From positions 1 through 64,000 of the forward strand of contig NW_013657626.1 in the NCBI RefSeq assembly GCF_000142905.1: a stretch of DNA of 64,000 nt, given 5' to 3'. Positions 1-64,000 of this stretch are shown piece after piece. The stretch is from Thecamonas trahens ATCC 50062. Lineage: Eukaryota > Protista > Apusomonadida. A model generated the notes under the pieces. That model was not told where the DNA came from and searched no databases. It saw nothing but the letters and a program-made list of their open reading frames with translations. Both the position numbers and the translations under genes were made by a program. Within the stretch, counting starts at the first letter, position 1, and each line of letters begins with the position of its first letter.

Positions 1-172
1 TCAATGGCAATGCCTACCAGTCTGTTTTCCAACCCAATCCTCCCCTCCCTACTCCGGCCTTGCCCATCACAGCCCCCGCCGGCCTGCTCATCGCCAGCCG
101 CCCCTGCTGCCGATCACCGTGCCAGACGACGAAGCCACCGGGCTGGCCAAGACAAGGAAGAACAAGAGGGGC
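1..172 (+). repeat. Dispersed direct repeat, paralogous to 2226-2398
   Basis: Shared GCCGGCCTGCTCATCGCCAGCCGC...CCACCGGGCTGGCCAAGACAAGGAAGAACAAGAGGGG. Confidence 0.85.
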
Positions 173-174
173 AA

Positions 175-950
175 GGGCAAACTTTAGGCAATGCAGTGGC
201 GGGCTAGAGTGTAGTGGTCTGCCACCTCTTCCAATCCCAAGCCATCGTCTCCATCGACGTCCATCAATCCAATCCCGTCCGCCCTCGTCGCCCTCGCCGC
301 CCAAGCCCCTCCACCCTCATCAACCACACCTCACACACACCCATAAGCCTCATTCAACTCGCCCACATCAATACTCAAGCCCAATCGCCATATCCACCAC
401 CGCTTCGCCCGTCCCGCCACCCACGTCACGACCCCCTCATCCCCCTACCATACTCATTACGCCCCATCACCACCAACCACCACCCTCACCGCCTACTCCA
501 CCACCACCACTCTCATTTCAACCACAACTACCACCCCCATGCCATGACCATGCCCACCACCATCCCATCGCGCACTCGGCTTCCTCTTCCTCCTCGTCCT
601 CCTTGTCTCCCCGCTCCATCTCACCCCCATCCCCATCCCCGACTCCGACACCGGCATCCGTCAACCATCACATGCCTTACTGCCCATCCACCAACCAACA
701 GCAATCTGAAGCCATCCAGCCCCGACCCAGCTCCCTCAGCAGCCCTCGCCTCGCCGGCCACCAGCCACCAGCCGGCGCCCGCTCGCCCGATCAGCCCACC
801 TTCATCACCACCTAGCTCCTTCCCACTACCAGCTACGCAACCCACAACCACACCCAAGGTCATCACTCACCCCACACTATCACCAGTATTAATATCGCCG
901 TCATCGATACCCATCGACCTCGGCTCACTTTCGCGTCGACTTGTTTGCCC
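175..950. mobile_element. ~776-bp putative non-autonomous TIR element (MITE-like), copy 1
   Basis: Begins GGGCAAAC (175) and ends GTTTGCCC (950). Colinear and clearly similar to 953-1730. C/A-rich low complexity, no transposase ORF. Confidence 0.5.
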
Positions 951-952
951 TA

Positions 953-1730
953 GGGCAAACGGTATCCAATGCAGTGGTGGACTACAGTGCAGTGGTCTGC
1001 CTCCCTGTCCAATCCCAAGCCATCGTCTCCATCGACGTCCATCTCAATCCAATCCGTCCGCCCTCCTCCCCCTCGCCGCCCAAGCCCCTCCACGCTCATC
1101 ACCCACACCCCACACCCACCCATCATCCTCATCCAACTCGCCCACATCAATCCTTCACCCCAATCGCCATACCTACTACCATTTCGCCCGTCACGACCCC
1201 ACGTCACGAACCCCCTCATCCCCCCCTACCATACTCATTACCACCCGTCACCACAAACGACCACCCTCACCCCCTACCCCACCACCATCACTATCATGGC
1301 AGCCACAACTACTACCCCCTTGCCTTGGCCATCCTCACCACCATCCCATCGCGCACTCTGCTTCCTCTTCCTCCTCATCCTCCTCCTCTCCCGCTCCATC
1401 TCACCCGCATCGTCATCCCCGACTCCGACACCGGCATGCGTCAACCATCACAAGTCATACTGCCCAATCTCCCACCAACAGCAATCTCAAGCCACCCCAC
1501 TCCAACCCAGCTCCCTCTGTTGTCCTTGCCTCGACGGCCACCAGCCGCCAGCCGCCGCCCGCTCGCCCGATCGGCCCACCTTCATCACCACCTAGCTCCC
1601 ACCCACTACCAGCTACGCAACCCACAATCTCACCCAATGTCATCACACACCCCACACTATCACCAGTATCAATATCGCTGTCATCGACACCCATCTTCCT
1701 CGGCTCATTTCCGCGTCGACTTGTTTGCCC
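953..1730. mobile_element. ~778-bp putative MITE-like element, copy 2 (head-to-tail tandem)
   Basis: TA|GGGCAAAC...GTTTGCCC|TA. Shares internal blocks with copy 1, e.g. AATCCCAAGCCATCGTCTCCATCGACGTCCATC and CGCGTCGACTTGTTTGCCCTAG. Confidence 0.5.
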
Positions 1731-2225
1731 TAGGTGGTTGAGCACGTCCTCGACCGCCCGACCCCGCACATGCCCCCCACCAACCTCATTGCCAGCTATA
1801 CCCAATCTGATTTCACTACTACTCTATTACATACCCCCCTACCCCCATGCACAGTTTCCAATCCACAGCTGCAGTATTCCGGAATCCGAGTTCTGCCGGC
1901 TCAGGCCCAGCTTGTTGTCCTGGTGTCCCTTCGATGCTGCTGACCACCCCTCCCCGGGCCCATCTCCGACCCCCACTCCCCACCATCACCACCCACAACC
2001 ACCACACCCACGCCACACGTACTCACTATGCCTGCAAACATAGCCACTCACTCCCTGCCCGCCGATACGCACATCAGCCGACGCCAACCCGTCAACAGCA
2101 TCACTGCCGACCGCCGGCTGCTCGCCGCCGACCGCCGCCCGCCGCTGACCGACCACCGCCGGCACCACCGAGGGCAAGCTAGCCATCGACAGGGCATTGG
2201 AGACGATGCATGCTGATAGCCACAT

Positions 2226-2398
2226 CATTGGCAATGACTACCAGTCTGCCCTCCAACCCATTTCTCCCCTCCCTCCTCCGGCCTTGCCCATCACAGTCCC
2301 TGCCGGCCTGCTCATCGCCAGCCGCCGCTGCCGCCGACCACCGAGCCAGACGACGAGACCACCGGGCTGGCCAAGACAAGGAAGAACAAGAGGGGGCA
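2226..2398 (+). repeat. Second copy of the 1-172 repeat
   Basis: Direct visual alignment with 1-172. Confidence 0.85.
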
Positions 2399-2650
2399 CA
2401 CTCTCGGTTGCCGGCCGAGCGGACGCGCCGTTGGCTCGGGGGCTTGAGATTTCCCTGCATTTTATGTGCTGACCATCTTTGCCAGCACATCGTGCCAATT
2501 GGCACAAAGATCTGTGTCGACGCCATCGGAGCCCTTAGCGAGGTAAGATGTCAGCTGCTTCGCTTCGCTCAGTCGGCCGCGAGTGTTAGCAGTCGCGGTG
2601 ACAACGGTCTTCCACCGGATCTTGTCGTTGCATTCGGCCACACTTTGGAC
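2398..2650 (-). repeat. Left arm of a diverged inverted repeat / relic gene fragment (pairs with 6400-6791)
   Basis: Reverse complement matches 6684-6791 (GTGCCAATTG..GATGTGCTGGCAAAGATGGTCAGCACA..GGCAACCGAGAGTG) and 6440-6538. Translates RLSEAKQLTSYLAK...ANWHDVLAKMVST. Confidence 0.8.
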
Positions 2651-2978
2651 GACTAGCACAAACTTGGACACGCACGACCCGACGCCCCAGTCGTACTTGA
2701 TCGTGTGATGAGACGACCCTATGTGATTGGTGGCCGTACCCACAAGGTTGGGCTTCAGCCAAGCCGTCGACCACGGCTTTCGCTTGGGCAAAATGCCAGG
2801 ATCTTCTCTGTCCCAATTCCGACTTGCACCGTGAACGCAAGCTTGTCGATGAACATATCGAACAGACCGTCGTCTCGTCACCAACGATGCGCTCTGAGTG
2901 TGATGATGAACAAGAAAGTCCCGGCCAAGCTGCCCCCCCATCTTCGTGGGCTTGAACGACGTTGCCGAGCAGCTGTGC

Positions 2979-5900
2979 TTAGCCCCAGCCGGACGACTCA
3001 TACCGCACACCCGAGTCACGCCGATGCGGCGTATAATGCCGAGTCGCCTCCCGCCGCAAGCCGTGCTCACCGCCAGCCTTCCTGGCATCGTACTGAAATC
3101 CGGATGCATGGCCGCTGCTGTTTGGTGGCGGCATGGGCCGGACGCTTGCTGATGATCGCCGTCCGCGGAGCCGCTTGGCGCAGCAGCAGAGGAGCGAGAG
3201 CACGAGAGTAAGTCCAATCGAGACCACAATCCACGACGGGATGCCAACGACACTGTCCGGCACTCCCATCGACGAGAACGGGCCCGTGTTCTCCTCCTTG
3301 GTATCGCCCACGGTGCCGTTTCCTGGCGACGGCGATGGCGGTGAGGACGGCGGCCTGCTCGCAGGTGGTGGCGGTGAGGCGAAGAGACTACATGCACCGC
3401 CCAAACATGCCCCATTGCCGCCATTGCACGACGTGCCGTCGGCTGCGTTTGTCTCGACACAGATGCTTACGCTGCAGACAAAGACGGCGCAGTCGCTGCT
3501 CGGCACCAGTCCGCTACAGTCGGCCGCGATTGAGCAGACGGTAAAGTTGCCGCACACTCCGGTCGCGCACACCCCGCTGCTGCAAGGTGTTGTGTTGGGC
3601 AAGTTACACGTCGCAAGCGTGTTGTTGCACGTCGACGAACACTCGCCGCCGCCAAGGCAGGGATTGCCTGACGAGGTGCACACGCCTGAGCTGCACTGCT
3701 CGGCGCCAGTGCAGAAGAGCCCGTCGTCGGCGCAAGGGGCCGCGTCGGCCATCGCAACGCACCTTGCCGAGCAGCACACGCCAGAGTTGGCAATCGCAGG
3801 GTCACACTCTTCCGGACCGTCGACCGCCCCGTTGCCGCAGAGTCCGCCCGCAAAGTCATAGTCAATCTCCAGCCGTGGATGCAGGCTCGCCGTTGCATGA
3901 CCTCCGGGCGCGACTACAATGTTGGCAGTGCCCGAGAAGAGCACAACGCCCATGCTGCCTGTTGTCCACGTTGCCTGGTCCACCAGCTCCTGGAAAATTG
4001 CAGTGACATCCGTCGACGCCAGTTCGTGCGTTTCTAGCCAGTTGATCGGCGGCCGGGTTGACATATCCAATGTTGCCGTCGCTACTGTCTTGGGCCGGGT
4101 ACTGAGCTCGCTTGGGCTCGCCGAAAACGCAGCCGGTGTCGCACCGAGCTCGCCGTTGATCACCACATTGCCGTTCGCCGAGGTGAAGACCAGGCCGCTG
4201 AGATAGACGCGTGCCGACACAATGTTGGCTCCCTTGGGAATGCCGAGGCTGCCGAAACTCAGGCCAGACATCAGCCGCTCGCCGCCACTTCCGATGGCGA
4301 TTGTCCCCAGCTCCGATGGCGACGTGACCACCGTGCCGACTGGTGGCGACGGCGGCCCTGATGACGTAAGATACTCGACCGCGCAATTGCTGCCGCTGCC
4401 GACCACCTTTGTCACCCGGTTGCAGCCGGGCGTGTTGTTGGGCGAGCTGGCGAGCCGCGTGCACGTACCTTCGGAGCACACGCCGTCCGGCTCGCACGCA
4501 ATACCCGTCGCGCACATCGCCGCCGTATGTTCGTACACACACGTGTGGTTGCGGCACGCCGTCGCCACCGTGCACACCGTGCCGCTGGTGGGGCAATCGC
4601 CCAGAGTGTTGCAACTTGTCGCATTGGTGTACAAGTTGATGATCGGCGCCGAGAAATCAAATGTTGCCGCGTTGTCTGCCCCACCAGAGCCTGTAGCAAT
4701 CGACGCGTATGTAACTGCTGGCGATGAAAAGTGCGCCACCCGCTCCTCGTCATCCCCGTACGCCATGATCGTCCGGTACCCCTGTCCACCGCCAAACAAA
4801 TACCCGTGCGAGTACGAGAACAGCCCGGCAGATGTAGTCGTCGCAAGGTCGTGGTTACCACCTAGATTGTGACCCACCTCGTGCGCCAAAGTCATCGCGA
4901 CCCGCACGCACGAGAGCGTAGAGACAGAGAACATGAATGACGGCGTCTGCATCGCGTCAAGCACTGTAGTCAAATATCCGAGTCCGCATGCCGATGTGGT
5001 CGCTGTCGAGCCGACAATGAGCGCCGCCGCATCGGCGCCCATCGCATCGCGGAGCTTGTTGAGCCCGTCGCCGACACCATCACCAGGGTTATGCACTGCG
5101 TCGAGCACTTCCGACATCGGCGTCGTTGCCTCGTTCTCCACGCTCGGCACATGCAATGTGGCCACAAGGGCAAACTGAGACGTCAGTCCCGAGTTGGTCA
5201 TCGCCTCGTTGAGCTCGTCGACGGCAGCCTCGATGTCCACTGCAATCGTCGCGTGCGAGTTGCCTGCCGCCGCCAGCGCACCGTCAGTGTAGCCCACGAC
5301 AATGTCAAGTATGCCACCGCCACCGCCACCGCCAGACCGAGCGTGCACCTGCCGCCGCCACTGGTGCGTGCCAAACACCTGCGGTTCGGCTGCGTGCGGA
5401 TGCAGCCGCTGGTGAACAAGCGGATACTCGGCGTGTGTGGCGTGGCTGAGAGTATGCGCCACGACGCTGCGTCTGTCACCCACCGACCGCCCACCTGCTG
5501 CAGGAGCCAGCAACGTCACGCCGGCCCGGCTCCGCACGACCGCCCGGACCCGCCCGTCGCCTGTCACCCGGATGTCGGCCTGCACACCGTCGCTGCTTGC
5601 TTTCAACAGCACCTTGGCCGCCATGCCCCCAGCCCGCCGCTGCGTCACCATCACTACGTGCCCACCGATCTCGAGCCGCGTCCCTGCCATTGCCGTGGCC
5701 AGTACCGACGACACAACCGCGTGGTCGTCGCTGTTGCCAGTCATCCGCCGAGCAATCGACAGTGAGCTAGGGCTAGTCTCGGCGCTCCGACCAGTACTTC
5801 CAGCCTCGCGTGCGCTTCCCATCAGCAAGATGTCATCCAATCCGTAGCTGCCATCAGCGTGGCCGCCAAGAATCACCCTGAACTCATCTCCGGTCGCCAG

Positions 5901-6143
5901 CTTTGCCTTTGGCGCATAGACGGTCCACCTCAACGGTGCAAAGGCTTCACCCTCCGCCGACTCGTCCATCGGAGACACCGCCACGCCATCAACGCACACG
6001 CCATCGATCACGCACAACGTCAAGCTCTCGGCATTGTACAGCAAGTGCCAGTTTTCTCTGCCCGCGGGCGTCATCGTTCCCACCCCTATCCGACACGCGA
6101 GTGAGTCAAGCGATACACACACATAAGCACACTTGCTGGTCAT
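2979..6143 (-). CDS. Membrane-anchored zinc metalloprotease (metzincin, reprolysin/M12B-like) with Cys-rich repeats; 5' end unresolved, probably spliced
   Basis: HEVGHNLGGNHD (HExxHxxGxxH/D), Met-turn RTIMAY, CGNGAVDGPEECD and CADDGLFCTGAEQC Cys-rich repeats, Pro stalk, C-terminal TM (WIVVSIGLTLVLSLLCCC) and basic tail. Confidence 0.85.
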   Translation of the reverse strand: MTSKCAYVCVSLDSLACRIGVGTMTPAGRENWHLLYNAESLTLCVIDGVCVDGVAVSPMDESAEGEAFAPLRWTVYAPKAKLATGDEFRVILGGHADGSYGLDDILLMGSAREAGSTGRSAETSPSSLSIARRMTGNSDDHAVVSSVLATAMAGTRLEIGGHVVMVTQRRAGGMAAKVLLKASSDGVQADIRVTGDGRVRAVVRSRAGVTLLAPAAGGRSVGDRRSVVAHTLSHATHAEYPLVHQRLHPHAAEPQVFGTHQWRRQVHARSGGGGGGGILDIVVGYTDGALAAAGNSHATIAVDIEAAVDELNEAMTNSGLTSQFALVATLHVPSVENEATTPMSEVLDAVHNPGDGVGDGLNKLRDAMGADAAALIVGSTATTSACGLGYLTTVLDAMQTPSFMFSVSTLSCVRVAMTLAHEVGHNLGGNHDLATTTSAGLFSYSHGYLFGGGQGYRTIMAYGDDEERVAHFSSPAVTYASIATGSGGADNAATFDFSAPIINLYTNATSCNTLGDCPTSGTVCTVATACRNHTCVYEHTAAMCATGIACEPDGVCSEGTCTRLASSPNNTPGCNRVTKVVGSGSNCAVEYLTSSGPPSPPVGTVVTSPSELGTIAIGSGGERLMSGLSFGSLGIPKGANIVSARVYLSGLVFTSANGNVVINGELGATPAAFSASPSELSTRPKTVATATLDMSTRPPINWLETHELASTDVTAIFQELVDQATWTTGSMGVVLFSGTANIVVAPGGHATASLHPRLEIDYDFAGGLCGNGAVDGPEECDPAIANSGVCCSARCVAMADAAPCADDGLFCTGAEQCSSGVCTSSGNPCLGGGECSSTCNNTLATCNLPNTTPCSSGVCATGVCGNFTVCSIAADCSGLVPSSDCAVFVCSVSICVETNAADGTSCNGGNGACLGGACSLFASPPPPASRPPSSPPSPSPGNGTVGDTKEENTGPFSSMGVPDSVVGIPSWIVVSIGLTLVLSLLCCCAKRLRGRRSSASVRPMPPPNSSGHASGFQYDARKAGGEHGLRREATRHYTPHRRDSGVRYESSGWG

Positions 6144-6399
6144 GGTGACCAATATGTGAATGCTTCTCAATGGCTATCCGCTGCTTCTCAGAGATGAGAA
6201 CAACCATGGAAGACGACCGCGACATACGCCTGGCACCACCGCATCCTCCACCCACCGCCATGACTTGCCCATCACATTCCAACCAGCCCTACCCACACCC
6301 AAACGTACATGTTCCATATGTGCATGTCATGACCATGGTGAGTATCACCAACAACAGCGCACGTGGCCACATGGACGTCATAAACGTCCTTGGCCGCCG

Positions 6400-6791
6400 C
6401 GAGGAGTGTGGCCGTCGAAGTCTTGTCCGAAGAGCCAATGTTGCCGCGACTGCTACGAGTCGCTACCACTTGCGGCAGGCTGAGCGAAGCAAAGCGGTTG
6501 ACAACTTACTTCGCTAAGAGCTCCAGTGGCATCGACATAGTGATGGAGAGGGAACCCGCCCGCCCGCCCTTTCTGATGACGATGCGCGACGACGACGACG
6601 GGCGCCATCCGGGCGCCCAATTCTTACCTTGATATCGTGTGTACGCGAGCTATCGATGGCCGCTCACGTACACGCGGCTGACCGTGCCAATTGCCATGAT
6701 GTGCTGGCAAAGATGGTCAGCACAGTAAATGCGAGGAAGTCTCAAGCCCGCCGAGCCAGCGGAGCGTCTGCTTGCCCGGCAACCGAGAGTG
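6400..6791 (+). repeat. Right arm of the inverted repeat, with a ~140-bp insertion (about 6540-6683)
   Basis: Translates RLSEAKRLTTYFAK and ANCHDVLAKMVST in broken frames, matching the left arm. Confidence 0.8.
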
Positions 6792-7451
6792 TTTGGATGG
6801 CACTGCAAACGGTAATTGGCTTCAAGTGGTCCGTTCGCTCTGCTTGCTGACCCGCGGCCAACATATCCCCTCCTCGCATGCGACATCGAATTGGTTCCAA
6901 ACGCCACCAATCATGCTACTACAACGGTATGTTGTACCTGATTCTCACTTTCGATCTCTCATTGCACCCTTTCCCCGCCCACCTGATTGACATCCAAGCC
7001 AGATCCCATCACTTCCTTTCCTTTCCACCTCTGCCATCAAGCCGTACAAGCACAACACCCACCCATATACATGCCCATATACATACACCTACCCGTGTGT
7101 ACATGAGCTCATCAGCTGAGAATGTCCGCCCCATCCAAAACCGGTCCTCTTGGCCCAAAAAGCCCCCCCACCCCCCTTCCGCCGCTCCGATCGCGCCTTC
7201 CAACCTGTGTGACCTCGCCCCGCCCCCCCCCCCTCACCTCCCCCACCACCCAAATACGTACACCTCTCGCTATTCCGTACCAAGGAGTTCGACACGGTAC
7301 CCTGTGAGGAGCAACACCAGCCCTCCACAAACACACACATACCCCTCCTTCCTTACCCTTTCACGTCCCTCTTCCCGGCCTTACCTTGCCTGTGTGCCGT
7401 GTGCCTTCCACCCCTCCCTCCCCCCTCCCGGAAGGAAGCGTGTTCACCACC

Positions 7452-8727
7452 ATGGCTGCATCTTCGGCTACGGCCATCGGCTCGGGCAACTCTCCGCTTG
7501 GTGTGTTCTTCAACCAGGACAAGACAGCATTCTCGGTGGCTCTACCTACCGGGTATCGCATCTACAACACGGAACCTCTTTATGAGATTGGACGCCACAG
7601 TATGTACTCTCCCCGCTCATGCCCCCCTTGCCCCCTTCCTCATCCTCATCCTCATCATCATCATCGTCATCACTCACACCTCCTCGCCACGGACAGCCTT
7701 TGAGCAGCGCGGCGGACTGTCGATGGTCATGATGCTGTTCCGGACATCAACAATGGCGCTGGTGGGCGGTGGTGATGAGCCGCAGTTTGCTCCGGTCAAG
7801 GTGGTGATCTGGGATGAGATGGATCCGCGGCTGAGCCTGATCGAGCTCGGCTTCAAGTCCTTGGTCACCGGAGTCCGCCTCTCGCGCGCCTTTGTAGTTG
7901 TTGCGCTCAAAAAGTACACCGAGGTGTACTCGCTGACTCCGGCGCCGCAAGTCTTGTTCAAGTTCCAAACTGCCGATAACGACGATGGCGTGACTGCGCT
8001 CTCGCCGTCGTCAGCCTCATCGCTCCTCGCCGTCCCGGACAAGACCCCGGGCTGGGTCCGCATTGTCGACCTCAGCGCCGACTCGTCGTCGGCAAACCTG
8101 TTCAAGGCCCACGAGCACCCGATTGCGATCATGGAGTTTAACGCTGATGCCACCATCCTCGCCACGGCTTCGACAGAGGGCACCATGATCCGGACCTGGG
8201 ACACCCGCACCGGCCGCAAGCTCCGCGAGGTTCGCCGCGGTAAGACCAAGGAGCGCATCTGCTCCATTGCTTTTAACTACAACTCGGACTTTATGGCCGT
8301 CTCCTCGCTCAAGGGCACCATCCACATCTTCTCCATGTTCTCCGATGCCTCTGGCGCTGCTGCCGGGTCCTCGGGCGCCGCGGCGTCATCAGGCTCGGGC
8401 GCCGCCCCTCCGCCGACCTCGTCGTCCTTGCCGCCGGCTGACGGCAGCCCGGGCTCCAACTCGCGCTCGTTCTTTTCACCTATCACCAGCTTCTTGCCCA
8501 AGACCCTCGTTCCGGCCTACTTCTCCTACGAGTGGTCATTTGCCCAGTACCGCATGGGCTCGCCCGGGCCTACCCGCCTCGCCTTTGGCCGCGAGGCCAA
8601 CATCCTCTACGTCATCGGCCTTGACGGCTCCTTCTCCAAGCTTCGCTTCGACCCGGACGCCTCGCACGCCGAAGTCGAGCGCGATAGCTACTACAACTAC
8701 CTCGAGCTCGAGCCTGCCACGCTTTAG
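7452..8727 (+). CDS. ATG18: Autophagy PROPPIN WD40 protein Atg18/WIPI; exons 7452-7599 and 7697-8727
   Basis: FNQD..FSVA..GYRIYNTEP in exon 1. Intron GTATGT...CTCAC...CAG (7600-7696) restores the frame. MLFRTS, ATASTEGTMIR, EVRRG lipid-binding motif, YFSYEWSFAQ. Confidence 0.93.
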
Positions 8728-11700
8728 TCAAAGATCGACTTGTACGCGCGCTTCTTCGGCTTGACCGAAGACGCCGGTGCCGCCGCCGCCGCCGCCGCCG
8801 GTGCAGACGTAGCTGTGCTAGCTGTATCTGGCTCAGCCACGGGCGCAGCGTCGACAGCTCCCACTGCTGGCGCGGGTGTCGATGTGGATGCAGGCGGCCG
8901 TGCCGCCGACAGCGCTGCGGGCCGTGGCGGTGGTGGGACATCATCCATCATCTCAGCCACGTCCGACACATCGTCGCTGACGCTGCCATCGACAGCTTCA
9001 GCCTCTGGCCTACGCGCCTCAGGGCTCGACACGGCATCGGGAGTGTTGTCAGACACGGGCACGGGCGGCGGTGGCGCAACCTCGTCCGAGTACATCTCCT
9101 CGTGATCGTCGTAAGAGTAGCCGTACGAATACCGGTCGCGCCCGCGGCTCCAGCTGCGGCTCCGGCTGCGCCCCCTGTGCGGGCTCCGGCTCCGGCTAAC
9201 GCTCCGGCTAAGGCTGCGGCTGAGTGACCGACCCGGACTTGGGCCCCGTCGCGGCGGTGACGCTGGAGAATGCGCCGCGGGGCTCGGGCTGCGGGCTCTG
9301 TGTGGGCTCTGAGCCGCAGCTGGTGCCTCGGCCTCCGGAGCCGCCGGCTCTGGTGCCGCCAGTTCTGTCGCCATTGGCTCTGCCACAACTGCCTCCTCTT
9401 CGGGGGCTTCGGCTCGTGCCGACCGCAGCTCCTCAACGCTCTGTGACGACCACGACCGTGCCCGCTGCGGTGATGTTGATCGTGACGCCGACGCAGTCTG
9501 CGACCCTAGCTCAGGTCCACGTCTTGTGACCGCCTGCTCGCGGAATGAAGAATATCCCGAGTCAGATCCGTCCGGCCCTTCCCGCCACGTCGAGCCCGAG
9601 TCGGAACGCGATGCCCGCGCTGCCACTTCAGATAACACCGATGCAGATGCTGCCGCTGACGCTGACGCTGATGCAGAAAGCGGTGACTCTGGAGATGCCA
9701 GCGAGTACGAGCTGGAGCACGAGCTCGTGGTCGTCTTGGCCTTGCCATTGCCCTTGCCCTTGGTCTTGGCCTTGCCCTTGCCCTTACCCTTAACCCTAAC
9801 CTTGGCCTTGGCCTTGCTCTTGCTCTTGTGCTTGTCCTTGCCCTTGTCCTTGCCTTTGTTCTTCGACTTGAGCATCTTTGCGGCCTTGGCCTCGGCACGC
9901 CGCGCTCGCTCGCGCTCTCGACGCTCGCGCTCCTTGGCCTTGGCCTTCTTGCGTCGCGCGGCCTTGCGCTTGCGCTTCCTCGCGTCGCGCTTCTTGGCTG
10001 CGTACAGCGCCTTCTTCAGCGCGGCCTTTGTGAGCTCCTTGGCCTTGCGCCGCTTGCGACGCCTCGACCGCCGCACTGCGGTCGAGTCCGAGCCAGAGCC
10101 CGACGAGTACGAAAGCGACGACGGCGTCGACGGCGTCGACACCGACGACACGCTTGCGCTGCTGGAGCCGGTCTCCGAGAGGCTCCGGCCGCCGGCCCAT
10201 CGGCCACGGCCGCCGTCATACGAGCCGCCCGAATCGAGCCGGAAGCGCGAGACAGACGAGCCGCCCGAACACGAGCCGTCGTCTCCGGCGAGTCCGTCGC
10301 TTGCCAATGTCGCGAGCCCGGCAACCGGTGCTGCATCGGCCTCGCTTGCCACAGCCACAGCAGAGGCTGCTTCGGCGAGAGGCGCGGCCTGCGGCTCTGA
10401 CTTGGGCATCTTAGCCTTACCATCGGTGTCGTCGGTCGGCTTCCTGGCCTGCTGCTGCTGCTTCTGGTTGTGAGCGAGCTGGGCCTCCTCCAGCATCTCC
10501 AGCACGTGCGAATCTGCACCTGCCAGTTTGGCCTCGTGCAGCGGCGTTCGCATGCCGGTATCCGACTCCATGAGCGCAAACGGCGAGGCGCCCGACGCAA
10601 GCAGCATCCTGACCATGTCGGCTGAGCCGACCCGTGCTGCCAGATGCAGCGGCGTTGGGCCCGAGCCACCGCCACGGGCGATGGTAGCGTCGACGCCGGC
10701 AGTCAGCAGCAACTCGAGCGCCAGCGGCTGGTCGGCCTCGACAGCGGCGTGGATCGGGAGCATCTGCGACGAGTCTTCGATCTCGAGCTGCCATCCGTCC
10801 TTGATGTACAGGTGCAGGACGTAGTCAAAGCCGGCGGCGCAAGCGGCGTGGACAGGGCTCCGTGCGGCTAATGGGTACTCGCCCTCAAAGTACTCAAGCA
10901 GTAGCGCGGTCATCTCGCCGTCGTTCCGGGCAGCAGCGGCACGCAGGTGCTTTGCCTCGACGACACAGCCCATGTCGAGGGCAGCGATGGCAAGCGTCGT
11001 CGACTGGGCGCGGACTGCCCAGCCGAGCACGGCACCGCGGTCAGCCTCGCACAGGCCGCCAGCCGTGCCCGAGGCCGCTGAGAGGAGGAGTGCGCAGAGC
11101 GACTCGAGGCCTGCGTTGGCCAGCAGCGCCTCGTGAGTCACGCTGCCGTCAGCAACTGCGCCAGCGTGGTCAACAAGCCGCCGCATAAAGTACGCGAGCG
11201 GCGACCTGCCCTTGGCGTCCTGTCGGTTGACGTCGACGTCGGTCTCGCTGAGCAAGAGGCGGGCGCAGGCGAGCGCATCGGCCGATTCGCACAGCGCCGC
11301 CGATGCCAGCGGCGTCCGCCCCTGTAGGTCCAGAAATGATTCCAGCTGCAGCCGCTCGTTGGTGTGGACAAGGACCGACTGCAGAGCCGCCAGAGCTCCG
11401 TTGGCGGCTGCGGCATGGAGCGGCGTCGCGCCGTATCGCTTACCGCGCGCCGCGATCGAGGCGCCTGCTCGCAGCAGCCGGTGGACCATGGCGTGTGAGC
11501 CCGAAGCCATGGCGTAGTGCAGCGGCGTGAGGCCACCGATCGTTGTCGCCTCCACCTCAGCACCGGCGGCAAGTAGCAGCTCGGCAATCCTCAGATGCGC
11601 CATACTCCCACGCTGCGCTGCAATGTGCAGCGCACTCCGCTGCGCCTTGTCTTCGAGCCGTCCACTCGCCAGCGCCGGATATGTCTTGAGCAGCAGCGCG

Positions 11701-13923
11701 ACGACGGCTTCGTTGCCTTTGAGTACTGCCAACAGCAGCGGCGTGTGCGCCGTCGCCTTGGGTGACTTGGTCTCTGGCGACGCGCCGTACTGCAGCAGCA
11801 GTCGTACAATGTCCACGTTGCCGCCCTCGGTCGCAATCATCAGCGGCGTCTCGTCTTCGTGCTTGGGCGACCGCCCGTTCACCTGTACGCCTTGCTCAAG
11901 CACCTGCTTGACGCCAGTCGGGTCATCGTTGAGAATGGCTGCGATGAGCGAGTCGCGCAGGATGCGGATGGCCCGCACCACCGGATCTTCTGCCGGCTCC
12001 GGCGGTGTGGCCGGACTCGGTGCGGTGGGAGTCGGCGTGGCAGGAACCGGCGTGCCAGGTGTCGGCTGCTTAGTCTTCGGCGTAGCCGTAGCTTCCGTTC
12101 CAGCCGTAGATGCAGCGGCGGGCGCAGGGGCGGGTGCAGGTGCCGGTGGTGTGTACGTTGCAGCAGTGAGGCGTGCGGCTTCGGCATCCAGGTCGAGGTT
12201 GTCGCCGCCAAACAGCTTTGTGTAGTTCTGCTCAAACACCTTGCTCTGCTCAATGCGTGGGTCGACGTGAGCCTGTTCTTGGGGGCGGGCGCCGGTGCCG
12301 GCCTGTATGAGGTGGGCGTGCGCCATACGGTCGGTAACCTCGTCGAGCGAGGCTACAGCTTCGGTGTAGGTGACTGTGTTGACGAGCACTTCGCCGGCAG
12401 GCCCAGTTCCTGCTGCTGCTTCGACAGCAGGAGCAGAAGCAGAAGCAGGCTTGGGCGCCAGGCCGGGCTCGGAGCAAGACGCCGATCCAGAATCTGATGA
12501 AGAGGTCTCTTGCAGCTTGCCCTTCTTCTTCTTCTTGTCCTTCTTCTTGTCCTTCTTCTTCTTGGCCTTGTCCTTTTTGGCTTTGGCCTTGGCCTTGGCC
12601 TTGGCTTTGGCTTTGGCCTTAGCCTTGGCCTTGGCCTTGGCATTTGAGGATGCGCCTGAGCTGCTGTCGGCGCTCGACGAGTCGGGAGCGCCGGCGATGA
12701 GCGCGTCGCTGCCAGCGGCGTCCAGAGAGTCTGCGCCAGCAGCGGTGTCAGCCACGTTGGCGGAGGCGTCGTGCTCGTCGCCCTCAAAGACGATGTTGAA
12801 GCGGGCGGACGAGTCGCGACCACGGTGCTTGCGGCCACGGCGGTGCCTGCGAGAGGCGTCTGTGGCCGGAGCACCGCCGCGGTCGCGGACGCGCTTGGAG
12901 CCCGACTGGCCGCGCTTGGCCTTTTCGACGCCGGTGGTGAGGCGGACCGGGAGCGGAGTGCCTGTGCCCAGGGCGCCGATGAGCTTGCCATGGTAGCCCA
13001 TGATCTTGCGGATGTCCTTGATCGAGAGCACGTCGGCGCCCATGGCCTTGAGCTTTGCCTCGGTGAGCTGCATCAGTGCAAGCCCGTCGAGGCCGTGCGA
13101 GCGGAAAAAAGCGACGTACTTGGAGAGGCCCGCAGCACGCATCCAGGCGGCAGTCTCATCGACAGACCAGGCGCCAACCTCCTCAGGCTCGAGAACCACG
13201 CCCTCACCCGGTGCGGCCTTGGCGCCGACTGACGGGTCGACAAGACCCATGGCCTTGCCCAGCGCCAGCACCCAGGCGTCGCGATCGGCCTCGGACGGTG
13301 CTGAGAAGACGAGCGCACCGTCCGAACCGTCGCCCTTGGCCAGCCGCAGCGCATATGGCGCGCCCTTCATCGAGCCGCCGGCCACCGAGGCGTAGAGCGC
13401 AAGCTTGAGCGCCTTGGGCGGTGGAGCGTCCAGGTCGCTCCCAGGCATGGCCGCGTGCTCGTACATCACACCCGCGCCCGGATCGAGCGTGTAGTAGCGG
13501 CTCTTCCACTTTCGCCGCATTCCCGACTGTCGCGCCAGCTCGCCCGAGCCGACGGCGTCTGAGCCCATCACAAGCGTATCGCAGTTGTGGCGAGGGTCAA
13601 CCCACGTCCGACCGACCATGCATAGCCGTCCGACCATACCGGGTGTGTATGCCCGACCAGCCAGCCAGTCGCCCACACAGCCAGTCGCCCACACAGCCAG
13701 TCGCCAGCCAGTCAGCCAGCCAGCCACACAGTCAGCCAGCCAGCCAGCCAGCACCGAGGTCACGCACGCCGACCACCAACAAGCACATGCGCAAGAGTGA
13801 GTGACACCCACACCCGACCCCGAGCTACCCACACATACACACACACACACACACACACAAGACATGACAGATGGTGAAGGAGAGAAAGGGGGGGGGGGGG
13901 GGGGGCGTACCTCCGTACTGCAT
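8724..13923 (-). CDS. PH-SAM-ankyrin repeat protein with Lys/Ser/Arg-rich low-complexity tracts; exons 13923-13911 and 13558-8724
   Basis: 13-nt first exon ATG CAG TAC GGA G, then GTACGC intron to CTCAG, gives in-frame MQYGDAVGSG. PH (KWKSRYYTL...DRDAWVLAL), SAM (WSVDETAAWMRAAGLSKYVAFFRSHGLDGLAL), many TPLH/TPLM ankyrin repeats. Confidence 0.85.
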
Positions 13924-14152
13924 GGTCAACAGAGAACCCGAGGGGGGTGAGAGACGAGTATGGTGCCACAGCTAGAGCGAGTAGCCGACACGGGCACACG
14001 ACCGACGACCGACAACCGACGACCGACGGATCCGCGACTACTGCTGGCACTGGTCGACGCTATTCGCTGTCCACCACTCTATCGCTACCTTTTGCTGTAA
14101 CGTTACATTGCGATGCATCCATCCTGTCTGCGTGTGGAATGATGGTGGGAGG

Positions 14153-16042
14153 CTAGGTCTCGTGCTGCTGCACGCCATGGATCCAACGCGGGAAGAGATG
14201 CCGTGAGGAGGACTGTGGGAGGGTAGCCGGTCGCTCGAGTTGGGCCCGGAGTGTGGCAATGTCTTCGGCGGCGAGCTTCTCGATGACGTGGCCAAAGGCT
14301 TGGGCAAGATTGAGCATGGTGTCAAGGTTGACGTTGTCGAGGGTATCACACGACTTGTGGTAGCAGGTATCGGCTTGGACGCCGACCGATGACCCGAACT
14401 GGGCGCGCAGCTCGTCATCGATGATCTCGTCCGATCCGGTGTCGCCGCCGCCGGCTGGGATGCCGCGCTCGAGGAACGGGCCGTAGTCGGAGCGGCCGGT
14501 GAACGGCGAGAGGTGGTATGCGAGGCGACGCGAGTCAAAGAACTCGACGAACTGGGCCTGGATGTAGCTCGACGGCCGGCCCGTCTCCTGGTTGTCGGCC
14601 GACGCTGCGTCGTAGACGCCGAGGAACCCGTTGAGCGAGCCGGCCATGTCGCAGTTGGCGTTGAACGAGATGCGCGCGGCGTCAGCGTCCGAGAGCGATT
14701 CCACGTACGCCCTCGAGCCTCGAAGACCGAGCTCCTCGCCGCCCCACCATGCGAAGCGGATCTTAGACTGCGCACCCGACGCCGGCGGCCCGCGCCGTGA
14801 TACCGCCCGCGCCAGCTCGAGGTTGAGCGAGGTGCCCGAGCCGTTGTCGTTGATGCCGGGCCCAGCCTCGACCGAGTCGAGATGCGAGCCAACGACAATA
14901 ATCGATTCGTCGGAGCCCCACACCGTGTCGGCCATCACGTTAGCGGTGTATATTGTGACCGGCTCCATGGCAATCGAGAGATCCATGCTCAGCGCGTCTG
15001 GCGACGACTCGGTCAAGGCCGCAATCATCTCGCCGGGTGCGTTGGCAATGGCGACGACAGGTACGCCGACCGGCCCGCCAAGCGTCCCGCCAAACACGCC
15101 CATCCGCCCAGCACTGTCGCCTTGGTTGTACACCACCACCGCGGCCGCGCCGTTGGCCTTGGCAGCCTCGGCCTTGTTACGGAACGCACATTCGCCGCGC
15201 CGCACCAGCGCCACCACATCACGCCCGCCCGCGCTGTCAGACATGCCTGTGTACGCGTCCGCAGTGCAGCCAAAGCCATCGCCTGGCACTGCCCACACCT
15301 TGCCGTCGACAATCTGTCCATTGGCCGAGTACGTCATGACCGAGTACTCCTCGGACTCGGCAAAGGTGAGGATGTCCTTGCCCGACGCGTGCGCCCACAG
15401 CGCCATCCGGCCTGGTCCGGACTTTCGGTACGAGTCAATGGTGAACGGCTGGACAACAACGTTGTTGAGGCCAGGCAGCTGCTCCAGCTCCGACTTGATC
15501 CAGGTGAGCGAGGCGTTGTACCCGGCCGTGCCTGCCGCCCGATTCCCGCCGTTTGCCACCGCAATGTCCATCAGCTTGCGCAAGCTGCTCTCCAGCGCAC
15601 TCGCTCTCATTTCGCCCGCCCATCCATCCAATGGCGGCAGCGATGACGAGGAGCCCTGTGCCGGCGTGCTTGTGGCCGGCGAGCGCCTGCAGGTAGAGAG
15701 GGCAAAGACTAGGGCAAGGACAAGGACAGCAACAACGAGGACGAGAACGCAGAGCGAGACGCGATACACCAGATGTCGCCGCAAGAACCGCGCCATGCCC
15801 GGCGGTGTGTGTCCGGTCTTAAAGGTCGACACGCCCGTGAGGAGCCCAGCATCCGCCGCATTGCCATCACCAGCTCCTCCTTCTCCTCCTGGCAGACCTG
15901 AGCCAACACGCCGTCGCCTGTGTCGCCGAGCCCTACCGACTCCGCCATGAGCCTCCTCTCCCGAACCGACTGACCCACCCATGCTCCCCATACTGCCCTC
16001 GTCAGAACTCATGTACTCTCTCTGCTCTTCGTCGTATGACAT
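14153..16042 (-). CDS. M28 aminopeptidase with PA domain, type II membrane-anchored
   Basis: SHLDSV, GINDNGSG, WGGEELGLRGS, NCDM, GRSDYGPF, CYHKSCD metal ligands. PA insert (VALVRRGECAFRNKA). N-terminal TM (VSLCVLVLVVAVLVLALVFAL). Confidence 0.92.
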   Translation of the reverse strand: MSYDEEQREYMSSDEGSMGSMGGSVGSGEEAHGGVGRARRHRRRRVGSGLPGGEGGAGDGNAADAGLLTGVSTFKTGHTPPGMARFLRRHLVYRVSLCVLVLVVAVLVLALVFALSTCRRSPATSTPAQGSSSSLPPLDGWAGEMRASALESSLRKLMDIAVANGGNRAAGTAGYNASLTWIKSELEQLPGLNNVVVQPFTIDSYRKSGPGRMALWAHASGKDILTFAESEEYSVMTYSANGQIVDGKVWAVPGDGFGCTADAYTGMSDSAGGRDVVALVRRGECAFRNKAEAAKANGAAAVVVYNQGDSAGRMGVFGGTLGGPVGVPVVAIANAPGEMIAALTESSPDALSMDLSIAMEPVTIYTANVMADTVWGSDESIIVVGSHLDSVEAGPGINDNGSGTSLNLELARAVSRRGPPASGAQSKIRFAWWGGEELGLRGSRAYVESLSDADAARISFNANCDMAGSLNGFLGVYDAASADNQETGRPSSYIQAQFVEFFDSRRLAYHLSPFTGRSDYGPFLERGIPAGGGDTGSDEIIDDELRAQFGSSVGVQADTCYHKSCDTLDNVNLDTMLNLAQAFGHVIEKLAAEDIATLRAQLERPATLPQSSSRHLFPRWIHGVQQHET

Positions 16043-16977
16043 GCTGCAGCAGAGTCAGCGTCACGTGTCCGTCGTCGACGAACGGTTGTCCGCCAATCGA
16101 TTTGGCCCATGCCTTCAATTCAATGGTCCAGGCAATGTTCAAACGTTGTTCGGGGGGAAGGGGGGGGGGGGGGGGGGTGAAGGACGACCGAGAGATCTCA
16201 TGAAGGCCGATTTGACGCAAACTTACTCATGATACTCTCATCCTGCCCAGAATGCGCCTGGATTGGGGGCTTGTTGCTTGGGATCGGTAGAAGAGAGCGA
16301 TGAAAAAGCTCGAAAAACCAATGATCACATGTCGCACAAGATTTACTCAAGCTCTTGATCTCGACGACGTCACAACAACAACATCACCCCAAGTCCAAGC
16401 GCTTCACGCGTATGACGAGGCTCACGAATATGTTTGCGCCCAGTCGGGCCCAGAAAGTCCCTTCCTACGGTCGGGGGGCTTTGTTCGACGTTCGGCTGGC
16501 TGTGGACTCTCTACTCCACACCATTAAACATACACACAACAACAACAACGTCACGCTACTCGTGATCGCCGACCTGCATACGCCCCACGATCATTTTCCC
16601 CACTGCTCAATCGCATATCCCCCCCCCCCCCAATCGCCACAAAGTTGACCTTGATCCACGCCAAGAGCAAGGAGTTGCGGTCGTATGGGCGAGTGCTCGG
16701 ATCAAAGCCACAGACCACCACCACCACCACCACCACAACCAACTCAACATGTTCAAGTTCATCGAGATGACCAGCACCGCTCACAATACGAGCTACTACA
16801 CCCATTAGAACACTTGCGCAGTAATGATCTCCCCCCCCCCCTCCCCCTCCCCCTGAGTCCGAGTCGAGCTGCGGCTGGCGGGGCGGAGCGGGCGAAATGC
16901 AGCAGGGACAGCGGGCGGTGCGGGGCACCTGACTCGCACCTTTAGCACAGGGGCGTGCGGGAGGGATAGGGAGGAAC

Positions 16978-19185
16978 ATGCTCCGAGCATGTGGCCAGAG
17001 AACACTACAGAGAGTGGCACACCATGTTGGGAGGATGACGACCGAGACATGGATGAGAGGAGGACAGAGTCGCGGGATTCGCTCAGGTGGAGCGGCGAAG
17101 AGGCAACAAGTGCGGGCACTTGCGCGAGCTTTTCTTTTTTCAACCAACACGAGAGATCACGGCAATCAACAGAGTTCATCCTCTCGCTCTCGTCGGCGCT
17201 CTGATCTGGGGCTATATGACAACTGCGCGCAGTGTGGACCACATGCCTCATCGTCTCGAATGATGCTACATGCGACGGCTGTACAGAGCGGTGGCGACGA
17301 TGACGAGAAGCGACGCGATGGTGGTGGCGGCGGCGGCCACGGTGGCATGACGGCACAGGAGCGAGAGGATGCCGAGGCGGCGGCGGCCGAGGCAGAGGAT
17401 GAGGCCGACAAGGCTGCGTATCGGGCCGAGGTGCTGGATCCTCCGACGAACGCAGGCTTTCTGCACATCTCGCGCTCGCTGGCGCCCAAGGAGTTTGCGC
17501 GATGGAAGGCAGTCGTGCCGCTCTCTGTGGCGCAGGCCTGCATCGGCTCTGTCTATGCGTGGTCGATCTTTAACGAGCCGCTGACGCGAGTGATGGGCGG
17601 GGTGGCGTCTGCCGCGTCAGACTGGGACCTCTCCGAGGTGATTCCCATCTTTTCGGCGTCGGCAATCTCGCTTGGGCTGACCACCTTTGTGCTCGGGGCG
17701 TGGGTTGACCGCGTTGGGCCTCGCAAGGTGGTTGCGACGGCGGCGAGCCTCTGGGGCTCGGGCTTGCTGCTCTCGGCCGCCGGCGTGGCGACGCACACGC
17801 TTCCGCTAGTCTACGCCGGCTATGGCGTGCTCGGTGGGGCCGGGTGGGGCCTGGGCTACATCGCGCCGGTCCACGCGCTCATGAAGTGGTTCCCGGAGCG
17901 GCGCGGGCTAGCGACCGGCCTTGCGCTGACCACCTTTGGCGGCGGAGCCATCATTGCGTCGCCGCTCAACGAGGTGCTCCTCGAAGCCTTCTTTACGCTC
18001 CCCACGTACCTGGGCGCGTTCGACACTGTCGAGACGGTGGTGGCGTCGGGCGTGCGGATGGCCGACGTGGGTGGCGCGCTGCAGGAGGTGGTGGTTGCGT
18101 CGGAGCACGACGTGGCGGCGCTGCCGGGCGCACCGCTTCCAGGTGTGTATCAGGTCGGGACCGGCTCGTCGGGTGTGGCCGAGACGTTTGCGGTTCTCGG
18201 CGTGGGGCAGCTGGCGGTCATGCTCTCGGGCGCGCTCATGGCGCGTGTTCCGCACCCTGACTGGAAGCCGCCGCGACTGAGCAAGCGGGCACGGGCGGCG
18301 GCGGCGGCGGCCGAGGCCGACGATGACGACGACGCGTCGAGCGTGGTACAGCCTTCGATTGACGCCGACAAGGCGCTCCGCACACCGCAGTTCTACCTGT
18401 TCTGGACAGCAGTGTTTGGCAACGCTGTGGCGGGCGTCTCGGTCATCTCGTCGGCCAAGACGGTGATGACCGACTGCTTCTCGACTGCACTGCCGAGCGT
18501 GGTCCACGGCGGGTTTGCGGCGACGTATGTGGCGGCGCTATCGGCAGGCAACATGGCCGGGCGACTGGGATGGGCGACAGCGTCGGACGGGCTTGGCCGC
18601 AAGGCGACGTACGCGTTGTTTGGCGTGGGCATCCCGATGACGGTCGCCATTCCGCACCTCACTTCGTGGGCCATGACCGAGCACACGCTGGCGCCTCTGG
18701 CTCTCTTCTACGCCTCGACAGTGCTGATTGTCTCGTTCTACGGTGGCGTGTTCTCAGTCCTTCCTGCGTACCTCTCCGAGGTCTTTGGCCCGCGAAACAC
18801 TGGCGCCATCCACGGACGCATGATCACGGCGTGGGCGTCGGCGGCAGTGGCCGGCCCGGCGATCCTCTCGCACCTGCGCTCATCGGCGTACGACCGTGCA
18901 GTCACCGATCTCACCGCCCAGGCCGATCCGGCCACGTTTGAGGCTGCATTCGGCGCGCCCAAGTCTGCGCTCCCGGAGCTCATCGATGCCAAGACCGTGA
19001 CCGTCTCCAAGCTCCTGGACATTCTTCCAGAATCCACGCCCGATCCAACGCCTGCGCTGTACAACGATACCTTTTACGTCATGGGCGGCTTTATGACCGT
19101 CGCTTTCCTCTGCAACGCCCTCATCCATGCCGTCCGCAAGCCACGCCGTCGCCGCCGCCGTCCCGCCTCACAAGGCCGTACTTGA
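16978..19185 (+). CDS. MFS transporter, oxalate/formate antiporter (OFA/YhjX-like) family
   Basis: CIGSVYAWSIFNEPL, DRVGPR, GYGVLGGAGWGLGYIAPV..LMKWFPERRGLATGL..FGGG, ALRTPQFY, GAIHGRMITAWASA; about 12 TMs. Confidence 0.9.
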   Translation: MLRACGQRTLQRVAHHVGRMTTETWMRGGQSRGIRSGGAAKRQQVRALARAFLFSTNTRDHGNQQSSSSRSRRRSDLGLYDNCAQCGPHASSSRMMLHATAVQSGGDDDEKRRDGGGGGGHGGMTAQEREDAEAAAAEAEDEADKAAYRAEVLDPPTNAGFLHISRSLAPKEFARWKAVVPLSVAQACIGSVYAWSIFNEPLTRVMGGVASAASDWDLSEVIPIFSASAISLGLTTFVLGAWVDRVGPRKVVATAASLWGSGLLLSAAGVATHTLPLVYAGYGVLGGAGWGLGYIAPVHALMKWFPERRGLATGLALTTFGGGAIIASPLNEVLLEAFFTLPTYLGAFDTVETVVASGVRMADVGGALQEVVVASEHDVAALPGAPLPGVYQVGTGSSGVAETFAVLGVGQLAVMLSGALMARVPHPDWKPPRLSKRARAAAAAAEADDDDDASSVVQPSIDADKALRTPQFYLFWTAVFGNAVAGVSVISSAKTVMTDCFSTALPSVVHGGFAATYVAALSAGNMAGRLGWATASDGLGRKATYALFGVGIPMTVAIPHLTSWAMTEHTLAPLALFYASTVLIVSFYGGVFSVLPAYLSEVFGPRNTGAIHGRMITAWASAAVAGPAILSHLRSSAYDRAVTDLTAQADPATFEAAFGAPKSALPELIDAKTVTVSKLLDILPESTPDPTPALYNDTFYVMGGFMTVAFLCNALIHAVRKPRRRRRRPASQGRT

Positions 19186-19384
19186 CGCCCCCTTCTCGAT
19201 CTCCAAGCCTATGACCATGAACAACTCCTACCCCAGCATCATTCCGTTCCATTAACAAGACTGTACCCCTCCTCCTGCGCACGTTTGCGCATCGCGCCGC
19301 TGTCCTCTTCCATCATTGCGACTCGAGCCGGAGCGCCAGCGCCCGCCAGCGCCAGCGCCAGCGCCAGCACCACCGCACTCGACC

Positions 19385-21382
19385 ATGCTTCGCCAGCTCA
19401 TCCGCCACGCGCAGCGCAAGGCGGTAGACGCAGTCCTCGGCCGTACGACACATACCATCCTACCCCCCCCCTCCTAGACCCCCCCCCATCCTCTTTAACC
19501 ATACCCATACCCATACCCATACCCACCACCATGCCCATGACCTGCTGCCTGCTGCCCCCCCCCCCTCCTCTCTCCCCATCCCCCCCTACCACTGCCACTA
19601 CCCCTGGCCTACGTCTACCCCAACACTATACCCATACCCATACCCATACTCATACTCATACCCATGGCCATACCTATACCCTCCCCCTTGTGTACACATA
19701 CAGCTGACCGTAATGGCAAGTCGTCTGCGGCCAAGTTCTTCTTCGACCCAAGAGTGTGCAAGTGGCACCTCTTGGGACTCTGTCCCCATGATGCGCTGCG
19801 GAATACGGTACGGAGAGGGAGAGAGGGGAGGGGGGGGGGGGGGGGAGGGGGAGGGGGGGGGGTATCGATTATCGTTCGATTATTGTGGATTGTCTTTGAT
19901 CTTGGTGGAGAGTGAGGAGAGAGGGAGACGGGGAAGGTCATCGATCGTGTCCATGGGGGCATCGATGATCGTGACTATGGATGCATTCATCGTCATCATG
20001 GAGGCATCGATCGTGTCCATGGGGCATCCATCGTCACCATGGGGCATCCATCGTCACCATGGGGCATCCATCGTCCCCATGGGGCATACATCGTCACAGA
20101 GTCATCATCGGCTACTGATGTCTCTCCCCCTCCCCCCCTTCCCTACCATCAGCCACTATCGCAGATATCAACACACTCACTCACTCCACTCCATCCCACC
20201 CAGAAACGCGATCTCGGCGAGTGCCCCAAAACCCACTCGGATGTGCTCAAGCGCGAATATGAAAAGTCTGTGGCAAACGGCGAGCGATGGGGCTACGAGT
20301 TTGAGCACATGCGGCTGCTGCGATCGCTGGTCCGCCAGTGCGACGGACGCATCCACGCCGCCAAGGAGCGCATGACCCAGGAGGAGGCTGCCGCTGTAGT
20401 TGACGTCCCGGTCCACCCGGAGGCCGCCAAGCTTCACACCGAAATCAGCGAGATGGTGGCCAAGGCGGCGCAGCTCGGCTCCGAGGGCAAGGTCACTGAG
20501 TCGCGGGCCGTCCTCAGTGCCATCAACGAGAAGAAGAACGAGTTGGCCATTCTGGAGACGCTTGCCGAGAAGGAAGCGCTCGTCTCGCGTCCGACCGGCG
20601 CCGGCATGGTCTTCCATCGCCAGCAGCTGCGGGTGTGCGAGGTGTGCGCGGGTCTGCTCTCGCTCACCGACTCGGACGTCCGCCTCGCCGCTCACTTTAA
20701 GGGCCGCATGCACTTTTCGCTCCTCACCATGCGCGAAATGCTCAAAGACTACGAGGCCAACCCGCCGCCCGTCGTCTACGAGCGCGACTACGATGCCGAC
20801 GGCCAGCGCCGCGTCAACGAGGCTCTCGGCATCACTCGCGCCGACCGCTCCGATCTCGACGAGTTTGGCCGCGACATTGTGCGCAAGTCGTGGGCCGGCG
20901 CCCACGCCCGCCACAACCCCGCTCTCCTGCCTCCCTCTGCTAAGCGGGAGCGGAGCCCGGGCGCCGAGCCGAGCTCGGCACAACCCGCCGAGCACCCCGC
21001 CAAGCGCACAAAGACCCTCGACGGCTCGCCCAAAGCCAGTGATGCGCCCAAGAGTGGCAAGGCCAAGTCGCGGTCCAAGGCCAAGTCCAAGGCCAAGTCC
21101 AAGGGCAGGTCCAAGGCCAAGTCCAAGGGCAGGTCCAAGGCCAAGTCGCGGTCCGACAAGGGCAAGGGCTCGTACTCGTACTACTCGCCATCGTACTCGT
21201 ACTCGTACTCGTACTCTGAGTACTACTCGTACTCGGATGATCCCCCACGCGGTGCCGCCCGCCTCGGCCGCCGCCGCCCTTCGGCGTCGTCGTCCGCCCG
21301 CTCCTCGCGCGGCCGGTCGTCGTCGTCGCGCGCCGCCGGCTCGTCCGCCCGCTCCCGCCGCCCGTCGTCGCGTCGTCGTTAA
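19385..21382 (+). CDS. LUC7: U1 snRNP-associated splicing factor LUC7; exons 19385-19442, 19704-19807, 20204-21382
   Basis: Spliced frame gives AQRKAVDAVLGPDRNG, ZnF1 VCKWHLLGLCPHD..NTKRDLGECPKTH, ZnF2 CEVCAGLLS..RLAAHFKGRMH and an RS-rich tail. Donors GTACGA and GTACGG. Confidence 0.92.
19940..20095. repeat. Intronic ~20-bp repeat (CATCGTCACCATGGGGCATC) in LUC7 intron 2
   Basis: About 6 degenerate tandem copies. Confidence 0.85.
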
Positions 21383-21409
21383 AGCCATGGTCCTCGCCGC
21401 CGGCCTCAT

Positions 21410-22993
21410 TTACCTGCTTCGACTGCCACTTGTCGCCGTTCCGGTGCTCTCGTCCCAACTCGAGCTGGTCTCGCTCCCGCTCCTGCTCCGAGAGCCCACC
21501 TCATTCACCTCGTCGCCGCCGTCGGCAGCGCGGATCTCGTCCCGGACGCGCGGATACACCGAGTACGCCACAAAGTAGAGTACAAACTGCAGCGACCAGC
21601 ACGAGAGAAAGACCACCAAGCAGGCCTTGGAGAGCGCGTCGCGGTTGTGGATCTTGTCCTCGCGCGGCACGTCGTCGAGCTCGCCGGTCCGCTCGCGGTA
21701 GCCAAACCAGCCCTCAGCAATGGCGCCCACAAGAAGCGAGCCCGTCGACGAGACCGTGCCCTGCACTAGACCCTGCAGCGCGTACGCCAGCCCGCGCAGC
21801 GCCTTGGGAACGACCTCGGCCGAGTTGGGCAAGTCCGACGCAAAGGCCGGGATCGAGAGCAGCAGGCCAATGAAGAACATGACAAGCGCAATGAGCGCGT
21901 ACGAGGTCTTTGGCACCACCACCAGGAGAACCACAAGAAGACCCATGTTACACAGCACGGCAAGCTGTGCCACCATCAGCCGCCCGCGGTTGGGCAGCCG
22001 CCGCGAGACCACATCGCCCACCCACCCGCCCACCCCGGAGCCCACAATGCTCCCAATCGCCGCAAGCGTGTACGCCACTCCCGCCCCGAGCTCCGACAGG
22101 CCCGAGTACTGGAACCAGAGGACCATGAACGAGAGCGCAGAGACAGGCAGCGCCTGCGCCGTCAGCAGTGCCATGAACAGATTGAAGCCTCGGTTGCGAA
22201 GAATCGGAATCGAGTTGGCCACAAGGTCCGCCAGTCCGGCACGCACCCCGCCTTTGCCCGTCCTGCCTGCGCCTGCGGCCTCGCCCTCGCCCTCCTCGCC
22301 CTCCTCAGCCTGCTCCTCCTCGCTGGCAGAGAGGCGAGCTTCGATGCCGGCAGCCGAGGGCACCACGCTCGCGTACTCTGGTGCCACTGCGTACGCCAGC
22401 GCGTCCGAGAACTCCTTGCTCCCGCGCGGCGGATCCTGCGCGAGCCAGCGGACAATCAGCACCGTCGGGATTTGCAAGAGGCCGAGGAGCAGGTGCGCGA
22501 GACGCCAGCCGTCGACGCCACCGACCGGGTTCTGGAACGCAGTAGCAACGGCAACGCCGAGGACGGCGGCGCAGATGATAGCGATGCCGAGACTGCCCAT
22601 GGCCTTGCCTCGCTCGTCTGGAATGTACAAGTCTGGCACGAGCGAGAGAGCCACCGACTTGAGCGCAGACCAGCCGATGGCTGCCGAGGCATAGACGATG
22701 AGAAACATGGCGTAGTTTGCCGATGCGGCGAGGATCATGGTCGGCAGAGCGCCTCCGAGTGAAGCCCAGATCCACAAGCGAATTCTTGGACTTTCATCTG
22801 CTGCCCAACCCCAGACGACGCCGGCAACAGCGTTGACCATCCGATTACACATGACAATGAGTCCCAACTTTGTCGGCCCTGCATTCAGATCCGTTTCGAG
22901 GACCACAAAGAAGAACGATAACAACGATGAGGTGGCGTAGGTGGTGAGCATGGAGATGGCAATGGCCATCATGGTCCGTCCTGCCGCCTTCAT
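21410..22993 (-). CDS. MFS transporter (spinster-like, substrate unknown)
   Basis: MFS motif A (GWAADESPR; GWVGDVVSRR), DLYIPDERGKAMG, about 12 hydrophobic segments. Confidence 0.85.
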   Translation of the reverse strand: MKAAGRTMMAIAISMLTTYATSSLLSFFFVVLETDLNAGPTKLGLIVMCNRMVNAVAGVVWGWAADESPRIRLWIWASLGGALPTMILAASANYAMFLIVYASAAIGWSALKSVALSLVPDLYIPDERGKAMGSLGIAIICAAVLGVAVATAFQNPVGGVDGWRLAHLLLGLLQIPTVLIVRWLAQDPPRGSKEFSDALAYAVAPEYASVVPSAAGIEARLSASEEEQAEEGEEGEGEAAGAGRTGKGGVRAGLADLVANSIPILRNRGFNLFMALLTAQALPVSALSFMVLWFQYSGLSELGAGVAYTLAAIGSIVGSGVGGWVGDVVSRRLPNRGRLMVAQLAVLCNMGLLVVLLVVVPKTSYALIALVMFFIGLLLSIPAFASDLPNSAEVVPKALRGLAYALQGLVQGTVSSTGSLLVGAIAEGWFGYRERTGELDDVPREDKIHNRDALSKACLVVFLSCWSLQFVLYFVAYSVYPRVRDEIRAADGGDEVNEVGSRSRSGSETSSSWDESTGTATSGSRSR

Positions 22994-23198
22994 CCTCCTT
23001 CCACTCTCTCTACAAACACCGTCACAATCACAGTGTCTCTCCTACACAACGTCTCACACACCCGTTATGACAAGTGGTGCTTCAGCACAACCCCCCCCAC
23101 AATCCTATCCCCATCCCCTCCCTCTCCTCCCCCCCCCCTTCACGCTCACGTCACCCCCATGTCTGATCGATCACCCCCCACCCCCCACCCCCCTCCGA

Positions 23199-23251
<53 letters not shown>

Positions 23252-23346
23252 AACACACACACACGCGCACGCACACTCCCCTCCCCCCCCCCCCCCCTCC
23301 CCCCTCCCCCCATCAAATCCTTATCCTTTCCCTTATCGTTTTCTGT

Positions 23347-23446
23347 NNNNNNNNNNNNNNNNNNNNNNNNNNNNNNNNNNNNNNNNNNNNNNNNNNNNNN
23401 NNNNNNNNNNNNNNNNNNNNNNNNNNNNNNNNNNNNNNNNNNNNNN
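23347..23446. other. Assembly gap (100 N)
   Basis: Run of N flanked by poly-C/CA microsatellite. Confidence 0.99.
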
Positions 23447-23510
23447 CCCCCCACCCCCCCCACACACACACACACACCCCATGACATAGACATACTCACT
23501 TGTAATGGTA

Positions 23511-24607
23511 GCTCGAACAACATTCTCCAACCTTGGTGGAGGTTCGCAGTCACGCTCTTGCCACTTTGGATGGCACCCAACTTGGTGACCCTTGTCGGCT
23601 TTGCTTGGCCTCTCGTTAATTTCCTCCTCTTTATCATCTACGCGCCGACGCTGACAGAGATTGTTCCTACTTGGTTGTACATCTCAGTCGGTGTGGGCTT
23701 GTTCTTTTACTCGACTATGGATGCTATTGATGGCAAACAAGCGAGGAGAACAAAGTCGAGCTCTCCTCTTGGTGAGCTGTTTGATCATGGTTGCGATGCC
23801 ATCAATGCCTCGGTCACTACCCTGGTCGTCACTGCTCTTCTTCGTCTTGGCCCGACTGATCCGTCCGCCCTCTTTATGCTCACCATCTCGTGCATTATGT
23901 TCTTTACCGCCACTCTCGAAGAATACCACACCCACACCCTCGCTCTCGGCGTCATCAACGGGCCAACCGAGGGCATCCTTATTATGATCGCTCTGGCCTT
24001 CTCCGCCGCCGCCTTCTCCACCGACATCTGGCTCATGCCCGCCAACGAGGTCTTTGGCACTTCGTTTGCTATCCTCGACGGCGTGCTTCTCAACCAGTTG
24101 GTTGTCTTTGCCGAGCTGCCCATTGCTCTCTCCACCGTCTTCACCAACCTCTCAGCCTGCGTCCGCAAGCCCAAGCACGGCACTGTCTCGGCCGCCACCC
24201 TCGCCGCCAACCTCTTCCCCTGCCTCTACCTCTTTGCCCTGGCATGGGCGTGGTTCTTTTTCTCACCAGGCCGCATTCTCGCTTCTGCACCCTGGATCAC
24301 CCTCACCTCCATCGGCCTGCTCTCGGCCTACCTCGTCGGCCGCCTCATCACCGCTCATCTCCTCCTCATGGACTTCCCGGTCGTCCACACTGCCCTCGCT
24401 CTCCCCACCCTCGCTGTCGCCAACTCGGCGCTTGCTCACTTTGGCCTCCTTCCCGCCCCGCCTGTTGACGAGCTCACCGCCGCCTACGCCCTCCTCGCCG
24501 CCTCTGTCATCCTCTACACCCACTTTGCCCACGACGTCATCTCCGGCTTTACCACGCACCTCGGCATCAACGTCCTCTCTATCCCGTACCCGCCCAAGAC
24601 CAAGTAA
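23511..24607 (+). CDS. Choline/ethanolamine phosphotransferase (CDP-alcohol phosphatidyltransferase); 5' exon(s) lost in or near the N gap
   Basis: LQPWW..LLPLWMAPNLVTLVG and the signature DAIDGKQARRTKSSSPLGELFDHGCD, EEYHTHTL..NGPTEG. Probable acceptor ACTCAC..GGTAG at 23510. Confidence 0.9.
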
Positions 24608-24632
24608 AGTGTCTGCCTTCCGCCACGTCTGC

Positions 24633-26033
24633 TCACGAGATCATGCCCAGGCCATGCACGACGTCGCGGACGCTGCCGGCCTCGAGCGCCCGCGCCCAAA
24701 GCTGAAGCCAGACCACAGCGCCGCGCCGCTGCGCGTCCGACATTCGCACTCTCGCCGTCCGCCACCCGCCGGACTCGCCGAGCCACTCGCCGGCGCCCTC
24801 GCCCACCACCTCGCCATCCACGTACACCAGCACTCTGCCGGACTCGCTGCTTGCCACAATCGCCACCACAGACGATCCGTCGAGTCCGTCCACCTCAATT
24901 CGAACGCTCCCCGCTCGGATGCTCCCCCGCCCGGTTCCGGCAACTGTCAACCGCAGCAGCTCGCCGCACTCGGACGACTCGATGACCACGTACGCCGTCC
25001 GGCCAACATCCGCCGCCACTCCAGCAACCAGTGTCAGCGCTCGGGCCTCTTCCACGCGGCCCAGCCTTGCGCTTGGCCGCGTTGACCATCCGCCCCTGCC
25101 AGGCTCGGCCGTCAAATGCGCTCCATCGCTCGAGAGCGCATCAACCAGCACACCGCCAACCATGCCCTCAAGCACCGGCCATGCCGCAAGCATATCGTCA
25201 AACTGTGCCACGTCCCGTGAGACCACCGGGAGCACCGCAAGTGTCGCCGAAGGCATAACTTCTGCTCTGGGCGCAACAACCTGCGTCCGCGAGCAGACGA
25301 TGATGCGCTCGGCGCTCGCTGGGGTGACAACCTGCACCCCGCCGGCAACCGGCGACAAGCCGACCTTGCCCACGCCAGCGAGCTCGTCCTCACAAGCCTC
25401 CTCGAGCTGGAATAGACTCCAGTTGGCACTCGCCCCGCTGAGGAGGAGGACCGCCATGTCTGCGGCAGCCCGCTCGGGGCGGATCACGCCCCAGCCCAGG
25501 ACAACAGCCTCGAGGCCCAGCTCCGGATGGCCGGGATGCGGCGCCCATGGGTCCGGAAAGAGCTCCGATACCACGATCGGGCGTATGGCGAGGGCATGGA
25601 CGACAGGCGGAGGGAGTAATACAATGCCACATGCCACGTGCCCACGCTTTCGTCCCATAGCTGCCACGGCGGCGTCGATGAGCCGCTCGATCCGGGCCAG
25701 CGCAAACTTGTCAAAGACGACCAGCGATCCGAGCCGCGGCTGGAGCTCGGATAGCCCTCCGCTCCGCCCAAAGCTCCCATCGGCAACATAGCCCCAATAT
25801 GCGTGGTCAGAGTCGAGGTGGATGCCGACCGCATCCGCCTCGGACAGCGCGCCAGATCCCGTCACTGCCAGCGCCATCTCCATCATGGTCTCGCTCCAGG
25901 ATTGCGAGCCGATGTCCACCTGCTCTTCGTAGAGATCAAAGACATCTGTTGCCTGCGGCAACGCTGCAGCCAACACACCAACCGTAGCCATCGCAGCAAG
26001 AAGTCCCGCCCATTTCGGCGTGCGCATCCGCAA
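24633..26033 (-). CDS. Hypothetical secreted protein, possible C-terminal LamG/ConA-like fold
   Basis: Signal-peptide-like N-terminus (WAGLLAAMATVGVLAAA). VAIVAS..RVLVYVDGEVV..LQLWARAL resembles a LamG pattern. Confidence 0.55.
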   Translation of the reverse strand: MRMRTPKWAGLLAAMATVGVLAAALPQATDVFDLYEEQVDIGSQSWSETMMEMALAVTGSGALSEADAVGIHLDSDHAYWGYVADGSFGRSGGLSELQPRLGSLVVFDKFALARIERLIDAAVAAMGRKRGHVACGIVLLPPPVVHALAIRPIVVSELFPDPWAPHPGHPELGLEAVVLGWGVIRPERAAADMAVLLLSGASANWSLFQLEEACEDELAGVGKVGLSPVAGGVQVVTPASAERIIVCSRTQVVAPRAEVMPSATLAVLPVVSRDVAQFDDMLAAWPVLEGMVGGVLVDALSSDGAHLTAEPGRGGWSTRPSARLGRVEEARALTLVAGVAADVGRTAYVVIESSECGELLRLTVAGTGRGSIRAGSVRIEVDGLDGSSVVAIVASSESGRVLVYVDGEVVGEGAGEWLGESGGWRTARVRMSDAQRRGAVVWLQLWARALEAGSVRDVVHGLGMIS

Positions 26034-26172
26034 AGGTTCCGAGACAAGTGTGGCGCATTCGTCGAGGCCTCGCCGGCAACGCCGTCATCTCTCCGTCATC
26101 ATCGTCTCGCTGCAGACACGCGAGCCAGGCTGAAGCCCTCGTGCGCGAGGAGTGTGGCAATTTTACGGGGGA

Positions 26173-27525
26173 TTACACGTAGTCGAGGCCAAAGATGTTC
26201 TTGCGGATCCACTCTAGGGCCGGGAGGGTGGCGACAAAGTGCGGACCGAGGCGGTAGAGCGAGGCAGTGTAGCCGATGTAGAGACCGCGAATGCCCTCTG
26301 CACGGACGGTCTTGATGAGGCAGTCGATGGCGGACTTGTAAACCGGTGAGGCGCCGGCGCGATCGGCCATGTATCGTGACTTGACGAGGTCAGCCGGAGC
26401 GCACATGGTGTTGGCGACGACGGCGGCAATGATGGCGCAGGAAAAGTGGAGCGAGAAGCCCTCGTTGAGGATGCCGTGCCGCTTGAAGAGATGCTTGGCG
26501 TGGTCGTACGACGCCATTTGCCCGCAGGTGAGGAGGGCAGCGCGGACGACGGTTGGGCCGACGCCGCGGTAGAGCCCGTTGAGGAAGCCCTCGGTCCGGT
26601 AGATCTTGACAAAGGCGGCAAAGGTGCCGTTGAACGACGGTTTGGAGCCCTTGGCCAGTCCGGTGATGTACCGCCCGGTCTTGGGGTCGACGAGCCCGGC
26701 CTCTTGCTGGATCATGATCTTGATCCGATCGGTCGGGTTGGCGATGGCCGAGCCGAGCGCACCCGTCATCAGCGACGCCGCAATCTTGGGGGCCAGCCCC
26801 ACGTCGCCGTGCTCATCGTCGGTTCCGATCGCCCGCTTGACAATCGGATACAGGCCGAGGCGAATCGACGAGTACGAGAGCTCTCGCAAGATCGACGCGC
26901 CCATTCCAGGAAGTAGCAGCCCGCCAATGCCCTCTTCCTTGACAATCACCCTCATCGTCCCAGTAAACGTGTTGTAGATCGGCTTGAGGTTCGGGTTGGA
27001 TGCCATCGCCTGCTTCTGGCATTGTGACCGGACCTTGGCCACATCACTAAAGTTGAGCACAATGCTTGCTGTTCCCCACATCACCCATGAGTATCCCCCC
27101 TTCCTTCCCCGCCCGCCACCTCCCGCATCGCAGCACCCTTGTCCATCATCCCCTCTCACATACAGATGGTGTTGGCAATACCACCAGACGCCAGCGATCG
27201 CAACAGCTCAAACTTGCGCGGCTCCACCACAGCCTCCTACACACCACACACACACACACACACGCACACACACACACACACGGCATACACCAAGAGTCGT
27301 CCCCATCGATGGCTCGTGTGAGTCTGCTCGTTCCCTCTCCTCGCCTCCTCCTTGCCCTCTCCCGCCTCGTCCCCTCGTCCCCTCGTCCCCTCCAAGTGAG
27401 CTTCCATGCACTGCACATACAGGGGCTATTGCTACCTGCGGAACAGGCGTGTTGGGTGAGGTGGCCATGGTGGGTGAGGTGGTGCCTTTAGGTGGCTCGC
27501 TGCTGACGGATGTCAATCTTGCCAT
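26173..27525 (-). CDS. Mitochondrial carrier (SLC25; UCP/2-oxoglutarate/dicarboxylate clade); exons 27525-27421, 27236-27164, 27068-26173
   Basis: Two GTATGT..AG introns restore the frame. Motifs FSDVAK, PTDRIK, PADLVK. Contact-point Arg in LRELSYSSIRLGLY, VVRAA, YRLGPH. Confidence 0.88.
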
Positions 27526-28090
27526 CGTCGTCGTTATCGGCCGGCCGTATGTGCAGTTTCCTGCCCGACGATGTACATTTTTGCTTAACCCATTTACCGA
27601 GGGGACAATTTGGCTGCCAAACCAATAAAAAGCTCAGCCAGACTTTCTGGGTTTGAATGCGTTCATCCTATGCTGAAAATACCCGATCCCGTCTCGCTCT
27701 CGGAAGTCAAGCAGCATGAGGCTTGGTTAGTACTGTGGTGGGGGACCACACGGGAATACCGAGTAACGCATTCTTTTTTCTTTTTGCCCAACTGCACACC
27801 CTCCTTGCATGCCATGCATCCACCCTCCCACGCCTAACCCCACCGTCACTAAGTCTGCATGTATCCACCCTCCCACGCCTAACCCCACCGTCACTAAGTC
27901 TGTGTCCCCCAACACACCAAAAAAAAAGAAGCAAGATGCCACCCCCCACCCCCCCACCTCCTAACACATCGCCTGCACCCGCTCCGCTTCACGCACGCAC
28001 TCTCACGCGCACGCACGTCAGCCCCGCCACAACCTCACTCGCCACTGCCACACCCACCACACCCACCCCACACCCACCACAAACACACTT

Positions 28091-31000
28091 ATGCGTCACC
28101 CTTTCCTTTTCCCTTCCACCACCTTTCTCGTGGCCGCCTTGCTCGTTGCCACAATGGCAATTCCGGCTGGCAGCGCTTGCAACGTTACTCTTGCTCACGG
28201 CAGCACTCTCGCCGACCTCAAATTAGCTATTGAAAGTGCGCCACTCTCGCCATCATGTGCAACGCCCTACGTTGTTTGTTTGGAAGCTATGATATCTGAC
28301 GACTGCTCAACCATGACCACGGGCGTTCTTGTTCCTCCTGCGCTCTCGATGACTCTGCGTGGAGAGTTCAGCAACAACACCGTCAACGCTGTCGGCATCA
28401 ACTGCACCGGCTACATCGCCCCGAATATCCTTTTTGACCTCGCCCCTCTTCCTGGCATCATCTTTACCATCGACTCGATGACGTTCGTTGGCTTTGAGAC
28501 CTCGCACTGGAAACCAGGTGGTATCGTCCGTGTCAGCGGCGCTTCTTCCACCGGTGCAATTGTCGTCCAAAACGTCACTGTCGACTACATCACCGCGCGG
28601 ATGGGTGCTATCGTCGGCGTCGACGGCAATGCTCATGACGGTGAGATCCACATCAGCAACTCAGACTTCTCCCACATCTCGGTCTCTTCTCAGGGCGGCC
28701 TGGTCTTTATCCCCGAGTCCGCCTTTGGCTGGCACGTCACCATGCGCAACATCCGAGTCTCCCACGCCTTTGCCCCTGCTGGTGCCGCCGTCGCGTTTGT
28801 CCGCCACTCACACCTTGTTGTCGACGGCGGCTCGACCTTTGTCGACACCCATGCCGAGAGCGGCTTTGCCGGAGCTGTTCAAGTCAGCAACGGATCGCTT
28901 GTCATGGCCCATGTCTCCTTCGATGACTGCTCCAGCACCTTTACCGGCTGTGTGGGTGTCACCGGTGCCGACGGCGTGGTCACCAACGTCACCGTCGTCC
29001 GTGCGCATTCTACCCAGGGCGATGGCGCAGCTTTCTCGGTCGTAAGCGACTGTCCGCTCAACGCCTCACTCACGCTTACCGACGTCTCGGTCACCTACTC
29101 GGAGGCGCGCCATGGCGGCGCAGTCCGGGTTTATGGCATGGCAGACTGCGCGCCGCCAAGACTAATCATCGCGCGCAGCACCTTTGCCCACAACGTTGGC
29201 CGCCTCCGTGCTGGCGCTATCAACGTTGGCAACGGCATGGTTGTCATCGACAACTCTGTCATCGTCAACAACACCTCGCCGCTTGGCAGTGCCATCTACA
29301 CCAACGCCATGCTTGCCGGGTCGGCGGTCACCAACTCGCTCATCACGGACAACCTCTCCACCGACAATGCCGCCACGGCCTCAGCTGTTTTTCTCGGCGC
29401 AGGCTCGCTCGTCGACTTTGCCGACTCGGCAATCTGCAGTAATCGCGCCCCGCCGTGCCGCAATGACATCTCCGCCGGGGCGCCGTACGTCCTCAATCTC
29501 AGCGGCGGGACGACCGAGGCTGAGCGTCCTTGCCTACACGGCCGTGTCGCATCCTGCCTCCCTGGCCCCTCCCTCAACCTCACATGCGTTGCATGCCACA
29601 AAGGCTGGGCCGGGCCCCGCTGCTCGCGACGCGCGCACTGCGTCAACCCCAGCGGCGATGTTGAGTGTGCAAGCAGTGATGTGCAGTGCTTCGAGTGTGA
29701 GGCCGGCTACGGTCGCACCTTTTTCAAGAGCATCTGCGAAGAGTGTGTCGCCGCAGAAAGCAAGTACTTTGTCTCACCCACTGTGCCGTGTGGCATCTGC
29801 GACGAAAACTGCCTCGACTGCACCGGCAGCCCTTCCAACTGCACCGCCTGTGTCTCGCATCTGATGCTCTCGGCCCCGGGCGTGAACGGGATCCGGGTCT
29901 GTCAACCGCCGCCACCACCGCCGCCGCCGCCATTGCCACCGCCGCCATCGCCACCGCCGCCTCCCTGCATCCCACCGGCAGCTGTGGATGACTGCGGCGT
30001 GTGCTCGGGGCCGGGCACAGGCCACGTCGCCAACTCGGACAAGGACGTGTGCGACGTGTGCTTTGGCGGCGGAAGCAGCATCGACGCCTGCGGCGTCTGC
30101 TTTGGCTCCGATGCTTGCGTTGATGCCTGCAGCGTTGCATGGGGTGACAACAGCACATGTGCCGGCTGCGACGGTGTTCCGCATTCAGGCCGTGTCCGTG
30201 ATGTGTGCGGCGAGTGCGGCGGGGACGGCTCGTCTTGTCTCGGCTGTGACGGCGTTCCTGTCCCGCTAGGTGGCGCTCACTACGATGCCTGTGGTGTGTG
30301 TGGCGGGAGTGCCTCGGGCGTGTGTGTCGCCTCGTGCGACAACTCGACGTTGACCCCGGTTGTCTTTGACTGCGCTGGCATCTGCAACGGCTCGGCCTTT
30401 GTGGACTCGTGTGGTGTGTGTGTGGGCGGAACCACGGGCCGAGCCCCACTAATGCACCGCGATGGCTGCGGGGACTGCTTCCAGCGGTGTGAAGGCTGTG
30501 ACACAGGCGTCTTTGCCGATTTGTGTGGCGTCTGTGGCGGCGACGACTCGACCTGTGCTGGCTGTGACGGCCTGGGGGGTACCATCGACGTCTGCGGCGT
30601 TTGTGCCGGAAACGGAAGTACGTGTGCCCTATCGTGTGATCCCTCGCTGGGCCACGCCGTCGCATACGACTGCAACGGCGTGTGTGGTGGCAGCGCGCTC
30701 AACTCCGAGTGCGGTATGTGCGTGGGCGGAACGACTGGCATTCCGCCTGCCGCCTTTATCGACTCGTGCGGCAAGTGCTTTCGCGGCAACGCTGATGTCG
30801 ACGCGTGTGGCGTGTGCTTTGGTAACAACGCCGATCGCGACGCCTGCGGCGTGTGCCACGGCGCCAATGCAGCGCTCGACTCATGCGGGATCTGCTTTGG
30901 TGGCGGTAGGTTCGAGGATGTGTGCGGGGTGTGCTACGGCAACAGCACTTTGTGCGCCGGCTGCGATGCCGTCGTCAAGTCGGGCCTCGTCTATGACGAC

Positions 31001-32254
31001 TGCGGCGTGTGCGGCGGCGATGGGGGCTCGTGCACGGTGGCGTCCGCTGCAAAAGCCTGGAGCTCGCAAGCCCTTGTCATTGCTACAGCTACGGTCGGGA
31101 GCTGTATTGCCGGTGTCGTCGCAGCCGTAATCGCCGCGCTGGCGGCCAAGCGCCGGCGAGTCCAGTCGGCGTACGTGGCGGCCAAGATGGCGACCGAAGG
31201 CGAGACTGCGCCTCACGGCAAAGTTGCAGTCCTCATCACTGACGTTCAGTCGTCGACCCACCTATGGGAGGCACACCCATCCGCCATGGTGGCTGCCATC
31301 GACGCCCACAATGACGCCTTTCGCCGTCTCCTCGCCCGCCACGGCGGATACGAGGTGCGGACCGAGGGCGACTCATTTGTGGTTGTCTTTGCTGATGCGG
31401 CTGCCGCTGTCGCTGCTGCCGTCGACATCCAACGCGAGCTCATGGAGCTTGACTGGCCTGAAGAGCTCCTTGTCGACAGCCTTGTCCCCACCGTCGATCA
31501 TGTGTGGGTCGGCTTGCGAGTCCGGATGGGCATCTCTCTGGCGACGGTCGCGCGGACTTGGGTGGCGCGGACGGAGCGGTTCACCTACGAGGGTCCCGGC
31601 ATGGTCGATGCGCAGATGATTGGCGATTGTGGGTGTGGCGGCCAGGTGGTTGTCGACGCCGACGTCGCCACTGCCGCAACCGCAGCCGGCTTTCATCTCG
31701 AACGCCTCGGCAACTACTCTGCGCCGTCGTCGAGCAAGGCGTACGAGCTCTGGCAAGTCATCATCAAGGACCTCACTCACTTGCGTGGCCTCGATGCCTC
31801 CAGCATCCGCGGCCTTGCCCGTCTCGCTTCGGCCAGCTCGTCGAGCTCGATCGCAGACCCGCCGTCATTGACTAGCACTCCTCCGCAACCACCGCTTTCT
31901 TGTCCGCTCCCTCCCGTCCTGGGCCCACAAGGCCTCTCCATCTCGCAGCCCGATAGCAGGGCCTTGCTCTCAAGAATACGGAACCATCGGAGCGCAAGCG
32001 CCGTCGCTCTCACTACCGCGTACGCAAGCCAGGACGAAGACTCGTCCATCAAGCCGGGCACCCATCGCAGCGGAACTCCGACGCGCAGCCGTCGCAACCT
32101 GCGTCGCAACTCGCGCAACTATAGCCCTGGCTCGAGCCCCACCACCGACCGCATCACGCGCGTTTCCAGCCTTCGTCGCTTCTCATCTCGGCGCATCTCG
32201 CCGGCTTCTACGCTCACCTCCAAGTCGAACAACTCTTCGCAAGACGGCGCGTAG
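28091..32254 (+). CDS. Receptor-type class III (adenylate/guanylate) cyclase-like protein: signal peptide, beta-helix-like region, EGF/furin-like Cys domains, D(A)CGVC repeats, TM, cyclase domain
   Basis: ITDVQSSTHLWE, GGYEVRTEGDSF, GLRVRMGI, GGQVVV. TM ALVIATATVGSCIAGVVAAVIAALAA. Many DxCGVC repeats. Confidence 0.88.
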   Translation: MRHPFLFPSTTFLVAALLVATMAIPAGSACNVTLAHGSTLADLKLAIESAPLSPSCATPYVVCLEAMISDDCSTMTTGVLVPPALSMTLRGEFSNNTVNAVGINCTGYIAPNILFDLAPLPGIIFTIDSMTFVGFETSHWKPGGIVRVSGASSTGAIVVQNVTVDYITARMGAIVGVDGNAHDGEIHISNSDFSHISVSSQGGLVFIPESAFGWHVTMRNIRVSHAFAPAGAAVAFVRHSHLVVDGGSTFVDTHAESGFAGAVQVSNGSLVMAHVSFDDCSSTFTGCVGVTGADGVVTNVTVVRAHSTQGDGAAFSVVSDCPLNASLTLTDVSVTYSEARHGGAVRVYGMADCAPPRLIIARSTFAHNVGRLRAGAINVGNGMVVIDNSVIVNNTSPLGSAIYTNAMLAGSAVTNSLITDNLSTDNAATASAVFLGAGSLVDFADSAICSNRAPPCRNDISAGAPYVLNLSGGTTEAERPCLHGRVASCLPGPSLNLTCVACHKGWAGPRCSRRAHCVNPSGDVECASSDVQCFECEAGYGRTFFKSICEECVAAESKYFVSPTVPCGICDENCLDCTGSPSNCTACVSHLMLSAPGVNGIRVCQPPPPPPPPPLPPPPSPPPPPCIPPAAVDDCGVCSGPGTGHVANSDKDVCDVCFGGGSSIDACGVCFGSDACVDACSVAWGDNSTCAGCDGVPHSGRVRDVCGECGGDGSSCLGCDGVPVPLGGAHYDACGVCGGSASGVCVASCDNSTLTPVVFDCAGICNGSAFVDSCGVCVGGTTGRAPLMHRDGCGDCFQRCEGCDTGVFADLCGVCGGDDSTCAGCDGLGGTIDVCGVCAGNGSTCALSCDPSLGHAVAYDCNGVCGGSALNSECGMCVGGTTGIPPAAFIDSCGKCFRGNADVDACGVCFGNNADRDACGVCHGANAALDSCGICFGGGRFEDVCGVCYGNSTLCAGCDAVVKSGLVYDDCGVCGGDGGSCTVASAAKAWSSQALVIATATVGSCIAGVVAAVIAALAAKRRRVQSAYVAAKMATEGETAPHGKVAVLITDVQSSTHLWEAHPSAMVAAIDAHNDAFRRLLARHGGYEVRTEGDSFVVVFADAAAAVAAAVDIQRELMELDWPEELLVDSLVPTVDHVWVGLRVRMGISLATVARTWVARTERFTYEGPGMVDAQMIGDCGCGGQVVVDADVATAATAAGFHLERLGNYSAPSSSKAYELWQVIIKDLTHLRGLDASSIRGLARLASASSSSSIADPPSLTSTPPQPPLSCPLPPVLGPQGLSISQPDSRALLSRIRNHRSASAVALTTAYASQDEDSSIKPGTHRSGTPTRSRRNLRRNSRNYSPGSSPTTDRITRVSSLRRFSSRRISPASTLTSKSNNSSQDGA

Positions 32255-32680
32255 ATCGCTTGCTCGAGGCCAAAGTCTATCCTTGGTGTGAAACAGCCCA
32301 CCATGTTTGTTTCATGGCGTTGACCACCTCGGAACAGACATACACAGAACAAAAAGACTACAGTCCCTCACAATACCACAATTATTCATCCGCAGAAAAA
32401 AAATGGGAATGTGTGACCGACCACAAACGTTGTCCCAAACCGTTTTGAGGGTCAGCTTGGGTCAGCCGCAGCAAGCAAAGCATGTTGGCAGGAGACGCCG
32501 TGCCGCGACACCCAAGCCGATCATATCTCACCCACCCACCCCACCCCCTACCACCGCCACCGCCACCGCTACACCCACCCACACACGCACACCCCGCCAC
32601 TCTTGCCACCCGCCCCACCACCCCCACCACCACCACCACCTCACTACCCGCTACCCACCCCCCCACCCTCCCACTATCCC

Positions 32681-32921
32681 ATGTCTTGCCCCTTGGGATT
32701 CACTTCGGGTAGCCGACCTGGAGGAGGTGCGGTAGAGGCCACGGGCGGTGGTCGCGGCGACGAACAAGGCCAAGCACAACAACACCATTCATCACGGACA
32801 GCCAACGAGACCACGAGTACCACCACCACCACCACCACCACCACCACCACCGCTGCCACCACCAACACCGATGCCACTACAGCCGCAGCATCCCCAAATC
32901 CATCACCACCATCATCATCAC

Positions 32922-32952
<31 letters not shown>

Positions 32953-35900
32953 GTCATGTTCACCTGCTTCGGTCAAGGGCACAGCAAAGTCTGCCATCAT
33001 CGACAAGATTGAAAGTGGCCCAGCAGGAGACGGATCGTATCGTCCCTTGCTCAAGACATCTGATGACGACGTCGATGACGACGTCGACGATGGCGATGGG
33101 GACGGTGTTGATGATCCTAGCTTGCTCATATCACTGTTCGTGGAGGATTTGTCGTCGGATGGCAACTCGCTACCGGCCGTTCTCAACTCGTCAGGCATCA
33201 ATGCCGAGTCGCTGGCGAGCTTCCTCAACTCGGTCTCGATGGACCATGCCTCCAGCACGCTCTCGACCATCGGGTCTACCGACAACGAAGGCCTTAGCGA
33301 CGACGTCAAGCTCGTGCTGCAGAATATTGGCGAAGTGACGACCGAGAGTGATACCGATGATGACGACGAGTTGCGGGCCGCCCGCGAACTGGAAGCACGT
33401 CAGTCGGGGTATGTGGTCGACTCGCCGACATCCGGCAACATTTGGTGGCCCAAGCTCCAGTCGCACAAGGTCTCGCTCTCGGAGGAAGACCTTGTGCTTA
33501 TGGCCGACGACCCGGTTGAGTATCTGAAGCGGCGGAGTGGGCGCGTAACCGAGTGCATCATCCACGCCCAGGCGCAGTGCCTGATTGACACGCCGGCGGC
33601 GCAAGTCTTCGGCACGCTCCTCGAGGCTATTCTCACCTTGACCGACTCGGAGTACGGGTTCATCGGCGAGATCGTCGACGTCAAGGGCGAGCCAGTCCTG
33701 CTCACCCACGCCATCACCAACATTGCGTGGAACGACCAGATGCGCGAGTACTACGACAACCAGATTGCCACCAAGGGTGGCTTTGTCTTTGACAATCTCA
33801 ACACGCTCTTTGGCCGAGTCATGATCACCGGCGAACCGTACATTGCCAACTCGCCCGACACCGACGAGTTCCGCTCGCCGGCCGGTCGGCCCGAGGGCCA
33901 TCCGCCGCTCAACGCCTTCCTCGGCGTCCCGCTCAAGCACGGCGGCGAACTTGTCGGCATGGTCGGCGTCGCCAACCGGCCGGTCGGCTACACCTCGCAC
34001 GTCGTCGAGTTTCTCGAACCTCTCCTCCTCACTGTCGGCAACATTGTCACCTCGTTCCGCAACCAGCGCATGCGCCAGTTTGCAGAGTCCGAAGTGGAGC
34101 GGATGAAGAACAGGTTGGAGCGGACCGTCCGCCGGCGAACCCGCGCCCTGCGCCACAAGAATACCCTCCTCCGCGCCGCTGTCATCAAGCGCATGGAGAT
34201 GGAGCGGATCGCCATCACGTTTGCAAAGACCCAGTCGGCCTTCCTCGCCAAGATGTCCCACGAGATCCGCACCCCGCTCAACGGTGTCATCGGCATGTCC
34301 GAGCTGCTCGAGCTCTCGCCGCTCAACGCCCAGCAGCGAGTCTATGTCTCTACCATCCGCTCCTCCGCCAACTCGCTCCAGGCTGTCATCTCGGACGTCC
34401 TCGACTTTTCTAAGATCGAGTCAGACAACCTCTCGCTCGAGGCCATCGCCTTCTCGCCCGTCGAGCTCATCGAGCAGTCGGCCCAGATTGTCGGGCCCAA
34501 GGCCGAGAGCAAGGGTATCGGCCTCGTCGCACACGTCTCGCCGGCCACCGCGCTCACTGTCGTCGGCGACCCGTCGCGTCTCAAGCAGGTCATCCTCAAC
34601 CTCGTCAACAACGCCGTCAAGTTTACCTCTGTCGGCCGCGTCGTCATCCACGTTGTGCCAACCGAGACTTCGTCAACGACCCAGAACCTTCGCATCACCA
34701 TCGAAGACACCGGCATCGGAATCTCCGATGAGCAGCTCGATCGCCTCTTCCAGCCCTACCGCCAGGCCGAGGCCTCCATCGCCCGCATGTACGGCGGAAC
34801 AGGCCTCGGTCTCGTCATCTCCAAGAAGATAGTCGAGCTCATGGGCGGCTCCATCACTGTCGAGTCCACCGTCGACGTCGGCACCTCGTTCATCGTCGAC
34901 ATCCCGTTTGCGCTCCGCGCCGACAGCCTCGCCCCCGGTCCGTCGGCGCTCGGCGGGCCCAACTCGACCTCGGTCGACAACTCGATCTCCACAGACTCGG
35001 CTGTCTCCTCACTCATGTCTTTGCTCACCATCCGGGATCGCATCGCCGACCTGCGATTTGTTGGCAAGCGCGCGCTGCTGGTCGAGGCCGACCCCGTCGC
35101 CTCGTCAGCCATGGAACTTTACTGCTCCACCATCGGCTTTGAGGTCGAAACCGCAGAATCCGGCATGCGCGCCATGCTCGCTGTCGCCAAGGACACAGCC
35201 ACCGCCAAGGCCATCCTCGACAAGCGGCCATACGCCTACATTTTTATCTCCACCGAGCTTGGTGACGTTGCCGCTGACGCCCTCGCCGAGCAGCTGCAGC
35301 ACATGCCCGAGCCGCCGACCGCCAAGATTGTCGTCATGTCGTCGTACGAGAAGCTCAACGCCCGCTGGGAGGTCGTCTTTGATGCCACCCTTGTGCGGCC
35401 CATGCTCCCGCACACCGTCCACGACGCCATCACCATGACCTTGACAACCGGCTCAGCCCACGGATGGCTTTCGGTCGGCTCTGATTCAAGCTTTGTCACC
35501 CGGCTCGCTCCCTTTGACTCGTCCACCACCAACGTTGCTGCCATCATCCGCCTCAAGATGCTCCTGCCCGACGCATTTAACGTCATCATCGTCGACGACA
35601 ACCAGACTAACCTTGACGTGGCCCAGCTCATGCTCTCCCGTTTGCGGCTCACCGCCGAGGCCGAAAGCGACCCAGAAGTGGCGCTTGACAAGATCGTCGC
35701 CAACTCGTACGATCTCGTACTCCTCGACTGCTACATGCCGTCGCTCTCGGGCTACGAATTGACCAAGCGGCTGCGCGAGGCCGAAGCTGAGCTGCACCCC
35801 TCGCGCCACACCCGCGTCATCGCCATGTCTGCCGCAGTCATGTCGCAAGAAGTCGAAAAGTGCATGGACGCCGGCATGGACGGCTTCATCGCAAAGCCGC

Positions 35901-36871
35901 TCTTTCTCGACGCTCTCTTCTCCATGCTCTGCAAGGAGCTCGAGGGCTACCACGCCGCCATCGAGTCTGCGCTCGTCAACGGTGACTACGCCCCCGAGTA
36001 CTCGGCCTCAATCTCGCAGTCCAACTCGGTCTCGACCGCAATGACCCTTCTCCAAAAGCCCAGCGACAAGGCCTTGCGTGAGCCTGCTGTCGCCTCTGGC
36101 TCATCGTCAGGCTCAGACTCGGACTCGGACTCGGACTCGGACATGGACTCGGACTCGGGGCGGCTGGCGCGCCTTTCGTACGACTCCAAGCAGAACTCGA
36201 TGTGCTCGGCCTCGGTCCCGTCGCTCTGCTCAGCGTCGATCGAAAAAGTTGATGTCACCCTTGCTGCCGCCACCGTCATCCTTGCCGAGGCGCCCAAGCA
36301 CATCTACGACGCGCCGCTGTCCGCCGACTCGAGTACGTCATCCGCCTCATTGTCCAGTGATGACCGGGACCGCAAGTCGAAGCGGAAGAAGAAGCGCAAG
36401 AGAAAGAAGAGCAAGAGGAAGCTCAAGTCTAAGATCCCGAGCGCCTCCTCGCCGGTCCCGGGCATGGATGTCGTGCCCCCACTCGTTTCCCCAAAGACGA
36501 CCACGGTGGATGCCACGTCAAAGTCCACGCTTTTGCTCGGCTCTGCCAAGCCGGCCAGTCGCAATCCGTCGTCGAGTTCGGAAACGGTGACAACCTCATC
36601 CGAAGCCGATCTGGCCTCGATCGACTCAGGCTCAACCGTGGAGACAATGTCGCTGCACATGGAACAGGCACCGGTCCGACGGCGGCTGCCCAGGAAGCTG
36701 CCACCGGTTCCCGAGTCGTCCATGTCACGCAGCGCCATGTCGGAGCCGCCCGTGCCACAGAAGAAGGCCCGGCCCAAGGCCCGCCGCAACGAGCGCGATC
36801 CGACCTGGATCTACGTCGCCCTCATTCTCGCTGTCACCGTTATCGTCAACAAGCTCATCGACCGGATGTAG
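32681..36871 (+). CDS. Hybrid sensor histidine kinase (GAF-HisKA-HATPase-pseudoREC-REC) with C-terminal TM
   Basis: H-box MSHEIRTPLNG, N-box NLVNNAVKFT, DTGIG, GGTGLGL. REC VDDN..DLVLLDCYMP..FIAKP. GAF PEGHPPLNAFLGVPL. The ATG at 32681 is the probable start. Confidence 0.93.
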
Positions 36872-36910
36872 TTTACCAACCAGCAGCGGTAGCCTAGGCC
36901 AGCCATACGC

Positions 36911-37528
36911 TCACTTTGTCGTGTTGAGCTCGGCAATGACGTGCTTCAGCACGTCCGACGTAGGGACAGACGCATCAAATGAGCCGACAAGCTTGCCGCG
37001 GCGGGAGAAGAGGACGCGATGGAAGACGCCGGCCGGGATCAGCTCGGGCTTCTCCTTCAGCTCGCGTGCAACGAACCGATAGATAGAGCTCGGCTTCTCG
37101 CCAATATCAGCAACTTCTGTCAACGGCAGCGTCACGCCCATGTTGTGGACCTCTTCCCTCAGCGCCTCGCGATCAAGCTCCTCACTTCCATCGACTCCCT
37201 CGACAGGCGAGGCCAGCACAAAGAGACCCTTTGACCTCAGCTCTTGCCACATTGCCTCCAGTTCCGGAATGTGACTCGCCGCCGCTTTTTCCACAACGCC
37301 ATCATTTGCCCGAACTTTTGAATGAAGCGCAAAGGTTGTCGTCAGCAGAACCTTGCCCGTCAAGTAGTACATGGGCAGGTGCATACCATCGAGGGTGTCC
37401 ACAGCCACGCCCTCGGCGTAGAGCGACTTGCCCCAACCAAGCGGAGGCTCATGCGAGTAGCTACTGGCCCTCCTCCGCACCGCTCCTTCAACCATACGCC
37501 TCACTCCGCCAATTCCCGCCCTCAGCAT
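36911..37528 (-). CDS. Glutathione-peroxidase/thioredoxin-fold protein lacking Cys, probably mitochondrial
   Basis: Spacing matches GPx: DTLDG..LTGKVLL, ELRSKGLFVLASP, IYRFV, FHRVLFSRRGKLVGSF. Arg-rich presequence-like N-terminus. Confidence 0.65.
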   Translation of the reverse strand: MLRAGIGGVRRMVEGAVRRRASSYSHEPPLGWGKSLYAEGVAVDTLDGMHLPMYYLTGKVLLTTTFALHSKVRANDGVVEKAAASHIPELEAMWQELRSKGLFVLASPVEGVDGSEELDREALREEVHNMGVTLPLTEVADIGEKPSSIYRFVARELKEKPELIPAGVFHRVLFSRRGKLVGSFDASVPTSDVLKHVIAELNTTK

Positions 37529-37707
37529 GCTCTACGTCAAGTGTATGCCCATACCCATCCCCTTTGCCACCTGCCTCTTGTTCGTGACCGTGATCGTGAT
37601 CGTGATCGTGATCTCTCGCCAGGTCGTCATCGATCGGGCGAGTGGGGAGGGAGCAAGGAAGGACGGGCTCCAATAGCACGACGACAGCTACGGTCTGATG
37701 GCCATGC

Positions 37708-38808
37708 ATGCCGACACTTGCTTCACCCGCTACCGCTCGAACGTCATCGAGTTCGGGTTCGGGTTCGGGTTCGCCATCATACGCCAGGTCGTCACCGATC
37801 CGGCGGGCGGGCAAAGGGGCGAGCGGACAGGCGGCGGCAACGAGCAGCAGCAGCTTGCAGGACACGGACCACTTCTCGCCGCTTACCACAGTTGTTGGAC
37901 TGGGTGACAACATGACGACTGAGAGCGGACGTGTTTTTTATGCCAATGAAAACGTAGGCGTCGTCACGCAAGGTCGTTTGGTGGCGGTAGCCCTCGCCGC
38001 TTGTTTGGTGCTCTTTATTTGGTGGTTGGCGGCAGGCGGTGGTGGCTTTCATCCTGTTCCCACACGCTCTGCTCAAGGTGAACGACATGACATGGAAGAG
38101 ATTGGTGATGGTAGTCGCAAGGATGATGGTGTTGTTGAAAGTGCGGCTATTGGTGGGAAGAACAGCGGCATCGCCTCTATTTCGGCCACGGGCAAGGACA
38201 AGGCCGTATCAAGTGATGATGCTGCCGTTCTCGCGGAGGAGGACGATGGCTTTGCGGGCAAGGTATACACGCCGAGTAAGCCTGGAAGGAGCATGGTCTG
38301 GCTCGATGTCGAGATCGATGGTGCTGCCGCAGGTCGGGTCGTCGCTGAGATTCTCGATGACGTTGTGCCCAAGACCGCTGCAAACTTTGTCGGCCTCTGC
38401 AAGGGGACCGAGCTTCCCAATGGCAAGACGCTGACCTTTGCTGGCCACAACTGCCATCGCATCATTGACGGATTCATTGTTCAGTGCGGCGACATCACCC
38501 GTGGTGACGGCCGCGGCGGCCGCTCCATCTACCCGAGCGGGTCGTTTGACGACGAGCCCGCCGGCCTCGCCCTCAAGCACAACGCGCGGTACTTGCTGCA
38601 GATGGCCAACGCCGGGCCAAACACAAACGGATCGCAGTTCTGCTTCATGCTCAACCCAGCGCCGCATCTTAATGGCCACCACGTCGTCTTTGGCCACGTT
38701 GTCGACGGCTTTGACGTCGTTGACGCCATGGAGACTGCTGGCACCCAGTCGGGTGTCCCGTCCAAGACCGTCACGATTATCCGGACCGGTGTCATCTCCA
38801 CTCCGTAG
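37708..38808 (+). CDS. Cyclophilin-type peptidyl-prolyl isomerase with N-terminal TM
   Basis: VPKTAANF, HRIIDGFIVQCGD..GDGRGGRSIY, MANAGPNTNGSQF, HVVFGHVVDG. TM LVAVALAACLVLFIWWL. Confidence 0.92.
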   Translation: MPTLASPATARTSSSSGSGSGSPSYARSSPIRRAGKGASGQAAATSSSSLQDTDHFSPLTTVVGLGDNMTTESGRVFYANENVGVVTQGRLVAVALAACLVLFIWWLAAGGGGFHPVPTRSAQGERHDMEEIGDGSRKDDGVVESAAIGGKNSGIASISATGKDKAVSSDDAAVLAEEDDGFAGKVYTPSKPGRSMVWLDVEIDGAAAGRVVAEILDDVVPKTAANFVGLCKGTELPNGKTLTFAGHNCHRIIDGFIVQCGDITRGDGRGGRSIYPSGSFDDEPAGLALKHNARYLLQMANAGPNTNGSQFCFMLNPAPHLNGHHVVFGHVVDGFDVVDAMETAGTQSGVPSKTVTIIRTGVISTP

Positions 38809-38842
38809 CGGTGCTCGACAAACGAGAAGCAAGACATGCATG

Positions 38843-40142
38843 TTATGATGTCGTCACAATTTGCAGCAGGTAGTCGAGGATCTCTGGGTTGCCCGGCATA
38901 GCGCCGTGCTCGGCCTTGTCGAACGTCCGCAGCTCGACCGGCGCAGACTGGCGCGCACCCCACTGGCCGCACACCCGCAGCGAGGTGCCCGGCACCGTGC
39001 CATCGCCATCCATGGTCGTTGTCGCTGCTGGCTGCTGCCCAAGCCCAGACGGATACGAGAACGCTACCTCGGTCTCCACAGAGTTACCGATCAGGCAGTG
39101 GACCGGGACGCCCGGCGGCGCTGTCCCGAGATCCAACAGCAACGTCTGGCTGTAGATCTGCGCCGTCGACGTCGCGTTGGCGTCGACAAACAGCCGACTA
39201 ATGTTGTTGAGCCCATAGCAGACTCCTGTCGAGGCGTCGGTCACGATGCAGTCGGCCACCGCGGCGTGCTTGTTCGGCGCCAACCACACCACACCACCCA
39301 ATTGCGGATGGCAACCGCAAAGTCATGCGGCTTGACCAGAGAGATGTTGAAGAAGGTCATGCCGACCGAAGCGCCCGATATCAGCGCCTTGAGGACGCCA
39401 GGCGCGCCGCCGAGTGGTGCGCCCATGGGAATGAACGACGCCACGTACTTGGCCTTCCACGCCGGATCCGCGTTCGCCAAAAGATAAGAGCCCATGGCCC
39501 CGCCCATCGAATGGCCCAGGATGTGGACCTGCGTCCCGTTGGCCTCGGTGTACATCTCCTCAATCATGTCCATGGTCGCCGAGAACCACTCGGGCTGGGC
39601 GTAGGGGGGCGGCGGAAGTCGTAGGTGGCAGCGCGGAGATCGCCGCCATTCACGTAGCCGGCAGCGGTAAAGGCCGCCGTCAGCTTTGCCATGTACGTGG
39701 TGATGGAGCGAAAGCCAAACTCATTGTCCAACGAGTTGACGCCATCCATCGTTCCGTAGCCCACAGGTGTGATGGTCACGCCTGGCGAGTCGTAGTACAC
39801 GTTGTCGACGTCATCATAGACGAGGCGAATGTTGTCAAAGAAGCAATCGCGAGACGCGACCAACGACGAGATCTTCAACCATTGCAGATGCGAGCCTTGA
39901 TTCTTGGTGCAATACACGTGGACAGTATGTGGTTTGGCCAACGTCGCGTTCAGTTGAGATCCGCCGAGTCCCGGAATGACCAAAACCGGCGCATGCGCCT
40001 CGCTCGCAAACCGCTCGCCCACTTTCATTCCAGCCAGCATAACTTCCAGCTCCTCCGCTTCCAGAACCTCATCTCCGGTAGAGCACATCGCAAGTGTCGC
40101 AACTGTGATCATGCAAATCCACATACCCGTAGCTGTTCGCAT
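38843..40142 (-). CDS. LCAT / group XV phospholipase A2 (two apparent 1-nt frameshifts at about 39605 and 39298)
   Basis: Signal peptide, PVLVIPGLGGSQL, ATYDFRR, GHSMGG nucleophile, GAPLGG, DGDGTV, EH triad, spread over three consecutive ORFs broken at C6 and G3 runs. Confidence 0.88.
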
Positions 40143-40708
40143 CCTCTCCCCGCGTCGAGTTGAGTCTGTCCACGATTCGCCACCAATGCCCCGCTCCCCG
40201 CACTCGCCCCAATTACGCCGATGACTGTCTGATCACCCGCCTCCCCGTACCGCCACCCACGACACAGCGTCAACAGCCCCACACACAAGCACCAACCATA
40301 CAACCATGATACTCCACATCGATGGCCTCAATCGTCTTGATCAAAACCCAATCCCCTGCTCGAGCCAGATCGCCCGCCTCGGCCCCGATCGCCCGCCTCC
40401 GCCCCCCAGCTCACAGCACCTCACCCTGCCGCCGACTCGAGGGCATGCTGCGGAGTTTGGGCCAGCTGCGTGCATGTCACGTGACATATGCAAGGACAGG
40501 AAGCTATGTGCGGGACATTGGCAAGCGCATGACGAGCTTGTTGGCGAGGTTGGGCGGTGTAGAGGAGGTGGGGGTTGAGTCGGGCAACTCGACTTTGACC
40601 GACAAGGCAGAGAGAGCCATCATCGTCAGTTCGTGGGTCAAGTCATTTGGTGACTCGACAAGATCAAGAAACACCCTCGCCTGTTCTTCCTTTATCTTCT
40701 CGTCTCCG

Positions 40709-42075
40709 ATGGCCTACCTCACCCCGTTTGGTGCAAGGGCGATGGCTACTTTGCGCGCTGCTGCGCGAGCTGGGGATGACGATGAGGGTGTGGCCATGGC
40801 CTTTGGCGACGGCATCGATGATGAGGAGGAGGAGGAGGAAGATGTCGTTATTGCTCGACAGGGGCATTCTCTTGGACAGAGCGGAGACGGGCTGGACGGA
40901 CTGGATGGCTTTGCCGTCGATGCAGGGAGGCATGGCTCGCGGCTGGACGTCGCCCATCACTCCTCGGTCCTCCCGCGTCTGAACTCGATCGACGAGGCCA
41001 ACGAGTGGATCCACTCGCTGGCAAGCTCGTCGCGCATTGCTGCCTGGCGCCGTGGCGAGCTGCTCGACGCTATGTATGAAGACATGCTGCTCGATGGCAT
41101 CCTGCCCAACGAGGAGACCTACCACACTCTCATGTCGCTCTCGATGAAGCAGGAACGGCTCGATCGCGTCCAGTTCTACTTTGACGCCATGCGGACGGCC
41201 GGCTATGCCCACAACGTTGTCGTCCACAACGTGCTTCTCACTGCGCTCGCCACCGCTGGCCGCGCTGACGACGCCTTTGCCCATGCCCAACGCATGCGCG
41301 CCACCGGCATCGAACCCAACCGCCGCTCGTACGCCATCCTCCTCGTCGCCTGCGGCATCGCCGCCCAGCTTGACCGCGCCGTTGCCCTCTTTGACTCGCT
41401 CATCGACGCCGGCGTCGAGCCGCACCACCACCTCTACGCTGCGCTCATCAACGCGAGCAAGTCGTGCGGCGACCTTGACCGCGCCGTCGCTCTACTCCGC
41501 GAGGCCCAGTCGGCGCCTGGCGTCACCGACCCGCTCATCGTCCACAATGCCGCCATCTCAGCCGCCGTTGAGCTCGGCGCCCTCGACACTGCCTTTGACC
41601 TCTACGCCGACCTCGAGCGCGACGGCCTCGCCCCCAATTCTGCCACCTACCTCTTCCTCCTCAAGGGTGCGTGTTTGCACAAGGACGTCCCTCGCCTCAC
41701 AGCGCTCTACGCTGCCATGTGTGCTGCAGGGTCACCTCCATCACGCAACGGCTACGACTATCTGCTGCGCGGCCTCGCCGAGCCGACCGCCCCGGCCGGT
41801 GCCCTCCTCGACGCCCTACGTGACATGGTCGGCTCGGGCTCGGCGCCCATGCTCAAGACCCTCATGGCCCTCTTCCACAAGATTGGATCGAGCCCGCGCG
41901 CCCGCCACGATGACATGCTCCGCTTTGGCGGGCAGTCGTCGACGCCGACCTTCGCCTCTCACAGTCCACCCTCTCGTTCCTGGCAGACTACGCCAAGCGC
42001 CACAAGCTCCGCGAGCTCAAGGACGGCGTCGCCGCCCGCGCCGCACGGGTTAACGCCGCCCAGCTGAAGCACTAA
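40709..42075 (+). CDS. Pentatricopeptide-repeat (PPR) protein, probably mitochondrial (apparent frameshift at about 41925)
   Basis: 35-aa repeats (GILPNEETYHTLM, HNVVVHNVLL, GIEPNRRSYAILL, GLAPNSATYLFLL). Adding one T at CGCTTTGG gives a helical C-terminus ending LKH* at 42075. Start inferred. Confidence 0.82.
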
Positions 42076-42103
42076 ACTACCATACCACCGCTCGCAGCCA
42101 CCT

Positions 42104-44640
42104 TTACCTGTCTGCTGCCGCCGCCGCCGTCACTTGCGCCGCCAGCTCCGGCGAAAGCTCGGCCCCGAGCCACGCAAGCACCCGCGGGACGTCGACCGGC
42201 TTGGCCGGCATCGCCCGCTCGTCCAGCGGAGCCTTGGCACGGAACAGCTGCGTCTCCGCAGCAAGCTTGGCCCGCCGCAGCGCTAGCGACTCGGACTCGA
42301 GCGCCAGTTTCTCGGCGCGGAGCTGTGAGATGAGCGCGTCGGCGTTGCCCAGCCGCGCGTAGACCGACTCGAGCTCGTCTAAAACAGACTGGGTAGCAGC
42401 GACCTGCTTGGCGATGGCGTCCGACGCCACATGCATGTTGTAGAGCATCTTTTGCAGCTGCGCAATCGACTCGACGTGTGCAGAGTTCTCCTCGTACAAC
42501 TCGAGCCGCTCATTGTGCACAAGCTGGAGCTCGGCCCGCAGCGACGAGCACTCGTCCATAAGCGCCCCAGCCTCGGCCTCGGCCTCAGCCATTCTCCCGG
42601 CCACAAGCTCCATCTCGTTCGATAGTTGCGTGTATGCCCGCACCACCTCGTCATAGTCACGGGTCGGCGGACCAGCATCATCGGCCGCATAGTCCTGATG
42701 CCCACCGCTCCGTGCGTCACTCGCTTCCAGCGCAAGGCGCAGCCGGGTCTCGGCTGCCCGCGACGACGCCAGCTCGGCCGCCACCGTTGCAAGCTCAGCC
42801 TGTGTTGCCCGAAGCTCTGGCCCGCCGCAATCAGCCCCGGTTGCAGTCAGCTCCTCGCGAAGAGCCAGAGTCTCGGCGCGCAGCCTTTCGATCTCGGCCG
42901 CCATCTTGCCGGGCGTCGAGAGCGGCGAGACCGGTGTGGCAACCGGCCGTATGCGCGACGGCTTGGGTGTCGACGGCGAGGCTGGCGGCGAGAGCGGGGC
43001 AGGCGAGTCTATGCGAGAGCCTGCGTTTGAAGCTATACTCGCGTCAAGGTTGAGCTGGGCGTCGATTAGCTCTTTTTTGACCTCAATGAGCTCGTTGTGG
43101 AGCCGAGCATTGGCGGCAGTGAGCTGCGTGTCGGTCACCTTGCCGCCGGCCTGCTCAACAAGTCGCATCTCGAGGTCAGCGTTGACCATCTGCAGCTTGC
43201 GAAGCTCGCTCTGGAAGAGCTGGATGGTCTCTTCGTGCATAGCCCCGAGCGGCATGCGGCCTGCGCCAGACGCGAGCGCGTGCTCGGCCTGCGAGAGCCG
43301 GATCGAGAGCATGGCGATCTTCTCCTGGTCGGTGGCGATTTTGAGCTTGGCGTTGACCAGCTCTTGGCTCTGCGCCACACCCTGCTCATACTGCAGCGTG
43401 TCCAACGCGTCCTGTGCGGCGGCAAGCTGCGAGCCCAGCCGGGCATTCTCCTCCTCAAGCGTGGTGACCCGGGCGAGTAGAGCGCTGGCGGCCGCAGAGA
43501 CGTCGGCCTTGCTCTCGCCGCCGGAGCTGTCGACAACGGCGTCAGCCATGATGGCTACCAGCGCTGCAGCATGGTCAATGAGAAAGGCGACAATGGTGGC
43601 GTCGGCCTTGGCGTGTTGGAGTGCATCAACCGGAGACGTCCGCGGCAGCCGCAGCAGGTTGGGGCCAAACACAATGCCGAGGTTTGCTGCGCCCATCTTG
43701 GACCTGCCCGCATGTGAGGCGGCTTCCGCAAGAAACTCCAAGAGGTAGACGGTGGTGACGATGGCAGCTGGCGGCAAGCTTGCGCGGAGCAGCGAGCCGA
43801 TGCGCTCGACAAGGGCAGCAGGCTCGGCGTCGGCACGAGCAGCCTCGACGTCGGGAGCGAGGGCGCGGAGCTCGCGGACAACATCCAAGCCAAACAGCGG
43901 CTCGGGCAGCTCTCTCAGCCAGAGCTTGAGGACAGCAGCGACGGCAAAGACGTCTGACGAAGTGGCAGCAATGTTCACGGCTCTGCCTGAGTTAAAGGCC
44001 TCCTTGAGCGCCTTGACCTGGGACGATCTGCCCGAGAGTCTAAAGATGCCTTCTCTAGCCAGGCCCTGTTCGGCCCTCAGATGCTGCGCAACCTGAGTGA
44101 CAACATAAGGGACTTTGAGGAGGACATGCGGACGAGTCGACGACCTTGCCCACGTGCCAGCCTTGATAGAGGCCATGAGATCGAGTGACCTTGCATGGGC
44201 CTCTTCCCAAGCGAGGAGCTTTTCGAGGCTCACGCCGAATACCGATGAGCTTACCGGAGGTCCACCGGGGAATCCCCCACTCGGATGCAATGTCGATGAG
44301 CTGTTGGTCATGATCGTGGTCATCAGAGCCAGATCCGCCTTGGTCACGCCCCTCGTCTCGGCCTCGCTCACAGGCATAGTGCCTGGACTTGCAGCGACTG
44401 TGCTCGCAGCAGAACAATCATCACTTTCAAAAGTTGTCAAGTGGTTCAAAGGCTTGGGTCCTCCAGGCTCTGCTCCGTACAGCTCTCCGCATGGCTCCTC
44501 CTGTCGGGTGAAGAGTCCGCGAGACATGGCTGCCGCCGAGCGAGAAGTGGCGTAGCCGACACGTGGGACGCTTGGCGAATCGAGTGGCATCGATAATTTG
44601 ACGTTGGCATGGTTGCCATCTTCAGCAACGATAAATGCAA
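42104..44640 (-). CDS. RhoGAP domain protein with long C-terminal coiled coil; 5' end uncertain
   Basis: VFGVSL, VPYVV, arginine finger EGIFRLSG, LKLWLRELPEPL, KMGAANLGIVFGPNLL. Confidence 0.88.
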
Positions 44641-45010
44641 CGTTGATTAATCGATGCATGCAGGCCATGCACTGATAGTCATCACACACACGTCCACACC
44701 ACCATCCACACCCATACCCACAACACACTGCATGTGTATACATACAACAGGCGGCTGCGGGGTGACGACCACAATCTCAGCTATCGCGCCAGCCCAGCCA
44801 CTGCCAACGATAAATCCAACGTTGAATAATCGTGACAACCAAGGGTCGACCAAGAGACGGGTCGGGCCTCGAGCGCCATAGGCAAAGGGCTGGCGCAGCG
44901 AGCTTGCAACTTGTGTGCGCACCTCTCTTCATCTCTGTCTGTCTCTGGGACAGTGCAAGTGGGGCAGAAGGAGGGAAGAGAAGGGAAGGCCGTGGAGGCG
45001 AGCTTGTACC

Positions 45011-47125
45011 ATGGCATGTGGTCGTGTTGGCGAGGTGGAGGCTGTCTATGACTGGGTTGTGGAGACAGTTGGCGAGCAGCTGCCGGAGCACTTGGCCGAG
45101 TTGAACAGTTTGGAAGAGCTCGTGAGCGATGGAACGGTGCTCTGTGTGCTCATCAACGTACTTTTGGATTTGTATGAACCAGCCGAGTCAAAGTTGGTGG
45201 TTCGTATTGGTTCATCGGCTTTGTTGAGGCGTATTGCAGCCATGGAGAACGTTTCTAACTTTCTCGCGGCGGCAGAGAACGTCTTTGGCCTCGCTCCTCA
45301 TCAACTCTTCCTTCCCATGGACATTGTCAACACAACTGTCAACACAAAGGCCGTGGCTGGTGCTCTCTACTCTTTTGCCGTTCGCTTGGAATCCATCAAC
45401 ATTCCTGACATCCCTCGCATCGCTGGCCATCGTCGCTTTGCCCGCAAGCCGGCTGCTCTCGCAGCGTCGCCGGTCCCAACTCCGCTGCCGACCCCAAAGC
45501 CACAACCGGAGCCTACCCCGCAGCCGAGCCCAGAGCCGAGCCCCGCTCCCTCTCCAGAGTCCACCCCCGACCCCTCTCCAGAGTCCACCCCCGACCCGTC
45601 GCTGTCTTGCGCATCTGATGCTGCCGCCGTCTCGGTCGGTTTTGACGATCAGACGCCGGCCACTGACTCTGTGGCGTCGGTTGACGACTCTGTGACTCCG
45701 GTTGGCAATCAGAATGGTGCTTCAGACGATGACTTTCTTGCCGACGAGCTCGCGGCGGTGGCAGCCGCCATCTCGTCCAACCCGGCACTTGAAGTCGAGC
45801 CCGCATCCGAGCCCGAGCCCGAGCCGGAGCCGGAGCCTGCGCCTGAACCCGAGCTCGCGCCCGAGCCCAAGTCCGCGCAGTCTGAGAATGCAGCCAGGCC
45901 CGCGCCCATGTCGCAGCATGCTGCGGTGGCGAGGGCAGCCGGGCATGCCCAGCGGCGCAAGGACACCGAGTCCGAGATCGACCGTGAGCTGGTCAAGATG
46001 CAGGTGGCCATGTCTGAGCTGATGGCCATGGCGGCCGAGGATGGGGCCCAGAAGGCCGGTGAAAGGGCCGAGCGGTGCACCGGTTGTGGCGAGCGGATCT
46101 ACAACATGGGTGTGTCGGTGGTCATTGACGATGCGCGATACCACAAGGCGCTCGACTGCCTGCCGACTAAGCCCAAGAGCCCGCTACTCGACGAGCTGCC
46201 GCGGGAGCGGTCGCGGCTCTCGATGGTCCTGGATGATGCGCTGACGATTCCGCTGGCCGCGCTCTCGCTCGACGATGCGCTGAGCGATGCTATGAGCGCC
46301 GGTGGCGACGATGACAAAGGCAAAGGTAGCGAGACCGCCGGCGCTGTGCCGGCGGCCGGCGAGAGCGCGCCACCCAGTGCGCTGCTTGCCCCTGACGCCA
46401 TGTCTAGGACCCGGTCGCGCCTCTCCATGGTCTTACACGACACGCTTCTTGCCGATGACGGTTCCAGCGGGCCCAACCCGGTCATCACCGAACTCGCCGA
46501 GGCGATCGGGTCCGGCATCGCCGATCTTGCCTCTGAGGCTGTGGCCGAGTCGGAGTCGGATCCAGAGCCCGAGTCTGAGCCCCAACCCGATGTGGAGCCG
46601 GAGTCGGCAAGGCCACAGCAAGCAACGCTCGCCATTCCGGCGGTGACCCGGCTGCGCTCGCGGTCCAAGGCGCGATCGCGGCTCTCGCTGGTGCTTGACG
46701 ACGCGCTCGCGGTGCCGACGTTTTCGGAGAGCGAGTTTGACATCTCTGAATTTGACTCGCTCGCCCTCTCGTCCGACTCGGACGTCGACAACTACGATGT
46801 TGAATCCCTGGGCGGCGATACGCCGTCGCTGCGGCCACGAAAGCACACGCTCGGCGCGCCGACGTCGACGGCCACGGCTGATGCTGCGGCGGTTCTCCGC
46901 GACTGGGAGGCGCTGGACAAGGCCATCCAGGCGCGTGAAAAGCTCAACAAGGTCCGGGCTGGACTCACCGCTATGGCTTCGCTGTACGCACCAAATACGC
47001 CAGAGCGCCTCGCCGTCGTCGAGCAGCTGAAGGCATGCCGTGCCTCCCTTGCACTGCAGTCCGAGTGCATCGATCGGCTGGGTCCGGTCGACTCGCCGCG
47101 CTACGACTCTCTTCGATCAGCCTAA
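45011..47125 (+). CDS. Calponin-homology (CH) domain protein with half-LIM zinc finger and HR1-like C-terminus
   Basis: CH: W..SDGTVLCVLINVL..AMENVSNFLAAA..FGL..LF.PMDI. CTGC..HKALDC. C-terminal helical hairpin (KVRAGLTAMASLY). Confidence 0.75.
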   Translation: MACGRVGEVEAVYDWVVETVGEQLPEHLAELNSLEELVSDGTVLCVLINVLLDLYEPAESKLVVRIGSSALLRRIAAMENVSNFLAAAENVFGLAPHQLFLPMDIVNTTVNTKAVAGALYSFAVRLESINIPDIPRIAGHRRFARKPAALAASPVPTPLPTPKPQPEPTPQPSPEPSPAPSPESTPDPSPESTPDPSLSCASDAAAVSVGFDDQTPATDSVASVDDSVTPVGNQNGASDDDFLADELAAVAAAISSNPALEVEPASEPEPEPEPEPAPEPELAPEPKSAQSENAARPAPMSQHAAVARAAGHAQRRKDTESEIDRELVKMQVAMSELMAMAAEDGAQKAGERAERCTGCGERIYNMGVSVVIDDARYHKALDCLPTKPKSPLLDELPRERSRLSMVLDDALTIPLAALSLDDALSDAMSAGGDDDKGKGSETAGAVPAAGESAPPSALLAPDAMSRTRSRLSMVLHDTLLADDGSSGPNPVITELAEAIGSGIADLASEAVAESESDPEPESEPQPDVEPESARPQQATLAIPAVTRLRSRSKARSRLSLVLDDALAVPTFSESEFDISEFDSLALSSDSDVDNYDVESLGGDTPSLRPRKHTLGAPTSTATADAAAVLRDWEALDKAIQAREKLNKVRAGLTAMASLYAPNTPERLAVVEQLKACRASLALQSECIDRLGPVDSPRYDSLRSA

Positions 47126-47440
47126 AATCGGCTCGCATGATCCGCCCTCCCATTCATGATACCACCCGCAGTTAATTAGACACAGGTGCACAACCCCCCC
47201 TCTATGGTGATGCCGGCTGATGGCTGACATGGTTGAGCTGCCGGGTGACGATCGCGGTCACACAAGGCACGGATATGAATTCGGTGGAGACGACATGGAT
47301 TATTTTCGTGCGGCAGCGCACAAAGGGACCAACACTGACAGGGCAAGGTGTGTGTGAGAGACGGGGGGGGGGGGGGGGGGGGGGGGGGACAGGCGTATTG
47401 AGGCCACCTGGCCACACCTCACTGACTGGGGAAGGGAACC

Positions 47441-48545
47441 ATGTCAGCAAGTCGAAGTGTGTCTGTGACTATTCCTGGACGACGAGGCGGCAGTGGTGCT
47501 GGTGCTGGTGCTGGTGCTGGTGTTGGTGCTGGTGGTGGTGGTGGAGATGGTGCTGGTCGTGCTGCTGGTGGCACGGGAGTCGGGCAACATGCAGGTGGTG
47601 ATGTTTTCACCGCATCGACACCTCCGTCGTTTCATGCAGAGTCTCCCTCGTTTTCAATGTTGGGTGATCCAAGGACTCAAGAGTCGTTTTCTTCCACTTG
47701 GGAAGCTCCCTTGGTGGTACGTTGCTCATGGGGTGATGAGATGAGGAGGGGGCACCATGCAACTGTTCACTATGTGCCTGATCACCATGCGCCTGATCAC
47801 TATGCGCCTGACAACCATGTGCCTGTTCACTATGCGCCTGACAACCATGTGCCTGATCACTATGTGCCTGATCACCATGCGCCTGGTCACTATGCGCCTG
47901 ATCACCATGCGCCTGATCACTATGCGCCTGACAACCATGCGCCTGATCACTATGTGCCTGATCACTGTGCGCCTGATCACTGTGCGTCTGGTCACTATGC
48001 GCATGATCACTATGCGCCTGACAACCATGCGCCTGATCACTATGCGCCTGACAACCATGCGCCTGATCACTATGCGCCTGACTACCATGCGTGTGGTGGA
48101 TAGCCATGCGTGGGATGTATACGACTGATTACGGCCGCCTGACTCACTCCATTTCGCGACGCAGCGCAACGTGTTTGTGGCCTCGCCCAGCATCGACATG
48201 ACGACGACAAAGCTGGTGAAGCACACGTTTGTGTGGAAGTACCCGTGCACCTCGGCGGTGCTGCGCGGATCGTTCACCTCGCCGCCGTGGGCAGTCTCCA
48301 TCCCTCTCACCATCACCGCAGACGGTGCAAAGGCCTCGGTCACAGTCCTCATTCCTCCAGGCGAGCACACCTACAAGTTGGTCGTCGATGACGAATGGCA
48401 CCTTATCTCCTACCTTCCGATCTGCGTCGGCTCGGACGGCATCGTCAACAACCTCCTTGTTCTCGACGAAGCCGAAGCCGAACTCGCCGATCCCTCCCGC
48501 GTCATCCTCCCTTCCTCCACCACTGCCGCTACATCCTCATCATGA
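47441..48545 (+). CDS. CBM48 (AMPK-beta-type glycogen-binding) domain protein; exons 47441-47716 and 48165-48545
   Basis: Phase-0 intron GTACGT...CTCAC...GCAG. FVWKY..LRGSF..W..IPL..PPGEHTYKLVVDDEW..GIVNNLL. Confidence 0.8.
47754..48090. repeat. Intronic 15-bp minisatellite, about 22 units (GCCTGATCACTATGC / GCCTGACAACCATGC)
   Basis: Directly visible tandem array inside the CBM48 gene intron. Confidence 0.95.
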
Positions 48546-48801
48546 TGTCCTTTTTCCCCTTCCCTCCCCTCACCTCGCCTTCCCTCCCCTCCCTCCTCCT
48601 TCCAACCAACATCAAAGTCACTCTTGTCATATCTTTGGGCGGCGGTCGAGTGCCAGCAGTTGGCTGACGAGCAACCGGCTCGCCGCCTCCGCCCCAGCCC
48701 CAGCCCCCGCACCCCCCCTCCGCCAGGAGCCGACGGCGACGGGAGGAGGTAGTACGCGGGCTACACGACGACCACGCAACTCAAACAGGGTGACAGTTCG
48801 T

Positions 48802-50652
48802 ATGGCACACCTTGGAATAGAGGAGCAACAGCGAGCCATTCCTGACCGCTACTACGTGAGTGAGGACCAAGTATGGGCAGGAAAGCGACGGAGCGACCTG
48901 GCAGCCACGCATGGCTCGGTTGGCTCGGACTCTGCCACACTTCCGCCATTTCATCGCATTACGCCCAACGGGAAAAAGAGTGACTCGACGAGCGACAATT
49001 TCTCGTCGGGCAGGCTGGATCAAACCACAAAGCTGCTATTTGGTCCTCCTTCCACCGCTGCCATCGAGTCCATCATCGCTACTCCTGGAAGATCTTCCCT
49101 TCTCAACGAGCTGAAGGAGGAGAACGCTCGGAGAGAGGTGGAGCTCTTGGGATCTAATCTGCAGTCTGGAACTCCCGCATCAAACCAGGCTCACGCAGGC
49201 GCCCTGGTCGGCTTGCAAGCACAGCTCCATGCCAAGGACACGCTGCTCTCGCAGGAGCGAGAAAAGGTGCTCGAGCTCCGCAAGGCGCTCGAGGTGAGCA
49301 AGAACGAGGCTGATGAGCTCCGCCGCCTGCAGTCGGTGCGGGAAGAGTCGGAGAAGGCCGCCGAGGTCCTCGAGCTGCAGCATGTTATCCTCGAGCTGCA
49401 GCACGAGAACGCCGAGCTGGAGCGGATGCTTCACGCCTCGACTTCGGCTGTCCACAAAGAACTGGCCAAGCAGCAAGATGCTCACGCGAGCGAGAAGGCC
49501 GAGCTGCTCGCCCAGCTCGACCACGCCAACCACTCAGCCGCCGAGGCCGAACGGTCCATGGACCTCGACCGCGACTCGGAGCTCCGCAACGCCCACAAGG
49601 GCATGGTCGAGGCCCAGTCCGAGGTCCGCGCGCTCACCCGCTCGCTCAACGACACCCGTGCGCTCCTCCGCGACTCTCAGGAGCGCATCGCCGAGCTGGA
49701 GGACCAGCTGCGCAACCGCGAAGCTGCCATCGACGGCCACGCCGAGCAGCTGTCGCGGCTCGCAGATCACTCGTCGTCGACCGACGCCAAGCGACTGCGC
49801 GACATTGTGTCCACCCTCGAGGCCGAGAAGCGAGGTCTGGAAGCCGTCGTCCGCGCTGGCTCGCACTACCGGTCATCGCTGCCGGATGCCCCGCTCCCGG
49901 CCATGACCTCAGGCCCGGCGCGCGAGAGCCAGCCAATTGACCCCAATGCGGATGCTGCCGTCCTGCTTGCGCAGCTGGAGAACGCCCGCGCGCAAAACGC
50001 CCATCTCACTTTCCAGCTCGAGGAGTACGAGACCGAGAACGCCGAGCTCCGGGCGCTGCTGGCCGAGCTCAAGGCCAAGGCGCCTGGCGGCGCCCTCTTT
50101 AGCGACGATCAGCCGCCGCCGGCCGACTCGGAGTCGGCTGATGACCAGCCGTCGTTCAACGGCTCCGAGTCTATCTTCAACTCGGTGGCGGCGGCGCTCA
50201 ACGAGCAGTCGCTGGCCTTTGTGGACGACAGTGTCGGCGATGGCGCCGCCCTCGACCGCGTCGTCGTCAACACGCCACAGCCCGGAGTCATGTCGGTGGC
50301 GGCCTCGCCGGGCGCCTCGATTTTCCGCGCCACCCCGTCGCCGCGTGGACAGCAGGGTGCGGCTTCATCGGCGCGGTCCCGCCCGAGCTCGGGCTCACGA
50401 ATGCCGCTGGCGCCGTCGCCGCGCAGGCGGTCACCATCGCCGACCCGCAAGCACGCGTCCAAGCTTGCGCCAACGCCGTCCGCTGCGATCTTTGCCTCGC
50501 GATCGCGGGCCAACTGGTGGCCGCAAAAAGAGCTTGACGCTCGGCTCTCGGCCTCGCGCCTCGCGCGGCGGGCTTGGAAGCCGCCCGGCCCCAAGCCGCC
50601 TGGCCCGAACGAGCCGTCCATCACCACGGCGCACAAGCGCGACGATGCCTAG
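48802..50652 (+). CDS. Coiled-coil protein of unknown function
   Basis: Long ORF with GC3-biased codons, heptad-rich centre and basic Ser/Pro tail ending in a WKPPG motif. Start inferred. Confidence 0.7.
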   Translation: MAHLGIEEQQRAIPDRYYVSEDQVWAGKRRSDLAATHGSVGSDSATLPPFHRITPNGKKSDSTSDNFSSGRLDQTTKLLFGPPSTAAIESIIATPGRSSLLNELKEENARREVELLGSNLQSGTPASNQAHAGALVGLQAQLHAKDTLLSQEREKVLELRKALEVSKNEADELRRLQSVREESEKAAEVLELQHVILELQHENAELERMLHASTSAVHKELAKQQDAHASEKAELLAQLDHANHSAAEAERSMDLDRDSELRNAHKGMVEAQSEVRALTRSLNDTRALLRDSQERIAELEDQLRNREAAIDGHAEQLSRLADHSSSTDAKRLRDIVSTLEAEKRGLEAVVRAGSHYRSSLPDAPLPAMTSGPARESQPIDPNADAAVLLAQLENARAQNAHLTFQLEEYETENAELRALLAELKAKAPGGALFSDDQPPPADSESADDQPSFNGSESIFNSVAAALNEQSLAFVDDSVGDGAALDRVVVNTPQPGVMSVAASPGASIFRATPSPRGQQGAASSARSRPSSGSRMPLAPSPRRRSPSPTRKHASKLAPTPSAAIFASRSRANWWPQKELDARLSASRLARRAWKPPGPKPPGPNEPSITTAHKRDDA

Positions 50653-51364
50653 CGGTGCAAGTCTGAACACATGACGGTACGAAATGAACAATTTCGTCCA
50701 TCGCGCAAGCCGCGCGCTCTGCGACGCTCCACAGACGTCCATCGATCGCGGGAAAAGAGTAGTACAATGTGCTAATGGCTGCCACAACAGAAAACAGTCG
50801 GCGATGCAGAGATGGACGCCGCACGCGGCGCGAAAGGTCCGCGGCCGCCATCGCTTACCATGAAGCCTCCGGCAGGCGAGGCTGGGTAAGGTGGTGATGA
50901 CGAGCGGTGATGACGAGCGGCCGCTGCAGAGGTGCGCTTTCTTGGCGAGAATGTCGGCGCAGAGGGACGATTCCGCTTGCGCGACGGCGCGGAGTCGGCG
51001 GCGTCGGTGCTGGCGGGGAGGCTCCAGCGTCGCACGGTCGACTCGGCGAGCAACGACAACGTTGTTGAGTCTGGAGGACGAGAGCAGATTGCCAGGAAAC
51101 GGCAGTCGATCAAGTTCTTCCACACGACAACAGTGAGGTCGTCGCCACGTTGCACACAAGGGCGTCGCCGGGACGAGCGTCGGGCGACAGGCCCCACGTG
51201 CAAGCCACGCATCGGGCACGCCTCCCATCTCCAGCCGCAGGTCAAGCAGGCGTCGCGCAGCGTCGGCCGGAGACCTGGAAGTCAAGCTTCATCGAGTTGT
51301 TCACTTTGAGACGCGCGACAGCGCGTCCGAACGGCCGTACCGTTAAGGGTTAACAGCCAAGTCA

Positions 51365-52996
51365 CTACTCGTCGATGCGGACCGGGAGCGAGGCCTTGAT
51401 CAGGTCGCCAGCGTCGCCGGGACGGGCAGCCATGGCGGCGTTGTAGGCCGCAGCGGCTGCGGAGCCGGCATCGCCGAGGGTTGGCGGGGCATAGGTAAAG
51501 TCAGAGGCGAGGCCGACGTAGCCGGTGCCGTAGACAACTTCGATGGACGAGAGGGTGATGCCCGAGACGACCGGGATGGGGAAGCCGACGCCGAGGACCT
51601 TGTTGATCCAGGGAACGAGGCCCTTGGAGACGGCTAGGTTGACGAGGGCGTCGAGGAGCTGGACGTTAAAGTTGCCGATGGGCGCAGTGGTGTTGGCCAG
51701 CGAGAGGTTGCAGCCGACGTACGAGACCTGGGCGGTGATGTTGTTGGCCGAGACGGCGACCTTGCCGGTGCCAAAAAGGTGGAGGCCAAGAGTAAAGGCG
51801 TAGATGCGCGGCTGGCCGGCGGGGAGAACGTAGACGGCAACGTTGCCGAGCACGTCGCACGTTGCGCCGTCGGGCGAAATGGCGGCGTTGGGCGTGGCGT
51901 TGGCGGCGAGCTCAAACTCGACCTTCATGTCCGGATACGCCTTGTACAGCGCCGGGAGAAGGAACCGCATCGACGTGGTGTTGAGCGAGACGGGCGACCA
52001 GGACGGGAGCTCGTTGACGGTGGTGTGGAGAGCGCCGGCCTTAAAGTAGACGTAGCCGGCCGAGAACGCCACGTCCTCCGAGAAGACAAGGTTGATCTCG
52101 TCGGCGGCGTCGACAGTGGTCGGGAGCTTGACTGGAGCCCAGGGGCCGGGCGGCGCCGGTGAGTTGGAGAGGAACTGGCCGAGATGGACCGACGAGAACT
52201 GGGTAGCGGTGATGCTTGGCGGGGCGAGCATGGCGTAGTTGACAGACGAGTATTTGTCGACCTTCTCCTTGATGGGCAGAGTGGCGAGCGCTTCCTCGGC
52301 CTGCTTGTTGATGGCGTCAACAATGGCCGACTTGAGCGAGGACTGGACCGAGGACTTGACCGAGCCCTTGAAGAGGCCGACGAGCCAGTTGTAGAGCCAC
52401 GAGGCACCTCCATGGACCTTGATGTGGAACGAACCAATGTCGACCTCTGAAGCATCAACAGCAACCGTGGGTCGACCCGAGGCCTCACCGATGGCAACGG
52501 TGACGGAGATGGTGGTCTTGGAGACGTCGACACTCGCCGAGCCATGATCGGAGATGTGTGGCCAAGAGTGCTCACGGTAATGCCAATTGAGGCTCACATC
52601 ACACACAGCAGACGAGACACCGACTTGAATGCCGGTACCTGGCTTGAGCTGAAGGATCGAGTCTGGCAGAGCCAAGTTGGTAATGGCAATGTTCGAGAGA
52701 GTGTAGTCGACGTGTCCCACGGGTGTGCCTGCCGAGCCAGAAATGGTTGGCACGGAAATGGTTTTGAGCTCAGCGAGAATGAGCTCAATGCCCACGTCTT
52801 TGATGTACGTCAGGCCTTTTTGAGAGAGGGAGACCGCCACACCAGCACCTCCACCACTTGCCACCTTGTCGGTCATGCTACGCCTGCCCGTCATGGTTGT
52901 CGTTGGCAAGGCCGTGGGCATGGCCGTCGTCGTCATCGACATAATCGCCACTGTGAGCATGACAATGCCAAGCATGGCTACAGTCGTCGCTTGCAT
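51365..52996 (-). CDS. LBP/BPI/CETP family lipid-binding secreted protein
   Basis: Signal peptide, LSQKGLTYIKDVG, GHVDYTLSNI, HGGASWLYNWL, LPALYKAYPDM, GFPIP. Confidence 0.9.
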   Translation of the reverse strand: MQATTVAMLGIVMLTVAIMSMTTTAMPTALPTTTMTGRRSMTDKVASGGGAGVAVSLSQKGLTYIKDVGIELILAELKTISVPTISGSAGTPVGHVDYTLSNIAITNLALPDSILQLKPGTGIQVGVSSAVCDVSLNWHYREHSWPHISDHGSASVDVSKTTISVTVAIGEASGRPTVAVDASEVDIGSFHIKVHGGASWLYNWLVGLFKGSVKSSVQSSLKSAIVDAINKQAEEALATLPIKEKVDKYSSVNYAMLAPPSITATQFSSVHLGQFLSNSPAPPGPWAPVKLPTTVDAADEINLVFSEDVAFSAGYVYFKAGALHTTVNELPSWSPVSLNTTSMRFLLPALYKAYPDMKVEFELAANATPNAAISPDGATCDVLGNVAVYVLPAGQPRIYAFTLGLHLFGTGKVAVSANNITAQVSYVGCNLSLANTTAPIGNFNVQLLDALVNLAVSKGLVPWINKVLGVGFPIPVVSGITLSSIEVVYGTGYVGLASDFTYAPPTLGDAGSAAAAAYNAAMAARPGDAGDLIKASLPVRIDE

Positions 52997-53309
52997 AGTG
53001 AAAGTGTAGAAGAGTGGCGTGGTCGTTGTCGTCGCCGTTGTCGTACTCGCCGTCGGTCACGTGAGTCACGGTGGCGAAGGTCGGGCGGGTGCTGCCGCCG
53101 CACGTCGGGCACGGGTCACGTGCCGCCCGCTGGGTGTGAATAATCGACTGTCAGATCAGATCAGGGGTAGAAAGGACGGGAGGGGGGGAGGGAGAGAGAG
53201 GGGGGGGGGGAGGGAGGAGCTTGTGTGAGGTGTGAGGTGGCGGCCTTCATTTCCGTGCACGGCAGGGCTTTCCGGAGGGGGGGAGGGGGGGGAGGGGGGG
53301 GGGGGGGGG

Positions 53310-56300
53310 CTACGACAGATCGTCAACAGTGACCGACTCGAGGAGTTGGAGAATGTCGGCAAAGGCCGGGCGGGCGTCGGGTGAGCCGTCCCAGCAGGCG
53401 CGCATGAGAGCGGCGAGGACCTTGGGGGTGGATCGCGAGATGTGCGGGCGTTCGCCCTTGGAGACGCCGAGCATGACCTGGAAGTGGTTCTGGAGGTGGG
53501 CAAAGGGAACGGCGTAGTGGGTGAGCTCCCATAGGACAATGCCGAACGAGTAGACGTCGGCCTTGAGGCCGTAGGCCGGTGACTGCATAACCTCGGGAGC
53601 CATCCACTGCGGAGTGCCGATGGGCGACTTGTTGGACTGAATGGACTGGAGGTAGAAGCGCGAGAGGCCAAAGTCGCAGATCTTGGCCGACCAGCGGTCG
53701 TCGAGGAGGACGTTGAGTGACTTGAGGTCACGGTGGAGGACGGGCGGCGACATAGCGTGAAGGGCAGCCATGCCGCGGGCAATGTCTGTGGCGATGGAGA
53801 GGGTGAGCGAGGGCGCAAAGCGGATACGCTGCTTCTGCAGAACATCAAAGAGCGAGCCATGGGCGCAGTACTCGGTGACGATGCAGAGCTTGGGCGGCTC
53901 GTCGGCAGTGCCAATGAGGAAGACCAAGTTCGGGTGGTCCATTTCGGACATGAGCTCGGTCTCCTTGCGGAAGTCAACGAGCACGTCCTCGGTGTACTGC
54001 TCGGTGAGAAACTTGGCAGCAACGTCCAGGCCGCGGAGCTTGGCGAGGAAGACCTTGCCGAACGAGCCCTCGCCGAGCGTCCGCCCGAGCTCGATCTCGT
54101 CGATGGTGATGTCGGTGAGGCGCGGGAAGACCACGACCGAGGCCTGCTCGTCAACGGGGGGCTTTTCGACGAGCGGGATCTTTTCGCGCTTGCGACGGCG
54201 CGAGCGGCGCGGGAGGCCGGCGTACTTGCCCTGCGGCAAGACGAGCTCGTAGAGGAGGTGGAGAAAGTCGACAAAGTCGAGGACGTGGCGGCTCGGATCC
54301 TGCAACCGCTCAAAGAGGTCGGCAAAGTGCGAGGGCACGCCGCCAAAGTAGGTGTTGAGAAACTCGATGACCTCATCGCGGTCAAGACGCTTGTTGTTGT
54401 CGGCGTCGGTCTGCTCGTACGCCGAGCGGAGCCAGCGCATGCCCTCGACCACCACCGTGGCATTGGCGGTCCGGGCGACCACTTGTGCGTACGACGAGCG
54501 GCGAACGAGCGAGTACACAAAGTGCAGCCATTCGGTAAAGTCGAGCGTCCCGTTGGCATCGGTGTCGACCTTCTGGAAAATCCGCTGAAGGCGGCCGACA
54601 ATGTTAACGACGTTGCGGGTGTTGTGGACGCCAAGGAGGAGCTCCGACTCGTCGATGACGTTGTCGCCGTCGGTGTCATAGAGCGAGAAGTCACGCTCGA
54701 GAACGCGGTACATGGCGGTGAGCATTTGCCACAGCTCCGAGTTGGTGATCGGGTTCGCACCGTCCGACGTCGAGGCGTCGGACTCGAGCGCCGGCGCCGA
54801 CTCGAACAAGCCGTCCTTAGACTTGGAGAAGCAGTCGGTGCAGAGAACGTACGAGCACTTGGTGCAACAGTGGGTAGGGGTAGTACCCGTCGTCGCACAA
54901 ATGGCGCAGCTCCACGTCCCAGTCACGCCCTGCGGCTGCAAGATCGGGAGCGGGTGGCGGTGTGCTGGGACGCAGAACTCGTTCTCGCCCTGCACCATCT
55001 GGATCTCCTGCGGCTCGGCGCGGAGCTCCGACGACGAAGCTCCAGCCTCGGCGTCCGAGTCGACCGTCAGCGAGGTGTCGGCCAAGTCGGGCTCGTCACC
55101 AAGGTTGAGCGGAATAGGCGCCTTGGATCCGCGCCGCTTGTGCTTGTGCTTGTGCTTGTGCTTGTGCTTGCCCTTGCTCTTGGCCTTGCCGGGCGTGGGC
55201 TTGGCAAGCGGCACGCCGCCCACCGGCACCTTGATGATCCGGTACGTGCCCTCCGGGTACGCATACATGTATAGGAACATCATGAACCGCGAGACCGAGA
55301 CAAGATCAGGCTTGGACGGATGGACGACAGCGTCCCAGAGCTCATCAAACTCGTCCGGTATGCCGCCGAGAGCCGAGGTGCAGAACGAGCGCATGGCCTT
55401 GGTATCAAGCGTCCGCGTCTCGTCTGGATCAAACTTCATAAAGCCAGCACGGAGCCGCTTGCATGCCGATTGGACGACGCCGGCCGAGTCTGAGGGGAAC
55501 AAGTCGTCGTACGACGAGATTTCCTGCCAGTAGTACACCAGCTGGAGGTACTCCTTAAAGTTGAGGTCGCCCGAGTTGTCCACATCAAACTCGGTGAAGA
55601 GCGACTGCATAGCATCAACCTGTGTGTGGGTGGGGGGGGGGGAGGGAAACGTTTTCCCAGAGGTGAGGTAACGATTAACAGAACAACAAAATAATTGAGG
55701 GCGGGTAGTCAGCGAGGTAATGATAACAGCCATAACAAATAATTGAAAGGAAGTGGGNNNNNNNNNNNNNNNNNNNNNNNNNNNNNNNNNNNNNNNNNNN
55801 NNNNNNNNNNNNNNNNNNNNNNNNNNNNNNNNNNNNNNNNNNNNNNNNNNNNNNNNNNNNNNNNNNNNNNNNNNNNNNNNNNNNNNNNNNNNNNNNNNNN
55901 NNNNGGCATCGAAGGAAAAATCGAGCGGATGTTGGGCGGTGGGAGAACGGGGCAACGATTCTTGAACAAGGGAAAATATCATTAAAAAGGGAGCAAGTGG
56001 CAGCGTTTTGGTCGTCGCGGAGAACACAGGCGGTTGAAGGGGGGTGGGGAGGGGGGGGAGGGGGGGGAGGGGGGGAGGGGGGGTAGAAGAGCGGAGAAAG
56101 TCGGGAAAGTGGGTGTGGAGACATAGTATAAGGAGATGCAGTAGGGTATGTGGTTGAGGGGGAGAGGGAGTAGGTAGTGCGTACCTCACGGAAGCCTTGG
56201 TGCATGAGGTACGTTGCCCAGTGCTCGATGGAGAGCGAGCCAACACCGTCCAAGTCGGCTGCGTTAAAGGTATCCTCCATGACCTGGAAGGCATCATGGA

Positions 56301-56322
56301 GCTCCTGTCGGATGTCTGTCAT
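53310..56322 (-). CDS. Multi-EF-hand, zinc-finger, tyrosine-kinase-like (Raf/MLK-type) Ser/Thr kinase; exons ~56322-56185 and 55619-53310, more 5' exons likely
   Basis: GEGSFG, VAAK, HRDLKSLN, DFG, GTPQWMAPE, DVYSFG. EF loops DLDGVGSLS, DVDNSGDLN, DTDGDNVID, DTDANGTLD, DADNNKRLD. HRHPL..CAIC..CTKC..CTDC. Confidence 0.9.
55758..55904. other. Assembly gap (N run) inside kinase intron
   Basis: Run of N. Confidence 0.99.
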
Positions 56323-57181
56323 GGTCAGTCACACCCGCTTGCACTCTGCTGCAAATGTAGAGCTCACGCAAGTAGTCAGGTGCCTGCCTCCCATTCGCAC
56401 ACGTATCTGGTGACGAGGTCTCACAGTAGCCGCTGCCGGCCAATCGATGGTCCCCGGAGTCCCGAGCCGCTGAGCCGCTTCGCCGGTCAGTAGCAAACGA
56501 ATGCGCAGACGCAAGCCGCCGACAACTGGTCGCTTCGCACGCGCGATGCAGTACAGACGTACGCTCTTGTTTGCTTTGATCACTCGCATCGCACTGCATC
56601 TATGTCGTCCGCTCTGAACCTGTGTCTGCCGTTATCGCATGTGTTGACTATGTGCCACACGGTTGCCTTGCAAGCTGCGAGGCCATCCACGATCAGAGTC
56701 AAGGGAGGCGGGTAAGCTTGGGAATTAATGGGAGGAATAGGTTGGGTGTAGATGATCTAGTACAGCTGGTTGACGACGATGCAGCAAGAGTGATCAATAG
56801 CCATGCCAATGGAACGTAGTTCGGTCCGAGGCAAGCGACGAGGACTAGGAAGTGCGCGATGATGAGCTGGCGCGCGGGGCGATCAGCAGCGATTTGTGGG
56901 TAGAACTGCTTCTCGACACGATCGATCGTGGGAGTGCATGGTCGGCTTCCTGTGCAGGAGAGAGTATTGTAATATTGCAATGACGGGGGGGAGCAGGCGA
57001 AGCGAGAGGTGGGCAGGAATGGGCAGCGAGCGGAGGGCGGTGAGTGACGGGCGGCGGAGATTCGGCAGATTTCGTTGCGGCGGGCGACGGCGAGGAGCAG
57101 GAGAGGGGAAAGGCGGAGAAGGAGCTTGCGGAGCTGGCACTGGACTCTCTTTACTCTTGTGTACCGTGTAGAAGGAGTGCC

Positions 57182-60100
57182 ATGTCCTGTGGGGAAGCAC
57201 ATGTGAGCGAGCTCGACCTCACAGCTGAAGAGCGTGCGCTCCTCCTTGCTGAACACCTTGCTGAACACCATGCAGGTTCTGGAGGTTCTGGAGGTTCTGG
57301 AGGTTCACAGCTCTTCGTTCTCTCTCGAATGGTCCAAAATGGTATCACCTGGCCTGGTGAACTGCGTCATGATCAGATACAGTCAATGGAGGATGATCAT
57401 GGCTCTTTTTCGTCTCATCGGCTTGATCCTCGTCGTCCTCGCTTGGCCACGGATGATGCAAGTAGCAACAGCAGTATCATGCTCATGGGCGAGAGTGACT
57501 TCCTCTTGGAGAGCTATGATGAAACTGCAGACGACGATCTCTCCTCGTCTGGTGGCGAAGTCGCCAGGCTTGATCTTGATGCTCAGGACCATGATCGCGC
57601 CGCCAGTGATGTCTCGCGGCTCGAGCTTGACGGCCTGGCAAAGAGGCGTGGGCTGGTGGCTGATGACTCGGCCACCGCAACGCTCAACGAGTCCGACACT
57701 GTGCCAGCACCTGGAGGTGTGCTCGACTCGTCACGCGATTGGCGCCGCCAGAAGAAGAAGCGCGCCCGACGAGAGCGGATGGAGCGGCTGCGGCGCGAGG
57801 CCAACGCCGCCAACGAGGTTGTCGCTCTCCGTGACCAGCTCAGTGTGTGGCAAGAGGCCGTGGCCGAGAAAGACGCTGCGCTTGTCAAGCGTGACGACGT
57901 GCTCACTCTCCTCTGTGCCGATCAAGAGCGTCTCGAATCCGAGCTCGCTGCCCAGCGGCAGCGGGTTGAGGAGCTCGAGGCGCGCGAGGCCGCGTACGAG
58001 GCCGCACTTCCGGCGCTTCCTAGCGACGAGGCCGACGCCACACTGGCGCTGTGGAAAGAGGCTGTGGCCGAGAAAAACGCCGCCATTGGGCAGCGTGATG
58101 CCATCCTCGAAGAGCTCTGCGCCAAGATGTCCGAGATGGAGGTCGAGCTCGGGACATGGAAAGACGCAGTGGCCGAGAAAAACGCCGCCATCAAGGAGCG
58201 CGACGAGGCACTGCTCCAGCTCTGCGATCTGCTTGACGAGGCCGAGCTCAACGAGAGCCTGGCAGCCGAGGCGCAGGAGGCTGTTGCCAACTCGCAGGCC
58301 GAGTTGCAAGAGGTCGCGCGCGAGCGCGATGCCCTAGCGCTGCAGGTACGCGCCGTCGCCGCCGACGCCGCGGCGCGGAGTGGTGTCGAGGCTGAGCTCA
58401 AGCGGGTGCTGGCCGAGCGCGATGCGCTCGCCGCCAAGGTTGCGGCAGCAGAAGCTGACGCCCTGGAGGTGGCACGGGCGCGTGCAGGCGCCGAAGCCGA
58501 CCTGCGGCGGGTGGTGGAAGAGCGAGACACGCTGCTAGCCCGGGTCGCGCGCGCGGACGCCGACATAGCCATCCTTCGGAAGGCGTCGGTCGGTGCTGCC
58601 GAGGCTGCGGCCGAGCGGGATGCGCTCGCTGAAAAGGTACTTGCGTCAGCCGGGGCCGAGGCCGAGCTCCGGCGGGTCTCGCATGAGCTCTCGGCGCTGG
58701 CGGAGCAGGTCGACGACGCCCAAGCTTCGGAGCAGGCCCGGGTTGAGACGGCGGCATTGCTCCGTGAGGTGGTGCAGGAGCGCGATGCGCTTGCGGCACG
58801 GCTGCATGTGCTGGAGGTCGAGCTCGAAGATGCCGTGCGTGGGCAGGCGGCGGCCGAGGCCGAGGCCCGGCGGGTGACAAAGGAGCGGAATGAGCTGGCG
58901 GCACAGTTGCGGGTTGAGGTCACGCAAGCTGCGGAGGCTCGTGCGTCTGCTGAGGCCGGGCTCCGCGCGCTCTCGGCCGAGCTGGGAGCGCTTGCTGGGC
59001 GGGTGGCGGTGAGTGAAGCGGATGATGTCGGAGGCAACGACGGTGGAGTTGTGGCACAGGTGGCCGCCATGACCGCTGATGCGCAAGCTGCAGTCTTGCA
59101 GCTCGACCGTCTGCAGCAGCAAATGGAGAGCCTTGCGCAGGAGCGCGACCAGGTGTCGGACCAGCTCGCCGCTGTGGTCGAAGAGCGGGACGCGATGTCG
59201 GCAGAGGTCGAGGCTGGCGTAGGCGAGCACGTCGCTGTCCTTGATGGGCTTCGGCTTCAGATGGGAGCTGTCGTTGCGGAGCGTGACCGGCTGGAGGTGC
59301 AACACAAGGCCGCGCTCGACGAAGTGGCGATAATTGCCAATGAGCGGGACGCAGTGTCCGCTCAATTGGTTGAGAAGAAGTCAGCGGTCGAGGATGCGAA
59401 GCTGCGAGTTGCGACGCTGACCGAGGAGCGAGACGCAATGTCGGCTCGGCTGGCTTTGCTAACTGACGAGCGGGATGCACAGGCTGTGGCGGTCGAGGAT
59501 GCGACGCTGCAGGTCGAGGCGCTCATTGATGAGCGAGACGCAATGTCGGCCCGGCTGGCGGCGCTAGCTGGCGAGCGGGATGCCCTGGCTGCACAGGTCG
59601 CGGCAGCCGACGACGTCAGGCTGCAGGTCGAGACGCTGACCGAGGAGCGAGATGCAATGTCGGCCCGGCTGGCGGCGCTGGCTGGCGAGCGGGATGCGCA
59701 GATCGCGGCAGCCGACGACGTCAGGCTGCAGGTTGAGACGCTGACCGAGGAGCGAGATGCAATGTCGGCCCGGCTGGCGGCGCTGGCTGACGAGCGGGAT
59801 GCCCTGGCTGCACAGGTCGCGGCAGCAGGCTGCAGGTTGAGACGCTGACCGAGGAGCGAGATGCAATGTCGGCCCGGCTGGCGGCGCTGGCTGGCGAGCG
59901 GGATGCGCAGATCGCGGCAGCCAACGACGTCAGGCTGCAGGTTGAGACGCTGACCGAGGAGCGAGATGCAATGTCGGCCCGGCTGGCGGCGCTGGCTGGC
60001 GAGCGGGATGCGCAGATCGCGGCAGCCAACGACGTCAGGCTGCAGGTTGAGACGCTGACCGAGGAGCGAGATGCAATGTCGGCCCGGCTGGCGGCGCTGG

Positions 60101-62231
60101 CTGGCGAGCGGGATGCGGAGATCGCGGCAGCCGACGACGTCAGGCTGCAAGTTGAGACGCTGACCGAGGAACGAGACGCAATGTCGGCGCGTCTTGCGTC
60201 TGTTACCAACGAGCGGAATGCTCTAGTTGGACGCGTCAAGGAGCAAGAGGCGACTCATGAGGCTCAGCTTCACGACCTGCGGGTGGAGCTAGGGGCCCGG
60301 GGTGCTACCACCCCGGTCATCGCGAGCGGTACCTTTTCCCAGGTCCGTGATACCGCACTTGCCCAGGCCTCGGCCGAGGCCAATGCCCACCTCGCTGCCG
60401 AACTGGCCAAAGCCCAGGTCCAGGCTGATGTCCGCCTGGCGAGTGCCCTCGCTACCGCTCGCGCGGATGCCGACACGAATCTTGCTCGCGCAGCGCGGCT
60501 AAGCGATGCCGCCCTCGCCCAGGCCTCGACCGAGGCCAATGCCCGCCTCGCTGCCGAACTGGCCAAAGCCCAGGTCCAGGCTGATGTCCGCCTGGCGAGT
60601 GCCCTCGCTACCGCTCGCGCGGATGCCGACACGAACTTGCTCGCGCAGCGCGGCTAAGCGATGCCGCCCTCGCCCAGGCCTCGACCGAGGCCAATGCCCG
60701 CCTCGCTGCCGAACTGGCCAAAGCCCAGGTCCAGGCTGATGTCCGCCTGGCGAGTGCCCTTGCAAGGTCACAGGCCGAACTTGTTGCGACACAGGCGTGT
60801 GCTGAGCGTCAGCTGCAGCAAGTTATGGCCGATGTATCTTCTCGCGTGAGCGACGCCGAGGCCGACGCCGAGGTCCACCTCGCGACTCTCCGGGCTGAGC
60901 CCACAGCCTCGTCCGAGGAGCTTGCGGAGCTGGAGGTGTCGCTGGCCGACGCGCTGGCTGCCCAGCATCAGCTGGCTGCACTCCTCGACGCTGCTGTCGC
61001 CGAACGCGATCAGGTTCAAGACACGCTTGCTGTCGCTGAAGATGAGCTTGCCCGGCTGGACGTCGAGCGCACCGAGCTCCACGCTGCCCTTGCAGATCGG
61101 ACCGAACGTCTCGAGGCCGAGAACGCGGCACTGCTTGCCGAGCTTGATGCCGCGACGGAGGCGAATGCGGCAATGGCCGCCGATCTCAAGGCCAATGCGT
61201 CGGCAATCTCGGACCGCATCGCAGCGCTGGAGACTGAACGTAAGATCTCCGAGCATGCGCAGGAGATGCTGAAGAAGGCGCTTGTTTCAGCACGGTCGAC
61301 GCCGCCACCAAATGAGGCAGACGATGCAGTCCTCGCCCTCGGTGCGCAGCTCAAGGCGGCCGAGTGCGAGCTGGTCAACCTTCGCCTCGCCACCCGCGAG
61401 AAGGACAAGCGTGTCGCCGCGGAAGTCGACGCCCTCCACGCCCGGATTGCCGACCTAGAGGGCGGTGCGTCAGGTGTAAGGACAGAGCAGCTTGAGGAAG
61501 CCCTCAAGGCCGCAAACGCCCGGTCGGTGGCGCTGCAGGAGACCGTCGACCAGCTTTTGGCGCGGCGGTCCGAGTGGATGATCGACCGCGCGCTGGTCGA
61601 TCCCGTCCTCCTCAGCCCGGTAGACAAGGGCGAGCCTGTGAGCACTATCGCTTCTCCAGGCGCCCGCCCGCTGCCGCGGGAGACCCACCGTGACGTGTAC
61701 GCCGCGCTCCGCGAGGCACGCGAGGCTGTCCGTCTCGCTGATCTGGAGCGTGATCAACTCGCCGCTCATGCCCGGGTCCTCGCCAAGGCCAACGCGGAGC
61801 TGCGATCCGAACTAGCAGCTGTCGGACGGCCGACTCTTGCTGCGCCCGAGCCGGCGATGCCACGCCCAGCTCTGGATGTTGCTGACGTGGAAGCACGGCT
61901 CAAGTCGGTGGTGGACAAGCTGCTTGGTGTGGCGCCGACGCCACCGCCGCTTGGTGTAGTGGTCAAGCAGGCTAAGGCGCCGCACGCCGGCTTGGTTGTC
62001 ACCAAGGTCGCGCCAGGCTCGCCCGCCGCCGCCGCGGGTCTGGCGCCGGGCGATCGGCTCACGCTTTGGAATGATGCCTTCCTCGCGACCAAGTCCGACC
62101 TCGGCGAGCAGCTGCGGCTTGCGCGCCAGCTTGTTGCTGCATCACGCGCCGCTGTTACGGTCGAGCTCTCGGTCGTTTCGCCCGCCGCCGACGAGCCCAC
62201 CACCCGCCAGCTCTCGATCCCTGTGGCGTAG
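57182..62231 (+). CDS. Giant coiled-coil protein with tandem repeats and C-terminal PDZ domain (two apparent frameshifts at about 59828 and 60636)
   Basis: ERDA heptad repeats. Three ORFs join if a 10-nt and a 1-nt deletion, visible against sister repeats, are corrected. PDZ: LGVVV..GLVVTKVAPGSPAAAAGLAPGDRL. Confidence 0.78.
59400..60200 (+). repeat. Coding tandem repeat, 105/114-bp units (35/38 aa), about 7 copies
   Basis: MSARLAALAGERDAQIAAANDVRLQVETLTEERDA unit, near-identical at the DNA level. Confidence 0.95.
60349..60760 (+). repeat. Coding tandem repeat, 156-bp unit (52 aa), about 2.6 copies
   Basis: ALAQAS(A/T)EANA(H/R)LAAELAKAQVQADVRLASAL repeated. Confidence 0.92.
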
Positions 62232-62469
62232 GCAGCCGTGTGGATACATGATTGTGGCAATGAGTAGGGAGGAGAGGAAGGTATGTGATAGTGTACGCTG
62301 TCTCTTGCGTGCACTTGGGCCAGCCACATCGAGGCGATCACAAAGAGATGGGTGCAGATGATGGGATTCACGTGGCGATCAAGTAAGAGGCAGAGCAGGA
62401 CGGCGTGGGCATTGCGGCAGTCAGCCGGCCGCGTTTCACGTGGCGACATTTGACGCTTGCAACTCCATC

Positions 62470-64000
62470 ATGTTTAAGGTATGTATACGTAAGAGAGGTG
62501 AGCATGTAGAGGAGAGTATGGGCAACATGACAGTGTACTTACCAATGAGAGAGTGTGTGATTATGGTCATGACTATGTGTAGCAAGGTGAGGGACTGTAC
62601 GACATGTGCCTTCTTGGCAACGACAAAGTCTCTGAAGAGGGCTTCATGGAGAACCTTACCACACGGTTCAACACGCGGAATATCTATGTATGTGCTACCA
62701 TACTCTACATGCATACATTCCCTCTCTTTACACTCCCCCTTCTCATCTCCCCCCCCTTTCCGCCATCCCTATACCCCCCCCCCCCCCCCTTCCTCCCCCC
62801 CCCCCCCCTCCACGTCGTCGTGGTCTGACCGTCCGACTGTTTCCGGTGAAATTTCTCCGCCGCACCAAAGTTTTGTGGTGCAGCCATGGATTTTACCAGC
62901 TCGTTGATGGCCACAACGACATGCATCGCATCGATGACACCAATGACACTGATCATGGAGATCACGACGATCACGTTGATCACGATGATCACGTCGATCA
63001 CATCGATCACGTCGATCACGTCGATCGCATCGATCACGTCGATCGCATCGATCACGTCAATCACACCAACGATGTCGATCACGTCGCGTCGATCACGTCA
63101 ATCACACCAACAACATCGATCACGTCAACCACACCCATCACTTCAACCACACCCATCACATCAACCACACCCATCACTTCAATCACACTCACCATTCTCT
63201 CACACCCGCACAGACGTACATCGGCGAACAAGTGGTTTCGGTCAACCCGTTCTGCTACCTCGACATGTACTCGGAGGCGACCATGGACGAGTACATCGGC
63301 CGCGCCATGTACGAGGTCTCGCCGCACATCTATGCGCTGGCGGACGACACGTACCGTGAGCTGATGTCGAGCAAGGAGAACCAGTGCGTGCTCATCACCG
63401 GCGAGTCAGGCGCCGGCAAGACCGAAGCGTCGAAGATCTTCATGCAGTACATTGCGTACATCTCGTCGTCGTCGTCGATGGCCGGCGACATCAAGGACAA
63501 GCTCCTCAAGTCGAACCCAATCTTGGAGGCGTTTGGCAACGCAACGACGCTGCGGAACAACAACTCGTCGCGATTCGGCAAGTACATGGAGATCCAGTTT
63601 GACTACGGCGGAGCGCCCGTCGGTGGGCGCATCTCGCAGTACCTGCTGGAAAAGTCGCGTGTGGTGACCCGTGGCGAGGGCGAGCGCTCGTTCCACGTCT
63701 TTTATCAGCTGCTCTCGCAGACTGGCCGGCTCGCTGCGCTCTCGCTCGACGCCGACCCGTCGGCGTACAACTACCTCGCGTGCTCAGGCTTGTACTCGGT
63801 CCCAGGCATTCGCGATGCCGCCGACTTTAAGGAAATGGAGAACGCCATGCGAGTGCTTGGGTGGGCCAAGGCCGACCTTGACAACTGCATGCGCATTCTT
63901 GCTGCCATCCTGCACCTTGGCAACCTCGACTTTGAGCCGGACGCACGCGCGTCAGCCGACCTCAACACCGACTGTGTGGCGGTGTCGAACCCGCAGCTCC
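62470..64000 (+). CDS. MYO1: Class I myosin heavy chain, 5' part; exons 62470-62478, 62583-62687, 63214 to beyond 64000
   Basis: Spliced MFK|QGEGLYDMCLL..ENLTTRFNTRNIY|TYIGEQVVSVNPF, PHIYALAD, P-loop GESGAGKTEASK, LEAFGNATTLRNNNSSRFGKY, YLLEKSRV. The very short N-terminus is typical of class I. Confidence 0.92.
62925..63185. repeat. Intronic degenerate 9/18-bp repeats (GATCACGTC; ACACCCATCACTTCAACC)
   Basis: Visible inside myosin intron 2. Confidence 0.85.

Follow-up and report, generated by a model that had tools for sequence, protein, structure and literature searches.

A bacterial-type hybrid histidine kinase of Thecamonas trahens with a GAF domain from a conserved prokaryotic subfamily and a DosS-like histidine loop

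The kinase locus and its gene model

The window analyzed is a stretch of 64,000 nucleotides from contig NW_013657626.1 of Thecamonas trahens ATCC 50062. On its forward strand, positions 32681-36871 form a single open frame encoding a 1396-aa hybrid histidine kinase (Table 1). The complete open reading frame is 32603-36871, its first ATG is at 32681, and the predicted protein begins MSCPLGF. An earlier sequence-only reading of this DNA had given this start and the position of a histidine codon in the GAF domain (33899-33901, the codon of His407, which falls within PAGRPEGHPPLNAFLGVPL); both were confirmed in the ORF translation.

Table 1. Features of the kinase locus, in window coordinates.
Feature	Position	Strand	Remarks
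Upstream receptor-type cyclase ORF	28091..32254	+	Guanylate_cyc at aa 1040-1212
Gap from cyclase ORF to kinase ATG	32255..32680	+	three in-frame stops
Hybrid histidine kinase CDS	32681..36871	+	1396 aa + stop; no internal stops, no signs of introns
Cys3-Pro4	32687..32692	+	sole CP dipeptide of the protein; chance level
GAF sensor domain	33548..34090	+	aa 290-470; Pfam GAF_2 core 33599-34045
His407 in the GHPP loop	33899..33901	+	aligned with DosS His149 and DosT His147 (proximal heme ligand)
Gly429	33965..33967	+	at the position of distal Tyr171 (DosS) in the profile-to-DevS alignment
HisKA dimerization/phospho-acceptor domain	34232..34423	+	phospho-His527 at 34259-34261
HATPase_c catalytic domain	34565..34912	+	N, G1, and G2 boxes
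Degenerate receiver-like domain	35051..35425	+	Ser857 (35249-35251) at the phospho-Asp position
Intact receiver domain	35582..35926	+	phospho-Asp1016 at 35726-35728; Lys1072
C-terminal hydrophobic stretch, putative tail anchor	36806..36868	+	about 18 residues following a basic run; also in the paralogue

Four Pfam domains were matched in the protein, each above its cut-off: GAF_2 (residues 307-455), HisKA (518-581), HATPase_c (629-744), and Response_reg (968-1082). The HisKA domain (E 7.8e-21) has the H-box SHEIRTP with His527, the boxes NNAVKF, DTGIG, and GTGLGL are all found in HATPase_c (E 2.6e-29), and the receiver (E 4.7e-26) has the acidic pair DD972, Asp1016, and Lys1072. The H, N, and G boxes and the phospho-Asp receiver are intact, as the sequence-only reading had stated. 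The degenerate receiver matched Response_reg at an E value of 0.0027, below the cut-off. A receiver-like domain lacking the phospho-Asp and followed by a true receiver is also the arrangement at the output end of plant AHK4/CRE1; however, the match to Receiver_CRE1 is weak (E 0.021, below the cut-off), the Thecamonas kinase has no CHASE domain, and the sensors are unrelated. The hydrophobic C-terminal stretch begins at Trp1376, extends almost to the end of the protein, and may insert into a membrane.

A second copy of the kinase, on contig C65, has the same architecture, including the degenerate receiver and the hydrophobic C-terminus, and it keeps the equivalent of His407. Around 4333-4339 of C65 there may be an assembly error, or the copy may be a pseudogene. 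The two Thecamonas copies form one clade with a support of 100/100. Bacterial contamination was ruled out by the long low-complexity regions, by the location of the paralogue on another contig of 192 kb, and by the eukaryote-type neighboring genes.

The kinase is probably TtrahHK8, an identification made by architecture rather than by comparison of the sequences. TtrahHK8 was listed by Kabbara et al. 2019 (PMC6324907) as a GAF kinase fused to an upstream cyclase, with no ligand or function assigned. The catalogue contains 11 kinases, a number similar to the 12 HisKA matches in the genome. The ORF upstream of the kinase is probably the cyclase that is fused to it in the published gene model. 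Under that model, the kinase would not be a separate gene but the C-terminal half of a protein of ~2700-2800 aa, with the order ectodomain, TM, cyclase, GAF, kinase, receiver, and splicing of an intron would remove the three stops that lie in frame from 32252 to 32416. The two ORFs do share strand and frame and are 426 bases apart, a cyclase lies directly upstream at this locus alone among the GAF-HisKA loci seen, and a stand-alone kinase product was absent from a protein search limited by length. However, the upstream neighbor of the C65 paralogue is a divergent LRR gene and not a cyclase, the cyclase ORF terminates in a long Ser-rich tail, and the gap starts with 176 bases of 45% G+C (coding sequence, 61-63%), which fits an intergenic spacer. 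We consider the fused protein unlikely, and these results cast doubt on the published model; the start codon and gene model given here are tentative, and the cyclase may yet be fused to the kinase. The choice affects the gene model alone and is independent of the question of the ligand.

A prokaryotic GAF subfamily

Alignments place the GAF domain in a large, strongly conserved, and uncharacterized subfamily whose members come from bacteria and, in a few cases, from archaea. Its identity to the GAF domains of bacterial and archaeal kinases is 45-52% over 181 aa, and the GAF domain together with the kinase core is 40-45% identical to prokaryotic members across 93-99% of the region. Some of these members place the GAF domain right before HisKA, as the Thecamonas kinase does; examples of the subfamily come from Alteromonas flava, Marinobacter mobilis, Crocosphaera, and Candidatus Methanoperedens. 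Domains were checked in nine prokaryotic members, and each of the nine is a kinase. The sequence-only reading had taken the protein for a hybrid kinase of bacterial type with a GAF domain, working in a protist, and the Pfam domains and the bacterial relatives agree with this. The apusozoan kinases were stated to have no similarity to bacterial ones (PMC6324907); for this kinase the sequence comparisons contradict the statement, and the published claim is now corrected.

The subfamily spans two domains of life and numerous phyla, and its mean column identity is 59%. The signature blocks include SEYGFIGE, THAITNIAWN, GHPPLNAFLG, and ANRPxGY, all of which are present in the Thecamonas protein. 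His407, located in the GHPPLNAFLGVP loop, is kept in 105 of the 107 members of the subfamily alignment, and the invariant polar residues in the same alignment include Glu330, Asn347, Trp350, Asn372, Asn390, Asp395 (D 91, H 15), Asn432, Arg433, and Tyr437. His343 varies (H 73, Y 11, R 6).

The Thecamonas proteins differ from the prokaryotic members in several respects. PAS domains are common in the latter and absent from the former. Long disordered regions rich in Ser, Thr, and Asp, a polybasic run, and the putative C-terminal membrane anchor are additions of the Thecamonas proteins, which also have two extra residues (399-400) in the loop preceding the His that are missing in 106 of the 107 sequences. 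The Alteromonas kinase is small (451 aa) and soluble.

A scan of the GAF domain alone against NCBIfam matched no family, and a search of the ESM Atlas with a bacterial homologue returned generic "GAF domain-containing" clusters and nothing more specific. A full-text literature search with motif strings of the subfamily and of the DosS loop found no paper, and a search on heme, GAF, and kinase returned the work on DosS/DosT, MsmS, and phytochromes and nothing else.

Resemblance to the GAF-A domains of DosS and DosT

The sequence-only reading had likened the GAF domain to the heme-binding GAF-A domains of DosS (DevS) and DosT from Mycobacterium tuberculosis (PDB 2W3D-H, 2VZW). Used singly, the GAF sequence has a weak match to DosS/DosT (E 0.05-0.09). 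A profile built from 55 sequences of the GAF family gave DosT (2.8e-7) and DevS/DosS (3e-6) as the top matches in the PDB, followed by the GAF domain of PtsP (EI-Ntr; PDB 3TRC, 3CI6) at 6e-5. PtsP is not a heme protein. By these profile scores the likeness to DosS/DosT is above chance, and the two GAF-A domains are the nearest solved relatives of the subfamily. His407 is aligned with His147 of DosT and His149 of DosS, the proximal heme ligand, and the alignment is ungapped from the His loop through beta5, with the common pattern G-x-P-x-x-H-P-P-[LM]-x-x-F-L-G-V-P.

The likeness extends no further than the His loop, beta4, beta5, and the final helix: the full profile aligned to DosS/DosT over positions 85-168 only, and a profile of the N-terminal half of the GAF domain had no DosS/DosT match in the PDB at E values up to 10. 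The match of this half profile to a ferredoxin-NADP reductase (E 0.19) is at chance level and was disregarded as meaningless. A similarity to the distal beta1/beta2 side of DosS (Glu87-His89, Phe98) was looked for in the GAF domain and not found. At the position of the distal Tyr of DosS and DosT (Tyr171/169), the Thecamonas GAF domain has Gly429, and Gly is present in 105 of the 107 subfamily members. In DosS, this Tyr is needed for ligand discrimination (PMC4082495).

The predicted structure of the domain has a GAF fold, and its match to DosS is no better than that to non-heme GAF domains; the best structural matches are PtsP, PDE5/6, and HD-GYP. The His loop lies at the lower end of the model's confidence (pLDDT ~79). 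The alignment and folding proposed earlier had divided outcomes: the sequence places His407 on the proximal ligand and DosS/DosT are the top PDB matches, but the distal Tyr is replaced, the N-terminal half shows no likeness, and the fold is not specific to DosS. By the alignments, the domain does not reproduce DosS GAF-A but belongs to a distinct conserved subfamily of bacterial and archaeal kinases. The architecture differs from that of DosS as well. DosS combines tandem GAF-A/GAF-B domains with a HisKA_3 kinase and works with a NarL-type regulator that is a separate protein, whereas the Thecamonas kinase has a single GAF domain, a HisKA domain (PF00512), and fused receivers.

The N-terminal Cys-Pro had been read as a heme regulatory motif. 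Cys3-Pro4-Leu5 does have the form of such a motif, a CP followed by a hydrophobic residue. However, one CP dipeptide in 1396 aa is at chance level (0.54 expected from the composition), the open frame of the paralogue has no CP near its start (an ECPGG occurs further in), and nothing equivalent to this N-terminus exists in the bacterial relatives, so we do not retain the motif. If the published fused gene model were correct, Cys3-Pro4 would not be N-terminal.

Candidate ligands and the predicted signaling route

The sensor would be the single GAF domain, with a ligand or cofactor in a pocket closed by the invariant Gly-His-Pro-Pro loop. The likeliest single candidate, proposed tentatively, would be a b-type heme bound through His407. 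If heme is bound, Gly and hydrophobic residues on the floor of the pocket sheet would take the place of the Tyr-Glu-His network of DosS, and because that network is replaced, ligand discrimination would be unlike that of DosS/DosT. Since the pocket beyond the His loop is not conserved, heme or gas sensing is at most a reasonable guess.

It is quite possible that the ligand is instead a small polar metabolite, an anion, or a metal ion, with the His loop acting as a lid as in other GAF domains. Most GAF domains of known ligand bind small molecules, the subfamily has many invariant polar residues, and non-heme domains are the best structural matches and, with PtsP, follow DosS/DosT in sequence. 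A metal could be held by His407 with conserved polar residues such as Glu330, Asp395 (His in some members), and His343. Against a non-heme ligand stand the variability of His343, the absence from the GAF domain of NKFDE or any other known ligand motif, and the predicted sheet floor, where Phe327, Gly329, Ile345, Met427, and Gly429 are hydrophobic or Gly, as would suit a cofactor that is large and flat. Met427 and Gly429 were mapped to the floor by the profile alignment; Phe327, Gly329, and Ile345 were placed by hand against what we take to be the DosS sequence and serve as a lead only.

The earlier proposal taken in full, namely a DosS/DosT-like sensor of O2, NO, or CO (hypoxia) in which His407 ligates the heme iron and the Cys-Pro serves as an extra heme regulatory motif, is doubtful. 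The top profile matches, the position of the near-invariant His407, the ungapped alignment from the His loop to beta5, and a compatible fold argue for it. Against it stand the Gly in place of the discriminating distal Tyr, the restriction of the likeness to the C-terminal half of the GAF domain, the different architecture, and the unconserved, chance-level CP. A GAF domain without any ligand, serving only in dimerization or regulation with a structural His, is improbable: for many GAF domains no ligand is known and the conserved Gly, Pro, and Asn might be structural alone, but the very high conservation across phyla and the near-invariant loop His, Glu, and Arg are hard to account for in this way.

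The heme hypothesis is sharpened: the candidate heme binder is now an entire GAF subfamily of prokaryotes in which a His loop like that of DosS is nearly invariant. To our knowledge, heme-binding GAF domains are known from few proteins only (DosS/DosT and MsmS), and we know of no heme-based histidine kinase from any eukaryote. As a speculative extension, which we regard as unlikely to hold in full, the GHPP-loop GAF domains would be a second and much more widely distributed class of heme-b sensors with a Gly-lined distal pocket, and the Thecamonas pair, of bacterial origin and the product of a later duplication, would be the first histidine kinases of a eukaryote known to sense gas or redox state through heme. 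If heme is bound, two protist kinases and many more from bacteria and archaea would at once have a cofactor; failure to bind it would mean that the HPP..FLGVP loop by itself is no predictor of heme. Kinases with a GHPP-loop GAF domain occur in Cyanobacteria, Proteobacteria, Nitrospirota, Methanoperedens, and others.

Whichever ligand is bound, the protein is likely a functional hybrid histidine kinase of bacterial descent that faces the cytosol, is probably tail-anchored, and feeds a phosphorelay through its single-GAF sensor. The integrity of the frame, the domains, the catalytic residues, the membership in the GAF subfamily, the alignment of His407, and the paralogue are observed; the signaling route, the tail anchor, and any ligand we infer. 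Binding to the GAF domain would shift the long helix that links it to HisKA, and this change would control autophosphorylation at His527. From His527 the phosphate would move to Asp1016, in the receiver of the same protein, and from there to the HPt proteins and response regulators that the genome encodes. A search of the genome for such partners, as had been suggested, gave three HPt matches at two loci and 22 receiver matches, next to the 12 HisKA matches.

Architecture of the kinase and its gene model

The open frame at 32603-36871 (+) has its first ATG at 32681, which gives a product of 1396 aa with the N-terminus MSCPLGF; the start codon is uncertain. Four domains of the kinase exceeded the Pfam cut-off. 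The elements described in the sequence-only reading were all present: the kinase ORF, the MSCPLGF start, the GAF histidine codon (33899-33901, His407, within the GAF stretch quoted there), the H, N, and G boxes, and a phospho-Asp receiver. The H-box (His527) and the N, G1, and G2 boxes are intact, as are the receiver residues DD972, Asp1016, and Lys1072. The additional receiver-like domain matched Response_reg below the cut-off (E 0.0027) and Receiver_CRE1 with E 0.021. Plant AHK4/CRE1 likewise has a receiver-like domain ahead of the true receiver; in the kinase, this domain has Ser857 at the phospho-Asp site.

Features of the kinase and of the ORF upstream
Feature	Residues (aa)	Window position	Strand	Remark
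Cyclase ORF		28091-32254	+	Directly upstream, in the strand and frame of the kinase; Guanylate_cyc E 1.8e-16
GAF_2	307-455		+	Pfam, above cut-off
HisKA	518-581		+	Pfam, above cut-off
HATPase_c	629-744		+	Pfam, above cut-off
Receiver-like domain	~791-915	35051-35425	+	Between catalytic domain and true receiver; Ser857 at phospho-Asp position
Response_reg	968-1082		+	Pfam, above cut-off

Low-complexity, disordered sequence, Ser/Thr/Asp-rich or Ser/Lys-rich and with a polybasic run, makes up the N-terminal ~250 residues as well as residues 1095-1372. The C-terminal ~20 residues are hydrophobic and preceded by a basic stretch, and look like a putative tail anchor. A long Lys/Arg run (KKRKKKRK-like, window ~36330-36400) lies before the hydrophobic C-terminus and also occurs in the paralogue described below, in both cases in a disordered region; it may act as a signal for nuclear localisation or as a polybasic patch that binds membranes, and fits oddly with a tail anchor. 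Just 39 bases (36872-36910) lie between the kinase stop and the end of a convergent gene (36911-37528), which implies that the two transcripts either overlap at their 3' ends or have very short ones.

The kinase gene has probably been catalogued already, as part of a fusion with the upstream cyclase (TtrahHK8; Kabbara et al., PMC6324907); the genome contains 12 HisKA matches. Between the two ORFs lies a gap of 426 bases that contains three in-frame stops; G+C is 45% over its first 176 bases. Among the GAF-HisKA loci seen, this one alone has a cyclase ORF directly upstream. We prefer a model of two genes, given that the paralogue on contig C65 has no cyclase upstream.

The paralogue and bacterial relatives

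The T. trahens genome contains one further GHPP-type GAF, on the minus strand of contig C65 (locus L007, 377-6120). Its gene repeats the architecture of the kinase: a disordered N-terminus, GAF, HisKA, HATPase_c, a receiver-like domain with Ser, a receiver, a polybasic run, and a hydrophobic C-terminus. Between the second half of the GAF and the end of the kinase core the two proteins share 50% identity; the figure for the two receivers is 43%. The histidine is retained in the paralogue (GHPAIATYMGVP). A short segment ahead of the GAF (WWP-x-L ... ED ... DP-x-x-YL-x-R, window 33437-33547) is common to both; their remaining N-terminal regions are unrelated low-complexity sequence. The paralogue has a single frame break inside the GAF (near L007 4333-4339), which could be an assembly indel or a real defect in a decaying copy, and it forms a long branch in the tree. 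The two copies form one clade (support 100/100), which the tree did not place firmly among the bacterial sequences. None of the genome's other GAFs, on contigs C46, C30, C26, and C6, has the GHPP loop. One of these belongs to a third GAF-HisKA kinase (C6, 585670-586377), whose GAF is different (MHPCFEAF...YIGTP).

In a word-based protein search, the best 120 matches were all bacterial or metagenomic multidomain kinases, several of them 40-45% identical across 93-99% of the GAF and kinase core. The GAF alone is 45-52% identical to the GAFs of those kinases over all 181 residues (E down to 1e-57). Apusozoan kinases were said to lack similarity to bacterial ones (PMC6324907); judged by these sequence matches, that statement does not hold for this gene. 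A genome search for HPt proteins and response regulators, proposed in the sequence-only reading, found HPt and receiver proteins. The safest statement is that the gene encodes an intact GAF-regulated hybrid kinase of bacterial descent, duplicated in the Thecamonas lineage, which probably feeds a phosphorelay.

The GAF domain and its candidate ligand

An alignment of 107 subfamily GAFs revealed striking conservation in the blocks SEYGFIGE, THAITNIAWN, NL-TLFG, GGLPxGHPPLNAFLG-P, and GM-G-ANRPxGY; the equivalent of His407 is present in 105. In PDB searches with the single GAF sequence, DosT and DevS GAF-A came first but were weak (E 0.05-0.09, 48 residues). A profile of 55 subfamily sequences matched DosT (E 2.8e-7), DevS (3e-6), and then the non-heme PtsP GAF (6e-5). 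This alignment is limited to profile positions 85-168 and is ungapped from the His loop through beta5. It places His407 on His147/His149, the proximal heme ligand of DosT/DosS, and the invariant Gly429 opposite Tyr171, which DosS requires to distinguish O2 from CO and NO (PMC4082495). Residues of the DosS pocket include Glu87, Phe98, and Ile121 (PMC12154584, PMC9062744). A profile of the N-terminal half did not match DosS/DosT in the PDB even at E 10. The AlphaFold2 model is confident (pLDDT 89.2, pTM 0.85) and is a canonical GAF; in Foldseek, PDE6 and PtsP were its top matches and DosS/DosT ranked 20-43, so the predicted fold does not discriminate DosS/DosT from other GAFs. In a hand alignment to what we take to be the DosS sequence, a lead only, the three pocket residues correspond to Gly329, Ile345, and Phe377; if it is right, the pocket floor would consist of Gly and hydrophobic residues.

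The proposed likeness to DosS/DosT holds in part: the proximal histidine aligns, whereas the tyrosine is replaced, the N-terminal half is unmatched, and the fold is non-discriminating. The near-invariant histidine, set in a loop gaplessly shared only with the two known heme GAFs, makes heme the best single guess for the ligand, albeit a tentative one. Since the distal Tyr is absent, the N-terminal half is unrelated, and many polar residues are invariant, a non-heme ligand or a metal is overall at least as likely. If heme is bound, ligand discrimination cannot follow the DosS/DosT way. The N-terminal Cys-Pro, also proposed as a heme motif, carries no weight: the kinase contains one CP against 0.54 expected from composition, and none was found near the open-frame start of the paralogue. 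Of the interpretation as a bacterial-type heme-GAF phosphorelay sensor in a protist, the hybrid kinase of bacterial descent, in a genome with HPt and receiver proteins, stands, whereas the Cys-Pro motif falls away.

The ligand hypothesis is concrete, cheap to test, and reaches well beyond Thecamonas. Across species-representative genomes, 191 relatives were detected; the best 80 of these were from Cyanobacteriota (34), Pseudomonadota (26), Nitrospirota, Verrucomicrobiota, Thermodesulfobacteriota, Bacteroidota, Myxococcota, Chloroflexota, Planctomycetota, and the archaeon Candidatus Methanoperedens. The subfamily had no curated family in NCBIfam, no specific name in the ESM Atlas, and no paper in a full-text motif search. 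All nine members examined with Pfam are kinases, usually with additional PAS or GAF domains. The Alteromonas flava P0211 member (L078, 2917-4269), a minimal, soluble GAF-HisKA-HATPase_c protein of 451 aa, would be convenient for cofactor tests. In Candidatus Methanoperedens sp. BLZ2 (locus L019), the GAF lies within an archaeal MASE3-PAS-GAF-HisKA_2 kinase; the module thus pairs with different kinase classes.
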